A stretch of DNA of 64,000 nt from the sequence record DRR723986_1326. The stretch is one strand, 5' to 3'. A model generated the notes under the pieces. That model saw nothing but the letters and a program-made list of their open reading frames with translations. It was not told where the DNA came from and made no database searches. Of this stretch, positions 1-64,000 are shown one piece after another. Position 1 is the stretch's first letter, and each line of letters begins with the position of its first letter. Made by a program: the position numbers and the translations under genes.

Positions 1-5
1 ACAAA

Positions 6-89
6 GTAGCAGGCACACTCCGTGGGCCGTTCGCAATCCTTAAAAGCCCTGCTTTTCAGTCGTTACGGCACACGGAGTGTGCCTACGAC
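6..89. repeat. REP/REPIN-like inverted repeat pair (GTAG-type)
   Basis: GTAGCAGGCACACTCCGTGGGCCGT (6-30) matches the reverse complement of ACGGCACACGGAGTGTGCCTACGAC (65-89) at 22/25; each arm is itself a small hairpin. Confidence 0.75.
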
Positions 90-201
90 TATGAAGCCGC
101 CTATCACCAAGAAGTGTCGTGTTTAGGCGCTAATTTCCCAATGGATTGGATTAATTCCCAATAAACCATTCGCCCAGGCGAACTTCTGGTATTGGCGTGA
201 A

Positions 202-1029
202 TTGGTTTACAATTGGGGGCTGACCATGGAACTGCATTCGGATCGTGCCCTCGGGCCAGCCGTTAGCGGCGACGCAACACCAGGCGACGGGCAAGCAGCG
301 CAGGCTCAGCAACGTGGTGCGGGTATGGGCAATATTCTTGGCGGCCCTTGGAGAGCTTTTATGAAGCATCAGCAGAACGCACTGACTCGCAGCACTCAGG
401 TGGTCAGCAAAGAGACTCGCAAACGCGATCTATTCACTGAAGAGACTGCCACCAGCACTTCACAAATCCTGTGGATAGACGGGGTCGGCGGGTTCCAGCT
501 TATCCAGGCGGATGATGTTGTCATCGGCCAAGCGGTTCCGTCAGCGAGAGTGGACATTGCCATCGTTGGCGATTTGAGCAGGCAAGCTTGCGCGATCCGC
601 CGAGCAAGCGGTGACTACGTCATCCAGCCGCTCCAACCGATGAAACTGAATGATCAGCCGATTGACCGATCACAGCTCCTTGTCGATAGCGGCAGCATTA
701 CACTTGGCGAGCGTGTTCGACTGCTGTTCCGCAAGCCAAGCCCGCTGAGCAGCTCAGCAATGATCACAATGGAAAGCCTGAATCGTTTCAAGCCGACCGT
801 CGATGGTGTCCTACTCTTGGCTGACTCGTGCATTATCGGCCCAAACCCAAGCAGTCATATTCACTGCCCGAATTGGGACACTGAAGTCCTGCTGTTCAAG
901 AAGGCAGATCAATGGGTTTTCCGCGTGATGGAGCCGGTCGATGTCGACGGCACGGAAACCCAGGGGCACATTGAACTCAAGCCGGGCCTGCGGGTTCGCG
1001 GAGAAGCGTTTTCGTTCAGCGTTGAATAG
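202..1029 (+). CDS. FHA-like domain protein (two degenerate FHA-like beta-sandwich repeats); true start may be 226 or 361
   Basis: Pattern LWIDGVGG..VVIGQ..DIAIVGDLSRQACAIRR..LVDSGSITLG, repeated as CIIGPNPSSHIHC; lies upstream of a kinase. Confidence 0.7.
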   Translation: MVYNWGLTMELHSDRALGPAVSGDATPGDGQAAQAQQRGAGMGNILGGPWRAFMKHQQNALTRSTQVVSKETRKRDLFTEETATSTSQILWIDGVGGFQLIQADDVVIGQAVPSARVDIAIVGDLSRQACAIRRASGDYVIQPLQPMKLNDQPIDRSQLLVDSGSITLGERVRLLFRKPSPLSSSAMITMESLNRFKPTVDGVLLLADSCIIGPNPSSHIHCPNWDTEVLLFKKADQWVFRVMEPVDVDGTETQGHIELKPGLRVRGEAFSFSVE

Positions 1030-1203
1030 CCGCCCGGGCGATTTGTAGGCAATCTGATCATCAACTACAGCGCCTAATTTAACTGCCAGGCGTGCCAATA
1101 TTAACAGTGGAAGTTCGAATAAATAGCTACTGCCGGTGCTCGCTGAAAAGCTGGGCGTTGGCAGAACGACCGTGCGAAGCCAGGGCAGGAGAGACAGTTC
1201 AAG

Positions 1204-3489
1204 ATGCTAAATTTGCTGCCTAAAAAGTCAAAATCTCAAGCTGGTTCAGCGACAGCCCTGCCGCTGGACACCGACAAGCCAAAGAATCAAACACATGGGG
1301 AATCTGAATCGCACGCCGACGGAAGTTCAACAGAGGCACTGCGAGCAGTACGGGGAACAGCAATGAAGTTTCGATTCGGTAACGGCGACAAACCCCTCAG
1401 TGGCTTTACAATCAAACGCGGCGTCGGTGTCGGGGGGTTTGGTGAAGTCTACTTTGCGACCAACGATGCTGGCAAAGAAGTCGCCCTGAAACAGATCCAG
1501 CGGAACCTTGATGTTGAAGTCCGCGGTGTTCGGCAGTGCATGAATCTGAAGCACCCGAACTTGATCTCGCTCTACGACATCCAATTCGATGCTGACAACC
1601 AGGGCTGGATTGTCATGGAATACGTCTCCGGCATGAGCCTGCGAGACACTCTGGAGCAAAGCCCCGAAGGACTAGACCGCAGCGAACTGAATCGATGGTT
1701 TGGCCAAATCGTTGCCGGCGTAGCGTATCTACATGACCACGGCATTGTACACCGGGACCTCAAGCCAGCGAACATCTTTCAGGACGAAGGCATTGTAAAG
1801 ATTGGCGACTACGGCCTGTCGAAGTTTATCTCCTGCTCACGTCGTGGCGGCCAAACGGAAAGTGTCGGCACGTTTCACTACATGGCACCTGAGATTGGCA
1901 AGGGCGAGTACGGCAAGGAGATTGATGTCTATGCTCTGGGCGTAATGCTCTTCGAGCTTGCTACCGGCACCGTCCCGTTCGATGGCGAGAGCAGCCAAGA
2001 AATCATCATGAAGCACCTGACCGCCGACCCTGAACTAAGCGCGGTCGCATCGCCAATTCGCGAAGTCGTCTCAAAAGCCTTAGCCAAGAATCCTACTCAT
2101 CGCTACAGCGATGTCCGTGACATGGTCCGTCCGCTCGGCCTGGATGTTGACGAGCACTACATGCTGGTCAGAACGACCGCGGCCGTTCCGCACGCTGCAA
2201 CCGCATCGGCAAAGACGCAAGCCGCTGAACCAGCTATGGTCGAACCGCCTGCCATTCACAAACCTATGCCGCAGTATGCTGCGGATCAAGGCAGTGCGCC
2301 CGAGCCAAAGCCTCAGTATACGTCATCGAAACCGAATCCTGGCCGGAACCGTCCTAAGCCAGCACCGGCTGCGGACGCTACTTTTGCCAGTGCAGCTTAC
2401 AACGAACCTATCCTCCGTAATCTGAAATCTGGCTGGGGCGGTCTGAATCGATGGTGGGCCAGCCTACCGATTACTGGTGGATTCAAGGCTTTGATCTTAG
2501 CGTTTGCAGTGGTTATTGCCGCATTGAACGCTCCATCCATCGCTTCAATCGTGTTCGTTGGATTGCTGTTTTACATCCCCTACTACATCGTGTGGTGGCT
2601 GGTTCGAAAACCCGCTCCGCCGCAGACGGTTGCCTACACATCAAAGTCGCGAGAACGTTCGCCAGTCCGGCCGCTCCACGCGGAACAGGGCGGACAATTG
2701 AATCAAGCGTATCCAGAGCCTGTTCCCATCCACACCCGGCCTCTCGAGCCGAAGCCAATCCCCAAGCCAGCCCCTAAAAAGGGACCAATCAGTGCTCGAC
2801 AGTGGAAGGTTGCCAAGCGAATGCAGCTAGCCCAAGTCAGAAGCGGGCAGGTTGCGACTGAAGTCACTGGCAGTTGGTTAGGTGCCGCCGCCGTTATCGG
2901 AGTACTTGGCACGCTGACGACGATCTTCTTCTTCGGAAGTGGTGTCGAGAGTCAGGGCGTCATCAATGGCATGGTGTGGGTCGGGGCAGTCGCCCTGATG
3001 GTATCGTGGGTTTCGATCGCTCTTGGAAAGCGATGGCAAAGTTCCGAAGGTGACTGGGCCGTGCGAGCATTTGTTCAGCTCACGTCCGGCTTTGCAGTTG
3101 GTCTCGCAGCGTACGGATTAGCTGAATTCTTGATGATCTCTTGGGATGCAATCCCCGGCGTTGACCGACGTACGCTCGACATTGCAGGCCGACGCTGGAA
3201 TGGCTTCTTTGAAAACGGAGCCCCATTGCTCCCTGCTTACTTGGCCTACTTCCCGCTGTTGATGGGATTGGTTGGTTGGTGGAAGCAGTCTGATCCACTT
3301 CGCCGAACACGCTTCAGCTTCTTCACCGTTGTCTGGGCTGCGATTGCTGCTTCACTCGTACACTTGTTGATCGCATTCCCGCAGCAGTGGGGCGTTATGG
3401 TCGCCGTCGGTGCTTCCGTGGCCGTTCAGTTGTCGAGTTCTTGGATCAATCCCACCGAGCGGTTGATCGCAGATCGCAAGGCCGCCTAA
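1204..3489 (+). CDS. Membrane-anchored Hanks-type Ser/Thr protein kinase
   Basis: GVGGFGEV, VALK, HRDLKPAN, DYG and APE motifs; Pro-rich linker; multiple C-terminal TM helices. Confidence 0.93.
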   Translation: MLNLLPKKSKSQAGSATALPLDTDKPKNQTHGESESHADGSSTEALRAVRGTAMKFRFGNGDKPLSGFTIKRGVGVGGFGEVYFATNDAGKEVALKQIQRNLDVEVRGVRQCMNLKHPNLISLYDIQFDADNQGWIVMEYVSGMSLRDTLEQSPEGLDRSELNRWFGQIVAGVAYLHDHGIVHRDLKPANIFQDEGIVKIGDYGLSKFISCSRRGGQTESVGTFHYMAPEIGKGEYGKEIDVYALGVMLFELATGTVPFDGESSQEIIMKHLTADPELSAVASPIREVVSKALAKNPTHRYSDVRDMVRPLGLDVDEHYMLVRTTAAVPHAATASAKTQAAEPAMVEPPAIHKPMPQYAADQGSAPEPKPQYTSSKPNPGRNRPKPAPAADATFASAAYNEPILRNLKSGWGGLNRWWASLPITGGFKALILAFAVVIAALNAPSIASIVFVGLLFYIPYYIVWWLVRKPAPPQTVAYTSKSRERSPVRPLHAEQGGQLNQAYPEPVPIHTRPLEPKPIPKPAPKKGPISARQWKVAKRMQLAQVRSGQVATEVTGSWLGAAAVIGVLGTLTTIFFFGSGVESQGVINGMVWVGAVALMVSWVSIALGKRWQSSEGDWAVRAFVQLTSGFAVGLAAYGLAEFLMISWDAIPGVDRRTLDIAGRRWNGFFENGAPLLPAYLAYFPLLMGLVGWWKQSDPLRRTRFSFFTVVWAAIAASLVHLLIAFPQQWGVMVAVGASVAVQLSSSWINPTERLIADRKAA

Positions 3490-3496
3490 GGTCGTC

Positions 3497-5086
3497 GTGA
3501 AACAGTTTCCGGATCAAGCTTTTAGGTTACAAGCAATGTCAATGAACATGCAAACATCCAGAACGACTAAGCGAAGCCTTTGGCCGCAACGAATCGGCGT
3601 AGCGACACTGATGGGATTGAGCCTGGCGTTTCCGCTGGTCGTCAGCGCCGACGATTCTACGATTCGAATCGCTCCGCCAGCAGTCGGACTGCCTCCGATT
3701 CCTGCCGCTCAAGAAACAGCAGCCACAGAGGCCTCGACTGCAGACGCTACGGCGACGCAAGCAACCGAAGAAGCTACTGCGGCGGCACCGCAAGAAACTA
3801 CGTCGGACAGAAACTCGACAACGACAACGGAAGCTAAGGCGACATCTTCGGCAACTCCGACTCCGCCCGCTCCTACGCCCCCAAAACCAGCACAGCCAGA
3901 ACCAACACAGCCAGAACCAGCACAACCGGCCAGCGAATCAGACGCTTTGTCAGCGACGGCCGATGCTGAGCAAGCGGAAGACCAAGCGCAGTCACCCGAC
4001 CAGTCCCCAATGGACGCTGAAGTTGCTACCTTCGGCTCAAGCTCTCCGCTAGAGGATGATGTTCAAGGGCTGATCAGCCAAACTGGGTTGGATGAAACTG
4101 GGCTGGGCGAAACTGGCCTAGCGCTCGACGCCGATCAAACACGAAGTCTGTCGGTTGAACCTGGCGGCGACCCTTTACTACCAGCGGACTTTCCCGCTTG
4201 GATTCTCACCGAAGTGCACCGCGTCGCAGACGTGGATCACTTTCCGGTCGGTGGCATTCCGACAAGCCAGAAGGTCAATGTCGACGATGGCCTGAACACC
4301 CCAATGCGTACAGCACTAGCAAAGTACGTCCAACAACTGGTCGGTCCAGAGAACTTTGAAGGCCTGGGCGAAAATGTTACTTCGGATTACATCCGAAAGA
4401 ACCTGATCGACGAACCAAATGGCTACATTGCTGAAATAGCGACCAGCGAAGGCCCCATGTATCAAAAATGGGTCAAGCTAAGCGTTACACCAAGCCAACG
4501 CGAGCAGCTTCGCGAATGGAATCGGGAAGAGATCCAAGCCATGAATTTGCCGGTGGTAGCCATCGGCCTCATTGGCCTTCTTGGTTTCGTTGGCTTGACG
4601 CATGTCGTGCTGAAAAGCGTTTGTGGCACTCCAAAGCTCAAGGCCGAAGTGACAGCCGCCGACGCGGTTGCCGCCAAGAAGTCGAGCGGCGGTGCCGTCG
4701 GATTCTTGCTGGTTCTGATGTTTCTACTTGGAATCCCCGCCCTTCTGTTGGTTGGATACTCAACACGAGCGGTCTCCCAGCAGCAGGTTATCGAACACGA
4801 ATTTGCTGAAACCAGAGCCCTAACATTGAGCGAAGAGATTCAGCGTGTCGCCGAGGAGGCAGCTCGTGTTGGTGCGGAAGCTCAGAATGCTCGAAACAAA
4901 GTCTCTGGTGAACTCAGCGACGCACTCCGGGAACTCAAGGACGCACGGAGTGAGTTCTTGAATGAGCAATCATCGGCCCGTGCGGACCGCCAGTTGCAAG
5001 GCCAGTCCAGTGGCGACACAATGGTTGGACCTTCCACAACGATCCGGGGTCGTGGCAATCAGACGGTAATCATTCGGCCACGTTGA
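3497..5086 (+). CDS. Hypothetical membrane protein with signal peptide, A/T/P-rich linker and two TM segments (start possibly 3535-3547)
   Basis: 529-aa ORF tightly packed between the kinase and the sigma factor; hydrophobic N-terminal and internal segments. Confidence 0.8.
   Translation: MKQFPDQAFRLQAMSMNMQTSRTTKRSLWPQRIGVATLMGLSLAFPLVVSADDSTIRIAPPAVGLPPIPAAQETAATEASTADATATQATEEATAAAPQETTSDRNSTTTTEAKATSSATPTPPAPTPPKPAQPEPTQPEPAQPASESDALSATADAEQAEDQAQSPDQSPMDAEVATFGSSSPLEDDVQGLISQTGLDETGLGETGLALDADQTRSLSVEPGGDPLLPADFPAWILTEVHRVADVDHFPVGGIPTSQKVNVDDGLNTPMRTALAKYVQQLVGPENFEGLGENVTSDYIRKNLIDEPNGYIAEIATSEGPMYQKWVKLSVTPSQREQLREWNREEIQAMNLPVVAIGLIGLLGFVGLTHVVLKSVCGTPKLKAEVTAADAVAAKKSSGGAVGFLLVLMFLLGIPALLLVGYSTRAVSQQQVIEHEFAETRALTLSEEIQRVAEEAARVGAEAQNARNKVSGELSDALRELKDARSEFLNEQSSARADRQLQGQSSGDTMVGPSTTIRGRGNQTVIIRPR
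3886..3930 (+). repeat. Intragenic 15-bp tandem repeat x3 encoding PAQPE/PTQPE
   Basis: aaccagcacagccag aaccaacacagccag aaccagcacaaccgg. Confidence 0.7.
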
Positions 5087-5126
5087 TCTGGCCCCTCAAA
5101 GAGCCTTATCGACGGTGAGAACTTGA

Positions 5127-5777
5127 ATGAGCGATTCTGCAGCGGCTGACCAAATTCTGGTCGAACAGATTAGCCAGGGAGACGACTCTGCCTGGGAAAC
5201 GTTGATTGGCAAATACGAAGGTCGTCTGCTGGCGTTCGTCGAAAGCCGCATGCGGAATCGAAGCACGAGCGAGGACATCGTTCAAGAAACCTTCGTTGGC
5301 TTTCTGAACAGTCTGCCTAACTACGACCGTCGCCGCCCGCTTGAGAGCTATCTGTTTTCGATCTGTGCCTATAAACTCACCGATCATCTCCGCCGCGAGG
5401 GTCGCCGGCCAGCCATCTCGTTGACGCAAAACGCGTCGGACGGGTCTTCCTCTCCGTGGCAAATCATATCTGCCGGAGTAAAAGGCGCGAGCAGTATCGT
5501 TCGCAGTGGCGAGCGAAAAAACCTGGAGGAGAACGCCATCCTCGACGCACTCAAAGATCAGATTGAGAAGTGGCAGAAGCGAGGCGATTGGACAAAGCTC
5601 AAGTGCATCGAACTGCTTTTTGTCGTTGGACTAGGCAATAAAGAAGCTGCCGAAGAACTCGGAATCACAGAGCAACAGGTCGCCAATTTCAAGTTCGACT
5701 TTCTGGCCAGAACGAAGACTCTAGTCGGCCGGCAGCACCTGGACGACGAAGTGTTTCCGGAGCTTTCGGGCGAATAG
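5127..5777 (+). CDS. ECF sigma-70 family RNA polymerase sigma factor (kinase-associated type)
   Basis: Region 2 AWETLIGKYEGRL..TSEDIVQETF..YLFSICAYKLTDHLRR; region 4 HTH GLGNKEAAEELGITEQQVAN. Confidence 0.92.
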   Translation: MSDSAAADQILVEQISQGDDSAWETLIGKYEGRLLAFVESRMRNRSTSEDIVQETFVGFLNSLPNYDRRRPLESYLFSICAYKLTDHLRREGRRPAISLTQNASDGSSSPWQIISAGVKGASSIVRSGERKNLEENAILDALKDQIEKWQKRGDWTKLKCIELLFVVGLGNKEAAEELGITEQQVANFKFDFLARTKTLVGRQHLDDEVFPELSGE

Positions 5778-5790
5778 CCGTTTGGCCCGT

Positions 5791-7203
5791 CTACGACTGA
5801 AGGGCTTTCCGCACGACGTGACCGTGAACGTCCGTCAGACGGAAATCGCGGCCAGCGTGATGAAACGTCAGCCGCTCATGGTCGAGCCCCAAACAGTGTA
5901 GCCAGGTCGCTTGCACATCATGCACGTGCACCGGATCTTCGGTCACGTGAAAACCAAATTCATCCGTCTGTCCAATTGTCTGCCCGCCCTGAATCCCTCC
6001 ACCGGCCATCCACATCGTGAACGCTTGCGGATGATGGTCTCGCCCTAGTTTTCTTCCAAGCGCGGGATTGGATTCAACCATTGGGGTCCTGCCAAACTCG
6101 CCGCCCCAAATGACGAGAGTCTCGTCCAGCAAACCACGTCGCTCCAAATCGGCGATCAAACCAGCCGTTCCTTGGTCCGTGGCCGTAGAGTTCTTCTTGA
6201 CGTTTCCAACAACGTTGCTGTGTGCGTCCCAACCACTGTGAAAGATGTTAATGAACCTTACTCCTCGCTCAACCATTCGGCGGGCTAGCAGACACGAGCG
6301 AGCGTAGGAAGGTTTGTCGGCGGCGCAACCGTAGAGGTCCAGCGTCTCCTGAGTCTCCGTCGACAGGTCCATTAGCTCAGGGGCGGAGGTCTGCAATCGG
6401 GCAGCCATTTCGAAGCTGGCGATCCGTGTGGCAATCTCAGGATCTCGGACAGCTTCCAGGCGAGTGCGATTCAAGCTGTTGATCAGCGAATAGGTCTCGT
6501 TCTGCAGTTTGTCGGAGACATTAGCAGGATTCTCGAGATTAAGGATCGGCGCTCCCTTGCTTCGAAACAACACACCGGTGTAATAGGTTGGCAAGAAGCC
6601 ACTGGACCACAGGGCTGAACCGCCACTAAGACCAGCCCCTGTGCTCATGACGATATAAGCAGGCAAGTCCTGTGCTTCGCTGCCCAAGCCGTACATGACC
6701 CACGACCCGAAACTGGGGCGTCCGGGCTGTGAGAATCCTGAATTGAGGAAAAGCTGCGCAGGAGCGTGGTTGAATTGATCGGTGTGCATGGACTTGATAA
6801 AGCACAACTTGTCAGCAACCTTCGCCAAGTGCGGCATCGCGTCGGAAATCTCGGCACCGCTTTCTCCGTGTCGAGCAAACTTAAACTGAGGCCCAAGAAC
6901 CGCCGCATCAGGCTGAATAAAAGCGTAGCGTTGATCACCAATAATGCTGGGCGGTAGAGGCTGCCCCTCAAGCTTGGCTAGCTGTGGCTTTTCGTCGAAC
7001 AGCTCCAATTGGCTGGGGGCCCCGCACATGAAAAGCTGGATGACTGCCTTAGCTTTTGCCGGGAAATGCGGCTTGCGAGACACCTCAGACGCAGCGACGC
7101 CGTTACCCAACAAGCTCGCGGCCGCGACACCGCCAAGGCCAACGCCACACTGCGACAAGAACCACCGACGTTTCAATTGCTGCAGCGGATCTTGACTGGT
7201 CAT
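5791..7203 (-). CDS. DUF1501 domain protein (sulfatase-like fold, Tat signal)
   Basis: RRWFL twin-arginine signal; AKAVIQLFMCGAPSQ, LLARRMVERGVRF, WDAH, GEFGRTP, GRDHHP and RLTDVHG motifs. Confidence 0.92.
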   Translation of the reverse strand: MTSQDPLQQLKRRWFLSQCGVGLGGVAAASLLGNGVAASEVSRKPHFPAKAKAVIQLFMCGAPSQLELFDEKPQLAKLEGQPLPPSIIGDQRYAFIQPDAAVLGPQFKFARHGESGAEISDAMPHLAKVADKLCFIKSMHTDQFNHAPAQLFLNSGFSQPGRPSFGSWVMYGLGSEAQDLPAYIVMSTGAGLSGGSALWSSGFLPTYYTGVLFRSKGAPILNLENPANVSDKLQNETYSLINSLNRTRLEAVRDPEIATRIASFEMAARLQTSAPELMDLSTETQETLDLYGCAADKPSYARSCLLARRMVERGVRFINIFHSGWDAHSNVVGNVKKNSTATDQGTAGLIADLERRGLLDETLVIWGGEFGRTPMVESNPALGRKLGRDHHPQAFTMWMAGGGIQGGQTIGQTDEFGFHVTEDPVHVHDVQATWLHCLGLDHERLTFHHAGRDFRLTDVHGHVVRKALQS

Positions 7204-7275
7204 TGCATGTTCTCCAAAGGGCCAACCGACGGTCGCCTACAGAACGTTGTATCGAAACAAACCGGGCCGACGGAT

Positions 7276-8943
7276 CTACGGCCTAGCTTTTTGTGATTGC
7301 GTATCCAGAACAACCCGCGAGCCAACGATCCGATCGTGCAGGGCCATTCGCTTCTTCCCAAGCACGGGGATCGTGTTGATCAAACTAATGATTTCATCTA
7401 CGGGCGAAAGAAGCACTGCGAGGTAGCTCCAGCCCACTGAGGCGGCACACAGTGTCAGCGAAGCCGCCCACAGCGGCGCGTAGCGAATAACACTTCGGAT
7501 CGCACGCTTTCGGCGATTCACGCGCAGCCCGTTGGAGTCCACAACACGCAACTGGAACAAGTATCGCCCCAAACTACGTAGTCCTCGCCACTCCAAATAA
7601 GTGGCAAAGAGTGGTACCAGCAGAGACAGAAAACTGAAGAGGCTCAATCGGTTGGACAGAACTCCAAAGTAATATGCTGCGCCCTCATTATTGATGGCGA
7701 TCTGATCAAGTTGTTGCTCCAACTGCGCGCCGAAAACGGCAGGGAGTGCAATCAGGCCGATAAGCATTCCCCAAAACATCAAGTCAACCGTGTAGGCTAG
7801 TCCACGCGTTAAGAGTCCCGCGTTGGTCACACCGACCGGTGCGAACGTTTGTAAATCATGCCGAAGAGCGTCGTAGTCAGAGTAGCGATCCTCTGGCGAC
7901 TTGGCCATCAGCCGCTCAAGTACATTCCGCCATTGCTCAGGGACACTAGCGGGCCACTTTTCCGGAAATTCGATTTCCGCTGAACGTTTATTCTTCAGTT
8001 GTTCGGTCAGGGTCGAGCCCGTCACGGCATAGGGTCGCCGGCCAAATGTCAACTCAAACAGAGTAACACCCAGGGCGTACATGTCACTTTGATCGCTCGC
8101 ATCGCAGCCAGCGGACAGTTCAGGAGCCATGTAGCTAATGGTTCCGCTGATGCCGGTCGCTGGCATGGTCCTTTCGGTCTTTGCCAAACCAAAGTCACCG
8201 AGCTTCACAGTGTCTCGGTCGGAAAGAATAAGGTTGCTAGGCTTAATATCACCATGAACGAGGCCTTGTTGACTGGCCTGCTTGAGCGCATCGACAACTT
8301 GGAGCGAATAGTGAATCACATCGACGTAGGCAAGCGGATGTTCGCTCACAAGCTGTGCCAGTGTAGGGCCGGGCAGCAACTCCATCGCAAAGAATGGTTC
8401 CTCACCCTCTCGACCGACGTAGTAGATTGTTACCACATTGGGATGGTTCAGGCGAGCTTGCGAGACCGCTTCATCGAGCAGACGGGTTACTTCTTTGACG
8501 GTCGTGCCCGTTCCCTCTTCCGCAGAACGCATGACCTTCACGGCAACAAACCGTTGCAGCGATTCATCCAGCGCGCGGTACACGGCTCCCATGCCACCGT
8601 AGCCGAGCTTGGAGAGCAGGCGAAAGTGCCCCAGTTCCTCGCCGCTGCGATCGGGACCATCGGTTAAGTGAAACGAAGTACCACTGCCGACTTCACTGCA
8701 AAAGGAAACTGTCTGCGTCGCATCAAGCCCTTGGAGCGAAATTGCTTTTTGGCAACTGGGGCACTCCGACGAACCTCCCTGCTCGACGCGCACGTCGGCA
8801 CCACAGGAACAGCGATAGGTCACCATTCGCTTTAGCTGGAGTGTTTCGGTTTCGCCCGCGTTTACCGGTTCAGACATCTTCCAATCCTTGCCAACGCTGT
8901 GCCGCGCCGTCAATTGATGAAACGGATGCGTTGGCATCGACAC
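7276..8943 (-). CDS. Ser/Thr kinase with N-terminal Zn-ribbon and C-terminal RDD membrane domain
   Basis: CSCG..CPSC; GYGGMGAV, VAVK, HGDIKPSN, DFG; RDD signature TRGLAYTVD..SLGRYLFQLRVV..ALHDRIVGSRVV. Confidence 0.9.
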   Translation of the reverse strand: MSMPTHPFHQLTARHSVGKDWKMSEPVNAGETETLQLKRMVTYRCSCGADVRVEQGGSSECPSCQKAISLQGLDATQTVSFCSEVGSGTSFHLTDGPDRSGEELGHFRLLSKLGYGGMGAVYRALDESLQRFVAVKVMRSAEEGTGTTVKEVTRLLDEAVSQARLNHPNVVTIYYVGREGEEPFFAMELLPGPTLAQLVSEHPLAYVDVIHYSLQVVDALKQASQQGLVHGDIKPSNLILSDRDTVKLGDFGLAKTERTMPATGISGTISYMAPELSAGCDASDQSDMYALGVTLFELTFGRRPYAVTGSTLTEQLKNKRSAEIEFPEKWPASVPEQWRNVLERLMAKSPEDRYSDYDALRHDLQTFAPVGVTNAGLLTRGLAYTVDLMFWGMLIGLIALPAVFGAQLEQQLDQIAINNEGAAYYFGVLSNRLSLFSFLSLLVPLFATYLEWRGLRSLGRYLFQLRVVDSNGLRVNRRKRAIRSVIRYAPLWAASLTLCAASVGWSYLAVLLSPVDEIISLINTIPVLGKKRMALHDRIVGSRVVLDTQSQKARP

Positions 8944-9077
8944 TATCTCAAGACCGCGCTCTACGCTTCAGAATCTGATTGATCGCGGAACTCTCATTCT
9001 ACCCCAGCTTGGCAGAGATGCTTATCGGTCTGGCGAGGGGTTTTGAGCTTTTTGGCGCTCATCCGCTTCGAAAACCG

Positions 9078-9115
9078 TTGACACGCGGCCACAATTGTAT
9101 CATAGTTATGCAACA
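9078..9115 (+). promoter_or_regulatory. Sigma70 promoter overlapped by a YtrA-type GntR operator
   Basis: TTGACA (9078-9083)-N17-CATAGT (9101-9106); imperfect palindrome TGTATCATAGTTATGCAACA (9096-9115, 14/20 self-complementary). Confidence 0.75.
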
Positions 9116-9166
9116 CTGATGGTTTGAGTTCTTTTGCCGCCGCCGCGTTTTATTGGGTTCCAAACG

Positions 9167-9559
9167 GTGAGAATCAAGATCACCACAGGTGACGGGGTCC
9201 CGATTTATCGGCAGGTCGTGTCGCAGATCAAGTACAAGATCGCTTCCGGATCGCTTGCCGCCGGTGACGAATTGCCGCCGATTCGCACCCTGGCAGAGCA
9301 GTTAACGATTACGCCAAACACCATCGTGAAAGCGTACGGTGTCCTGGAGTCGGAAGGCATCATCATCAAGCGACAGGGCGCCGGAACGTTCGTCGCTGAG
9401 GCGGCATCACCATTGGCAAAACGGGAGCAGGTAAAGGTCCTCGAACAGCGCGCCGACGCACTTCTTGCCGAGGCGCAGCTACTTGGAAGCACGTACGACG
9501 AAGTACTGGCAATTCTGCAACGACGTTATGACCTGATGAACCCTAACAAGCAGGCGTGA
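9167..9559 (+). CDS. GntR family transcriptional regulator, YtrA subfamily
   Basis: VPIYRQV..LPPIRTLAEQL..PNTIVKAYGVLESEGII..QGAGTFV; short C-terminal domain; precedes ABC genes; GTG start preferred over TTG at 9134. Confidence 0.92.
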   Translation: MRIKITTGDGVPIYRQVVSQIKYKIASGSLAAGDELPPIRTLAEQLTITPNTIVKAYGVLESEGIIIKRQGAGTFVAEAASPLAKREQVKVLEQRADALLAEAQLLGSTYDEVLAILQRRYDLMNPNKQA

Positions 9560-9589
9560 TGGCGCTGTGCACTTACCTGGAGCGATGCG

Positions 9590-10552
9590 GTGAGCTACCT
9601 AGTTGAAATCAATTCCCTCACTCGGCGATTCGGCAAGACACTAGCCCTGGACGACGTCGACCTTCGACTCGAAACCGGCTACAGCTATGGTTTGGTCGGT
9701 GCCAATGGACAGGGCAAGACGACGCTCATCAAACACGTCCTGGGACTGTACCGCCCTCAGGCCGGGAAGGTTAGCGTCTTTGGGCACGACCCGATTCGAA
9801 ACCCGGTAGAAGTCCTGGAGAACATCGGCTACCTCAGTGAGCACCGTGATTTGCCTTCCTGGATGACAGTCGCCGAACTGCTCCGGTACGTGGCAGCCTT
9901 TCACCCGAAGTGGGACTTCGCGTACGAGAAGGAGCTGCTTGACATTTTACAGCTCGATACAACGAAAAAGCTCAAGCAGTTGTCCAAGGGCATGTTGGCG
10001 CAAACGGGACTGATCGCCGCTGCCGCTCACCGCCCCAAGCTCTTGTTACTCGACGAGCCGTCGACTGGGTTGGACGCGATGGTCCGGCGGGACATCTTGA
10101 AAGTTACCGTTCGTGCCGCTGCAGAGAATGGAGGCACCGTGCTGTTCTCCTCGCACCTGCTCGATGAAGTCGAAATGATGTCGGACCGAATTGCAATGAT
10201 TGATGGTGGAAGAATCGTCCTGGAGGGTGAGCTCGACGAAATATGTTGCGGCCATGAAATCCTCTCACTGGAATTCGCTAGCCAGGCAGAAGCTGCTGAT
10301 ACCAAGGATCGCTTCGCAGCACAGCTTCACGCACTGGCGAACGATTCGATTCTTTCAACGCAGTGGATTGGCAACGGATGCGAAGTCTTGCTCGCTGGAG
10401 GAACACAATCCATTGCATCGCAACTCGACAAGCTAGACGAATTCCCAACGCTAGCCGTGAATCGCCGTAAAGCGTCCCTCGAAGACATCTTCTTGGCGTA
10501 CGCCCATGGTAAGAGCCTTAGTTCGCCCTCGGAGGTGGAGCATGTCGCCTAA
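9590..10552 (+). CDS. ABC transporter ATP-binding protein (YtrB-like)
   Basis: Walker A GANGQGKT, signature LSKGM, Walker B LLLLDEP, SSH switch. Confidence 0.93.
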   Translation: MSYLVEINSLTRRFGKTLALDDVDLRLETGYSYGLVGANGQGKTTLIKHVLGLYRPQAGKVSVFGHDPIRNPVEVLENIGYLSEHRDLPSWMTVAELLRYVAAFHPKWDFAYEKELLDILQLDTTKKLKQLSKGMLAQTGLIAAAAHRPKLLLLDEPSTGLDAMVRRDILKVTVRAAAENGGTVLFSSHLLDEVEMMSDRIAMIDGGRIVLEGELDEICCGHEILSLEFASQAEAADTKDRFAAQLHALANDSILSTQWIGNGCEVLLAGGTQSIASQLDKLDEFPTLAVNRRKASLEDIFLAYAHGKSLSSPSEVEHVA

Positions 10553-12230
10553 AACTAAAGCACTGCTGTGGGAGTCCGCCGCGCGCACGCGAAAAGACTT
10601 CCTGGTGCGTCTGGCGATCGCGATAGCCATTGCGACCGTGATCTCAGTCCTCTTGTCGTCGTGGAGCGAGAGAGGCTCCGCCGAGCACGCAGTCCTCAAG
10701 GCCTGCGCCCTTCTGGTACTCGTCGAGGTCAGTGTCGCTTCACGAGTTTGGTGGCATAGCGTTGACCCAGAAAGCGAGTCTCCGCTACGACAAGCCTTCA
10801 TTCGCCCTGTATCAACCGTTCAGTTGATCGCAATCCCAATGCTTCTCGCCTCGCTCTCTGCAGCGATCTGCCAGCTTGCGAGCGGATCCATCATCGCGAT
10901 CACGGTGGACAACCGCTTTCCCGTAGTTTCATCTACGCTGCTCGCCGCAGCTTTTTCTTCTCTTCTGGTCGCTGGAGCCTGCACGTTCTCGACGCTCATC
11001 GGCAGAATCCTCGGCGTCGCGGTTGCAGTTGCGACGATCATCGGGAGCTTTGCGTTGTTCTTCGAATGCGCGCCCGGTCAAAGCCCGTTCTTGGTTCGTC
11101 TGGGCAGCGGAGAATTCTTTACTTCGTCAGCCATTCCCTGGCTGTTTATCGCAGCATGCATTCCAACTGGACTGGTGATTGCCATGGCCGGTGTAGGCAG
11201 GCAGCGAGCTGGTGAGTCCCACTGGTTTGAATCAGCGTTTCAACACGCGTGGGAGTGGATCATTTCGCGGCTGAGCCATAGAAGTCACGTCGAGACTCAA
11301 GCGCTGAGGCCAGCATTCCGAAGCAAGCTGGCTGCACAGTTGTGGTACGAGTTTCGATTTTCTAAGCAGCGAGTCCTGATCGCGATTGGCGTTGTCTGTC
11401 TGTCGGCAACCGCCGCATCGTTCACCAGCCTTTGGCTCGCACCATCGAACGGCCTTGACGTGCGAATCTGGTCCGCCGCACTGATATTTAGCCCCATGCT
11501 AATCGGGCTACTAGCAACCGATGGGGCTGCTGGAATTCAGAGCAATCAGTCTGCAGCAAGTCTATCACAATTCGCTGCAACTAGATCGGTGACATGTAGC
11601 TGGAGCCAGCTTCTCAAATTATCCGCTGTTTCGCTGATTACCTTCGCAAGCTGGACATTCAGCGCCGTGATCGCAGCAGGCTACTTTACGCTTGTCGGTT
11701 GGGCGCGAGTCACCGAGGTATTGCAGCCATTGGGTGAGTTCACGGGCTTCGATTTTATTGCAATCGTTGCCACGGCTGCAGCAGCATCGGTAACGCTTGC
11801 GATTCTCGTCCTACAGCTCGCTTACTGGATGGCCCTATATCCCAAAGCATGGTGCGCCATCGCCTTGCTCGGTTATGGTCATGGGATGCTAGTCTTCGTG
11901 ATGGTCACCAAGAACTGGAAGCAGGTTGGTGTCTTGCAGATGTATTTCACAGTACTAGCGATTGCACTCGGTGTCGTCGGACTGCTCAGTATGCTCTACT
12001 CAATTCGCAGCCATATGACTTCCTGGAGATATGCTTTTGCGGGTACCGTCATCGTCGCGTTGGACCTACTTCTCCTCAGCCGGCTCTCCAGCTCGAGGTT
12101 CATCGGCTTGATTCCTCAGTCGTGGGCGCTCCCAGAACCGATTGCGGGCTTTCCCTATGCAGCAGGGCTACTCGTCGTAGCGGCTATCTTCTCTCTGCCA
12201 GTTGTCTTTGGCAGGCTGCGTCACACGTGA
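10542..12230 (+). CDS. Polytopic membrane protein, probable ABC permease
   Basis: More than 10 hydrophobic segments in two halves (ALLWE.. / AQLWYEFR..); ATG at 10542 with GGAGG upstream overlaps the ATPase stop. Confidence 0.75.
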   Translation: MSPKTKALLWESAARTRKDFLVRLAIAIAIATVISVLLSSWSERGSAEHAVLKACALLVLVEVSVASRVWWHSVDPESESPLRQAFIRPVSTVQLIAIPMLLASLSAAICQLASGSIIAITVDNRFPVVSSTLLAAAFSSLLVAGACTFSTLIGRILGVAVAVATIIGSFALFFECAPGQSPFLVRLGSGEFFTSSAIPWLFIAACIPTGLVIAMAGVGRQRAGESHWFESAFQHAWEWIISRLSHRSHVETQALRPAFRSKLAAQLWYEFRFSKQRVLIAIGVVCLSATAASFTSLWLAPSNGLDVRIWSAALIFSPMLIGLLATDGAAGIQSNQSAASLSQFAATRSVTCSWSQLLKLSAVSLITFASWTFSAVIAAGYFTLVGWARVTEVLQPLGEFTGFDFIAIVATAAAASVTLAILVLQLAYWMALYPKAWCAIALLGYGHGMLVFVMVTKNWKQVGVLQMYFTVLAIALGVVGLLSMLYSIRSHMTSWRYAFAGTVIVALDLLLLSRLSSSRFIGLIPQSWALPEPIAGFPYAAGLLVVAAIFSLPVVFGRLRHT

Positions 12231-12823
12231 GGATCAACGGTCGGTGCGGCATCTTGGGGCTCTTTGCCAATTGTAAAATAGGCCAAGGTGGCTCCAGCAA
12301 TCGCCCCCATCAAGTGGCCGTCCCACGAGACTCCTTTAGTCAGGGGGAGCACGCCGAAAAACAGTGTTGATCCGTAGAGTACGGCCACGATCAGAGCGAC
12401 GACCAAAGAGGCGAAACGCCGCTCGCGAAATCCAGCCACGATTAAAAAAGTAATGATTCCATAAATTAGACCGCTGGCTCCAACGTGAACAACCGGTGAT
12501 TCCGGAGGGCCGTTGCGACCGAAGAGCCACAAAAGCACGCCACTTAGGATCGCAATTTCGGCAACCGACTGTAGCGTGTTCGATCGTGAACCTGCCATCA
12601 AAATAAGCAGCACGACTAGTGGAATTGTATTGCCCAATAGATGCCCAAAGCCACTGTGCAACAAAGGTGACAGGGGAATACCGACCAACCCCCAAAGCGT
12701 TCGCGGGACGACGCCCCACGCGGTGAGCTTCATAGGCAGCAAGAGATCTAGAACATAAACGCCCCACATCAGGGCGATGATGATCGCGATACCAATCAGC
12801 TCGTTTCGGATTTCATTCTTCAT
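12221..12823 (-). CDS. Rhomboid family intramembrane serine protease
   Basis: LLHSGFGHLLGN, HVGASG (catalytic Ser), SWDGHLMG (catalytic His). Confidence 0.9.
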   Translation of the reverse strand: MKNEIRNELIGIAIIIALMWGVYVLDLLLPMKLTAWGVVPRTLWGLVGIPLSPLLHSGFGHLLGNTIPLVVLLILMAGSRSNTLQSVAEIAILSGVLLWLFGRNGPPESPVVHVGASGLIYGIITFLIVAGFRERRFASLVVALIVAVLYGSTLFFGVLPLTKGVSWDGHLMGAIAGATLAYFTIGKEPQDAAPTVDPHV

Positions 12824-13012
12824 TCGTTGCGAATCGGCAGAGGTCGTTTTCCTGACGCGGGCACTGTCACGCTGAGTGCTGTCACGCAGAGTATAGAGGA
12901 AAACACGCCAGATGATCGCTCAGGGCTACACTTTCGGAAGCGAGCGCCGATAGCGTCTATCCAAGACTGCCCAAGTGCTTCTTCGCAACCGTAAGGCCCC
13001 GTTTCGCAACAA

Positions 13013-13035
13013 TGCAGTCCGGGTTGAGGACTGCA
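13013..13035. terminator. Hairpin downstream of the anti-sigma gene
   Basis: TGCAGTCC-GGGTTGA-GGACTGCA perfect 8-bp stem; no strong U-tract. Confidence 0.35.
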
Positions 13036-13093
13036 CTGGGACCGGGACGCTCACAACAAACAACTGCGACTAACAGCACGCCTGCTGGAAGAC

Positions 13094-13981
13094 CTATTGA
13101 ACGGCCGCGAGCAATGGCAGATTCTCCTGCGTCGAGACGACAACGCCGCCGGGCTTCTCCACAGTGATAGCGAACGCCGCGGGAGAGACAACTTTTAACT
13201 TCGCATCGATAGGTACAATGATCTCGCCGGTCGATTCGCAATTGAAGACCCCACCATCAATGGGTTCCTCGTCGCGACCAGGATCGATGATCCATAGCTG
13301 ATATTGCCGCAGCGTGGCATCGTTCACTGGCAGGTTCTTAAACCTCATAAAGCCCTTCTGAGTCGCATTGTCCCAAACGACGTCTCCGGTGACCTCGCTC
13401 TCGAAGGGAGTTGTTCCAGGCGTCCAACTGACTTTAATAATCTCATCGCCGCCGCGTTCGATCATCACACTTCGTTGCGTCGCCAGACTTAGCTCTTTCG
13501 GAGCTTGTCCGCTGAAGTACGAGACCATCAAAACAGTTGCGGCCGCGGCGCATGCCAGCCATGCAAAGAGTTCTCGGCTTCGCATGAAGCCAGTACTGGA
13601 GGCAGTCTCGCTTTGTACAAATTGCCTAGCCGGTCGAGCGCCAATGGAAGCGACTACCTGGTCGGCCTGGGATCGAATTCGAGTCGACAGGGCTTCCGGC
13701 ATCGCTTCGTAGCTGCCCGACATTATGGCAAGCTGGACTGCAGCGGCGGTTCTCTCCAACTCGAGTGCAACCTGCTGATCATCTTCACCGGAGAGTGACT
13801 CAAGCTCTTTGGCTTCTTCGTCGGTGAGATCGCCAAGCGTCTGCCCAGCCAAAAGCTCAAGTCTTCGGGCACGGTTTGGATCAACGGCGTTTGGATCTAC
13901 GGCCGAGGCTGGTGATTGCTCATCGCCAGAATCCCGGATCGAATTAGGATCAATCGGATTGTCGCTGCCAGAACCGCTCAT
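13094..13981 (-). CDS. Anti-sigma factor, RskA-like
   Basis: N-terminal ELLAGQTLGDLTDEE, a single TM, and RskA C-terminal motifs YQLWIID..DGGVF..AFAITVEKPGG; ATG at 13981 overlaps the sigma stop (ATGA). Confidence 0.88.
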   Translation of the reverse strand: MSGSGSDNPIDPNSIRDSGDEQSPASAVDPNAVDPNRARRLELLAGQTLGDLTDEEAKELESLSGEDDQQVALELERTAAAVQLAIMSGSYEAMPEALSTRIRSQADQVVASIGARPARQFVQSETASSTGFMRSRELFAWLACAAAATVLMVSYFSGQAPKELSLATQRSVMIERGGDEIIKVSWTPGTTPFESEVTGDVVWDNATQKGFMRFKNLPVNDATLRQYQLWIIDPGRDEEPIDGGVFNCESTGEIIVPIDAKLKVVSPAAFAITVEKPGGVVVSTQENLPLLAAVQ

Positions 13982-14589
13982 CGCCCCCGCCCATCCGCTG
14001 GAACAACACTTCGATTCATGCATTCACGCAACTGCAGGAGTCCTCGCCGTGCATAGGACTTCACGGTCCCGAGAGGAATCGATAGCAGCTTCGATATGGA
14101 CGAGTGTGATTTTCCGTGATGAATCGACATCGCAATAATCTTCTGTTGATTCTGAGAAAGCCGATTCATGCATTCGGCAGCCTTGCGTGCTTCGTCCGCC
14201 AATTCAACGCCGTCGCTACCATGAGGTGCCTCGACCGCAACACTATCTAGGTCAACTGCATCGGATTCAGGCCCCGAACTTTTTCGGTAGCGATCAATTA
14301 GACGACGGCGAGCAATCATTGCAATGTAGGTTGTCTCACTCGCTTTTGATGGATCAAAACGATCCGCTTTCTGCCATAGCTCAAGGAATATCTCTTGGCA
14401 GGCGTCTTCCGCGTCGCCAGCCTGACGGCAGTATTGCTTGGCCAACGTCCAGACTAGCCCAGAGTACTTTTCGAGACAGTCGTGCACCGCAGCGGAATCC
14501 CCCGATGCGATCCGCTCAAGCAGGTACGTCGGTGTGGATTCTGGGGGAGATAGTTTTTCAGGTTCCATTGTCAGTGCAGCAGTAGCCAT
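13978..14589 (-). CDS. ECF sigma factor, SigK-like
   Basis: GDAEDACQEIFLELWQKADRFDP..IARRRLIDRYR; IPLGTVKSYARRGL; start chosen downstream of the intergenic hairpin. Confidence 0.92.
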   Translation of the reverse strand: MATAALTMEPEKLSPPESTPTYLLERIASGDSAAVHDCLEKYSGLVWTLAKQYCRQAGDAEDACQEIFLELWQKADRFDPSKASETTYIAMIARRRLIDRYRKSSGPESDAVDLDSVAVEAPHGSDGVELADEARKAAECMNRLSQNQQKIIAMSIHHGKSHSSISKLLSIPLGTVKSYARRGLLQLRECMNRSVVPADGRGR

Positions 14590-14647
14590 GGAATGGGGCT
14601 CCGATCTGGTCAGATTCCAGACTCTTAATCGACTGCTAACAGGTGCC

Positions 14648-14698
14648 TCAAGAGTCGACCCTCGTGGATTGCTCCACGAGGGTCTCGAACACTCTTGA
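14648..14698 (-). terminator. Long stem-loop between the fasciclin and sigma genes
   Basis: GACCCTCGTGGA-TTGC-TCCACGAGGGTC perfect 12-bp stem (GCAA GNRA loop on the minus strand), extended by TCAAGAGT/ACTCTTGA. Confidence 0.6.
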
Positions 14699-14740
14699 AA
14701 TTTGCGACGCATGTCCTAAGACATGGTTCGACGGAACAAC

Positions 14741-15886
14741 TTAGTGAGCAGCCAGTTGCGTGTACATTTGGTCGATGCCCTGACGAAGCGTCCAAGAACG
14801 CTGCGTTGGGCAGCTTTCGTGCTTAACCGAAGTCAACACAGTTTTGATGTGCGACTTCATCGAAGCGTCAAGGTTCGTTGTCATAAGCGATTCCATAGCG
14901 GTCGAGTAAACCTGTGCACACTCAGCATGGTGACCAGCGTTGAACAGGTTCGCTCCCTTGGCAACAGCTTGTTCTAGAGCCTTGCGAGCGTCAGCTCCCT
15001 TTGCTGGGGGCATTAGCACGGAATCGATAACGTGGATGACGCCGTTGGAAGCATCGATGTCGGTCTTAACCAACTTTGAATCGTTGATCATTGCGCCCTT
15101 GTCGCTGACCTTAACCATGATTGGGCTACCGAGCAGAGTCTTTGCACTCTTGGCGGCAACTGCATCCTCGGAGTAAACGCGTCCTTCGACAACGTGGTAC
15201 TTTAGAATGTCGACAAGCTTCTGCTTGTTCTCTGGCTTCAGAAGGGTTGCAACGGTGCCTTCAGGCAGCTTGCCGAATGCTTCATCGGTCGGCGCGAAGA
15301 CGGTGAACGGACCTTCACCACCAAGAGCTTCTGCAAGGCCGGCAGCCTTTGCAGCAGCGAGCAGAGTCTTGAAGCTACCAGCAGCATCAGCGGTTGCTGG
15401 AATGGTCTTGTCGGCTGGCAAAATCACAGAGTCAATGATGTGGATAACGCCGTTATCGCAGGCGATATCCGTGGTCACTACCTTTGCACCATCGATGGAA
15501 ACTGTTCCGTCTTTGACACTAATGTCGACTCGTTGACCGTTGAGAGTCTTTGCACCCTTGAGGTCGACAACTTGCTTGGCCATCACCTTCCCAGAGACGA
15601 CGTGGTAAGTCAGGATTCCAGCAAGTTTGCCTTTGTTTTCTGGCTTCAGAAGTGTTTCAACGGTGCCCTTTGGCAACTTCGCGAATGCTTCATCGGTTGG
15701 TGCGAAAACAGTGAAGGGACCTTCGCCCTTGAGAGCTTCGACGAGGTCTGCAGCACCCAGAGCAGCGGCGAGCGTCTTGAACTTGCCAGCACCAACTGCG
15801 GTGTCGACGATGTCAGCAGCGAAGCTGCCAGCAGCCATCATGGATGTGAGAGCCAGTGCGGCGAGGCCTTTACCAAACATTCTCAT
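14741..15886 (-). CDS. Secreted fasciclin (FAS1) protein with two FAS1 domains and a helical C-terminal domain
   Basis: Signal peptide; two copies of [13 protein letters not shown]..ILxYHVV..NGVIH(I/V)IDSV. Confidence 0.95.
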
Positions 15887-15967
15887 TTTTTCATTCCTGG
15901 ATCGTTGTTATTGCGAAATTGCAAATCGTTTTCTTGAGTGTCGTTGACCGGCCGGGTCAAAACACTG

Positions 15968-15993
15968 TTCGTGGCTGACAACCAGTTGGATGC
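15968..15993 (-). promoter_or_regulatory. Putative SigK-type ECF promoter
   Basis: Minus strand GCATCC-N16-CGAA about 80 bp upstream of the fasciclin start. Confidence 0.6.
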
Positions 15994-16255
15994 AAGTTCC
16001 TGAACTTTTTTCTGGAACTACATCCACGACCGAATGCTATCGCTCGCGAGCAGAGGACCGCGGTCGCCGCTAGTAGAGGGGCACAGCGATGAGGGCGTAG
16101 CTCCGGAGGCGCCAGTTGGAAGTCACCGGCTGGAGAACTCCAGTTGAAGATTACCGTCCGGAGGATACCGAGCGGGGGAGGGGGCGTACGTAGCCCCGAG
16201 GCCGATCAAACACACTTTTCAGCGAGAGAGACCGCAACACTACCTTGCGTTCGAG

Positions 16256-17251
16256 CTAGTCTTGCTCTTCGGACCCGACCTGAAGAAGTGGACCAGCGAG
16301 CTGAAGACGCGCCAGCGCCTCCTCTGCCCAAGGACTCTCTGGCGCTAAGTCAAGAAAACGGAGCCAGTGCTCGGACGCGGCAGTTTGATTCCCAAGGTCG
16401 TCATAGGTACGAGCCAAATGGAAATGGACATCGGCATACTCTGGGTGCTGCTCGAGGGTTCCTTCAAACGCCGCGACAGCCAATTCTAAATGGCCAGATT
16501 CGGCCAGGACGCAACCGAGGTTCGCACGGGCTTCGACAAGCGTTGAGTTCAATTCCAGCGCGACGAAATATCGTTCTTTTGCACCGGAAAGATCCCCTTG
16601 GCGGTACAGCAGTTCAGCGATTTGGAAGCAAATGTCCGCATCTGGCCCAGTAGCGGCAAGGACTGCTCGATACCAATCGATGGCGGCATCTACGTCACCA
16701 TCGTCCTCAGCCCGAATGGCCTCCGCCAGCATCGTCTCCCGGCTCATCTGCCCCGCATCTGAGGGCGACCGAGGCGACGCTTCGGTCGGCTGGTGAAACT
16801 GCACAACGGCAGCGCTGCCCGCTCGCTCGGGTTCGTCGAGGCCAAATTCCATTCGCATTTGACCACTGGACTCGATCAGATGATCATCCTGCCGAAGAAC
16901 CAAACGCTTGCCTTCAACGGCAACCTGCAGTCGCTCAAGTAGCTCTTGGTCGCCGAGCGCATGATTAAGGCGAGAGTGAAACCTATCGAGCTGCCTGCGG
17001 ACACTGCCCGCGTTCATCCCCTGGTTCATCCACTGCTGTAATTGCCGACCAATCACGAGCGCAGAATAATCAAAGTACGGAAGCTGCATGACTTCGGCAG
17101 ATGGCTTGAGCAAACGCTCCTTTTGCCATCGTCTGATAACCCGCACCGGAACACTCAACAGATCGGCCAACATCGCGGGCGTGTACAGGTTCTGGGGAGG
17201 TTCGTTCTCGACGTCGCCCGACTGGTTCTCTGCTTGACTGGTCATGCACAT
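16256..17251 (-). CDS. MerR-like HTH plus TPR repeat protein
   Basis: YTPAMLADLLSVPVRVIRRWQKERLL HTH; C-terminal TPRs (ARANLGCVLAESG, ADVHFHLARTY). Confidence 0.85.
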   Translation of the reverse strand: MCMTSQAENQSGDVENEPPQNLYTPAMLADLLSVPVRVIRRWQKERLLKPSAEVMQLPYFDYSALVIGRQLQQWMNQGMNAGSVRRQLDRFHSRLNHALGDQELLERLQVAVEGKRLVLRQDDHLIESSGQMRMEFGLDEPERAGSAAVVQFHQPTEASPRSPSDAGQMSRETMLAEAIRAEDDGDVDAAIDWYRAVLAATGPDADICFQIAELLYRQGDLSGAKERYFVALELNSTLVEARANLGCVLAESGHLELAVAAFEGTLEQHPEYADVHFHLARTYDDLGNQTAASEHWLRFLDLAPESPWAEEALARLQLAGPLLQVGSEEQD

Positions 17252-17356
17252 GCAATCTTAGGTTTGGTCGAATCAGTTCGCCGGTGAGGCGTTGTCATTG
17301 CTAGCAGAGAGACCGTTTTGCGAAGTTCTGCGACCGCCGCTCTTCAAGGTCTGCTA

Positions 17357-18202
17357 TCAGTAGATCAGCATGCAATATAGGGCCCGAACTCCATCTCGCC
17401 ACCCGATTTTCTTGCCTTCATCGAATCCACGCCGGTCGTAGCGTATTGGCCGTTCGTAGAATCGCACTTTCATGCGGGCTAATTTGACGGTCAACTCAAT
17501 CTCGATACCGAAGCGGTTTTCACGAAGACCGGGTGCAAGTTTTTGAATCAGATCGCGGCGAATCACCTTGTAGCAAGTCTCGACATCGCTGAGGTAGAGC
17601 CCGGTTCTCAAGTTGCACAGGCGGCTGATCCAGCGATTCACAAACACGTGCCACAGCGGTGGAACCTGGCGGTCATGATGCCCATAGCGAGTTCCGTAAA
17701 CCACATCGGCGTTACCCTCGATGATCGGCTGAATCAGAAATCGGAAATCATCTGGGTCGTACTCCAGGTCCGCATCTTGAACGACGACAGCATCGCCGGT
17801 TGCATGCTCAAAACCAGTTCGAAGTGCCGCACCTTTCCCTTGATTCGTCTCGTGCAGGATGACTCGTAAGTCATCGTTGGTATCCAGAGAAGCGAGCTTG
17901 TCACGAGTCCCGTCCTGGCTGCCGTCGTCAACCAAGATAATCTCAAGGGGAAGCTCCGTATCCTGGACGCGCCGTACGACATCCAGCACGGTATTCACTT
18001 CGTTGAACACAGGGATAATAACGCTCAACCGAAAACCATCGGGGATGGTAAAGATACCGAGACGCCGACAAACGTCATCGGTCAGCACCTGGTCAAGTCG
18101 GTTGGCCTGCTGATCATTAAGCTGAACACGCGTATTCACCGGTGGTGTTTCTTCAGTCGGACTCAAGAGTGGCTCTGTAGTATGTTTCGCACGAAAGTTC
18201 AA
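17357..18202 (-). CDS. Glycosyltransferase family 2 (polyprenol-phosphate glycosyltransferase-like)
   Basis: SVIIPVFNE, VDDGSQDG, NQGKGAAL, QDADLEYDP, DVETCYK, EGKKIGWRDG. Confidence 0.93.
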   Translation of the reverse strand: MNFRAKHTTEPLLSPTEETPPVNTRVQLNDQQANRLDQVLTDDVCRRLGIFTIPDGFRLSVIIPVFNEVNTVLDVVRRVQDTELPLEIILVDDGSQDGTRDKLASLDTNDDLRVILHETNQGKGAALRTGFEHATGDAVVVQDADLEYDPDDFRFLIQPIIEGNADVVYGTRYGHHDRQVPPLWHVFVNRWISRLCNLRTGLYLSDVETCYKVIRRDLIQKLAPGLRENRFGIEIELTVKLARMKVRFYERPIRYDRRGFDEGKKIGWRDGVRALYCMLIY

Positions 18203-18281
18203 GTAATAGTCTAGCGGAATTTTAGCTAAGGTAAACGATTGGCGAATGGCCGACAGACTTGAAAATTTGTCTCGGCGGCGC

Positions 18282-18310
18282 TTGACAATCTGAGGTCAAA
18301 TTAGCACAAT
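18282..18310 (+). promoter_or_regulatory. Near-consensus sigma70 promoter facing an ORF-poor interval
   Basis: TTGACA (18282-18287)-N17-CACAAT (18305-18310). Confidence 0.65.
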
Positions 18311-18316
18311 CCCTTC

Positions 18317-18688
18317 CAACTTAAACGCGAGTGATCTTCGTTTTTGACTCATCCTTGAACACTGCTTCGCAAGCATTTGCCCTCACGCTGAAACAAACCA
18401 CAGCGAGCTGGCACCGATAGACACTCGACCAAATTTCCACCATTCAAAGACGGTTATCCTTGGTGTCCCGAACTCTTCCAACACCGCTCAACCGACCGTC
18501 AAATGACTTTTCGTTTTCGCACTATTTGCCATAGTAATGGACCGCTTCGGCGAGGCATGGATGGGTGTTGGTCACGGAAGACCGCTTATTTTGAGTCGAT
18601 GTGACAAGGATTGTTCGGGCACATTATTTTTTGCGAAAACAGCCGGCAATGATTGCCAGCGATGCGGCAGGAGGCCGCTCCTTTTTTG
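18317..18688 (+). ncRNA. Candidate sRNA with GGA-loop hairpins (CsrB/Rsm-like)
   Basis: Lies between the promoter and a GC hairpin plus T-run; hairpins GGTC-ACGGAA-GACC, GACA-AGGAT-TGTT and GCGGC-AGGAG-GCCGC; two further ATGGA. Confidence 0.4.
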
Positions 18689-18773
18689 GAGCATCTCCGC
18701 CCTTCTAGTGCGCTAGCGATCCAACCGCTGCGTTGCAATGGTTGCCCCCCGGACGCCGTTACTGCACCGCCGT

Positions 18774-19943
18774 TTACTCTGGCGAAAGATCGTCAATCCG
18801 ACGGACATTCGAGAGCCAGTTCTGGATCTCATGCCCATACTCACTCGCGAGATCACCAAACACGAGTTGACGATGAAACTCGGCCGCCCCGTCACCACGC
18901 AATTCAGCAGCCTCAGCACTAGGGAATCGCCTGGCGGGATCAGTGGCGACAAACTTCTCACACAGATTCATCAAATGGTTATTTCGGGTAACCTCATCAG
19001 GCAAGATCTTGCGAAGCTTCTTGGGCAAGGCCCGCTTGGCTTCCAACAACTCCTGGTATGTCGCTGAGCTGTCAAAGCAGGGACGCCCGGCAAGCATCTC
19101 AATCATCACATAGCCAAGACTCGCCAAATCACTCTGCGGCGTACAACTAGCACCTTCCAGAATCTCTGGAGCTGCATACGGGGGCGTACACGTCCGATGA
19201 CTGGGCGGATTCTCGGTTTCAAACGCACTTCCCATGTCGATCAACTTCGCGTGGCCGGTCCGCTTCAGCATAATGTTCGCTGGTTTGATATCGCCGTGGA
19301 CGATCCCTTCTTTGTGAAGTGCCGCCAGGGCTGCCAAGCACTCGCGAATGATCGCAACGGCTATCCCAGCTTTGAACCGACACTGCTCCGGACCAATCGT
19401 CACCACAACGTTGTTGATGTACTGCCAATCGGAGGCCGTCGACAGCTTCCGGAGCTTCTTTAGTCGGTCATTGCACATCAACTGCCGAATGTCGTACCCA
19501 TCGATCCACTCCATCACCATGATGCGGATCTGATCCCGATCGACGAAGTCCTGAACATCCAGCAGATTATCGTGCTGGATAGTCGCAACTCGCGAAGAGA
19601 CGCGCGCGACCCTTTCCATTGCAGCTCGGTAAGAAACCTGAGTTGTGAAGCGTTCCGGCGAGAATACCTTCATCGCGACCGGCTGGGTAAAACCGTCCGC
19701 CCCGCGTCGCTGACTTAAGTAGACGACCCCCTGTCCGCCGCTGCCGAGCTGTCGCTCGAAACGGTGGTAAGTGGTCCACTGAACTTTCTGTTTTTCCAGT
19801 AGCTTTGAATACCGCTCCAACAACGGATTCGGCTGCCTAGGCTTTTCCGGTTCGACGAATGCACGCGTTCTGCCTTCGTCGGTCAAGGTTGTAGTGTGCA
19901 TGAAATCCCTAAGTCCAAAAGACCATCCTTGAAGCCATCCCAC
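18774..19943 (-). CDS. Soluble Ser/Thr protein kinase (non-RD); start possibly ATG 19901
   Basis: GSGGQGVV, VAMK, HGDIKPAN, DMG, APE. Confidence 0.9.
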   Translation of the reverse strand: MGWLQGWSFGLRDFMHTTTLTDEGRTRAFVEPEKPRQPNPLLERYSKLLEKQKVQWTTYHRFERQLGSGGQGVVYLSQRRGADGFTQPVAMKVFSPERFTTQVSYRAAMERVARVSSRVATIQHDNLLDVQDFVDRDQIRIMVMEWIDGYDIRQLMCNDRLKKLRKLSTASDWQYINNVVVTIGPEQCRFKAGIAVAIIRECLAALAALHKEGIVHGDIKPANIMLKRTGHAKLIDMGSAFETENPPSHRTCTPPYAAPEILEGASCTPQSDLASLGYVMIEMLAGRPCFDSSATYQELLEAKRALPKKLRKILPDEVTRNNHLMNLCEKFVATDPARRFPSAEAAELRGDGAAEFHRQLVFGDLASEYGHEIQNWLSNVRRIDDLSPE

Positions 19944-20153
19944 CTGCGACCATCACTTAGCGCAGTTGCGTCATTGGCGCGTCAGCCACCACAACTCTTA
20001 CTGGCCCCGCATACCGTTACCCGCCATTATTGCCGAAGGCTGGGGTTGATGTCAGAAGATTTTTCAATATTGCTCACGAAGTCGCGGACCAACGCGGAAA
20101 TTCCAGGAGCCCAACGTTGGCGAACAACCGCCGAAAGCATGCAAAAATCTCCG

Positions 20154-21167
20154 CTAACCTCGGATCTCGGCTTGCCACTCTGGTTGATTTGCGGCCATCA
20201 CGCTCGGATGCGGGAAACCACGACTTTTATCAACGACGTTCCACAAAGGTTGACCAGCCGCATGCCGTTTCAGGTTTACGATTGCAAATCGCGTTGAATC
20301 ATCAACACGCCGCGCGGACTGAGCACCGACATGAGGAGTGATGATCACGTTGGGTAGATTCCACAATTCGCTATCCACCGGAAGCGGCTCTTCGTAAGTG
20401 ACATCGACACCTGCAGCCGCCAAATGACCACTCTTGAGCGCTTCGATCAGGGCTGGTTCGTCAACAACCTGCCCGCGGGCGACGTTGATAAAGTAGCTCC
20501 CGCCAGGCATCGCAGCAAATACATCTTTTCCGACTAGATTTTTCGTCGATGGGTTCAGGGGAAGAGCCAGGACAAGAATATCGCTCCGAGCCGCCAATTC
20601 GCCAATTTGATCTGCCGGCAGCAGTCGATCAACACACTCCGGCTTCTGCACCGGATAAAAATCGGTTGCCCAGATCTCCGTATCGAAGTGCGAGAACAAC
20701 AGGGCCAGCCGTCGACCATTGCCACCCAGCCCAACGATACCGATCCGTTTTCCGTGCAGGTCATCAGTGGGACGCCTGACAAACTCTTTCGAAATGGTCT
20801 GCCGAAAAAAAGTTGGCAAACTCCGCAGCAGACCAAAAGTGAGCGCAAGCGTTTGTTCGGCCACCTGATTCGCGAACAGGCCACTTGCACTACAGACCTC
20901 GATGTTTTCGTCCGCGACCACACTTGGCACAAGACAATGATCGAGCCCCGCTGCCGAACTCTGAATCAGCCTCAAGCGTCCCTGACGAACGACAGCCTCC
21001 CAGTCCACTGGCACCTTGGCGTGCCCGACAAATATGTCAGCGTCAAAGATAGCTTCGCCAATGCCATCCTGACCCGCATTGATGATATTGCATTCCGGGA
21101 ACGCCGACTCGTAAGCGGCCAGATGACGATCCTCGACCGGGTAACATAAAACGATATTAGATTGCAC
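20154..21167 (-). CDS. D-2-hydroxyacid dehydrogenase (NAD-binding)
   Basis: GIVGLGGNG Rossmann motif, INVARGQVVDE, DVTYEEPLP, ITPHVG. Confidence 0.92.
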   Translation of the reverse strand: MQSNIVLCYPVEDRHLAAYESAFPECNIINAGQDGIGEAIFDADIFVGHAKVPVDWEAVVRQGRLRLIQSSAAGLDHCLVPSVVADENIEVCSASGLFANQVAEQTLALTFGLLRSLPTFFRQTISKEFVRRPTDDLHGKRIGIVGLGGNGRRLALLFSHFDTEIWATDFYPVQKPECVDRLLPADQIGELAARSDILVLALPLNPSTKNLVGKDVFAAMPGGSYFINVARGQVVDEPALIEALKSGHLAAAGVDVTYEEPLPVDSELWNLPNVIITPHVGAQSARRVDDSTRFAIVNLKRHAAGQPLWNVVDKSRGFPHPSVMAANQPEWQAEIRG

Positions 21168-21220
21168 GATTGATAACCGAGATGATGAATTCTTGAGTAG
21201 AAGAGAAAACGCAGGAGCGA

Positions 21221-24200
21221 TTACTTCGGTATTGATCTCATTGTGTAGTGGGCCTGGTTGGGGAACAGCGGCTGTTCGGCGCCAAAATCAATGTTAATTT
21301 CGTACACGAACCCTTCGCGAAGCTCAGGCAGATCAAGCGTAACTGACTGTACACCATCGGCAACATTTACGCTTGCGATCTGCTCCTGTCGAATATCCTG
21401 GTCGTCGCCACCGTAGGCAGGCGTTGCGATCTTTCGGTACGAGCGAATCGAGTAATTCGCCCTGTCGGAAGCCAATCTTGCTGGCACCGCTTGAGTGAAC
21501 ACAATGTCGAATCCGCCAGACGTTGCCTTCACTTCGGCAATACCCAGCTCGAACGCTCCCGCGCGGCTCAATCGAACAATTGAACCAGTGTTTTGACCAC
21601 CGCCCCAACCGCTGTCGTGCAAGTTCCCGACGTAGATTTCACCATCCGGCGAAACCTCACAGACAATCGGCCCTTCAAAGTCTTCGCCATCAGTCACTGG
21701 TCGACTAAACATATAGGCCGCGCCCTGGTACGTATCGCCCACTCTCTGCAGGCTCATTCGCACCAATGACCGCCCGTTCATCTCACAGCCCAACAAGTGC
21801 CCTTCAAACGGCCCAAAGTGATCGGCGACACCAACCAACGAACTTGGCGTATCAAGAAAGCAAATCCCGTTTACGCTGCGTGTCCACGGATGCGGCAAAT
21901 TGATCGCTGGCGATTCGCAAGCTGGCGAGAAACCGTCACGATTCTCCAACTTATTGATAAAACCGTAGCGTTTGCCTTTACGAAGGTGGTTTAGCTCATT
22001 GAACGGGTTGTAGTTCCCTTGGTTGTCGGTCGTGAAAAGATCTCCGGTTCTCCCGAGAGCTATACCCATAGGGAATCTCAGGCCGGCCGAGATCTCTTCG
22101 ACGATGTAGCTGCGGCGACCAGCCTGGCTGGATGGAGACAACTTCAGAGCGGTTCCACGACGTCGCGCGGCCTCTGGCGATCGATCATCTTGTTGGCACG
22201 GAAGAGCGATGTAGTAGCTGCCTGACGCATCGCGTTCCAAACCAACGGCCCAATCGTGATAGTCATGAGAGTAGCCCCAGTCATCGGCTAGAACGGTCTG
22301 CGAACGAAACTTTCCGTCGGAGAAATCCGACAGACGAATCAAGGCGAATTTGGTTAGCACGTCGATGTAATCGTCGCCGGCCCAGATTCCATAAGGGGTC
22401 GGGAAATTGGCACTAACAGAGCGATAACTGTCTTCCGCACCATCACCATCAACATCGATGGCCTTGAGGACTCCGCCCTTCAGCGATCCAACGTACAGCT
22501 CGCCCGAGGGTGCCCAAGCCAGCGAGATGGGCATCTCATCGATGGGAAGCGGCATTTGTTCTGCTTTGAAGCCTGGCACATCGGCAACTTCGAGCCGTTC
22601 TCTGGCTTGCGGCGCGAGATCCGGCTCATGGAACGAATCCGAGGGCAGGCTACTTCTAAACTCTGCATCGAACTGCCACCGTGGCCCAGCAGCGTTACTT
22701 TCCCCGGAACTTGGACCGACTTCGATTGTCCCGTCGCTTTTCATGGCGACACCACGCAGCCGCACAGTTGCAAGTACTTGCTGCCGGCTATCCTTGGCTA
22801 GCACTGCTGCTACTGATCGGGGACCAACTCCGGCTTCGGCACCCGCTTCTGCGGTAAACACAGCGTGTCCGAGGCTCTGAACTTGGACAACCGATGCGTC
22901 TGGCAATCCATCAAAACGGACAGACGCATCGAAACCGTCCTGGGCCATTTCGATGCGGATGCGAACACGACACTGCAATGATGCTGATTCGCCACCGTCG
23001 CCGGCAAGCTGCCGAAAATTTGCAACCCCTTGAATCAACACGCCATTCTTGATCTCGGTGATTCCATCCACCTCAATGGCGGTCTGCAATCGTGGTTGGA
23101 GCGCAAACGTCCGCCCATCCGCCAGACGCACCGCATACCCCAACATGTGGCGTGCGAGATCGGCGGTAGCTTCTGGCTTTGCGGCCGCGCCGCTGGTGAT
23201 CTGGCTTCCGACAAGAAGCGCGTTGCCAGGCTGCCAGTACCAAGTCTTCCCGCGCGTGTATTGATGAGCCGCATCGCCGATCCACCACTGCGCAAAACCG
23301 CCCTTTTCCAGATCGAACAATACATTGTGTCGATTTGGCAGACCGACGACGATCGGTCGCAGGAACATACCTTGAGGCGTTTCAAATACATCGGTCAAGA
23401 TGCGCGTTGGCTCATCGATGCCCGGTAGATTCTGATTGCGAACAACCGATTCAGGGTTTGGCGGGGGCGGTGTGAAGCCAGGCGTATTGAGGGCGTTCCA
23501 AAGTGCATCAAGCTGCGTATCGAGCGATCCATCAAGCAAACCTCGCGCAGGCGTCTTGATCGCGGGCATTTCCATCCGAGGAATAATCCTCGCCGGCCCC
23601 CGCACCCAACGCTGAAACCAGCTTTCACGCATGCGCTTGTCCAGCATCGCAAGGTTTGGGCCGCGAGCTTTCAAGTCCACCTTCGGCGCTGGACTATTGC
23701 CAATCGCGTGGCAGCTCTGGCAACCAAACCCATTAGCTGTCACCAAGCGACCAGCGGCCAACATCGCCTGTGTACCTGTCAAATCGACCGAACGCGTAAC
23801 ATCAGGCGCCGCGTACTCCGGAATTCGATCTCCATCAATAAAGTGCTCCGCGAGAACGTGTGATTCATCTTCCCCTAGTTTGAACCTGGGCATTTGAACG
23901 CGCAGCCATTCTCGATGCTTGGGTTCCTTTCCAAGGATTGAGGATTCAATGGCTTCGCGATGCAGCTTGTCGCCAATGGCCGTCAACGAAGGAGGTGATA
24001 GAGCTGCAGCGAGCGCCGCCAGTTCGCCATGCTCGGCTGTAATCTGAGCCACTTGCCCGCGAATTCCCTCGGTAGCATTACGGCCATGGCACTGCAGACA
24101 GTTGTTCTCATGGAGAATTCTCTCCGCTGGTGCCTGAACCGGCTGACCAGCGTTATCAACGAAGAACGCTTTTAAGGCCGCGATGTCGTTCGCACCAAGC

Positions 24201-25633
24201 CCAAAGCTGACGGCCGTAGAGCGGTTGGATGTCGCCTTGGCTGAAGCCGAGCTAGGGCTCGCCAGACAGCCACCCTGCCATTGAGCGTCATTCTTGATCG
24301 GCTCCAAAGCAACACGTTCCACCGAAAGACTGCGAGGCAACTGATGACAGGCACCACAACGATGCTCACGAATCAACTCCGCACCTCGCTGAGCATTACC
24401 CTTCAAATTGGCGGCTTGTGGTTCCGACCCACGATCGCCGTTCAGCCCTTGTCCTCCCAAGTAGCTGGCGAGTGAATCGATGTCTTCCGCGTACAAATCG
24501 AAAACAGGCATGCGGTGATGAGGATTGATCTTTTCAGGCGAAGCCAGCCAGACCTCGAAGAAGAGCTCGGTTCGTTTGCGACCGATCCTCGACAGATCGC
24601 CCCCGTCGAACTCGGTAGCTTTGACGGGCCCAAGCTCTCCCATTTGATGGCATGCCAAACAACCCAGCGATGCAAACAGACCCTTTCCATCTAGCGCGAC
24701 AGACTCAGAGTCCTGACCACCTTTGGCAGGTTCCTTTCGTCCACGTTTCCGCTTCTTGATCGCCGGTGCAACGGGTTCAGACTGGCTGCCACTGAGAATG
24801 GCGGTAGCGATGTCCGCCGCATCTTTGCGACTCATTCCGAAATGCGGCATTCGCCTGTCAGCAACATCCGCGTCGCCTGAGGGCGTGGACGTGAGCAGAT
24901 CAATCATCCACTCGGTGCGAATCAAACCGCGCGTATGCGTCAAAGCGGGCGCTGACATTCCTTCCTCGGAGCCGAGCTGGCTGTGACAAGACGTACACCG
25001 AAGAGCGGTGGCAAGCGTCTCGCCACGCAGTACGTTGTCGCGAGAACTTTCTAGCTCCGTGGCATCGAATAGCTCCGTGTCGTGCCAGAGAATGCTGCTC
25101 GAAATCGGCTCGCGTTGGAAGCTGTCTCCTGACCAATACAGGCCGAATGTGCGATTCCTGTAGCCTGCGGGCGACGTAAACTTGATTTGGATGTCGCGAA
25201 GTCCACCCTTCAGTTCAACGGACTCGCCCGTCACCCAAGACGGTCGATCGGTCTGGGATGAAAGGACGATTGAGTCGTCGACACTTACTTCCACACGACC
25301 GTAAACAAAAGCATGAAACTGGACAGTCTTCGACCCACGATTCTGCAACAACCCTTCCCAGTCGAACTGAACTGCTGAGGCGGACTGCGAATTGCCAACT
25401 CTGGTTGCGGTAAGCCCGACGTTCAACTCGCTCGTCACCCGGCGGTGCTCGATGCCACTAGCGTCGGTATAGGTTTCAACCAGCCCCGCCGCAAATGGAT
25501 TGTCATCGTCTTGGGCCCATGCGCGTTGTAGACCGGTGCCCAAGCCGGCAGCGATAGCAAGTACGGGCATGACAAGTAAAGCTAGGCTCGATGAGAGCAA
25601 CTTAGTCTGGCAAGATACTTTTAGCAGGTGCAC
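21221..25633 (-). CDS. Large exported multiheme c-type cytochrome with PA14-like N-terminal domain and C-terminal beta-propeller (sorbosone dehydrogenase-like)
   Basis: Five CxxCH motifs (CTSCH, CLACH, CGACH, CLQCH, CQSCH) with downstream MP motifs; GLRFPMG..TDNQGNY propeller motifs; signal peptide. Confidence 0.85.
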   Translation of the reverse strand: MHLLKVSCQTKLLSSSLALLVMPVLAIAAGLGTGLQRAWAQDDDNPFAAGLVETYTDASGIEHRRVTSELNVGLTATRVGNSQSASAVQFDWEGLLQNRGSKTVQFHAFVYGRVEVSVDDSIVLSSQTDRPSWVTGESVELKGGLRDIQIKFTSPAGYRNRTFGLYWSGDSFQREPISSSILWHDTELFDATELESSRDNVLRGETLATALRCTSCHSQLGSEEGMSAPALTHTRGLIRTEWMIDLLTSTPSGDADVADRRMPHFGMSRKDAADIATAILSGSQSEPVAPAIKKRKRGRKEPAKGGQDSESVALDGKGLFASLGCLACHQMGELGPVKATEFDGGDLSRIGRKRTELFFEVWLASPEKINPHHRMPVFDLYAEDIDSLASYLGGQGLNGDRGSEPQAANLKGNAQRGAELIREHRCGACHQLPRSLSVERVALEPIKNDAQWQGGCLASPSSASAKATSNRSTAVSFGLGANDIAALKAFFVDNAGQPVQAPAERILHENNCLQCHGRNATEGIRGQVAQITAEHGELAALAAALSPPSLTAIGDKLHREAIESSILGKEPKHREWLRVQMPRFKLGEDESHVLAEHFIDGDRIPEYAAPDVTRSVDLTGTQAMLAAGRLVTANGFGCQSCHAIGNSPAPKVDLKARGPNLAMLDKRMRESWFQRWVRGPARIIPRMEMPAIKTPARGLLDGSLDTQLDALWNALNTPGFTPPPPNPESVVRNQNLPGIDEPTRILTDVFETPQGMFLRPIVVGLPNRHNVLFDLEKGGFAQWWIGDAAHQYTRGKTWYWQPGNALLVGSQITSGAAAKPEATADLARHMLGYAVRLADGRTFALQPRLQTAIEVDGITEIKNGVLIQGVANFRQLAGDGGESASLQCRVRIRIEMAQDGFDASVRFDGLPDASVVQVQSLGHAVFTAEAGAEAGVGPRSVAAVLAKDSRQQVLATVRLRGVAMKSDGTIEVGPSSGESNAAGPRWQFDAEFRSSLPSDSFHEPDLAPQARERLEVADVPGFKAEQMPLPIDEMPISLAWAPSGELYVGSLKGGVLKAIDVDGDGAEDSYRSVSANFPTPYGIWAGDDYIDVLTKFALIRLSDFSDGKFRSQTVLADDWGYSHDYHDWAVGLERDASGSYYIALPCQQDDRSPEAARRRGTALKLSPSSQAGRRSYIVEEISAGLRFPMGIALGRTGDLFTTDNQGNYNPFNELNHLRKGKRYGFINKLENRDGFSPACESPAINLPHPWTRSVNGICFLDTPSSLVGVADHFGPFEGHLLGCEMNGRSLVRMSLQRVGDTYQGAAYMFSRPVTDGEDFEGPIVCEVSPDGEIYVGNLHDSGWGGGQNTGSIVRLSRAGAFELGIAEVKATSGGFDIVFTQAVPARLASDRANYSIRSYRKIATPAYGGDDQDIRQEQIASVNVADGVQSVTLDLPELREGFVYEINIDFGAEQPLFPNQAHYTMRSIPK

Positions 25634-25712
25634 GTCAGTGTTGCCTTTGGAGCAGACGAAACTTAGGACTGAAGTGAAAGGCTATGCATAGAGCGCAGAT
25701 TTTCTGGAACGC

Positions 25713-26525
25713 CTAGTTCATCGCGGCAAGCATATTCTGCATGCTTTCGCGAGCGATACGCTCAATGCCAGGCGCGTAGTCAAAGACCTCGACGCTAACC
25801 CATCCAGAATAGTCCACATCTTTAAGCGCACCAAAAATTGGCTCAAAAGCGACGTCCCCCATACCGGGGCCAAGCAGATTAGGATCGTTGGCATGGAAGT
25901 GAACCATGTGCTTCGCGTTCTTGCGAATCACCGACTCGATCGGCTCTCCTTCTGTGCTCATTGCTTTTACGTCTAGATGCAACTGAATATGCTTGCAGGC
26001 TAGTTCCTCAATGACTTTGACGGTTTGGCTCGCGTGATTCCAATAGTTTCCTTCGCCTGGTCCCAACGGTTCAAGCGCCAGCGTAACGTTGCACTGCTCG
26101 AGTTTCGGCGCGACTTGTTCGAGAACCCAAGTTGCGTTTTCGTCCGCCTGCTGGTGCGTCATCGTCTCGGGGAAATTGCGTTGCTGGGGTGAACCGAGCA
26201 CCATAATGTCACCACCAAGGTCCTGGCATAACTGCGCGAGATCGGCAAGGTACGCGGCCGTACGAGACCGCGTTTCTTTGCAGTCGGTGGTCAGGTGGAA
26301 CCCTTCGGTCTTGGCGAGCAACCAGTGCAGACCCACGACCTCAATTCCACTGCCGCGAACTTGCTCACCCAGTTCACGACGCTTCGACGCGGAGATCTTC
26401 GTGGGAGCCTCGCCCAAGGTAAAAGGCGCAATTTCCCAGCCCGTATAGCCGCACTGAGCCGTCAGCTCCAGAGCTCGATCCCACGACCAATCCTGAAACA
26501 ACTCATTGCAAATTGCGAAACGCAT
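25713..26525 (-). CDS. Sugar phosphate isomerase/epimerase (xylose isomerase-like TIM barrel, D-tagatose 3-epimerase-like)
   Basis: LALEPL, LHLDVKAM, HFHAND, PGMG and VSVEVF metal-binding motifs. Confidence 0.88.
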   Translation of the reverse strand: MRFAICNELFQDWSWDRALELTAQCGYTGWEIAPFTLGEAPTKISASKRRELGEQVRGSGIEVVGLHWLLAKTEGFHLTTDCKETRSRTAAYLADLAQLCQDLGGDIMVLGSPQQRNFPETMTHQQADENATWVLEQVAPKLEQCNVTLALEPLGPGEGNYWNHASQTVKVIEELACKHIQLHLDVKAMSTEGEPIESVIRKNAKHMVHFHANDPNLLGPGMGDVAFEPIFGALKDVDYSGWVSVEVFDYAPGIERIARESMQNMLAAMN

Positions 26526-26945
26526 CGCTCACCTTTTCAATCGATTGTCAATTTTCAACTTTGCCCCACACGCTCAACTCCTAGCCCACCACCAGGACAG
26601 CCCGAGCACTGGGAGCTAACTCGGCGGTTCGGGCGGCCATTATGGCTAGAATCGGGTCGGGCTAATGTAACAGAAGTTCCACGGCTGGTCTCAGCCACTG
26701 GCTCACCGGTGCGATCGTAGTTGCCAACTGCATCGTTGCTGGGCAGTTGCGACGGCCCAAAGAGGCAGAGCTGCTGCGGGGTAAGATTCGAATTCCAACT
26801 CGTCCGAAAAACATGGCTCCTTGGGCGGAAGCTCTTGGCAGATAGAATAACGCCCTGACGGGGTTGAGAGCGGGTCGCTGGCTGATCGCAGATGCTCGTT
26901 GCCGCAAACTTTGATGGTACTTTGGGATAGGAATTCGCAAACGCA

Positions 26946-27563
26946 GTGGTAGACAACGACAAAGTAAAGGCAATAGATCTCTTTGACCGCGATGCCACCG
27001 CTCCGACCTGGTCGGAATTGGCTCCCAGCGGAAATGCAGAGCTGGAAATCGGGTCGGGCAAGGGGCTATTTTTGCAGTTGGCCGCTAAAGATAGGCCTGA
27101 ACATCGATTCGTTGGCATCGAGCTGGCTGCAAAGTTTGCCAACCGCGCGGCGCAGCGACTGGCCAAACACGGCCTCGACAATGCGACAATGCTGCGCGGT
27201 GATGCCGGTCGATTTGTTGCCGAAACCGTGCCTGACGAATCCGTCGTCGCTGTACATGTCTATTTCCCAGACCCTTGGTGGCGAAACAAGCACAAGAAAC
27301 GTCGCGTTCTGAACGAGGCAATGCTGGAGAACATCGTTCGCGTTCTGAAACCGGGTGGCGAGTTTCATTTCTGGACGGACGTTCTGGATTACTACGAACA
27401 CATTTGCGCCCTGGTCATGGACTCGACGCCTCTGTCGGGACCACAATACGTGCCATCAAGAATTGCTGGCCACAACATGGATTACACCACCCACTTTGAA
27501 CGCCGTGCGAGACTAAACGGACAGCCCGTCTATCGGTCGATCTTCCGCAAGGCAACGCAGTAG
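26946..27563 (+). CDS. trmB: tRNA (guanine-N7)-methyltransferase
   Basis: LEIGSGKG, FVGIE, YFPDPWWRNKHKKRR, TDVLDY, THFERR. Confidence 0.93.
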   Translation: MVDNDKVKAIDLFDRDATAPTWSELAPSGNAELEIGSGKGLFLQLAAKDRPEHRFVGIELAAKFANRAAQRLAKHGLDNATMLRGDAGRFVAETVPDESVVAVHVYFPDPWWRNKHKKRRVLNEAMLENIVRVLKPGGEFHFWTDVLDYYEHICALVMDSTPLSGPQYVPSRIAGHNMDYTTHFERRARLNGQPVYRSIFRKATQ

Positions 27564-27828
27564 AGACTCCTGAAGCGGACCACCATTCATAGCGACCACT
27601 CCGTAGCGGCTCCGACAGGACCGCAGAATAGCTGGCAGGGCAGGAGGGAGCAGCCGGGCGCTGACCGGTTTCGACCGCCGGAGGCAAAAATCGTTCCCAG
27701 CTAAGACTGATGCTAGCGTTTGGCCGCGAAGCGATATTGAGCTCAGGGCTTGGTTTTGCGACATTCTGGCGACCAAGGTGTCTCCCCAAGAGACCGCCTC
27801 CCGCTATCCCTGAGATTCTCGAACTCGA

Positions 27829-29235
27829 ATGTCCAAGCCAATCCAGTCACCTGAAAAGCTCCAGTTGACGTTTCGGGCACAGGCGCAACAGCCTGTACAG
27901 CCCGACAAACGTAGCTATTGGCCGCTATGGTGCTTGCTTGGTGCCATCATGGGTGTATCGGCTTGGTATCTTGGGCAGCACGTTCTAACGGAGCAACTTG
28001 GACATAAAGTAGCCGAGGCGGAAGAGCGCGACGATGCGTTGATCGCACTCGCTGGTCTGGCATCATTGGGCGACAGCGCGTTGGAACCGGTCGTCGAGAC
28101 CCTGACACACCAAGACGATAAGATTGCGCGGGCCGCTTTTCGGGTCCTCGACCAGCACATCACGAACTGGCAAACGAAACCGGACGAGGCTACCGAACAA
28201 TTCCTTACGCTAGCCGCGCTACTGGATGCACTTCCTGAACACACGCTACCAACGCGTCTGCAGCTTGCTAGCGGGCTTGCGACTCGAATCGTCGCTTACA
28301 CAGATACATCCGATAACGCGAGTCTTCAGCGAGCTAACACACTGGCTGTCGACTTCATCAGTCGCGCCGCCGATGCCCAATTCCAGCCAACAGAGGGACT
28401 GCTAGCGGCTAACCAGACCAGCAAGGTCGACACGCTAACCACCGGCCAGGCAAACGATCCACCCGCTCAAGTTCCACCGCCGCTATCGCAAAACCGGCTT
28501 GCCGCTTCACCTGCCATGCCTGCTCCTAGTGGCGTTGAGATGCAATTTGGCTCAACCCAATACACCGATCCAGAATCCATCGCGTCGACACCACCGCTTA
28601 CCGCAGAAGCGATCCCGCAACAGCCACGTGCTAGTTTTCAACTGGTGCCACGTTCGCAGATCGCTCCGCAGCTTGCTGGCGGTAGCATCGCGACTGGCGG
28701 GTCGGCCAGCACCAGGGTGCTTCAAGAAACGGGCAGCTACCAGTTAACCGACAACGCAAGCTTCTCCGGCACGCCAGAGAACGTGCGTCTGCAAAGCACG
28801 CCCATTCAGCGCATCACGAAAACCGTTGATCTGGCGGCCATCCCAAGCTACTCCGTTGACCAGCTCGTACGCCTGTTGGCCAGCACCCAACCGCAAGTAG
28901 CCCAGACTGCTGCCCTGGCCCTAAGAAACCAAGGCATGAATTCAGAAAGACTCGCTTTGGCAAGTCGTTTTGCAGTCGGATCGAGCGAAGACAAACTGGC
29001 ATTGATGCACGACATTGTTTCAGGCGATGAAGTCAACCCACGGCCCTGGCTGTTATGGATGGCTGAAGACCGAGATCCGGTGGTTCGCCGGCAGGCTGTT
29101 TCACTGCTCCACTCCATGGTAGATGAACGCGTAGAAAGCCAATTGCGAGACTTACTCTTCGTTGAATCAGACGCCGGTGTTGCCGACACGATCCGAAAGG
29201 TATTGGCGATGCGGTCCAGTACGCCACTTCGATAA
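27829..29235 (+). CDS. Membrane-anchored HEAT-repeat protein
   Basis: N-terminal TM; helical repeats such as EDRDPVVRRQAVSLL; Pro-rich linker. Confidence 0.75.
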   Translation: MSKPIQSPEKLQLTFRAQAQQPVQPDKRSYWPLWCLLGAIMGVSAWYLGQHVLTEQLGHKVAEAEERDDALIALAGLASLGDSALEPVVETLTHQDDKIARAAFRVLDQHITNWQTKPDEATEQFLTLAALLDALPEHTLPTRLQLASGLATRIVAYTDTSDNASLQRANTLAVDFISRAADAQFQPTEGLLAANQTSKVDTLTTGQANDPPAQVPPPLSQNRLAASPAMPAPSGVEMQFGSTQYTDPESIASTPPLTAEAIPQQPRASFQLVPRSQIAPQLAGGSIATGGSASTRVLQETGSYQLTDNASFSGTPENVRLQSTPIQRITKTVDLAAIPSYSVDQLVRLLASTQPQVAQTAALALRNQGMNSERLALASRFAVGSSEDKLALMHDIVSGDEVNPRPWLLWMAEDRDPVVRRQAVSLLHSMVDERVESQLRDLLFVESDAGVADTIRKVLAMRSSTPLR

Positions 29236-29321
29236 CCGCCAACTTTCGGCGCTCACCCCCGCGAAGCACTAACGCAAGTAGCATCAACAGAGAAGATACC
29301 ACCGAGAAGACTCCAAAACGA

Positions 29322-29355
29322 AAGGCCTCATCAGGAACTAACCTGCTGAGGCCTT
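29322..29355. terminator. Bidirectional terminator-like hairpin between convergent genes
   Basis: AAGGCCTCAtCAGG-AACTAA-CCTGcTGAGGCCTT, with an A-run on the left and TTGT on the right. Confidence 0.7.
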
Positions 29356-29436
29356 GTCTATTTAGTTGCGCTGCTGAACTTCGAACGGGTCGTCTAATCG
29401 AGACTCATTGCGATCCCTTGAGCCTGAGCTCATGCA

Positions 29437-30270
29437 CTAGAACGAGATCCGGAATCGTCCCAGACGAACGGTGGTAGGCTGTTCATGAATTCGCGTGTAG
29501 GTTTCAGTGCGAGTTGAAACGGGTGCGACAGCAGGGTGGCCAGCGCGTTGCATCATACGAGCGACGAATGGCGGAACTGGCCCAGGCGGTAGCGGCATCG
29601 CTGGAGGAGCGAACGACGGTACCGTGGTCGCAGGGCGATATGTCGTTCGCTGTTCGACATGCAAGTGACCGCGTGGAGCAATGGTTGTGGTTGAGTGATG
29701 AACGCGAGCTGCACTATGCAGTCCAAGTTCTGATGGGCACAGGCCACCTTGCGGTGCACCGTACAGTTCAGTCTCCAGGCGCCCCAGCAACGGGAATGCT
29801 TCATGGAGAATCGTTTGCTCCATGTGCTCGAGCAGCGCTTGGTCGGCCAATCCCGCCCCGATGCACGCTTGACCAGAGACTGCACCATAGAAACTGGTCA
29901 GCAAGCTACGCACTTGGGCTGTGTCACTCTTTATGTGAGCGTCTACGCTAAGCGTGTAGCTGCCTGCATTGGTGACGCGAGTGAGCAACTGGTGCATGTG
30001 AATCTTCAGACTCTCAAGCTGCTGAATATTCGACTTAATGACCGCAGAGTTCGCGTAGCCGTGCGACAAGCGGCGGGCATCTCCGTTCAAGTGCTGGCAG
30101 ACGATTCCAAGTTCGGCGACAAATTCGCGGAGACGAGCAGAGTCACACTGATGACGAACGACCGGTTCGCGACCGAATGAGTAATGCGAGCGATAGTTGA
30201 ACTGCGCCATACCAGTTGAAGACAAAGCAAGGGTCAGCGCTGCTGCGGTCAAAACGATTGAGGTTCTCAT
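29437..30270 (-). CDS. Hypothetical secreted protein
   Basis: Signal peptide MRTSIVLTAAALTLALSSTGMAQ; AGGGA-like RBS; sigma54-like promoter upstream. Confidence 0.8.
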   Translation of the reverse strand: MRTSIVLTAAALTLALSSTGMAQFNYRSHYSFGREPVVRHQCDSARLREFVAELGIVCQHLNGDARRLSHGYANSAVIKSNIQQLESLKIHMHQLLTRVTNAGSYTLSVDAHIKSDTAQVRSLLTSFYGAVSGQACIGAGLADQALLEHMEQTILHEAFPLLGRLETELYGAPQGGLCPSELGLHSAARVHHSTTTIAPRGHLHVEQRTTYRPATTVPSFAPPAMPLPPGPVPPFVARMMQRAGHPAVAPVSTRTETYTRIHEQPTTVRLGRFRISF

Positions 30271-30326
30271 GATTGATTCCCTGAGAAGTGTGATCTGTAA
30301 GCTCCTTCACGTTGATTGAGTAGTAA

Positions 30327-30343
30327 TGCACGCAGCGTGCCAA
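30327..30343 (-). promoter_or_regulatory. Sigma54 (-24/-12) promoter
   Basis: Minus strand TTGGCACGCTGCGTGCA, i.e. TGGCACG-N4-(G)TGCA with correct GG-N10-GC spacing. Confidence 0.7.
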
Positions 30344-30448
30344 AGCCAAAAACACTGTAAAAACCATCACAAACGCGCCGAAAAGAACCTTTTTGACATC
30401 CACTAGCCACGTAAGATGTCTTTTTGACACAAAAGTCACCCGATTGCC

Positions 30449-30623
30449 GGTAGGTAGAGGCACCCCACGAAGATTAGCCGTATTCAGCTTCTTTGGTGGT
30501 TGCACCGCCCCTACGAGAGAAATGTTGGCTGGGGGTACCCCACGAGAAGATAAGAGTGCTTGGTGGGTTTCACCCACCCTACAAGAAGACACGCTAGGTT
30601 TCACGCATCCTACGAGAAGACAC
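30449..30623 (-). repeat. Cluster of five degenerate GTAG-family REP-like hairpins
   Basis: Best unit on the minus strand is GTGTCTTCTTGTAGGGTGGGTGAAACCCACCAA (30560-30592); related units at 30449, 30492, 30525 and 30593 end in CCYACRAGAAGA-like sequence on the plus strand. Confidence 0.75.
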
Positions 30624-30624
30624 A

Positions 30625-31524
30625 CTAGCGGCTGAGAATGGGTTCCACGTCGACGGAAACGGAAACGCTGTGCTGGCCGCCACCGAGAAAAACGCCGCGA
30701 ACCGGAATGACGTCGTTGTAGTCCCGTCCCCACGCTACTGGAATGTGGTCGGTGTCACTGGGCTTATTGTTCGTCGGATCAAGGTCCAGCCAACCAATAC
30801 GATCACCGCAGTACATCGAAACCCAAGCGTGAGACTGATCGGCCCCCACCAAACGCACTTGATCAGGAGCCGTTACCGTCCGCAGATACCCACTCACATA
30901 ACGGGCCGGCAGCCCAACAGAACGCAGGCATGCGATCTGAATGTGCGCAAAGTCCTGGCAGACGCCTTTGCGAATCCCAAACGCTTTGGCTGTTGGAGTG
31001 TGAACGTCAGTGGCGTTGCCGTCATATTCAAAGTCGCGGTAAATTCGCTGCGTCAAGTCAATTGCAGCCTCTACAATTGAACGCTTCGGGGCAAACGACT
31101 CCAAAGCGTACCCGCGGAAGGCTTCGCTGCGCTTGATACGACCGGAATCAAACAAATACTGACACGCCGGAAACCAGTTGGCATCGGCGTGCGAGGCAAC
31201 TGAATCACGCACGGCCTCCCACGACTGCGATGGCCCGCTCGTCGCGCGAGGTGTATATGCCACGTCGACACGCCCACTTCCGGTAACCGTGAGAGTCTTG
31301 TGCGGCCTCTCGCTCAAAGAGAACGTCTCGACAATGTTCCCAAAGTAATCCAAACGCCGACGCACAACGTTTGGCTGCGGATGCACCTGAATGCGATACT
31401 TGGCGTCAAACACTGGGCCGTCGCAGCGTGGCGTCAGCATCACGATGTTGTGACAAACCTTGACCGGCTGGTTGTAGGTGTAGGTGGTCGAATGCCGAAT
31501 TCGGTAACGAGCTACGGATTTCAT
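30625..31524 (-). CDS. Transglutaminase-like protein (N-terminal bacterial transglutaminase domain plus core)
   Basis: YRIRHSTTYTY N-terminal domain; triad GVCQDFAH / SHAW / LDPTN. Confidence 0.93.
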   Translation of the reverse strand: MKSVARYRIRHSTTYTYNQPVKVCHNIVMLTPRCDGPVFDAKYRIQVHPQPNVVRRRLDYFGNIVETFSLSERPHKTLTVTGSGRVDVAYTPRATSGPSQSWEAVRDSVASHADANWFPACQYLFDSGRIKRSEAFRGYALESFAPKRSIVEAAIDLTQRIYRDFEYDGNATDVHTPTAKAFGIRKGVCQDFAHIQIACLRSVGLPARYVSGYLRTVTAPDQVRLVGADQSHAWVSMYCGDRIGWLDLDPTNNKPSDTDHIPVAWGRDYNDVIPVRGVFLGGGQHSVSVSVDVEPILSR

Positions 31525-34133
31525 CGACGACCTCCCAACCCCTGATGGGCATAGTGCCTTTGAAGCCCTGCGTGAATCAAGAACTTACTACTAATCGTGT
31601 CCGACAGACGGGGCAAAGTCTCTACGACCCGGCCAAGCAACTTTTGCACAAGCGTCCAGTCTCCTCCGGAGGCCGCACTGCTCAAGTCTTCAATATCAGC
31701 CAATTGCACCGTCGAGAAGGTTGACCGGGCAATTCGCTGCTCGCTCGACAAGCCAGCTTGGGAATCTTCCCGCGGGAACGCATCGACGTGTTCGCAAATG
31801 CGTTCAAGCTGAAACAGTATCGATCGCGGATTGGTCTCGTCGACAATCAACAGGTCGAGCACCGGTGCTATTTGAATGTTGGCCAAGTAGCGGTTTCGAT
31901 AGGTCATCAAGCTGTCGCACAACTGCAGAGAATTCTCAAGGTTCAGCAGTAGGCTGGCTCCCCCTGAATCGCTCGAAAGAATGGCTTGTAGAGCCTGAGA
32001 TGCCTGGAAACCACGTTCGATCCGACGGCCCAGATCAAGAAATCTCCAGGCCTGCGTTCGCGTCATGCTCTCACCCGTCAGACCGCTGATCGCGTTGAGA
32101 GCTGCGATAAGGTCATCCAGCATGGAAACAAAAACGGGTGGCCTGAGGCCGGTCCGCTGCGACCCGAGCGTAAACTCCTCACGAAGCTCCGTAATGACAC
32201 GGAAGCTGTCCTGCGCCATCCGATCACGCACTTTGAGCGCATTTTGGTGGGTATGATTGACCAAATTGGACAGCGACGATGCGCGGCCGCTGTCAATCGC
32301 ACAGGCCGTCAACTGCCTCGCCAAAGCGTACTCGTTGGTCGAATCAACGGGGTCGGAGATCTGCTCAAGCTTTTCGCACGCCTTGAGCAGCCCCGCAGTT
32401 GCGCTTGAGCTTGACTCTTCTCCGGTCAATTCCTGAAGCGTAAGCCGAATCAGTCGAGCATACTGTTCGATTCGCTCGAGATTCCGTCCAAGCCAAAACA
32501 AATTGTCAGCGACACGGCTGGGCAATTCCGCTCCACCCCGCCTGAGGGCCGTCCGCCCGCGATCCTTGGACAGCAGGCTAATTGGCTTGGGAGGTGTATC
32601 AGAGACAATCCAAACGTCCTGGCTCTTCTCACCACTGGTCATATCATAGCTGAGCAGATCCGGCTCACTAGCCACGCGAGCCAAAGCACCTGGAAGAACC
32701 TGATATCCATCCGCCTCGGCAACCGCAAAAGCCCTGAGCGCGAGCGACCAAGGCTCCAGCCGTTCACCAATTAGCACCGGTGCAGTTGAGCGATTCACTC
32801 GCTCCTGCCCAACATACTTTGCCGGCTGCGCCTTAATATCAGCGATCAATTCCTCGCGCTGTTGAGTCGACATTCCGCTGGTCGTAATCGGCGGAGACGT
32901 TTCCTGGCGAAACGCTGTTCGAATGATCAGGTTGTCCAAATTCTCGAGAACATATTGTCGGGACTGCTTATCAGAGCACCACCACGTTGCCACACTGGGC
33001 AAAATCAAGTCGTCCCCCAGGAAGTGCTTGCTAATGGCGGGCAGGAAGGCCAGCAACAGGGGAGATTCCCCGAGTGAACTTCCGATGGAATTGCTTATCG
33101 TGACATTTCCGTTCCGAACAACTTGCAGCAACCCGGAAACGCCGCAAGGATGCTGGCCAAGCAACTCGACAGGATCTGTTTCATGATCCTCGACCTTCCG
33201 CAGCAAAACTTCCATTGGCAGCAGCCCGCCAAGGGTCTTGAGCATGACGCGACCATCGCGAACAGCCAGGTCTTCACCTTCGACGAGCGTATATCCCATG
33301 TACCGAGCAAGGAACGAGTCTTCAAAGTAGGAGCGACTACTTGGCCCCTTCGTCCACACTCCAACGCGAGGATTCTCCTTCGTCCGTGGAGCGCTGGACG
33401 CCAGCACGTCTCGCCACTGCATGAAAAAGGCCGCGAGCCGCTCGGTCAAACATCCGGTGAACGCTTCAGGTAGCATCCGCGAAGCACTCAAACGATTCTG
33501 CAGCACGTAGCCCAAGCCAAACGGGCGACGCGTCTTGTCGGCGGTGACCCACCATCGCCCGTCGCTGCTTCGCGCGAGATCGGCCGCATACAGATGCACG
33601 TGATTGTCTGGCCGCGAAACCAGGCCATTGTACGACGGAAGGTATTGCGGATGAGCGAAGACAACGTCCGGAGGAACCACCCTCTCTTTGATAAGCGTCT
33701 GCGGCCCGAGAAGATCGAGCAGGACGAGATTCGCCAGCGTTGCCCGCTGCTCAAGCCCTCGACTAACCTCTCTCCACTCTTCAGAGCTGATCGTCAAAGG
33801 AACCGGATCAAGCGTCCAGGGGCGCGAATCTCCGGAAACGTCGTACGGATTAAACGCAACTCCATCCAGATCCAACTGCCGCTGGGTTTGATCCATCCGG
33901 GCAGAGAGCTCTGGCAGAGTCAGTCGTCCGAGTTCGTTTGCAAGCCCCTTCCACGCATCGCGCAGTTCACCGCCGGGGCCAACAGCTTCATCGTACGAAC
34001 CGGCCCCGGGTCGATAGTCACTGAATAGCTCAGCAACTAACCGCGCTTCGGCTGCATCTGAGCCATTGGCTTTGACCGAGTTTGCACCATTGCTGTCGGG
34101 CCCGCCTGAGTTGAGCAGCGAAGGTTCATTCAT
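31521..34133 (-). CDS. Circularly permuted type 2 ATP-grasp protein fused to an alpha-E domain
   Basis: RPWTLDPVP, ADLARSSDGRW, PGALARV, SQDVW; C-terminal LPSRVADNLFWLGRNLER..LGRRIER..PRS alpha-E motifs. Confidence 0.92.
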   Translation of the reverse strand: MNEPSLLNSGGPDSNGANSVKANGSDAAEARLVAELFSDYRPGAGSYDEAVGPGGELRDAWKGLANELGRLTLPELSARMDQTQRQLDLDGVAFNPYDVSGDSRPWTLDPVPLTISSEEWREVSRGLEQRATLANLVLLDLLGPQTLIKERVVPPDVVFAHPQYLPSYNGLVSRPDNHVHLYAADLARSSDGRWWVTADKTRRPFGLGYVLQNRLSASRMLPEAFTGCLTERLAAFFMQWRDVLASSAPRTKENPRVGVWTKGPSSRSYFEDSFLARYMGYTLVEGEDLAVRDGRVMLKTLGGLLPMEVLLRKVEDHETDPVELLGQHPCGVSGLLQVVRNGNVTISNSIGSSLGESPLLLAFLPAISKHFLGDDLILPSVATWWCSDKQSRQYVLENLDNLIIRTAFRQETSPPITTSGMSTQQREELIADIKAQPAKYVGQERVNRSTAPVLIGERLEPWSLALRAFAVAEADGYQVLPGALARVASEPDLLSYDMTSGEKSQDVWIVSDTPPKPISLLSKDRGRTALRRGGAELPSRVADNLFWLGRNLERIEQYARLIRLTLQELTGEESSSSATAGLLKACEKLEQISDPVDSTNEYALARQLTACAIDSGRASSLSNLVNHTHQNALKVRDRMAQDSFRVITELREEFTLGSQRTGLRPPVFVSMLDDLIAALNAISGLTGESMTRTQAWRFLDLGRRIERGFQASQALQAILSSDSGGASLLLNLENSLQLCDSLMTYRNRYLANIQIAPVLDLLIVDETNPRSILFQLERICEHVDAFPREDSQAGLSSEQRIARSTFSTVQLADIEDLSSAASGGDWTLVQKLLGRVVETLPRLSDTISSKFLIHAGLQRHYAHQGLGGRR

Positions 34134-37100
34134 GCAATTTGAGGGCTTCGCCTTAGATCCAGAGTGAGTGGGAACATTTCGTTGGTTTCCCTACAGGGTA
34201 CCTCAACTTTGCCAGGGGTGTGACGCTCTGGGAAGAACCTTGCCGCCCTCCGCGCTTCGGCCTCGCTACCGTTGACTGGAAAATGTTCGTAGTTGCGTCC
34301 CGCTGGGTGTGAGACGTGGTAAGCGCAACCGGCAACCGCAGTGCCCGTCGCAACGTCCAACATGTCGAAACTCAGCGGCGTGTGTACAGGAATTGTTGGA
34401 TGCAAGCAACTCGCTGGCTGCCATGCCCGGTAACGCACTCCACATGCAAACTGCCCCTGGACGCTCGTCGGTGTGAGCGGCAGTCTTCGGCCATTGCACG
34501 TCAGCACATAACGATGATCTCGGAAGCCGTTGACCAAAACCTGCAATCTTTCGACGCTAGAATCGACAAATCGAGCGGTCGCCCCTCCAGCAGGCTCCTC
34601 ACCAAGCACATACCATGGCTCAATGGCGGTACGCAACTCGATGCTCATATCGTCAAGCATCGTGGTGCCAATCTGCGGAAATCTGAACTCGAAATGCGGC
34701 GCAAACCAATCCTGCTTGATGTCAACGCCGCGGTCCCGCACTTCCTGGATGACCATACCAAAGTCTTTCCAGATGTAGTGTGGGAGCATGAATTTGTCAT
34801 GTAGAGCTGTACCCCAATCGGCGACCGGCGCGCGATAGGGCTCATCCCAGAACGCCGCAATCAGCCCTCGTATGAGCAACTGCTGAGTAAGGCTCATGTC
34901 CGGATGCGGCGGCATTTCGAAGCCCCTGAACTCGACGAGCCCAAGTCGTCCCGTGGAGCTGTCTGGAGAGTAGAGTTTGTCTATACAAATCTCTGCACGG
35001 TGAGTATTGCCCGTCAGATCGGTGAGCAGGTGTCGGAAGATCCGATCGACCAACCAAGGCGGACAATCCTGTCCACGTCGGGGAACTAGATCGAAAGCAA
35101 GCTTCAGCTCATACAACGAGTCGCGTCGGCCTTCATCGACTCTTGGTGCTTGGCTGGTTGGCCCGATGAAGCGGCCGCTAAACAAGTACGAAAGAGAAGG
35201 GTGGTTCACCCAGAACGCAATCAGACTCTTGAGCAGATCCGGCCGCCTGAGAAAGGGGCTTTCCGCAGCGGAGCGGCCTCCGACGACCACATGATTGCCA
35301 CCACCGGTTCCAGTGTGCTTTCCGTCTAGGTCAAATTTCTCGGTGCCCAGCCTCGTTTGCCGTGCATCTTCGTACAAGCCACGCGTCAACTGAACCAGTT
35401 CATTCCAGTTGCTGGATGGTTGCGTATTGACCTCGATAACCCCTGGGTCTGGCGTCACTTTAAGAACATCGATGCGCGGATCAGAGGGAGGGTGGTAACC
35501 TTCAATCACAACCCGCACACTTTGACTCTTTACGACCTCCTCGATCACTTCAACCAGCTCAAGGTAATCCTCGATCCTCTCAACTGGCGGCATAAATATA
35601 TGAATGTGCCCATTGCGAACTTCGACGCACATCGCTGTTCGAACAACGAACTCAGGATCCTGATCGTCGCGATCCTCCGAATCCGTGCCATCCTCGGCTC
35701 TTGCCTTTTCGCTGGGGCCTTCCTCAAGTTCTTGCTCGGTGAAGCGCTGTCCGTCTGGGCCTCGCGTCTCGCCAGCGGACTCCGACAGACGCCCCGGAAG
35801 CGCCTCGCGGGGCGCTAGCGGATCGATTGGAACCAGCGGATAAGCCTCCCCACCACTTGCAAGCGGAAGTGTGTCTAGCGGTAACCGCAGGCCGACCGGA
35901 GAATCTCCCGGAAGCAATTGAATGTTCTTCGACCGCACAGGCCAAGAACCCGACATCCACCGAGGTCGCTCGTCTTTGGACTGCCACCACTGACGACGAA
36001 TGGGTAAGAGATATCCTGTTGGATTGCTCAATCCCCTTTGAAAAACGCGAATCATCCGAGCCCGTTCTTCTGGATCATCCAGCTTCGGATCACTGGGGTC
36101 GACGTTTACCGGCAGTTCGTTTTCCTTCATCAAGAAGTGTACTGCGTTCTCATAGCAAGGCTGCACATAGCGTTTCTTCAAACGTAACCGCTCGGCAACG
36201 CCCTCCAAAAGCTTCTTTGCGTCGTCGTTGCTGTACTTGCCGTCGCTACTTGTATCGGCGATCAACGAAGCGTCACGCCAAATCGGTTGGCCGTCAATTC
36301 TCCAGTAACAAGCAAGCGACCAGCGGGGAAGCGGTTCGCCTGGGTACCACTTGCCTTGCCCGTAGTGCAACAATCCGCCACTGGCAAAGCGGTCTCGCAA
36401 CTTCAGCAATAGCTCTTCGCTCAGCCGACGTTTGTCTTCGCCTACCGCGGCCGTATTCCACTGTTCACCTTCCATGTCGTCAATCGACACAAACGTCGGT
36501 TCACCACCCATGGTTAGGCGAACATCCGAGCTGTCCAGGCGCTGGTCAACACTGCGGCCAACTTCGTCAATATCCCGCCACTGCATGTCCGTGTACGGTT
36601 TCGTTACCCTTGGGTCTTCGTGTATTCGAGTGACCTCCATGGCGAAATCAAATTCTACTTCGCACTGTTCAACTCCGCCGGAGATAGGCGCCGCCGATTT
36701 GGGATCAGGCGTTGCTGCCAACGGAATGTGGCCTTCGCCAGCAAGCAGCCCCGAAGTTGGATCAAGGCCTACCCAGCCCGCCCCCGGCAAGAAGACTTCA
36801 GCCCAGGCGTGCAGATCTGTAAAGTCGCGTTCCGGCCCGACGGGTCCTTCAAGAGGCTTCTGATCGGGCGCTAGCTGAATGAGATAGCCAGACACGAACC
36901 TTGCCGCTAAACCAAAGCTGCGCAGAATGGCCACAAGCAACCAACTCGTGTCCCGACAGGAACCGACCCGACGCGTAAGCGTTTCTCCTGGCGACTGAAC
37001 ACCAGGCTCCATCCGGACCTGGTACTCGATGTGTTGCTCGAGCTCTCGATTGACCGACACGACGAAGTCCGTTGTCTTCACGTCGCTGCACTTGATCGTC

Positions 37101-37507
37101 GACTTCAAATGCTTGAGGTACTTCGCGACATGCGGACAAGGATTGCCATGTTCCATGAACGGCTTCAGCTCTGTCGCCAACCAGTCTTCGTAGGAAAACG
37201 GGAAGATGTCAGCCGCTTCGTCGACAAAGAAATCGAAGGGATTGATGACCGTCATGTCGGCCACCAAATCAACCTCTAGCGAAAACTGTCGCACGGGCTT
37301 CTGAAAAACATATCGCGAAAGAAAGTTGCCGTGCGGATCCTGTTGCCAGTTAACGAAATGATCTTTGGGCAAGACCTTCTGTGCATATGAAAGGATTGGC
37401 GTGCGACAGTGCGGGGCAGGGCGCAGGCGGACTACCTGCGGATACAGCGTCACTGGGCGATCGTAGTGGTAGCTGGTCTTGTGATGAAGCGAAACGCGTA
37501 TCGACAT
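34130..37507 (-). CDS. Transglutaminase domain plus DUF2126 putative amidoligase
   Basis: GSCRD/DLHAW/LDPT triad; LTMGGEPTFVS, VTPDPGVIEVN, GTGGGNH, HRAEICIDK, VEFRGFEMPP. Confidence 0.93.
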   Translation of the reverse strand: MSIRVSLHHKTSYHYDRPVTLYPQVVRLRPAPHCRTPILSYAQKVLPKDHFVNWQQDPHGNFLSRYVFQKPVRQFSLEVDLVADMTVINPFDFFVDEAADIFPFSYEDWLATELKPFMEHGNPCPHVAKYLKHLKSTIKCSDVKTTDFVVSVNRELEQHIEYQVRMEPGVQSPGETLTRRVGSCRDTSWLLVAILRSFGLAARFVSGYLIQLAPDQKPLEGPVGPERDFTDLHAWAEVFLPGAGWVGLDPTSGLLAGEGHIPLAATPDPKSAAPISGGVEQCEVEFDFAMEVTRIHEDPRVTKPYTDMQWRDIDEVGRSVDQRLDSSDVRLTMGGEPTFVSIDDMEGEQWNTAAVGEDKRRLSEELLLKLRDRFASGGLLHYGQGKWYPGEPLPRWSLACYWRIDGQPIWRDASLIADTSSDGKYSNDDAKKLLEGVAERLRLKKRYVQPCYENAVHFLMKENELPVNVDPSDPKLDDPEERARMIRVFQRGLSNPTGYLLPIRRQWWQSKDERPRWMSGSWPVRSKNIQLLPGDSPVGLRLPLDTLPLASGGEAYPLVPIDPLAPREALPGRLSESAGETRGPDGQRFTEQELEEGPSEKARAEDGTDSEDRDDQDPEFVVRTAMCVEVRNGHIHIFMPPVERIEDYLELVEVIEEVVKSQSVRVVIEGYHPPSDPRIDVLKVTPDPGVIEVNTQPSSNWNELVQLTRGLYEDARQTRLGTEKFDLDGKHTGTGGGNHVVVGGRSAAESPFLRRPDLLKSLIAFWVNHPSLSYLFSGRFIGPTSQAPRVDEGRRDSLYELKLAFDLVPRRGQDCPPWLVDRIFRHLLTDLTGNTHRAEICIDKLYSPDSSTGRLGLVEFRGFEMPPHPDMSLTQQLLIRGLIAAFWDEPYRAPVADWGTALHDKFMLPHYIWKDFGMVIQEVRDRGVDIKQDWFAPHFEFRFPQIGTTMLDDMSIELRTAIEPWYVLGEEPAGGATARFVDSSVERLQVLVNGFRDHRYVLTCNGRRLPLTPTSVQGQFACGVRYRAWQPASCLHPTIPVHTPLSFDMLDVATGTAVAGCAYHVSHPAGRNYEHFPVNGSEAEARRAARFFPERHTPGKVEVPCRETNEMFPLTLDLRRSPQIA

Positions 37508-37732
37508 CGGTGTTCTTTTCCGTATTCAAATTCGACTAGACGTGAAGTGCATTACGATCGTCCAATCACTCTACTTCATCGAACGTTACTTTAAGCGGCA
37601 GAATTACTCTGCGTGCAGAACCGTATTATCTGCGGGGCGGAGCAGGGCAACTTGCTACAGACTTGTGTCCCTACTTTTCAACAACCAGCCAGCCTCCACG
37701 AAACAGACGCAACGCGCTGACTCCTGCGCTGA

Positions 37733-38767
37733 TCAACCAAGCGGCACTGCGGTCTGAGACTGGGATTGGGACTGGGACTGCGTTTGAGACGGCGAAACCT
37801 GGTTGGAATCCTGAACCGTTGCTTCCCAGCCGAAAAAGGTGCACCCAACCGCCTCTGCGACCGAGTTGAGTTTGTTTTGCAAGTCGTCGACAAACTCGTG
37901 CAGGCCGCGGTTGATGATTGTCTGAACGTCGGAGTATGCAAGCTCCGATTTCAATCTTCCAAGCTGCTGCTCGGCTGCGTTCTGGTATGTGTTCATTGGA
38001 GAACCAATGATCGCGTGCAGTGATTCGTCAGCGTGGTTTACACAGAACTGCACTGCCCGCGGAAAGTTCCGATCCAGAACGAGAAACTCAACGACGCGAT
38101 GGACCGTAATCGTGTGAAATTCCTTTCGAAACGTCTCAAAAGCGGAAACGCTTCGCAGCACACTCGACCACTGCAAGTCATCCAACGTCGTTCCAACGTC
38201 TCGAGCATTGGGCAGCAGCGTGTAATACTTCACGTCCAAAATTCGACTGGTCTTATCCGCCCGCTCGAGCAGTCTGCCTAGATTTGCAAAGTGCCAACCA
38301 CTGGCGTGAGAGAGGGTAGCATCCAAGATGCCATTGATTAATTGACTGCGTTCTCGGATCGTATCAAACAGCTCGGGCCGCGACTGCGTAAATCCAGTTG
38401 GCTGACGAGCCGCGTCACGAACTAAGTGATAGAAATCATTGACTTGCTCCCAAGTCTCCGACGAGATCGCTTCACGAACCGTTCTCGCGTTCTCACGAGC
38501 AGCCTCGATACACGAGATAATCGAATTGCCGTACTCTCGATCGAACACGAGAAAATCGATCACCTTCCCCGGCTCGACGTCGCCATATTTATCGTTGTAG
38601 TAAGCTTGATCGCCAGTTGTGAAGACCAGGGGCTCCCACTGCGCTTTGACATTCTTTGGCTGATCCAGGATCAGATTCAAGGTAACGTCAACGAAGCGAG
38701 CTAAATTCTCGGCCCGCTCGATGTATCGTGACATCCAATAGATCGAGTCTGCTACGCGACTGAGCAT
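37733..38767 (-). CDS. Alpha-E domain protein (DUF403)
   Basis: MLSRVADSIYWMSRYIERAEN, ARENAR, GRLLERADKT, FPRA; SQ-repeat tail. Confidence 0.93.
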   Translation of the reverse strand: MLSRVADSIYWMSRYIERAENLARFVDVTLNLILDQPKNVKAQWEPLVFTTGDQAYYNDKYGDVEPGKVIDFLVFDREYGNSIISCIEAARENARTVREAISSETWEQVNDFYHLVRDAARQPTGFTQSRPELFDTIRERSQLINGILDATLSHASGWHFANLGRLLERADKTSRILDVKYYTLLPNARDVGTTLDDLQWSSVLRSVSAFETFRKEFHTITVHRVVEFLVLDRNFPRAVQFCVNHADESLHAIIGSPMNTYQNAAEQQLGRLKSELAYSDVQTIINRGLHEFVDDLQNKLNSVAEAVGCTFFGWEATVQDSNQVSPSQTQSQSQSQSQTAVPLG

Positions 38768-38816
38768 CTTTACGGAACTTTCAGGTCGAAACTAGTGTTG
38801 AATCAGGTACGCTCAA

Positions 38817-40301
38817 TTACAGCGAAGCGTTCTTTGCTTCAGCAGCTTGTTCAGGAATATCGGCGAGCACCCATGTGTCTTTGCTGCCGCCGCCTTGGGA
38901 CGAATTGACAACCAGCGAGCCCTTCTTGAGAGCAACACGCGTCAATCCGCCTGGCAGTACCCAGATATCTTTGCCGTACAGGATGTAGGGTCGCAGATCG
39001 ACGTGCCTCCCTTCGAAGTGATCGTCGACGACGGTCGGCACGCGAGACAAAGCAAGCGTTGGTTGGGCGATGTAGTTCCGCGGCTTCGCTCTGACCCGTT
39101 TCGCGAATTCCGCCTGCTGCTCCTTGGTCGAATGGGGACCAACCAGCATGCCATAGCCACCAGCCTCGTTGGCGGCCTTCACAACCAGCTTATCAAGGTT
39201 ATCAAGCACATATTCGCGATCGTCATCGCGCTCACAGATGTACGTCGGAACGTTGGGCAGAATCGGCTCTTCTGCCATGTAGAAACGAATGAGGTCCGGC
39301 ACATAGGCGTAGATAACTTTATCGTCCGCAATCCCTGTCCCAGGTGCATTCGCCAGTGCAACTCGCCCCGATCGATAGACATCCATCAACCCAGGAACAC
39401 CAAGCATCGAATCAGATCGAAAAGCCTCAGGGTCAATAAAATCATCGTCGATGCGTCGATAGATCACGTCGACACGCTGTAGCCCATCGGTGGTCTTCAT
39501 GTAGACAAAGCCGTTCTGAACGACCAGATCACGCCCCTCCACCAGCTCAACACCCATTTGCTGCGCGAGAAACGAGTGCTCGTAATAGGCTGAGTTGTAA
39601 ATCCCGGGAGTCAGCACAACAACTTGCGGCCGACTAATGTGATCCTCAACAAGATTTACCAGAGTCTCATAGAGCCGCGTTGCGTAGTCGAAAACTGGCC
39701 GAACGTTTGACTGATCAAATGCATCAGGAAAACTCCGCTTCATCAGCAGCCGGTTCTGCAAGACATACGAAACGCCAGACGGACACCGCAGGTTGTCTTC
39801 GAGAACGTACATGGCGCCATCGGAGTGGCGAATTAGATCCGTACCCGTAATGTGGCACCAAATCCCCTTCGGTGGCTTGAGCCCCACACACTGCTTGCGA
39901 AACGACTCCGCCCCAAGAACGATATGCTCGGGTATGACACCTTCCTTGATCGCCCGCTGCTCGTTGTAAATGTCATCCAAAAACAGGTTCAACGCAGTGA
40001 TACGCTGCTTCAAACCAGCCGCGATGTGGTTCCACTCGAACGCTTCAACAATCCGAGGGACGATATCAAACGGAAAGATCTTTTCCGTGCCGCTATCGTC
40101 CCCGTAGACAGCAAACGTGATGCCCATGCGGTGCAAGGCCCGTTCGATTGACCGCTGCCGTTCAACCAAACGCCCCGGAGGAAGCTTACTGATCAGATCG
40201 ACCAGCACGCGAGCACCCTCTCGCGGTTCATCGTTGCTAAGAAACAATTCATCATGAAAGCCATCTGTTTGATAGCCATCGAAGGAATGTGTGGCAGCCA
40301 T
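38817..40301 (-). CDS. Circularly permuted type 2 ATP-grasp protein (DUF404/DUF407)
   Basis: IFPFDIVPR, VLEDNLRCPSGVSY, NSAYYEH, RRIDDDFIDP, GGLTRVAL..VVNSSQGGGSKDTW. Confidence 0.95.
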   Translation of the reverse strand: MAATHSFDGYQTDGFHDELFLSNDEPREGARVLVDLISKLPPGRLVERQRSIERALHRMGITFAVYGDDSGTEKIFPFDIVPRIVEAFEWNHIAAGLKQRITALNLFLDDIYNEQRAIKEGVIPEHIVLGAESFRKQCVGLKPPKGIWCHITGTDLIRHSDGAMYVLEDNLRCPSGVSYVLQNRLLMKRSFPDAFDQSNVRPVFDYATRLYETLVNLVEDHISRPQVVVLTPGIYNSAYYEHSFLAQQMGVELVEGRDLVVQNGFVYMKTTDGLQRVDVIYRRIDDDFIDPEAFRSDSMLGVPGLMDVYRSGRVALANAPGTGIADDKVIYAYVPDLIRFYMAEEPILPNVPTYICERDDDREYVLDNLDKLVVKAANEAGGYGMLVGPHSTKEQQAEFAKRVRAKPRNYIAQPTLALSRVPTVVDDHFEGRHVDLRPYILYGKDIWVLPGGLTRVALKKGSLVVNSSQGGGSKDTWVLADIPEQAAEAKNASL

Positions 40302-40682
40302 TGAAAGCCAGTCTCGCCGTGCGATCTGATACGGGACAAAATAAGAACACTCAACAACGATCGAGCAATACCTGCCAATCGAAATTCAGCCTGAACGCCT
40401 GCGACATCCTATGCTGGTCACCCAGCAGTGAAACGCACAAACGTGCAGCACTCAACGCAGCCGGACACGATTGCCTGCCGCTGCTATCACCCAAGGCCTC
40501 GCCACCTATGCCTCGGGTCATTACATGTTCCCAGATTGCAGCAGGGAATCAAGCCCACAGCCGACACCCTCAAATAGCGAATCAGTGCACCGAAAACAAG
40601 CTATATCAGCTCATAGAGGCGTGAACGGGCTTCATCACTGAGCGCCACTGAAGGCCTTGTTAGAAAGGCGCAAAGGTCGCAT

Positions 40683-42545
40683 TCAATCCCCAAAGCGAAA
40701 TCGTCGATCCCGCTCACCGAGTGAAAAAATGCTTTCCAGGCTGCTTTGATCAAAGGAAGCAAAGGCGGCATCCCGCTCGGCAAGGGCCTCTGCCTCGCCC
40801 TCGGCCTCACTGCCTGCCTCTCCCTCAGCTTGAGAATTGAGATGATTGACAATCAAGAGTACGTCAATCGCTGTGATGAAAAGGTCACCGTTCACATCAC
40901 GATTTAGCCCGGGGTCCGCGAATCCAGTCGTGCGTCCCGTATCAGACGAAGCATTGAGATGGTTGATAACTATCAACGCATCAATGGGGACCACCACACC
41001 ATCTCCATTGACGTCCAACGGGGCAGCCTGATTCTGGTGCCCAGGCACAACGTCCACTACTACAACCTGCCTATCAAATCGATCGCCTCCGCCGGTAGGA
41101 GTCCCAGCCGCTTGGCCAACCGTCACTTCAAGTCGTATTTCGCCTAAGAAATCCTCAGGTTGATGCACCGTGATTTGGCCGCTCGCGTCGACAGTTGCAC
41201 TCAACTCAGGCTCGGCCGGATCCGAACTAAGCACCGCAACTGAGTAGGTAAGCTCATCACCCTCCCGATCGACGGCTGAAACCGCAAACGACGAATCAGA
41301 CCCACCAGCCAACCGCTGCTTGGGGATATCATTCAGGAACGGCGGAGTGTTGATATCATCCTGTTCAACCGAGACATCGAACGTCTGCGAGACTGCATTG
41401 CCATCGACGTCCGTTGCAGTAACCGTCAATGAAGTGGTACCGACAGACTGTGGATGCAACAGCAGGACACGGTTTTCTGTATCGGCAAAAACTTCCACCT
41501 GGGACATTAGCACTGGGAAGAGCGGCCGACTAGCGTTGGTTGCGGTACGACTGATCGCTTCCCGAACCCGCTCGCCCTCAACCAGAGTTCCGAAGATGGC
41601 GTGATTGAAGTCTAAGTGCCGTTGTGGCCCCTCAGTAATGAAGAATTGCGAATCCCCCGTATCGTCTCCAGCCTTGGCGTAGGACAACAGCCCAGTTGTA
41701 TTGTGCTGTAAATCAAGGTGGAACTGGTCGTCAAAGCCCCCCAACTCAGAACCACCCGCTCCGGTGCCGGTCGGATCACCTCCCTGAATCACGAAGTCAT
41801 TGAAGATCCGGTGAAAGCCAACACCGTCGTAGAAACCCGACTGAGCCAGTTCAATGACGCGACCACTCGGACGCGGCGCTCGCTGCTCGAACAATTCGAA
41901 GACCATCTCACCGTAGTCATCCAACGTCATTCGAAGACTGCGGTTCCCCTGCAAAATCTCTCCAGTAACGACCGAAGTATCGGCCACTTCGAAGGTAAAC
42001 GTCAGGCTGTCTCCATTCGGATCATAGGCATCCAAAGGGACATGAACGGGCGATTGCGTCGGAACCACAACATCCTGCACCTGCGCTAGATAGGGAGCGA
42101 CACCCGTAGGGATATCGATACCAACGGCATCGGCCAGCTCCTCAAGCGAAGCAACTTGCTCAATTCTCTCGCCGTCGGACAAAATCCAGGTGGGTACGGT
42201 CGTCAGACCAAGCACGCTAGCAATCGAATTGCCGAAGCGATCCGGAGTCCCAACCTCGACGTATGGCAGACTGTCAGCACCATCCTCGAACAGGGCTAAT
42301 TGTTCGGCACACGACTCGGCCCAGTCAGCGCAGTAGAGGACCGCGTCTGCTTCGGCAAGATCCTCTGCAAACGCAACAAGATCAGTGACGGGGGCTGCCT
42401 CACCCTCGGCTTTCAACTCGGGGCTCAGCCCCGCAGCCGGAATCAAGTCTCCCGCGAGCAGCTCTCTTCGCTCCAGAGCCTCACAATGCAAATGGCGTTT
42501 GACGCTCTTATTCCGTCGCACTGCTACTGATCTCTCCGCGCTCAA
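40683..42545 (-). CDS. Multidomain extracellular cyclophilin-type peptidyl-prolyl isomerase
   Basis: CEALERRELLAGD planctomycete extracellular motif; Trx-like segment; FHRIFNDFVIQGGDPTGTG..SQFFIT cyclophilin core; dockerin-like DVNGDG..IDxLxxxNHLN x2. Confidence 0.9.
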   Translation of the reverse strand: MSAERSVAVRRNKSVKRHLHCEALERRELLAGDLIPAAGLSPELKAEGEAAPVTDLVAFAEDLAEADAVLYCADWAESCAEQLALFEDGADSLPYVEVGTPDRFGNSIASVLGLTTVPTWILSDGERIEQVASLEELADAVGIDIPTGVAPYLAQVQDVVVPTQSPVHVPLDAYDPNGDSLTFTFEVADTSVVTGEILQGNRSLRMTLDDYGEMVFELFEQRAPRPSGRVIELAQSGFYDGVGFHRIFNDFVIQGGDPTGTGAGGSELGGFDDQFHLDLQHNTTGLLSYAKAGDDTGDSQFFITEGPQRHLDFNHAIFGTLVEGERVREAISRTATNASRPLFPVLMSQVEVFADTENRVLLLHPQSVGTTSLTVTATDVDGNAVSQTFDVSVEQDDINTPPFLNDIPKQRLAGGSDSSFAVSAVDREGDELTYSVAVLSSDPAEPELSATVDASGQITVHQPEDFLGEIRLEVTVGQAAGTPTGGGDRFDRQVVVVDVVPGHQNQAAPLDVNGDGVVVPIDALIVINHLNASSDTGRTTGFADPGLNRDVNGDLFITAIDVLLIVNHLNSQAEGEAGSEAEGEAEALAERDAAFASFDQSSLESIFSLGERDRRFRFGD

Positions 42546-42946
42546 CCACTAGTTACTCGCTACCACTCGCCACTCGCAATACCGGTGGCCGACCTACGCC
42601 GCTTGACACCGGTACCAAGCCCTAGCTTAATTCAAGCTGCCGAAGTTGCACGCCAGGAGCGTCCGAAGTCTGAAAACATTGGATTACAAGCTGCTAAACG
42701 CACCTCGCGCTCGTCGCCAGAACCCTCTGAACTACGGTCCCCGAGTCGCCGTTAGCCTGGACCTTCGGTTACCCGAACTTGCCCGAACCGGCTGTGTCCT
42801 CGCCGCCAACATGCAATTTGCAGGCTTCGAACACCTCAGTCACAGGGCAGGGCGGCATCGAGAGTGCAAGCACCCACCTCACGACGAGATGCAGCTACAA
42901 TAACGGGCGACTGAAACGCGAGTCTCGCCGGCTTAGGCGACCGGGA

Positions 42947-42987
42947 CAGCAAGACAAGTAGGGTGGCTGCTAACCCACCAAAAGACC
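42947..42987 (+). repeat. REP-like direct repeat, copy 1
   Basis: CAGCAAGACAAGTAGGGTGGCTGCTAACCCACCAAAAGACC; 37/41 identical to 44230-44270. Confidence 0.85.
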
Positions 42988-43035
42988 GAGCCACGGACCA
43001 CCCGCAGTCCTAGCAACGAATGGGAAGCTCCATCC

Positions 43036-44244
43036 ATGAACAGACTCATCTTCTTTGGGGTGCTGGTACTGTGCCTAAACTCAGCGGCTGGTCAAACGAT
43101 CAAACGAACTAAGTTTTCTTCTTCATCCTATCGCTGGAGTGTCGCTTCTCCTTTACAGCTCAAGAGTGACTCATCTTGTGTCGCAATCTTGCGTTCTGGA
43201 GGCTTGGATATCGTTCTGGTTGATGATCCCGAAGAAAGCCGAAGAATTTGGTCACTTGAGGAAGAGTTGAAGCGACCTTCAATCCCATCATGGTTGAAGC
43301 GGCATTTGCACCATGTGCTTTGGTCATTGGAAAGCGATAGTAGTTCAGGTTCTCTTGTTGTATTTGGGAGCTACGGCCAACACACTTATGCTATGAGATT
43401 TGGTAGCGAGACTTGGGAAAACTCCGAATCATCCGATCCTATTCGCTGGAACCTCCCACGTGTTCAATCTGGATACGTAGAAAAAAGGGGATCACCTGTC
43501 TGCCTCTTCACCTGGGGGAATTCGCGATCTGATGGTTATATTTTGAAACTGAGGGACGATGGTCAGCACGAACAACACACTGCCCCCTTTACAGTCCAGC
43601 AATGTTGGATGGACAAGCGTGATTTGCTGCTTTGCTCTAACTCCGCTTTTGGCATTCAATCCAACTTGCAATTGAGCAGATGCAAGTTCTCTGACAGCGA
43701 TGCCGAACCCCGGTTCTCTTCCTTGCAAACATGGAACACGGCTAAATCGATTTCGCTAGTGAGTTCTTCACGTTCCGCTTGCGCCGCTACGACTTATCCA
43801 GTAAGGCTTCCACCTCAACATAGCGAGTATCTCTTTTCTGGAATCGTCCTTACTACTGGGGCATCTGTGAAGACACTGAGCGTACCGTTCAAATTCAATC
43901 GACTCAGTTGCGCGAAGTGGTCGGACTCTGGAGAGATCGTTGTCTTTGACGCGATGCTAGATCTGGTAGGAGATTCCCGTTCATTTCAAACTTTTGGGAT
44001 CGTAAACACAAAAACAGGACAGATGAGATTCACGCCCAAGAGCAATTTATACACAAGTGGAACGTCTTCCGCCTCGATAGAATCGTTATGCGCCGTAAGC
44101 ACTGATGGGCGACTCGTGTTTACGACGCTCCAACTCGGTCCTCAAGGAGCTGTACAGCTTCTTTATGAGTTTTTAGAAACCGGCTCGGCGCAACCACAAT
44201 CAACCGAGGCTTCTTATGGCTTGGATAGGCAGCACAACAAGTAG
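43036..44244 (+). CDS. Hypothetical secreted protein (orphan, possibly beta-rich)
   Basis: 402-aa ORF with signal peptide; appears lower in GC than its flanks; the stop TAG lies inside repeat copy 2. Confidence 0.7.
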   Translation: MNRLIFFGVLVLCLNSAAGQTIKRTKFSSSSYRWSVASPLQLKSDSSCVAILRSGGLDIVLVDDPEESRRIWSLEEELKRPSIPSWLKRHLHHVLWSLESDSSSGSLVVFGSYGQHTYAMRFGSETWENSESSDPIRWNLPRVQSGYVEKRGSPVCLFTWGNSRSDGYILKLRDDGQHEQHTAPFTVQQCWMDKRDLLLCSNSAFGIQSNLQLSRCKFSDSDAEPRFSSLQTWNTAKSISLVSSSRSACAATTYPVRLPPQHSEYLFSGIVLTTGASVKTLSVPFKFNRLSCAKWSDSGEIVVFDAMLDLVGDSRSFQTFGIVNTKTGQMRFTPKSNLYTSGTSSASIESLCAVSTDGRLVFTTLQLGPQGAVQLLYEFLETGSAQPQSTEASYGLDRQHNK

Positions 44245-44270
44245 GGTGGGTGCTAACCCACCAAAACACC
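44230..44270 (+). repeat. REP-like direct repeat, copy 2
   Basis: CAGCACAACAAGTAGGGTGGGTGCTAACCCACCAAAACACC; GTAG followed by the hairpin GGTGGGT-GCTA-ACCCACC. Confidence 0.85.
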
Positions 44271-44330
44271 CGGCCGAACCTGTGAAGCAGAAATCCCAAT
44301 CGGTGCCAGCTACGCAGGAACTCCTCTTAG

Positions 44331-44759
44331 ATGAAACTATTCGTTTCAGTTGCGGCACTTTTCCTATTCTGTATCGCAGTTCTTTGCATGTGGGTGATGG
44401 TGCTACGACTGCTATCTTTCTTAGGCGGTTGGGCCAGCTTGGCAAACGACTTTCGCGAAAAAAACGATGCGCCTGTGAAATGGAAACGCTTTCAGACTAT
44501 TTGGCTTCAAGGCGTCTGTTATTCTTCCTGTGTTCAGATTGCTGAAGGAAACGATGCGTTGTTTCTAAGACCCGAGTTCCCGTTTCGCCCTGGTCACGAA
44601 TCGCTCGAGATTCCGTTTTCGGATTTAGAATACGCCAGAGACTCGATGTGGGGTGGAAAAATGTTCTTCGACTTACCGAAGGCAGGTTTTCACATCAAAA
44701 TAAAGAGACGTTCACTGAGTGAATCAGCGATAAGCAAGATAAAGAAAATCGAAGCCTAA
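44331..44759 (+). CDS. Small membrane-anchored hypothetical protein
   Basis: N-terminal TM, GGWASLA..F, LFLRP..PF..GH..LEIPFSD pattern; AGGA RBS. Confidence 0.75.
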   Translation: MKLFVSVAALFLFCIAVLCMWVMVLRLLSFLGGWASLANDFREKNDAPVKWKRFQTIWLQGVCYSSCVQIAEGNDALFLRPEFPFRPGHESLEIPFSDLEYARDSMWGGKMFFDLPKAGFHIKIKRRSLSESAISKIKKIEA

Positions 44760-44917
44760 GCGGGTCCGAAGGAGACGAGTAGGAAGCTCTTAACATCGTG
44801 TCGTTTCATAAGTAGAACAAGCCGCTACTTGCCATTGGGCATGGTGTCGTGGCTACGAGACGGCGGAGAGTGCTTGCTACTCTGGAGTCGACCGCTGTGG
44901 CAGGCAGGCTGCCTGCA

Positions 44918-45304
44918 CTACGGCGCGAGTTGCTTACCGAAGGTGAAGACGATGATCCGCTCGCCCGTCTTGGTGCTGATGTCGGTGTGAAGGCTGACGA
45001 CTGGGGAGCCAACAATGTCGCCAATGACACTGTCCAACAGAGCTCGACCACTCTCGACAAGCTGCTGACGCATCTCCTTCACTAGCCGCCGCCCGCGACT
45101 TGGATCGCTCGTCTGCCCAAGCTGATGCTCGGCGGGCGTCAGAACACCCTTGAGCCGTACCAAGATCATGTCGTCAATAATGTACGACTTGACCTCCAGG
45201 GGACCGCGGCCAAGGAACTCCTTCTCAAAGCGGATGATTGCTTTGTTGATCTCCGTGGTGATTTCTTTTTGTGTAGACAAAGTAGATTCCGATTGGTTTT
45301 TCAA
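44918..45304 (-). CDS. DUF2294 family protein (MpsC/YbcI-like)
   Basis: FEKEFLGRGP..GVLTPAE..VKEMRQQL..SLHTDISTKTGERIIVF. Confidence 0.92.
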   Translation of the reverse strand: MKNQSESTLSTQKEITTEINKAIIRFEKEFLGRGPLEVKSYIIDDMILVRLKGVLTPAEHQLGQTSDPSRGRRLVKEMRQQLVESGRALLDSVIGDIVGSPVVSLHTDISTKTGERIIVFTFGKQLAP

Positions 45305-45486
45305 AGAGGTCGCCGTGCTGGGGCATCAGTGTGTCAACAACGGGCATTCATTGCTATTTCAATTCAAAGCATAGATCAAACCTATGGTAGCCAAAAAGCC
45401 CGGGAAATCAGGGCGTTTTTGCCACGGACTGGACAGGCTCCCTCTGCTTTGGCTAAGGATTTTCAACGCAATATAGAATTTATCAA

Positions 45487-45515
45487 TTGCTTTGCTGCGG
45501 GTCGGTCGATACATT
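45487..45515 (+). promoter_or_regulatory. Putative sigma70 promoter of the dab operon
   Basis: TTGCTT-N17-TACATT about 250 bp upstream of the dabB start. Confidence 0.5.
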
Positions 45516-45540
45516 CTGTCGGACAGAAGCGGGTTCTTGA

Positions 45541-45704
45541 CTGCAAAGCGCTGGACTGACACGAAACAGTCCTCGGAATGCAGATTCTCGTAACCTGAAT
45601 CACCCAAATTATACGCTGGTAGTTTTGCGGAACACTCCTGGAGTGAGTTCGCCAAAAGGCCGAGCATGCGAGTTCGTTTGAACTTGTGCGCTCGGCCTTT
45701 TTTT
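45541..45704 (+). promoter_or_regulatory. Structured 5' leader with intrinsic terminator (attenuator/riboswitch candidate)
   Basis: Hairpins GGACTG/CAGTCC (45553-45572) and GCGGAACACTC-CTG-GAGTGAGTTCGC (45627-45652); terminator AAAAGGCCGAGC..GCTCGGCCTTTTTTT (45654-45704) ending 62 nt before the ATG. Confidence 0.7.
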
Positions 45705-45766
45705 GTGCCCCAGCGGCCCTGATCCAACGTCAACGAACAACATTTCACCCAACTCCGAGAAGTTCC

Positions 45767-47377
45767 ATGCTACTGCTCAGTTGCCTACTTCTGATCTCGC
45801 TCGGGCTACTGCCAAATACTATCGCGAATCGTTCGCCCCTGAAGATCGCAGCGATCGCAATGTGCCTACTGGGGATCATTTTTGTCGACGCAATCGTTCT
45901 CTCGATTGCCAAGTTCACGCCAGTGGGAGCATCCGCCGGTTTCATCTCAGCGTGTGCTGGCCCACTAACGTTCTTCGACGGCTTGACCTCGACGATGACG
46001 ATCCTGATCGGTTTTATAGGTTGCGTCATCGTCAACTACGCCATGCGATACCTGGCCGGCGAGAAGACGCAGGGACGATTCATGAAGTGGCTGAGTTTCA
46101 CACTTGGCAGCGTTTCCATGATGGTCCTTGCGGGCAACTTAGTCTTTCTGGCATTAGCCTGGGTGATGACTAGTTTTGGATTGCATCAACTTTTGACCCA
46201 CTACCGCGACCGGCGTCCAGCTCTTCTTGCCGCGCGAAAGAAGTTCTTGATCAGCCGCTTTGGGGACATCGCAGTGTTCTCGGGAATACTCTTGGTCTTC
46301 CTACAGTTTAAGTCGGTTGAATACGCTCGCATCTTTGAATTGGCGGCGGACCAACAGGGTGAAGCGGGACTTCTGCCAGCACTGATTGGTGTTTGCTTCG
46401 CCGTAGGGGCACTAACGAAGTCTGCTCAGTTTCCGTTTCACACGTGGTTGCCGGAGACAATGGAAACACCAACTCCCGTTTCGGCACTGATGCACGCTGG
46501 CATTATCAACGGCGGCGGCTTCCTGATTATCCGACTCAGCCCTTTGATCTGCCTTTCACAACCAGCCATGGTCATCTTGATTGCCGTCGGTGGAACGACG
46601 GCACTGCTTGGCGGCGTTGTGATGATGTGCCAGACGAGCATTAAACGAAAACTTGCGTTCTCCACCATTGCTCAGATGGGATTCATGATTCTGCAGTGCG
46701 GTCTGGGTGCGTTCTCGGCAGCCTTGCTCCACATCGTTGCCCACTCACTGTACAAGGCGCACGCGTTCTTGAGTGCTGGGACTGCGGCGGATCAACCTTC
46801 CTATGGCCTACCGACCAAAGCGGCGACCGCTGGCCCCTCCATTGCAACTCACAGTGCTAGCCTGATCATTTCGACGGCGATTGTGCTTGCCACCACGTTC
46901 GCGTTTGGGCTGACCCACAAGTTGTTCGAGCCCGCTATTGTGTTGGTTGTTGCCTTTATTCTGGCGATGGCGTTCTACATCGGTTCAGGAGCATTGGCCG
47001 CCTCTGGACAAAAGCTTGTAAGTAGATTCGTCAGCTACAGCCTGCTTGCTCTGCTACTATCTGCCGCTTATGCAGGCAGTTTGCGAGTCTTTGAGCTAGT
47101 GCACACACCGGCACACCTGGAATCCGTTGGCGCGGCTCTATGGGCGGCGTCCGCGTTTATCATCCTGGCTTTCTTGGGTGTCTACCTTGTCCAACTGCTG
47201 GCCATCAAGACACTTCCTAGCCGATCTCTCAATGCAATGTATGTTCACGCTCTCAACGGGTTTTACCTCGACACAATCGCACACCGTGTTGCTGCCAAGA
47301 TCAGTGGCCATGACCTGAAGGTTGCCCCCGCTTACTCATCAAGTGTTTCGTTGACATCCCGGCGGAAGCGTAGTTGA
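45767..47377 (+). CDS. dabB: Inorganic carbon transporter membrane subunit DabB/MpsA (NuoL/ND5-like)
   Basis: KSAQFPFHTWLPETMETPTPVSALMHAG, STIAQMGFM, HSLYKAHAFL; directly upstream of DUF2309. Confidence 0.92.
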   Translation: MLLLSCLLLISLGLLPNTIANRSPLKIAAIAMCLLGIIFVDAIVLSIAKFTPVGASAGFISACAGPLTFFDGLTSTMTILIGFIGCVIVNYAMRYLAGEKTQGRFMKWLSFTLGSVSMMVLAGNLVFLALAWVMTSFGLHQLLTHYRDRRPALLAARKKFLISRFGDIAVFSGILLVFLQFKSVEYARIFELAADQQGEAGLLPALIGVCFAVGALTKSAQFPFHTWLPETMETPTPVSALMHAGIINGGGFLIIRLSPLICLSQPAMVILIAVGGTTALLGGVVMMCQTSIKRKLAFSTIAQMGFMILQCGLGAFSAALLHIVAHSLYKAHAFLSAGTAADQPSYGLPTKAATAGPSIATHSASLIISTAIVLATTFAFGLTHKLFEPAIVLVVAFILAMAFYIGSGALAASGQKLVSRFVSYSLLALLLSAAYAGSLRVFELVHTPAHLESVGAALWAASAFIILAFLGVYLVQLLAIKTLPSRSLNAMYVHALNGFYLDTIAHRVAAKISGHDLKVAPAYSSSVSLTSRRKRS

Positions 47378-47442
47378 GCCGCCCTTGATCGCCCAACACT
47401 TTGAAAGCCCAAACATCCCCCAAGTCCTAGGAAACTCTCACC

Positions 47443-50025
47443 ATGATCGACAAATGCTGGGAAACCGAAAGCGAATCATTCACCGGCGGACAAGTGGCCA
47501 CACAACCGCGCAGCTCCATTCCAACCAAGTCAGTGCCCAAACCCACGCAATCCTCGGCTGAAAAAATGAAGAAATCACTCCCGAACGCCTTCAGGGCAAT
47601 CGCCCCAGCTTGGCCTCTGAAGGACATGGTGGCTGTGAATCCGTTTACGGAGTTGGCTGATCGCAACCTATTCGAGCTCCATAGCGAGCTGCGAACTGTT
47701 CGCGACACTCAGCTCCTCATGCCGCTAAGCTACTACCAGGCTCAGTTTGATCACGGTGTTCTAACGAAGGCCAATATCTCACAAGCCTTAACAGAGTGTT
47801 CGAAGCAGTTTCCAAATCGTTTCGACGGTATTAGCTGGGAAGCCTTGGAGCTCACCCTTGCCGGTCAGCCGAAAGACGAAGAAGGAGATCGCCAGTTTTT
47901 GACAATCGCTGAAGTTGCCGACAAGGCTGCGGAGGCGCCGCACTGGGTTGCTTTGATCATCGACGATGTGTCAAAGTACTGCGCCGCATACTTCGACGCT
48001 GGGCAAGCGATATGGAACGCCGCGCGACCTTCCACCGAAGCTACCAACAACCTATACAGCTCGTGGAAGCAACTGGCGGAGATTGATCGCCGTCTGGAGG
48101 TCTACGGTCTGCCCGGTTTTAGGAAGTTTGTTTCTGATCTTCCCGATACACCTGAGGAAGCAATCGAGGTCCTAACGAAGGCCTGCGGAGTGCCCGAAGT
48201 AGCCACCGAAAAATTCTGGCAGGCGGAGCTCTTCAGCGTTGGTGGGTGGGCTTCGTACGCGAAGTACGTCGACCGGATCAACAAAATCGAGAACGTGGAG
48301 AATGGAGAGCTGGCGAGCCTGTTGGCAATCCGCCTAGCCTATGACTACGCACTGGTTCACCTTGGCGCGATCGAGTCCACGGCAATCGCTTGGTCTGCCA
48401 AACCGTCTCCGGATTCCGCTGACCACAGCGAAACGAAGATCTGCTACGTACTACAAACCGCTTTGGAAATCGCTTATCGATCCAAGATGCTCGACGGAGT
48501 GCTAGCCGCCCGTCCAAGTTTTCCGACCGGTACCGAGCAAGCGCCGGCGGAGTTCAATCTTGTATTTTGCATCGATGTGCGCAGCGAGATTATCCGTCGC
48601 CATCTGGAAAGCCAGTCCTCAGGACTCAATACATTCGGTTTTGCCGGATTTTTTGGAATCGCCGCTCAGCATCAATCCCCTGCATCGGCAGCAACGAACC
48701 AGTGCCCAGTTCTCCTGGACCCGGCCGTCGTCATTTCCGAATCAGGAGCGTCTGCCGACGAGCTTGGCAGGCAGCGTTCACGTGGCAAGTTCCTGCTGGA
48801 GGGCATCAAACGCCTCCAAGGAGCCGCCGTTTCTGGATTCGCATTTGTGGAATCCTGGGGCTTGAGCTACTTGCCCAGCATGATCTCGAGTGCGTTTCGG
48901 CCGAGTCTTCGGAAGGCAGGTTTAGCAGGCAAGACACCGACCAGCCAAACGACCAGTACTGGTTGCGATGTTCACCTGCAGGACCTGGAAAACAACAATC
49001 TGTCCGTTGAAGCGCAGGCCGACGTAGCCGCGAGCATCTTAAAGCACCTGGGCTTAACCAAGAACTTCGGAAAACTGTCGGTCTTCTGTGGTCATGGCAG
49101 TGCAACTGTCAACAATCCACTTCGTGCCGGACTCGACTGCGGCGCGTGCGGTGGCCACTCCGGTGAATCGAATGCGAAGATGGCAGCAACGCTACTGAAC
49201 TCGCCTGAGGTGCGTAAGATCCTGGCGACAAAGGGCTACTCGATCCCCGACGAAACGCACTTCATGGCCGCGGTGCACAACACCACGACCGACGAACTAA
49301 GATTCCTCGATACGGAGAAGGTTCCTGCAGCACTTGCAAGTGACCTGGCCGCGCTTCAAGCTCACTGCGATGCCGCGTCGGCACTTGCCAGAGCTGAGCG
49401 TGCAAAGAGATTCGTCGATTGCAGTGATGGTGAACAACTGCCTTTGAGAAGCACTGATTGGTCCGAAGTACGACCGGAATGGGGACTAGCAGGCAATGCG
49501 GCCTTTGTCGTCGCACCCCGATGGCGGACCAAACAACTCAAATTAGGCGGGCGTAGCTTCCTGCACTCCTACGAGTACGAGCAAGACGAGGGATTCGCAA
49601 CGCTTGAGCTGATTCTGACTGCGCCGATGGTGGTCACCAACTGGATCAACATGCAGTATTACGCCAGCGTCGTTGACAACAAGAACTATGGCTGCGGCAA
49701 CAAGGCAATACACAACGTCGTTGGTAAGATTGGCGTCCAGGAAGGCAATGGAGGGGATCTCCGCAACGGCCTTGCGCTGCAGTCCATCCATGACGGGGAA
49801 GGGCTACAGCACGAACCGCTTCGGTTGCAAGTGTTTGTCGAAGCACCTCGTGACGCAATCGCGGACATTCTGGGTCGACACGCGCATGTCGAAGACCTAG
49901 CCGCCAAGGGTTGGCTGCATTTGCATGCTATCGAATCGGGCGACTCGGAAACTTGCTACCGCTACTTGGGCAGCGGCCATTGGGATGAAATCCGCTCTCT
50001 CGAGCAAACTGCGTCGGCGAATTAG
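47443..50025 (+). CDS. dabA: DUF2309 DabA/MpsB, beta-carbonic anhydrase-like subunit
   Basis: IAPAWPL..VAVNPF; Zn ligands FCIDVRSE, GHGS, LDCGACGG; DWSEVRPEWGLA, WINMQYY, HEPLRL. Confidence 0.94.
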   Translation: MIDKCWETESESFTGGQVATQPRSSIPTKSVPKPTQSSAEKMKKSLPNAFRAIAPAWPLKDMVAVNPFTELADRNLFELHSELRTVRDTQLLMPLSYYQAQFDHGVLTKANISQALTECSKQFPNRFDGISWEALELTLAGQPKDEEGDRQFLTIAEVADKAAEAPHWVALIIDDVSKYCAAYFDAGQAIWNAARPSTEATNNLYSSWKQLAEIDRRLEVYGLPGFRKFVSDLPDTPEEAIEVLTKACGVPEVATEKFWQAELFSVGGWASYAKYVDRINKIENVENGELASLLAIRLAYDYALVHLGAIESTAIAWSAKPSPDSADHSETKICYVLQTALEIAYRSKMLDGVLAARPSFPTGTEQAPAEFNLVFCIDVRSEIIRRHLESQSSGLNTFGFAGFFGIAAQHQSPASAATNQCPVLLDPAVVISESGASADELGRQRSRGKFLLEGIKRLQGAAVSGFAFVESWGLSYLPSMISSAFRPSLRKAGLAGKTPTSQTTSTGCDVHLQDLENNNLSVEAQADVAASILKHLGLTKNFGKLSVFCGHGSATVNNPLRAGLDCGACGGHSGESNAKMAATLLNSPEVRKILATKGYSIPDETHFMAAVHNTTTDELRFLDTEKVPAALASDLAALQAHCDAASALARAERAKRFVDCSDGEQLPLRSTDWSEVRPEWGLAGNAAFVVAPRWRTKQLKLGGRSFLHSYEYEQDEGFATLELILTAPMVVTNWINMQYYASVVDNKNYGCGNKAIHNVVGKIGVQEGNGGDLRNGLALQSIHDGEGLQHEPLRLQVFVEAPRDAIADILGRHAHVEDLAAKGWLHLHAIESGDSETCYRYLGSGHWDEIRSLEQTASAN

Positions 50026-50475
50026 GCGCGGTAACTCGCTAGCAATTGACGACGCCGAATCCATCGGCGTCGATTTCTTCTAGTCCGCTGTAAGACAAGG
50101 ATGTCGCGAAACGCCGTATTGCGTATCGGCTGAATCTTGCGGCAAGCAGCAACGTCAAGTCTGGTGGCACCCGCCAGAGGTCGGCTGACCACTGGTTCGT
50201 GCTGCAACCGGCACAGGCATGGGAGCCGCCTGCGTCACGACCAATCCGAAAAATCGGCAAAGGCGGACGACCTTGCCGCGATGCTACGAAATTCACCGAG
50301 CTGTTTATTCACGCTTCGCCGGTAAGCATAAAGTAAGCTTTAGCCCCCAATTTTCATGGGGAAGCCCCACCCCCTCAACTGGGGCTAGCCGCATGATTGC
50401 ATCGTTGACAGCCAGGCGGGCTGCCAACACAAGTCCTTTGTAACCAACAACCTTTCGATGAAGAGTCTCTAGAAC

Positions 50476-52575
50476 GTGAGCAATTACGAATCGGAAGATC
50501 GACGTATTCTGGAAGCGCTGCGGCGTATCGGAATCTGTCTCGACATCACGGTCGATACCGCGGCACTGAACCTGGGCGACGTACGCGTCGACGAAGATGA
50601 CGACCGCCAAAGTCGCCTGTTGGTAGAAGGTGCGCGGCAAGCTGGCATCTACATGACACCTCAAGAGGATGTCACCAGCCAGGAAGTGTTGAGTTCACTC
50701 TCGGAAAGCTTCCCGGTTGTTATCTCACAAGAGGATGGCACCTACTGGGTCTTCGAACAACTCGTTGGCGGCAAAGTCGAAGCGAGTCGGATTACGACCC
50801 GCGTAGAAGTTCAACTGCTTACCGAATCCGACGTAGCCCGCGAACTGAGAACCGAACATCAAGCCTGGCTTTGCAAGCGGGAACTAGAGTGTTCTACGAT
50901 GAGCGCCACCGACGAGCATGGTGGGCACGACGATCATCATCACGATCATCCAAAACCACTCTCCCGATTCATCGCTCTGCTCAACCTCGACCGGCGCGAT
51001 ATCTGGGCTATCGTTGTGTTCGCCACAGTAGCTGGAGTCCTGGGACTCGCAACACCACTGGCGATTGAGTCGCTCGTGAACGTTGTGAGCTGGGGCACAT
51101 ACGTTCAACCGCTGCTTGTCTTGGGCTTGATGCTGCTGGCTTGCCTGGGCCTCGCTGGCATCCTGAAAGTTCTACAAACGGTCGTAGTCGAAATCATTCA
51201 GCGTCGACAACTCGTTCGCATTGTCGGTGACCTGGCGCATCGATTCCCACGAGCCTCGCAATCAGCCCTCAGCGGCATCTATCCTCGCGAGCTGGCGAAT
51301 CGCGTGTTTGACATCATGACGATTCAGAAGGCCAGCGCGGTGTTATTGATGGATGGTGTCTCAATCATCCTGACAACGATCATGGGCTTGCTCTTGCTTG
51401 CCTTCTATCACCCATTCCTGCTTGGATTCGATATCGCCCTGTTGTTGTGCATGCTCGGTTTTACATGGGCACTGGGGCGTGGTGGGATCCGGACAGCGAT
51501 TGCAGAATCGATCACCAAGTATCGCATTGCCCACTGGCTGCAAGACGTACTGTCAACACCGGCAGCGTTTAAGGTGAACGGAGGCGAAACGCTTGCCATC
51601 GAACGGGCCAACCGCCTAACAGCGGATTACATCAGTGCTCGACAAAAACAATTCCGTGTAGTTATTCGCCAAATTGCTTTTGCGATTGGTTTGCAAGTCG
51701 TCGCATCAACCGCACTCCTTGGGTTGGGTGGATGGTTGGTGATGAGTCAGGAACTTACGCTTGGCCAATTGGTTGCTAGTGAACTTGTTGTCACGGTTGT
51801 CGTAGGGGCATTTGCCAAGGCAGGTAAATCGCTCGAGAAATTCTACGACTTGATGGCTGGCATTGATAAAGTTGGGCACCTGCTCGATATTCCCGTCGAC
51901 CCGCGTTATGAGATCGGTGAGATTCCCGCGGAACCGGTTGACGTTCACTGGGAAACACTCAATTTCGCTTTTGCTAACACCGGCAGCTCATGCTCTGTGC
52001 CGTCGCACACGGTCGAAGCTGGCACAACACTGGCTATCATCGGAGGCGACCGCACGGGCAAGTCTCTGTTGATTCGTTCACTTGCTGGTTTGATCAAACC
52101 CAAGAACGGCATGGCTCAAATCGGTGGCTTCGACGCCCAGAGAGCATCTTTGGCTGGGTCTGGGCGACTGGTTGGTTTGGCAAACCGTGGGGAAATTTTC
52201 CACGCCACCATTGAAGAAAACATCGACGTTGGCCGCAGCTTTGTCGGTAACAACCGTGTCCGTGACGCTCTTGTCCAAGTCGGGCTATGGGACACGATTA
52301 TGCGACTTCCAAACGGTCTACAGACTGTTTTGCAAAGCAATGGATCTCCGCTATCGAGCACGCAGAAGGCGCAGCTCATCATCGCTAGAGCGATTGCCGG
52401 CGGGCCAAGTCTGCTGCTGATCGACAGTCTGCTGGACGACCTGACTCCGGAGGTTCGCGAGTCTTTGTGGAAAACACTCGCCTGCGACGACGCGCCTTGG
52501 ACCCTGATCTTGGTGACGAACCAGCGATCGATTGCCAACCTGTGTGATAACAAACTCGAACTTCAGGGAGCTTAA
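50476..52575 (+). CDS. Type I secretion-like ABC transporter (TMD plus degenerate NBD)
   Basis: C39-like N-terminal domain, His-rich linker, 6-TM ABC membrane domain (LTLGQLVASE), NBD GGDRTGKS / LSSTQ / LLLIDSLLD. Confidence 0.88.
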   Translation: MSNYESEDRRILEALRRIGICLDITVDTAALNLGDVRVDEDDDRQSRLLVEGARQAGIYMTPQEDVTSQEVLSSLSESFPVVISQEDGTYWVFEQLVGGKVEASRITTRVEVQLLTESDVARELRTEHQAWLCKRELECSTMSATDEHGGHDDHHHDHPKPLSRFIALLNLDRRDIWAIVVFATVAGVLGLATPLAIESLVNVVSWGTYVQPLLVLGLMLLACLGLAGILKVLQTVVVEIIQRRQLVRIVGDLAHRFPRASQSALSGIYPRELANRVFDIMTIQKASAVLLMDGVSIILTTIMGLLLLAFYHPFLLGFDIALLLCMLGFTWALGRGGIRTAIAESITKYRIAHWLQDVLSTPAAFKVNGGETLAIERANRLTADYISARQKQFRVVIRQIAFAIGLQVVASTALLGLGGWLVMSQELTLGQLVASELVVTVVVGAFAKAGKSLEKFYDLMAGIDKVGHLLDIPVDPRYEIGEIPAEPVDVHWETLNFAFANTGSSCSVPSHTVEAGTTLAIIGGDRTGKSLLIRSLAGLIKPKNGMAQIGGFDAQRASLAGSGRLVGLANRGEIFHATIEENIDVGRSFVGNNRVRDALVQVGLWDTIMRLPNGLQTVLQSNGSPLSSTQKAQLIIARAIAGGPSLLLIDSLLDDLTPEVRESLWKTLACDDAPWTLILVTNQRSIANLCDNKLELQGA

Positions 52576-52577
52576 AC

Positions 52578-53927
52578 ATGAGCAATCAACAAGAATTACT
52601 CTGTGCAGATTTCCCAGCTCTCCACTTGGTTCGCACGGGCCGCCGCGTTCGCCTGCTGGGCCGACTGACTTTGTACGCCTTGATCGCAACCATCATTTTG
52701 ATGGTTTTCGTTCCCTGGCGGCAAACGGCGCGAGGAACAGGAACAGTCGTGGCAACAGACCCACAACAACGCCCACAACCGGTGTTGTGCCCGGCCGAGG
52801 GTGTCATCGAGTGGACACGTGAAGACCTTCGCGAAGGGTCGTACGTCGAGAGAGGAGACTTGGTCGCTCGAATCGCGCCATTCGCAGAAGATACCATCGC
52901 GCAGCTACAACAGCAGATTGATACCGTGAAGCTAAAGAAGGAGGCGGCTGAGCTCGCACTCAAAGCGGCTGAGCTGGCACAGCAGGGTCAGAAGGAGGCA
53001 GGCCAGCGATTTAATGAGGCTCTGGACGATGAACTGGAGGCCGCGGAGAGCAAGCTGGAGCAAGTAAAGAACGATGTTCCGCAAATGCAGGCTGACTTGA
53101 ATGATAAAATCAACAAGTACAACAACGCTCTCAAGGTAACCCCGCTGACGGTTGCTCGCGAGGAGTTGTTCTCGATGAGGCAAGAAGTCGATGCGGCGCA
53201 GGTGAAACTGGAGAAAGCCAACAACGCCGTACTCCAAGCTAAGGCGGATTTGAGATCCAAGCAAGCCGACGTTCAAGGCAAGCGACTCGAGATCGAAATC
53301 AAGAACAATAAAGCTGACATTGACGTCAGAGAGAAGCAAGACAAGCTGAATTCGATCGTCAACGAGATGACAGAGTACCAAAACAAGAAGGATGGGTATC
53401 GACTCGACATCACTGCTCCGCGAAGCGGTTTTATTCAGCAATGGACCAGCGTCGTCGGTAGCGACATTGTGAAGAAGGGCGATGCGCTCTGCATCATCGT
53501 CCCTGAGACAACCGACCTGGCGGTGGAGATGCAGGTTACTGGCAACGACATGCCGCTTATTCACGAAGGCGATCGCGTCCGACTGCAATTCGAAGGCTGG
53601 CCTGCGGTCCAGTTCGTCGGCTGGCCAAGTGTGGCTGTAGGTACGTTTGGCGGTAAAGTCAACCGCGTCTTCCCAACTGATGATAGCAAGGGGAACTTTC
53701 GGGTAGTTGTTACGCCTGACAAGCACTTTGACGGAGAGAGCGATTGGCCGGATAGCCGATACCTTCGTCAAGGCGTGAGAGCAAACGGATGGGTGCTTCT
53801 TAGACAGGTTCCACTTGGATACGAAATATGGCGTCAGTTGAACGGATTCCCACCAGTCGTTTCAGACGAAGAGCCAGGAAAGGGCAAGGACGACAAGGGC
53901 TCGAAGGTCAAACTGCCAAAGGCCTAG
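52578..53927 (+). CDS. HlyD family membrane fusion protein
   Basis: N-terminal TM, VPWRQT, long coiled coil, ITAPRSG, VRLQFEGWPAVQFVGWP. Confidence 0.92.
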   Translation: MSNQQELLCADFPALHLVRTGRRVRLLGRLTLYALIATIILMVFVPWRQTARGTGTVVATDPQQRPQPVLCPAEGVIEWTREDLREGSYVERGDLVARIAPFAEDTIAQLQQQIDTVKLKKEAAELALKAAELAQQGQKEAGQRFNEALDDELEAAESKLEQVKNDVPQMQADLNDKINKYNNALKVTPLTVAREELFSMRQEVDAAQVKLEKANNAVLQAKADLRSKQADVQGKRLEIEIKNNKADIDVREKQDKLNSIVNEMTEYQNKKDGYRLDITAPRSGFIQQWTSVVGSDIVKKGDALCIIVPETTDLAVEMQVTGNDMPLIHEGDRVRLQFEGWPAVQFVGWPSVAVGTFGGKVNRVFPTDDSKGNFRVVVTPDKHFDGESDWPDSRYLRQGVRANGWVLLRQVPLGYEIWRQLNGFPPVVSDEEPGKGKDDKGSKVKLPKA

Positions 53928-53935
53928 AGAACCGC

Positions 53936-56056
53936 TTGCTTCGTAGAGGATTGCTAGCAAAGTGGTTGCGATCGAGCTCCCAATTTGTAGCTCCTCACCT
54001 GATTGGCGCTACGTTGCTGGTCGCTGGCTCAACCGGCTGTGCCCAATTGGACTCGTTCCGTAAACACAGGGTTACACCGAAAGAGACCACTCAACTTTCG
54101 GCCCCTGAGCCCAAGTCCTCGCGGAAATCATCCGTGCAGCAGGAGGAGCGTCTATCCAACGTTCCTGTTGTTCCAACCAGTTTCCACGCGCCAATCGATC
54201 CAGCGCAGAATCAAACGGGCCAAGCTACAGCCGCTCAGACGCCAAACGCGCAGCCAACGTTAACGCAAACGACAACCGCGCCCACGGTTGCGCCGCAGGG
54301 TCAGCAGTCAAGCCGAGTTGCCGCGCAGCCGGTTGGCTATGCAAGACCAGTTGCGCAAGAGGCACCCGCGACGCTGATCGAGGGACAGCCATCCCAGTTG
54401 CCAAATGTCATGCCACCAGAGATTCAGGTGGCCCCAGGATCACCGGCAGTGCGGTCTGATCAGGTCGCCGCTCCTCAAAACGGCCCACTCCCAGCGCCAG
54501 GCGCGAGCGAACCGCAGGCAGGCGGTGAACAAGGAACAGCCCCGGAGATGGGTGAAACAACCGGTTATGCGGGCGACTCTTTCCTCTCCCTCGCTGATGT
54601 CATTGCCAGTGTCTATCAAGCCTTTCCGATGATCAACGCGGCGAGGCAAGAGCGGCAAATCGCTGGCGGTCAACTCCAGCAAGCCTGGGGTGCGTACGAT
54701 ACGAAACTTCAAGGCTATACGCTCAACGAACCCCTGGGCTTTTACAGAAACTTTCGTCAGGGCCTTGGCGTAGCACGACAAACATGGTGGGGCGGTTATG
54801 TATCGGCCGGTTATCGCCTCGGTCGTGGTGATTTCCAACCTTGGTACAAAGAACGTGAGACCAATGAAGGCGGCGAGTTCAAAATAGCTTTTGCCCAACC
54901 GCTGCTCCGCGGAAGAGCGATCGATCCACAGCGAGTCGCAGTCTTCCAAGCTTCGTTGGCAACGCGTGCAGCGGATCCCATCGTACAGCAGGCAATTCTG
55001 GACACATCTCAAGAAGCTGCTACGACCTATTGGAAGTGGGTTGCTGCTGGCGCTACTCTCCAAGCGCAACGCGAGCTACTTGAACTTGCTACTACACGTG
55101 GCGACGGGCTGGAGGCAGACTATAAGGCCAATCGGATCCCAGTAGTCGACTTAGTTTACAACCGCAAACTGATCGCCGACCGAACGACCTCTCAACTCAA
55201 GGCGCTCCAGAAGTTTCGAGAGGCCTCCGCAAAACTGTCCCTCTTTCTTCGTGACGAAATGGGCAATCCGCTCAACGCTGATATTGATTGGGTTCCCCAA
55301 CACTTTCCTGAGATTCAATCCTATACACCCAGGGATTTCGCTAGCGACTTCTCCGATGCACTTCGACGCCGTCCAGAGCCGACGCTCCTACGTTTCGAAA
55401 TGCAACAAGTGCAACTGGAGCGGCAGCTAGCGCGGAATGACTTACTGCCAAATCTCGACCTCGTCGCAGAAACATCACAGGACACCGGTCTGAGAGCTTC
55501 CAGCTCGAATGACAAAGGGCAATTCGAAATCGTAGTTGGTTTGCAAGGAGAAGTGCCGCTACAACGGAACAAGGCACAAGGTAAGCAAATCGAAACGCTA
55601 GCAAAGATTCAGCAGATATCGAACAAAATCGAGTATACGGAGAATAAGATCGGAGCCGAACTACAGCGAGCTCGCGCCGCCTTAGATCTGGCCGAACAAA
55701 TCGTTGAGCAAGCGGAAGAGGGGCTACTGCAGTCTATCCGCGCCCTCTCTATCTACAACAAAGTGTTCGAAATCGGTGGCAAAGCCAACCTTATTCTCAT
55801 CAACATTCTTGAAACAGAAGTGAATGAGAGTGAGCTTAAGCTTGTCGAAGCCCAACAGAATTGGTTTATTGCTCTTGTCGACTTCCAGGCCGTGCTCGGG
55901 TTAAACCCACTGGACCAAGCGATGACGGTCTCGCAACTTCCAGAATCGCAGCGCGCTGGTCCAGGATTCCTGCCTGAACCTGAAATGGTTTCACCAGAAG
56001 AACTGGAGCGCGAAATGGAGCTTCTAGGAAACCCTAGTCTGCAACCACAACCGTAA
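53936..56056 (+). CDS. TolC family outer membrane channel (lipoprotein); start uncertain, ORF is open from 53828
   Basis: Lipobox-like STGC, P/Q-rich linker, AWGAYD, QPLLRGRAID, ARNDLLPNLD, VPLQRNKAQG. Confidence 0.88.
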   Translation: MLRRGLLAKWLRSSSQFVAPHLIGATLLVAGSTGCAQLDSFRKHRVTPKETTQLSAPEPKSSRKSSVQQEERLSNVPVVPTSFHAPIDPAQNQTGQATAAQTPNAQPTLTQTTTAPTVAPQGQQSSRVAAQPVGYARPVAQEAPATLIEGQPSQLPNVMPPEIQVAPGSPAVRSDQVAAPQNGPLPAPGASEPQAGGEQGTAPEMGETTGYAGDSFLSLADVIASVYQAFPMINAARQERQIAGGQLQQAWGAYDTKLQGYTLNEPLGFYRNFRQGLGVARQTWWGGYVSAGYRLGRGDFQPWYKERETNEGGEFKIAFAQPLLRGRAIDPQRVAVFQASLATRAADPIVQQAILDTSQEAATTYWKWVAAGATLQAQRELLELATTRGDGLEADYKANRIPVVDLVYNRKLIADRTTSQLKALQKFREASAKLSLFLRDEMGNPLNADIDWVPQHFPEIQSYTPRDFASDFSDALRRRPEPTLLRFEMQQVQLERQLARNDLLPNLDLVAETSQDTGLRASSSNDKGQFEIVVGLQGEVPLQRNKAQGKQIETLAKIQQISNKIEYTENKIGAELQRARAALDLAEQIVEQAEEGLLQSIRALSIYNKVFEIGGKANLILINILETEVNESELKLVEAQQNWFIALVDFQAVLGLNPLDQAMTVSQLPESQRAGPGFLPEPEMVSPEELEREMELLGNPSLQPQP

Positions 56057-56096
56057 GACTTCCCTCGCGCACAATCGAAACAGTTCGCGAACCCAC

Positions 56097-58400
56097 TCAC
56101 GGCAGCACCTGAGCGTCGTCGTCTCCCAGCACTCGCGAGAGCTGCTGCATGGTGCGATCGAGCTTTTGGTAAGCGTAGAACGATGCGATGAGTCCGACGC
56201 CGGTAATGACCACTCCGGTCAGAATCAGGTTCTCATGTGCCTGATCGCTTAGGACGATCAAGCCCAGTGCCGCCAACGGAATCATTGCCGCGGAAAGCAG
56301 GTACCAACGCATCTGTCGACGGATCGCAGCACAGCGACCACCGAATCCGGCGTCGTCCATCGTCGGTGCAATGACCGCAGGGTAGTACACGACGATCGCA
56401 AGAAGCGTCATCCCGAAATATGGGTAGATCCACGCCACGCCTCCACAAAGCACAAGGGAGACGAAGAAGTGGAACGCGTCATCAAGATCAAACTCTGAGT
56501 GCATTGTGGCAAACGAAGTCGCAAACACAACTCCGGAAACAGTCCATAGGATGCCACAGATTAGCGTGGCATAATTTCCGATCTGCCACAGTCGCCTCAG
56601 TTCATGCGTTGAGACTGCGTCGCCGGCGCGTGCTCGGCGGACGATCTTGACAATCGGCCAAGTAATCCACAAGAACAACAAGCCGCCCAGAGGGAACACG
56701 ATTGCGTTGACCAGATTTGCGACGTATCGGAAGTCTTCCTCAATCCCCTCAATTTGCAACGGAACCTGGCTGGCCTCCGAGGCGATCGCGGACGAACTCT
56801 TCACCGAGGATTGAAATGCGGGATCAATGTCCTTCATGCGTTGGTGATTGTAGTAGTAGTTGAAGACGCTGGCCGCCGTGTTGGGGCCGAAAATAAGCGC
56901 GGCAGCAACCAACAGCACCGGCAGACACAACAGCCAGCCCGCGAGACTGTTCTTTGCTGGCTGAAAGCACTCGGCCAGATCGGGGTAGAACGCGAGCTTC
57001 AGTCGTGCCGCAGCCTCTTTACCACTCCGCGGCCGCCGCTCAGGATCGACGTTCAAGAGGTCCCGAACAACCTTCTCGAGTGCTCGTTCAGTGGCCGTCT
57101 CAGCAGGGAACTCCGGCACGAACTCCTTTTCTCGAACATCACGTTGCAACTTAACAGCCTCAGTCCAACTAGCCGCCAACTCGGATAGCTGCCAGGGGCG
57201 TTTTCCTTGCCAGAGTTCCCACAGGACAATCCCCAACGCGTACAAATCGCTCCGACCGTCCAGTTGATCTGCGGAAAGGCTGTCCAGTGGGTCGGCAACC
57301 TGCAGTTGCTCGGGGGACATATACGCCAGAGAACCTCCAAAGTAGGCTGCCGCTCCAGCACGACCGCCCAGTCCACTGCAACTTACGTTGAAGTCGGCCA
57401 GTTTCGGAATCGCTTCACCAGACAACAGAATGTTCGCGGGCTTTACATCGCGATGCAAAACACCTTTCGTGTCGGCATAGCCCAGCCCCTCGGCCAATTG
57501 AATTCCGATCCAGCTAACGGCTTCGGCCCATGACATCTCTGCGATGGCAGCTCGTATTGCGGATTGCTCGGGCACTGACTGGTTTGCGGCAAGCAGACTG
57601 CGATCAATCGCCTCAAGCACGTGCTTGCCAGCCCACAACTTGCGAGGCAAAGCGCGAACATGCTTGATCGTGTCGGCAACTGTACCGCCGGGTAGATACT
57701 GCATGTACAGCAAGATGGTTGGCGGCTGATGAATCTCTCGTTGGTCAAAGACTCGCACCACATTCGGATGATCCAACTGCGAAAGTGCTTGCGGCTCCGA
57801 ACTTCCTCGCGAGGTAGCCTTTAGCGCAACGAGTCGCTGCATCGATTCTTGGCGAGCGAGATAGACCCGTGCAAAGGCGCCTTGCCCCAGTTGCTTAAGG
57901 ATATGGAAATCGTCGACTTGCTCACCAACAGGAAGTTCGGGAACTCGCGACGCAACTCCGGTAAACTCTTGTGTTTCGCCACCAGCAAGCCACTTTCCAA
58001 TCGTAGCAGCCAAGTCTGGAAAACGCTGTCGGTAGTCTTCCCAAGAAGGTCGCTGCCCGGCCGCGCGGCGCAGTTGCACTTCTTCCAGCACTAGATCGAA
58101 CGGCACCAACTCACTTGGAAGCAACTCAGCAACGGCTGGCCAGTAGAATTCCAGCGTTCTCGCTTGGCCGTGTTCGTGGGCTGTGGCCAAGTCGAACTTC
58201 ATCAGTTCAACGAGGATTAGTCGCGTTGATTCTGCCGACGCGGTGGGGATGAGTTCAATTAATTGTGTTGCCGAATCAACCGGAGATAGGCCACTCAGTT
58301 GATCCATGCACATTTCTAGGAGCGCAAACGACGCTTCGATAGTCTCGCCGTCGAAGTCTTGATCCTGATCTTGGTCCTGCTTACGGGGCTGTTCAGACAT
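56097..58400 (-). CDS. Membrane Ser/Thr protein kinase
   Basis: GQGAFARV, VALK, HRDVKPAN, DFN, SPE; N-terminal EDYRQRFP planctomycete motif; about 6 C-terminal TMs. Confidence 0.92.
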   Translation of the reverse strand: MSEQPRKQDQDQDQDFDGETIEASFALLEMCMDQLSGLSPVDSATQLIELIPTASAESTRLILVELMKFDLATAHEHGQARTLEFYWPAVAELLPSELVPFDLVLEEVQLRRAAGQRPSWEDYRQRFPDLAATIGKWLAGGETQEFTGVASRVPELPVGEQVDDFHILKQLGQGAFARVYLARQESMQRLVALKATSRGSSEPQALSQLDHPNVVRVFDQREIHQPPTILLYMQYLPGGTVADTIKHVRALPRKLWAGKHVLEAIDRSLLAANQSVPEQSAIRAAIAEMSWAEAVSWIGIQLAEGLGYADTKGVLHRDVKPANILLSGEAIPKLADFNVSCSGLGGRAGAAAYFGGSLAYMSPEQLQVADPLDSLSADQLDGRSDLYALGIVLWELWQGKRPWQLSELAASWTEAVKLQRDVREKEFVPEFPAETATERALEKVVRDLLNVDPERRPRSGKEAAARLKLAFYPDLAECFQPAKNSLAGWLLCLPVLLVAAALIFGPNTAASVFNYYYNHQRMKDIDPAFQSSVKSSSAIASEASQVPLQIEGIEEDFRYVANLVNAIVFPLGGLLFLWITWPIVKIVRRARAGDAVSTHELRRLWQIGNYATLICGILWTVSGVVFATSFATMHSEFDLDDAFHFFVSLVLCGGVAWIYPYFGMTLLAIVVYYPAVIAPTMDDAGFGGRCAAIRRQMRWYLLSAAMIPLAALGLIVLSDQAHENLILTGVVITGVGLIASFYAYQKLDRTMQQLSRVLGDDDAQVLP

Positions 58401-58982
58401 AAATCATGTTGTGGCGTTTGGATGGATCGGGCGTGACTACCAACAAGCATTGCTCTGGAGATGCAATTACATTGTTGCACGCGACGGAGTGAGGAGACAG
58501 GTACGACTGCAAGACAAATCGTTTGTAGGGCAGGGCACTTGCCGCTTCGCCAACCCAGATTGGACGCTCCGTGCAGCTAGACAGGCCGTTATGCCGCGGT
58601 CGGAGAACCATATGCTTGGCGGATAGCCGCCTCTTGCGACTATGCCTTAGCCCCTCCGCACTTCTGGGATTGCCGCCAATGCGTTAAAATGACGCCTCAA
58701 CTGCACCGCCTGCGGGCTGGAATGAATTCTTGCGATTTCAACTTTCTCAAGGATGAGCGCGGACGAAATCTATTGGTCGTCGTTTGATCGGCTCGCTGAA
58801 CCACTATCTAGTCGTGGTCTACATCGTGCTGACCAGACGGCGATCTCTGCATTTGACACCACCGGGAAGCTGCACCACGAAGTGAGACAGTTGCCTCGGT
58901 GGCGTTCGTTTTGTGCCGATACAATCGTGACGTAAAACCGGTTTACGTCGATCGAGCAACTAGCAGCAAAAAAGGATGAGCC

Positions 58983-59471
58983 ATGGCCGAGATGGTCCCA
59001 ATGACTCGCGAAAAGTACAACGAGATTCGCGCCGAAGTGGAGCAACTTGAGAACATCGAGATGCCCAAAGTTGCGGAGAAGATCGCCGAAGCCCGCGCCG
59101 AAGGCGACTTGAAAGAGAACGCCGAATATCACGCCCAGCGTGAAAATCAGGGCATGCTGCAGGCGAAGATCAACCAGAAAAAGCAGATGATTGCCAACGC
59201 GTACATCATCGACCCTAGCAAACTGTCCAAGGACGAAGTTGGTTTGCTGGCAACGGTAGTGGTCAAAGATCTAGACTACAACGACGAGGAAGAATTCACG
59301 CTCGTCGGCGCTGGCGATGAAGACTACGACACGGGCAAGATCCTATCGACCAGTCCAATCGGGGCAGCGTTGATGGGTACCAAGATCGGCGACAAAGTCG
59401 AGGTCGAAGTGCCCAAAGGCACCTTGAAGTTCGAGATCTTGGAAATCAAATACGACTTCGGCGATGAGTAA
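58983..59471 (+). CDS. greA: Transcription elongation factor GreA
   Basis: [44 protein letters not shown]. Confidence 0.96.
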
Positions 59472-59479
59472 AAACGCGG

Positions 59480-60178
59480 ATGAGTAGCAACGAGACAGAC
59501 AGTGCGGCCGAAACGGACAACGCGGAAGAACACAAAGAACCGTCGCTCGGCCCCGCGTGCCTTGTCATTGGTATCCTTGGCCTAGCATCCTTCTGCGCGT
59601 TTTGCGGAATTGGAAGCTGGATCATGTTCTATGACCAGTATCCGATGGCCGAGGACGGAATCCGGGAACAATTGATTCCCTGGGTTAAGCAAAGTCAGTT
59701 GGCCACCGACGACAAGAACTCAATCGTAAAGCAACTCAACGACCTCATTCCAAAACTCCAGCAGAAAACGATCAACAAGCAGCAACTACTACGTCTGCGA
59801 AACTGCTTAACTGATAATCCAGTGCTCCTGTGGGGTGGAGTCCAATCGATCGTTGCACAATCGGAAACATCCGAGCTGTCAGACGTCGAAAAACAGACCC
59901 TTGAACGATTGACTCAGCGGTTGATGCGAATGGCAACGGATCGTGAGCTGAGCCGCAATGACATCGAATTTGCTTTGCAGCCCTGTGCAAAGGTTCGTGA
60001 AGACCAAATGGGCCTCGAAGTGCTGCCTGATTTGTCGGCCGATCAGATCCGTGACTTCATGACTCGAAGCGAACAGTTGCTCAACAAGAGCCAAATCCCC
60101 AACCAGGCCTACGACAAGACGCCTGCGGAAGCGTTCGAGATCCTGATCGATGCAGCTCTAGACCTGAAGACTCTCTAG
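59480..60178 (+). CDS. Hypothetical membrane-anchored protein
   Basis: 232-aa ORF 8 bp after greA; Cys-containing N-terminal TM. Confidence 0.8.
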   Translation: MSSNETDSAAETDNAEEHKEPSLGPACLVIGILGLASFCAFCGIGSWIMFYDQYPMAEDGIREQLIPWVKQSQLATDDKNSIVKQLNDLIPKLQQKTINKQQLLRLRNCLTDNPVLLWGGVQSIVAQSETSELSDVEKQTLERLTQRLMRMATDRELSRNDIEFALQPCAKVREDQMGLEVLPDLSADQIRDFMTRSEQLLNKSQIPNQAYDKTPAEAFEILIDAALDLKTL

Positions 60179-60469
60179 TCTTTCTCGGACAAAAGGCGAT
60201 ACCATAGGCCATCGTGCGGGCGTTCTTGCAGGCATTGCGAGCGACGCTTTGGTGGCACAAGGTTATCCCTCAAACAACAGCGTCATCGCTCGAACACTAG
60301 CCGGGGCCGCAAACAGGCTCGCAGCAGCCGCAGTGTTCGTCTTTCCTTGCCCCCCATCTGACGCCACAGTTTCACTCCCGATCTCCCAGGCTACAATGGT
60401 GCTCGGTTGGCGCTTCTTTCTCCGACCACCATACCAATTCTGCTTCGCTCAAGCTCGATGTGAACACCG

Positions 60470-62161
60470 ATGGCTTTCCTCTCAGCAATTAGCGGCTCGA
60501 ACTTTGGCAGACGTTTCGACTTGAAGAAGCCTGAAACGGTTCTGGGTCGGCACCCCGAGTGTGACGTCACCATCGACGTTGGCGCGGTCAGCCGACAACA
60601 TGCCCGCATCCTCAAACGCGATGAGAATCAGTTTGAAATCGAGGATCTCAAGAGCCGCAATAACACGTTCTTGAACGGGCAGAAAATCACGTCGCCGGTT
60701 CCATTGCATGATGGTGACCTGATACGAATTTGCGATGTCGAGTATTCCTTTCATGTCGAAGACGGCACGGGGCTGTTGTCAGGCAATACCATCGCGGGCG
60801 CCGATGGCCAGTCGTCGGTCAGCGTACTGCTTGTCGACGACAGCGGCGAAGATGAGTCATCCAGAGCCGTTAGCAGCAAACTTGATATCCGAGGAAGCCA
60901 ACATGGATCGCAACTAACCAGTTCATCTGAGGCTCGACTACACGCAGTGTTGCAGATTGCTCAAAATCTTGGGCGGGCAATCCAATTGGAGGAAGTGCTG
61001 CCGAAAGTGCTCGACACGCTCTTCAAAATCTTCTTGCAGGCCGATCGCGCCTTCGTTGTCCTCAAGGAGGGTGAAGAGCTGATTCCCCGATGGGTGAAGA
61101 CTAGGCAACCAGATCAATCGGAGGCGTTTCGAATTAGCCGAACAGTTATGAACGAAGTCATGGAGGCGAAGCAGGCGATCATATCGCTCAACGCGTCTAC
61201 AGACGAACGATTCGGCATGGCAAACAGCATCTCCGATTTCCGCATTCGTTCTATCATCGTCGCACCGCTGCTTGATTCCGATGACAATGCGCTAGGTGCG
61301 ATTCAGATCGACACCATCAATCCGAAACGGCATTTCAATGACGAGGACCTTGAGATCCTAGCTGGTGTAGCGACTCAAGCGGGCATCGCCATCGAGAATG
61401 CGCAAATGCACGACCAACTGGTTCAGCAAGAACGCGTAAACAAGGATTTGCAATTAGCACGCAACGTCCAAGAAGCTTTTTTGCCCGTTGATGCACCCGA
61501 GCTGGAGAACTACTCGTTCTTCCATTTCTATCGTCCCGCTGACCAGATCGGCGGCGACTACTTCGATTACATCCGCCTGGCTGATGGACGAATTGGCATT
61601 GTAACCGCGGACGTTTCCGGTCACGGCATTGCGGCGGCCATGTTGATGGCAAAGCTCTCTGCAGAAACGCGGTTTCTGCTTGCCAGCCATACGGACACAG
61701 CCGAGGCGATAACAAACCTCAACAAACGATTCTGGGCGCTGGACGTGAAGATGTTCGCCACCTTCTTATGTCTCGTCCTGGACCCGGAATCTGGAACGGT
61801 GGAGATGGTCAACGCTGGACATATGTTACCGATGTGGATCGATAGCGATGGACACATCCAAGAACCCGGAGACTCAATCACCGGCGTTCCAATTGGTGTC
61901 CTACCAGATTTTGAGTATCAACAAGCGTCAATCCAGCTCAAGCCAGGTGACCGACTGTTGCTATTCACCGACGGAATTCACGAAGCCAACTCAGCCTCGG
62001 GAGAGCTGTACGGACTTGAGCGACTGCGGTGTATCGCCTCGCAGCATCCTGACGACGTTAAAGAGTTCGGTGAAACGGTCATCACCGACGTCAATCGATT
62101 TGCAGACGGCGTAGAACAATCCGACGACATGTGCTTGGTTGTTCTATCGAGAGAGGACTAA
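60470..62161 (+). CDS. FHA-GAF-SpoIIE (PP2C-type) phosphatase
   Basis: FHA LGRHPEC..VSRQHA..SRNNTFLNG; GAF SIIVAPL; PP2C IGGDYFD, ADVSGHG, NAGH, FTDG, DDMC. Confidence 0.94.
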   Translation: MAFLSAISGSNFGRRFDLKKPETVLGRHPECDVTIDVGAVSRQHARILKRDENQFEIEDLKSRNNTFLNGQKITSPVPLHDGDLIRICDVEYSFHVEDGTGLLSGNTIAGADGQSSVSVLLVDDSGEDESSRAVSSKLDIRGSQHGSQLTSSSEARLHAVLQIAQNLGRAIQLEEVLPKVLDTLFKIFLQADRAFVVLKEGEELIPRWVKTRQPDQSEAFRISRTVMNEVMEAKQAIISLNASTDERFGMANSISDFRIRSIIVAPLLDSDDNALGAIQIDTINPKRHFNDEDLEILAGVATQAGIAIENAQMHDQLVQQERVNKDLQLARNVQEAFLPVDAPELENYSFFHFYRPADQIGGDYFDYIRLADGRIGIVTADVSGHGIAAAMLMAKLSAETRFLLASHTDTAEAITNLNKRFWALDVKMFATFLCLVLDPESGTVEMVNAGHMLPMWIDSDGHIQEPGDSITGVPIGVLPDFEYQQASIQLKPGDRLLLFTDGIHEANSASGELYGLERLRCIASQHPDDVKEFGETVITDVNRFADGVEQSDDMCLVVLSRED

Positions 62162-62173
62162 TTCCCATTCGCC

Positions 62174-63031
62174 CTATCCCAGGGGCAACTCATCCGCATC
62201 GCCGCGTGGACGAACGAATCGATAACGTACGATGCAGTAGATTGCATTCACGAGATCTCGCCATCCGATCTTCTTACCTTCATCGCGGCTTCGGCACGAG
62301 TAACCGACGCCAACCTCTTCAATCTTGAGCTTCAGTTGAGCACACTTGGCAGTGATCTCCGGCTCGAATCCGAACCGAGATTGCTCGATACTGACCTGCT
62401 GCAGAACCCTCCGATCAAACGCTTTGTAACACGTTTCCATGTCGGTAAGCTGGTAGCCGGTGAGTTTGTTGGACAGGAAGGTGAGTGCCCAATTTCCAAA
62501 CCTGTGCAATGCTGATGGATCTTGCTCAGGAGTTTCCAAATAACGCGACCCGTAGCAGACGCTGGTTGAACCATCTTGAATGGGCGCGATGACCTTCATG
62601 ATATCGGTCGGGTTGTATTCCAGATCTGCATCTTGAACTATCACGATATCGCCGCGCGCTCTCTCGAATCCTGTCTGCAAGGCCGCTCCCTTGCCACGGT
62701 TTTGCTCGTGATGCACGACCTCGACTTCGTCGTACTTAGCCAGTTCGTCGACCCGCTGTGGGGTCGCGTCAGTGCTACCGTCATCGACCACGATGATTTG
62801 CTTGTCGATGGGCAACTGGCGAACTTTTTCGACGATTTCGAATACCGTTTCCGGCTCGTTGTAGACGGGAATGACTACAGTCAAAGGAAACGTATCGGGC
62901 CGCAGAGCGCTACGAACCAAGTCATCGGCGTACTCCAACACGGAATCAAACCGCTCGACAATCTCGCTAATGTCTGCATCGCGAGCAGGTGCTGAGGTGG
63001 ATACCGGTTTGTTGGAAATCACTGAATTCAT
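62174..63031 (-). CDS. Glycosyltransferase family 2
   Basis: VVIPVYNE, VDDGSTD, NRGKGAAL, QDADLEY, DMETCYK, EGKKIGWRD. Confidence 0.93.
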   Translation of the reverse strand: MNSVISNKPVSTSAPARDADISEIVERFDSVLEYADDLVRSALRPDTFPLTVVIPVYNEPETVFEIVEKVRQLPIDKQIIVVDDGSTDATPQRVDELAKYDEVEVVHHEQNRGKGAALQTGFERARGDIVIVQDADLEYNPTDIMKVIAPIQDGSTSVCYGSRYLETPEQDPSALHRFGNWALTFLSNKLTGYQLTDMETCYKAFDRRVLQQVSIEQSRFGFEPEITAKCAQLKLKIEEVGVGYSCRSRDEGKKIGWRDLVNAIYCIVRYRFVRPRGDADELPLG

Positions 63032-63245
63032 GAGTAGACCCGCTGGGCTTGCGCGAAGTAGATGGGTACAAGTTTTCGTCGCGAAAGAGTAGCATTCCGG
63101 TTGTGCGATATTGAGAACTTTATCGGCCTGCGGTTACTGTTACGGCCAAAGACCTTGTCGGACGGCCACCCAGGCTCGCCGATCGCTACAATCCGCACGC
63201 TACACTGACGACTTTGGTACTCAAACTGAGCACCCGCGAGAGCCT

Positions 63246-64000
63246 ATGACGCCTGAGACACTGCTGCCCTTCTTTCTGGTCCTTGTTCCGTTGGTCGGAA
63301 TCTTCGCGCAGTGGCTGGCGTGGCGGATGAAGATTCCAAGCATCCTCCTGCTGCTCGTCTTCGGGATTTGCCTGGGCACATGGATCTCACCAGACTCCGT
63401 GCTGGCCAAAGCGGCTGGGACGGACGAAAGTCTCGGTCCAAAGCTGCTGTTTCCGATCGTCTCGTTGAGCGTCGCCATTATCCTCTTTGAAGGCGGCCTA
63501 ACACTCCGATGGAATCAGTTGGGAGCAAGCGCGCCGGTCGTTTTTCGCCTGATCACGATCTCGTCGGTCGTCACTTGGATTCTGACTGCCGTTCTCGCAA
63601 AGTACCTGCTCGGCTTCAGTTGGCAACTTGCGTGGCTACTGGGCGCCGTCCTGATGGTGACCGGCCCAACAGTCGTCGGACCGTTGCTTCGACAGATCCG
63701 CCCCAACCGACAAACCAGCTCAATCCTTCAGTGGGAGGGCATTCTCATCGACCCGGTAGGTGCCGTTGCGGCAGTGCTGGTTTATGAAGTCATCGCCCAC
63801 TCCGGAGCGGTCGGCCCCAGCGAGATTGCTGCAATCGTATTCGAAACACTGCTAATCGGAGTTGTGATTGGATGTGTTGCAGCCGCGTTGCTGATCATTA
63901 GCTTGAGAAAGTTCTGGATTCCTGATTTCCTGCACGGAGTCGTTTTTCTGGTTGTCGCGCTAGCAACGTTCTGGCTGAGCAATTGGATGAGCGAAGAATC
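63246..64000 (+). CDS. Cation:proton antiporter (CPA1/NhaP-type), truncated by the window end
   Basis: Not in the ORF track (no stop in window); translates MTPETLLPFFLVLVPLVGIFAQWLAWRMKIPSILLLL..VAIILFEGG..VTGPTVVGPLL..WEGILIDPVG. Confidence 0.9.
   Translation, partial: MTPETLLPFFLVLVPLVGIFAQWLAWRMKIPSILLLLVFGICLGTWISPDSVLAKAAGTDESLGPKLLFPIVSLSVAIILFEGGLTLRWNQLGASAPVVFRLITISSVVTWILTAVLAKYLLGFSWQLAWLLGAVLMVTGPTVVGPLLRQIRPNRQTSSILQWEGILIDPVGAVAAVLVYEVIAHSGAVGPSEIAAIVFETLLIGVVIGCVAAALLIISLRKFWIPDFLHGVVFLVVALATFWLSNWMSEE

Follow-up and report, generated by a model that had tools for sequence, protein, structure and literature searches.

DAB/MpsAB pumps provide inorganic carbon to many bacteria, and to our knowledge the regulation of these pumps is largely unknown. 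A 64-kb stretch of DNA (64,000 nucleotides of sequence record DRR723986_1326, the whole of which is called the window here) raises this question in a concrete form, as its pump genes, dabB and dabA, are preceded by a strong intrinsic terminator that adjoins no gene on its own strand. What does a terminator do in front of a carbon pump? A preliminary description, made from the sequence of the window, had proposed a leader RNA that attenuates transcription unless inorganic carbon is limiting. Here, we examine this proposal by folding the leader, by comparing it with the leaders of other dab loci, and by weighing it against other readings of the same stretch.

Layout of the dab locus and its leader

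The pump genes of the window lie on the plus strand: dabB (45767-47377) encodes a NuoL-like membrane subunit (Pfam PF00361, 3.2e-43, and PF00662), and dabA (47443-50025) encodes a DUF2309 protein (PF10070, E value of 2.6e-238). An intergenic region of 462 nt separates the dabB ATG at 45767 from mpsC (44918-45304), a DUF2294/MpsC gene on the minus strand (PF10057, E value of 2.2e-36). The upstream neighbor is thus divergent, as had been described, and no plus-strand gene adjoins the leader terminator, which therefore sits in a 5' leader; the plus-strand open reading frame (ORF) nearest to it ends ~900 nt upstream. Downstream of dabA, the window carries an ABC exporter and an HlyD-family gene (50476-53927), and an HlyD-family gene is also found directly upstream of mpsC at another dab locus (L011:501-2111). 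For comparison, a DabB search with one genome per species yielded 80 loci, among which that of a Pirellulaceae MAG, L001, is the sole close relative (82% DabB identity, with 37 to 56% for the other loci). Contigs of near relatives, 95 to 99% identical, came from four metagenome runs; with a depth of ~3 and few variants, comparisons with these contigs are weak evidence.

All features of the leader lie on the plus strand. The putative promoter (45487-45515) consists of TTGCTT at 45487-45492, a 17-nt spacer, and TACATT at 45510-45515, and its coordinates as first described are correct base by base. Measured against the sigma-70 consensus, from which planctomycete promoters may differ, it matches 7 of 12 positions and is absent from the list produced by a consensus scan; judged by its letters, it is not beyond chance by itself. 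It gains credit, though, because an element of equal position and spacing is kept in L001 (TTGCGA-N17-TACAGT) and because it shows zero changes in the near-relative contigs that cover it. The promoter block as a whole is 68% identical to that of L001 (25/37 positions). Transcription would start near 45522, giving a leader of ~183 nt to the end of the terminator and, counted from this presumed start, of ~245 nt to the dabB ATG, the length originally proposed. Between the terminator and the dabB ATG, neither the window nor L001 has a sigma-70-like site matching at least 8 of 12 consensus positions (planctomycete promoters may, again, differ), and dabBA probably has no promoter of its own. The best explanation of the locus is that the promoter, the ~183-nt leader RNA, and dabB-dabA form a single transcription unit.

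Two further stretches lie between mpsC and this promoter. At 45348-45390 the window is 70% identical to L001 while the surrounding spacer has diverged (CATTGC...AGCATAGA...CCTATG), and the minus strand of this block could hold the mpsC promoter (TTGATC, a 17-nt spacer, and a -10 element containing GCAAT). A weak two-way hairpin at 45396-45421 (A5, a GCCC stem, and T5), which matched the Rfam family STnc310 at chance level (E value of 6.7), is not kept in L001 and differs in a near relative at 45401, 45411, and 45420.

The intrinsic terminator (45654-45704) comprises a hairpin at 45654-45701 and a U7 tail at 45698-45704, so that a GC-rich hairpin and a U tract, a feature of the attenuator class, are present inside the 5' leader. 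Its 12-bp outer stem pairs 45654-45665 with 45690-45701 and carries an upper stem of 9 bp. Both the outer stem and the T7 run, 62 nt ahead of the dabB ATG, check against the preliminary coordinates. Among the 15 runs of at least six T residues on the two strands of the window, 4 are preceded by a hairpin that reaches -15 kcal/mol, and the leader terminator is the strongest of all at -31.9 kcal/mol, the next being -18.1 kcal/mol and the other three candidates being at that value or weaker. The leader terminator is beyond chance and exceptional for the 64-kb window. The 280-nt region as a whole (45487-45766) has a folding energy of -96 kcal/mol (z = -2.84), which 1 of 200 shuffled sequences equaled.

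The two ends of the leader are far less constrained. Hairpins are predicted in the 5' half (45522-45610), as the preliminary description had it when it spoke of stacked hairpins, but they are not conserved in L001, to which this half is 53% identical (42/79 positions). Near relatives carry four changes here (45528, 45531, 45537, and 45550), and the one at 45550, a predicted stem position, is uncompensated by our own reading. At the other end, a 62-nt spacer (45705-45766) follows the terminator, and its part from 45710 to 45766 is 42% identical to L001 (24/57 positions). The spacer starts with GUGCC (45705-45709), and GUGCC or GUGC also stands directly after the U tract in L001, in most copies of the leader motifs A and B of other loci treated below, and at an unrelated terminator of the L001 genome, so this string may be a general feature of terminator context in these genomes.

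Conserved 3' module and predicted antiterminator

The part of the leader that has been kept is a module of ~100 nt at 45611-45709, identical to L001 at 82 of 98 positions (84%), versus 42 to 53% for its flanks. It includes the segment adjoining the terminator that had been singled out at the start (CGCTGG...GTTCGC, correctly placed at 45614-45652), which does turn out to belong to the conserved part. Because conservation is confined to 45611-45709, the functional unit would be this 3' module rather than the stacked hairpins of the 5' half, and the last ~95 nt are best explained as the working part of the leader. In the near-relative contigs, the module is unchanged except for one base of a hairpin loop (45640) and one extra T in the U run, a weak comparison given the depth of ~3.

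The 16 positions at which the module differs from L001 largely respect its predicted pairing. Three pairs changed on both sides with pairing kept (45634-45644 from A-U to G-C, 45637-45641 from C-G to G-U, and 45674-45681 from U-A to G-C), two were altered on one side with pairing kept, one apical pair beside the terminator loop was lost, and six differing positions are unpaired. Two of the two-sided changes and one of the one-sided changes fall in a hairpin upstream of the terminator, P3 (45627-45652), where pairing is kept throughout; the terminator upper stem accounts for one change of each kind. P3 has a lower stem (45627-45631 with 45648-45652), an upper stem (45633-45637 with 45641-45645), and a loop (45638-45640) that varies in L001 and, at 45640, in a near relative, while its flanks are invariant in the two sequences. 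An irregular hairpin with a variable apical loop is, as far as the alignment indicates, a thin basis for a ligand pocket.

How widely is this module distributed? A BLAST search of 101 genomes, L001's own and 100 relatives, matched it solely in L001's genome, and a scan of 401 genomes of the phylum with an IUPAC pattern gave chance matches only, besides the known site. A simple scan of the DabB clade nearest to the window, with Schlesneria and two Verrucomicrobiota among its members, detected no leader terminator. The expectation that the motif would recur across orthologous leaders is thus not borne out. Nor does it match a named Rfam family, in line with the first impression: a cmscan-type search of Rfam 15 with window positions 44800-46300 (E value of ≤10) gave no match within the leader module, the only matches being STnc310 (16.2 bits against a gathering score of 40, at 45384-45427) and snoTBR5 (13.5 bits against 44), which are at chance level and outside the module.

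The module can adopt a second fold. When the terminator 3' strand is omitted, GCUGGUAGUUUUG at 45615-45627, the candidate antiterminator 5' strand (12 of 13 bases identical in L001), is predicted to pair with CAAAAGGCCGAGC at 45653-45665 around P3, in L001 as in the window. With only the terminator 5' strand made, this fold reaches -17.3 kcal/mol in the window and -17.4 kcal/mol in L001. Since its second strand is the terminator 5' strand itself, the two folds are mutually exclusive. The idea that the segment beside the terminator is a regulatory site thereby takes on a concrete form, as in predicted folds it can make a competing antiterminator in both copies. Both antiterminator strands are nearly invariant between the two window-type sequences, so the antiterminator is without covariation support. 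For the full module of the window, the terminated state is predicted at -43.5 kcal/mol and the antiterminated state at -27.5 kcal/mol; the terminated state being favored thermodynamically, termination would be the default, and read-through would need a stabilizing factor.

These folds suggest how the leader could work. During transcription, 45615-45627 would pair with 45653-45665 around P3 to form the antiterminator. Synthesis of the 3' strand (45690-45701) would then allow the far more stable terminator to displace it, and transcription would stop at the U7 tract, which extends to 45704. The default state would be OFF, and something that stabilizes the antiterminator would permit read-through into dabBA. 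On balance, the leader is probably a cis-acting terminator/antiterminator attenuator of dabBA, a reading drawn from sequence comparison and modeled folds that we hold with moderate confidence. Read-through into dabBA would then be conditional, with a small molecule, an ion, pH, or a protein as the candidate effector. Terminator/antiterminator attenuators and transcriptional ON riboswitches form a general class, in which a terminator has a 5' strand that also pairs upstream, the terminated state is favored, and a factor is needed for read-through. In its predicted folds, the window leader would resemble this class in each of these respects; unlike ON riboswitches, it has no known aptamer, and its candidate sensor, an irregular hairpin, is small and varies in its loop.

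Tandem leader RNAs in another DabB clade of Pirellulales

Comparison of the dab loci revealed two further structured leader RNAs, motifs A and B, which lie in tandem between mpsC and dabB and each end in a terminator. Motif B was found in 15 loci (12 of the 80 genome loci and three more that a model recovered from 151 genomes of the order), and motif A was found in 14 of these 15 (the loci are L006, L008, L010, L011, L016, L019, L023, L028, L036, L037, L041, L076, and L167-L169; example coordinates are L010:2667-2816 and L010:2827-2929). A DabB metagenome scan gave no relative of the window above 56% identity and neither motif in any of 79 loci. The order at the motif loci is mpsC, on the dabB strand, then a promoter, motif B, motif A, and dabB. 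The promoter of motif B is near consensus (TTGACG, a 17-nt spacer, and TAnnnT). Motif B itself is ~145 nt long, has a terminator with 7 to 9 U residues, and may lie 185 to 483 nt from dabB; after a gap of about 10 to 290 nt comes motif A, ~100 nt long and likewise ending in a terminator, 60 to 130 nt upstream of dabB.

Pairing in both motifs is backed by strong covariation. With alignments that were fitted to their own models, which favors the structures, 93% of cells are paired in motif A (14 sequences; two-sided changes in 17 of 26 pairs) and 95.6% in motif B (15 sequences; 20 of 38 pairs). None of 500 shuffles reached the observed values for either motif, and sliding the pairing partners lowered pairing to 33 to 46% (motif A) and 36 to 54% (motif B). 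Judged by these alignments, motifs A and B are well-supported structures. An Rfam search of ten related loci (E value of ≤1) gave three matches, all below gathering scores and none inside the motif intervals. With model R2 (motif A) and model R3 (the 3' module of motif B), each run against five whole genomes at 150 candidates scored per genome, matches of at least 64 bits occurred only at the dab locus, weaker ones being cross-matches between the two motifs at that locus or generic terminators elsewhere. When the 151 genomes of the order were scanned with R2 (26 candidates scored per genome), seven matched, three of them by plain terminators after unrelated genes; at this number of candidates, the lack of a match carries little weight.

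In 11 of 12 motif loci, no promoter-like site was found between the motif B terminator and dabB, and at L041 only ~10 nt separate that terminator from the start of motif A, so that the unit resembles a single operon with a pair of tandem terminators. Antiterminators are predicted here as well when the sequences are folded in truncated form: in 12 of 15 motif B sequences, a helix of GGUUUU and AAGGCC encloses P3, and, by our reading, one of CUG/GCU and AGCCGG encloses P1 in 14 of 14 motif A sequences. In the antiterminator helices of the two motifs, 84% and 64% of cells are paired, with one two-sided change per helix; being nearly invariant, these helices are without covariation support. Between motif B and dabB, two loci share an ORF of ~45 codons, read by eye, that ends in ...PPIRYDGDxTxIYLA* (approximately L019:2427-2567 and L023:2345-2479). 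Three other loci (L025, L039, and L049) have no leader terminator; their AT-rich leaders contain repeated TTCGCGAA/TTCGTGAA-like half-palindromes within 260 nt upstream of dabB, and this pattern hints that a DNA-binding regulator acts on these loci in their clade.

The window leader shares much of its design with these RNAs. With motif B, it has in common the mpsC, dabB, and dabA neighborhood, its own promoter with a 17-nt spacer, and a 3' module that runs from a U-rich strand through a hairpin and a terminator with an A tract and GGCC to at least 7 U residues and GUGCC; in both, an upstream strand is predicted to compete for the terminator 5' strand. In contrast, the conserved 5' domain P1/P2 of motif B (GGCUG...CAGUC enclosing a hairpin) is missing from the window, and mpsC is inverted in the window but lies on the dabB strand at motif B loci. 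The window terminator stands at the same distance from dabB as motif A and has a similar hairpin-plus-terminator design, yet the conserved GCUAAGCC and GGACAAGCCGG strings of motif A are absent.

Model R1 (motif B), built without the window, matches 45609-45710 at 20.9 bits, but only by deleting P1 and P3. An 8-nt match to AAACAGUC at 45563-45570, considered as a trace of motif B P1 in the 5' half, is not kept in L001 and is deleted by the model, and we rejected it. With R3, also built without the window, the window scores 24.8 bits and L001 scores 24.6 bits, and an unrelated terminator elsewhere in L001's genome reaches 25.4 bits; with R2, the window scores 18.9 bits (E value of 0.075) against 68.8 to 103.1 bits for 11 motif A loci among the 80. 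In a quick maximum-likelihood phylogeny of DabB (IQ-TREE, 48 rows), the 12 rows that bear the motifs group together as a single clade (SH-aLRT of 99). The other half of the tree holds the window and L001, on a long branch, alongside Schlesneria, two Verrucomicrobiota, and others. With scores at the level of generic terminators and its DabB in another clade, the window element is not demonstrably a member of motif A or B; its leader would instead be specific to its lineage, though working like motifs A and B. It may have arisen independently or may have diverged beyond recognition, and motifs A and B may be regarded as its design analogues.

Competing readings and candidate signals

Could the same features serve something other than attenuation? 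A promoter followed by a strong terminator would be just as typical of a small RNA gene, and an independent gene whose stable RNA of ~183 nt acts in trans or in another role and merely lies beside dabBA is conceivable, if unlikely; in that case, expression of dabBA would depend on leaky read-through or on an unrecognized promoter. The window leader has both elements and a long U tail like that of Hfq-type small RNAs, its conserved single-stranded stretch at 45613-45627 could act as a seed, and the promoter of motif B in the other clade is likewise near consensus, and this motif can be 185 to 483 nt away from dabB. A small RNA does not, however, account well for the finding that the most conserved stretch is the very one complementary to the terminator 5' strand and that the leader 5' half changes fastest. 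Furthermore, no promoter-like site lies downstream of the terminator, the 64-kb window contains elsewhere no complement with fewer than three mismatches but only three-mismatch matches, and motifs A and B each appear a single time in a scanned genome, at the dab locus (150 candidates scored per genome). A protein-coding role, either of a small ORF or of antisense ORFs spanning the intergenic region, is highly improbable. Open frames do exist (129 codons on the minus strand at 45359-45748 and 144 codons on the plus strand at 45125-45559), and L001 has antisense ORFs at the equivalent place; the antisense ORFs of the window and L001 nevertheless gave no alignment at an E value of ≤100, no ORF reaches a Pfam gathering score, and by eye the short ORFs of the leader are not kept in frame between the two. 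We therefore rejected the antisense and overlapping ORFs as genes, as they are neither conserved in L001 nor assigned to a Pfam family, and likewise a leader peptide, for which an ORF starting inside the terminator and an L001 ORF over the antiterminator strand had been considered (frames not kept, by eye).

The terminator might also be constitutive, acting as an insulator or dampener that fixes a low dabBA level or as a stop for stray plus-strand transcription running antisense through mpsC, with the conserved flank being ordinary terminator context. The generic terminator of the L001 genome that scores like the leader on the motif B 3'-module model (25.4 versus 24.6 bits) speaks for this reading, as it implies that the style of A tract, GGCC stem, U7, and GUGC is common in these genomes, and so does the lack of a leader terminator in the nearest DabB relatives in the simple scan. 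We nevertheless judge it rather unlikely. Conservation with compensatory changes continues over the 40 nt ahead of the terminator, which take in P3 and 45613-45627, and a plain terminator needs none of this; the complementarity of the upstream strand to the terminator 5' strand is kept in both copies; and the end of the nearest plus-strand ORF is ~900 nt upstream. The attenuator thus stays the preferred reading.

Which signal would such an attenuator read? Inorganic carbon limitation is the obvious physiological candidate, and this is pure inference. In Staphylococcus aureus, mpsABC, a bicarbonate transporter locus, comprises genes homologous to those of the window in a different order (mpsA-mpsB-mpsC, with a weak terminator ahead of mpsC), and we found no leader RNA described there (PMC6689103). 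The same source reports that mpsA expression is down-regulated at 5% CO2, giving CO2-dependent control of the pump a precedent, and that mpsC is dispensable for transport (PMC6689103). A literature search that covered articles without their supplements turned up no account of an RNA element at dab/mps loci.

MpsC itself is a second candidate. It is 86% identical to MpsC of L001 and 59 to 64% identical to MpsC of distant dab loci, at which DabB is ~40 to 50% identical, so that MpsC, aligned from ten loci, is by far the more conserved of the two proteins; strong conservation combined with the reported dispensability for transport in S. aureus (PMC6689103) makes a regulatory role conceivable. A confident structural model of MpsC (pLDDT 88) shows a repeat of helix and strand pairs. 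It has no solved relative by sequence, its best Foldseek match has an E value of 0.024, and its best VIA-align match (Z score of 6.7) is within the noise band of that tool, where RbfA/KH-type rows at Z scores of 4.5 to 5.5 do not stand out. Sequence, Foldseek, and VIA-align searches thus gave no fold evidence linking MpsC (DUF2294) to RNA binding, and they speak neither for nor against such a role. That the dab leaders of Pirellulales, the window module and motifs A and B alike, read bicarbonate, CO2, or a linked ion or pH directly, or are RNA targets of MpsC, is a speculative proposal that we think improbable.

What the leader means for the biology of these pumps depends on how read-through is controlled. 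If it is constitutive, the element would be an ordinary terminator of little interest. As it stands, the window offers a compact and testable terminator/antiterminator switch ahead of dabBA, and motifs A and B, unclassified and absent from Rfam, are the more interesting by-product of the comparison. If the leaders were targets of MpsC, this DUF2294 protein would act in antitermination and could finally be assigned a function, and if either that reading or direct sensing were true, this would be the first RNA-based control of a carbon-concentrating pump. Should the signal be inorganic carbon, an ion, or MpsC, the dab leaders would represent a new class of carbon-sensing gene control.
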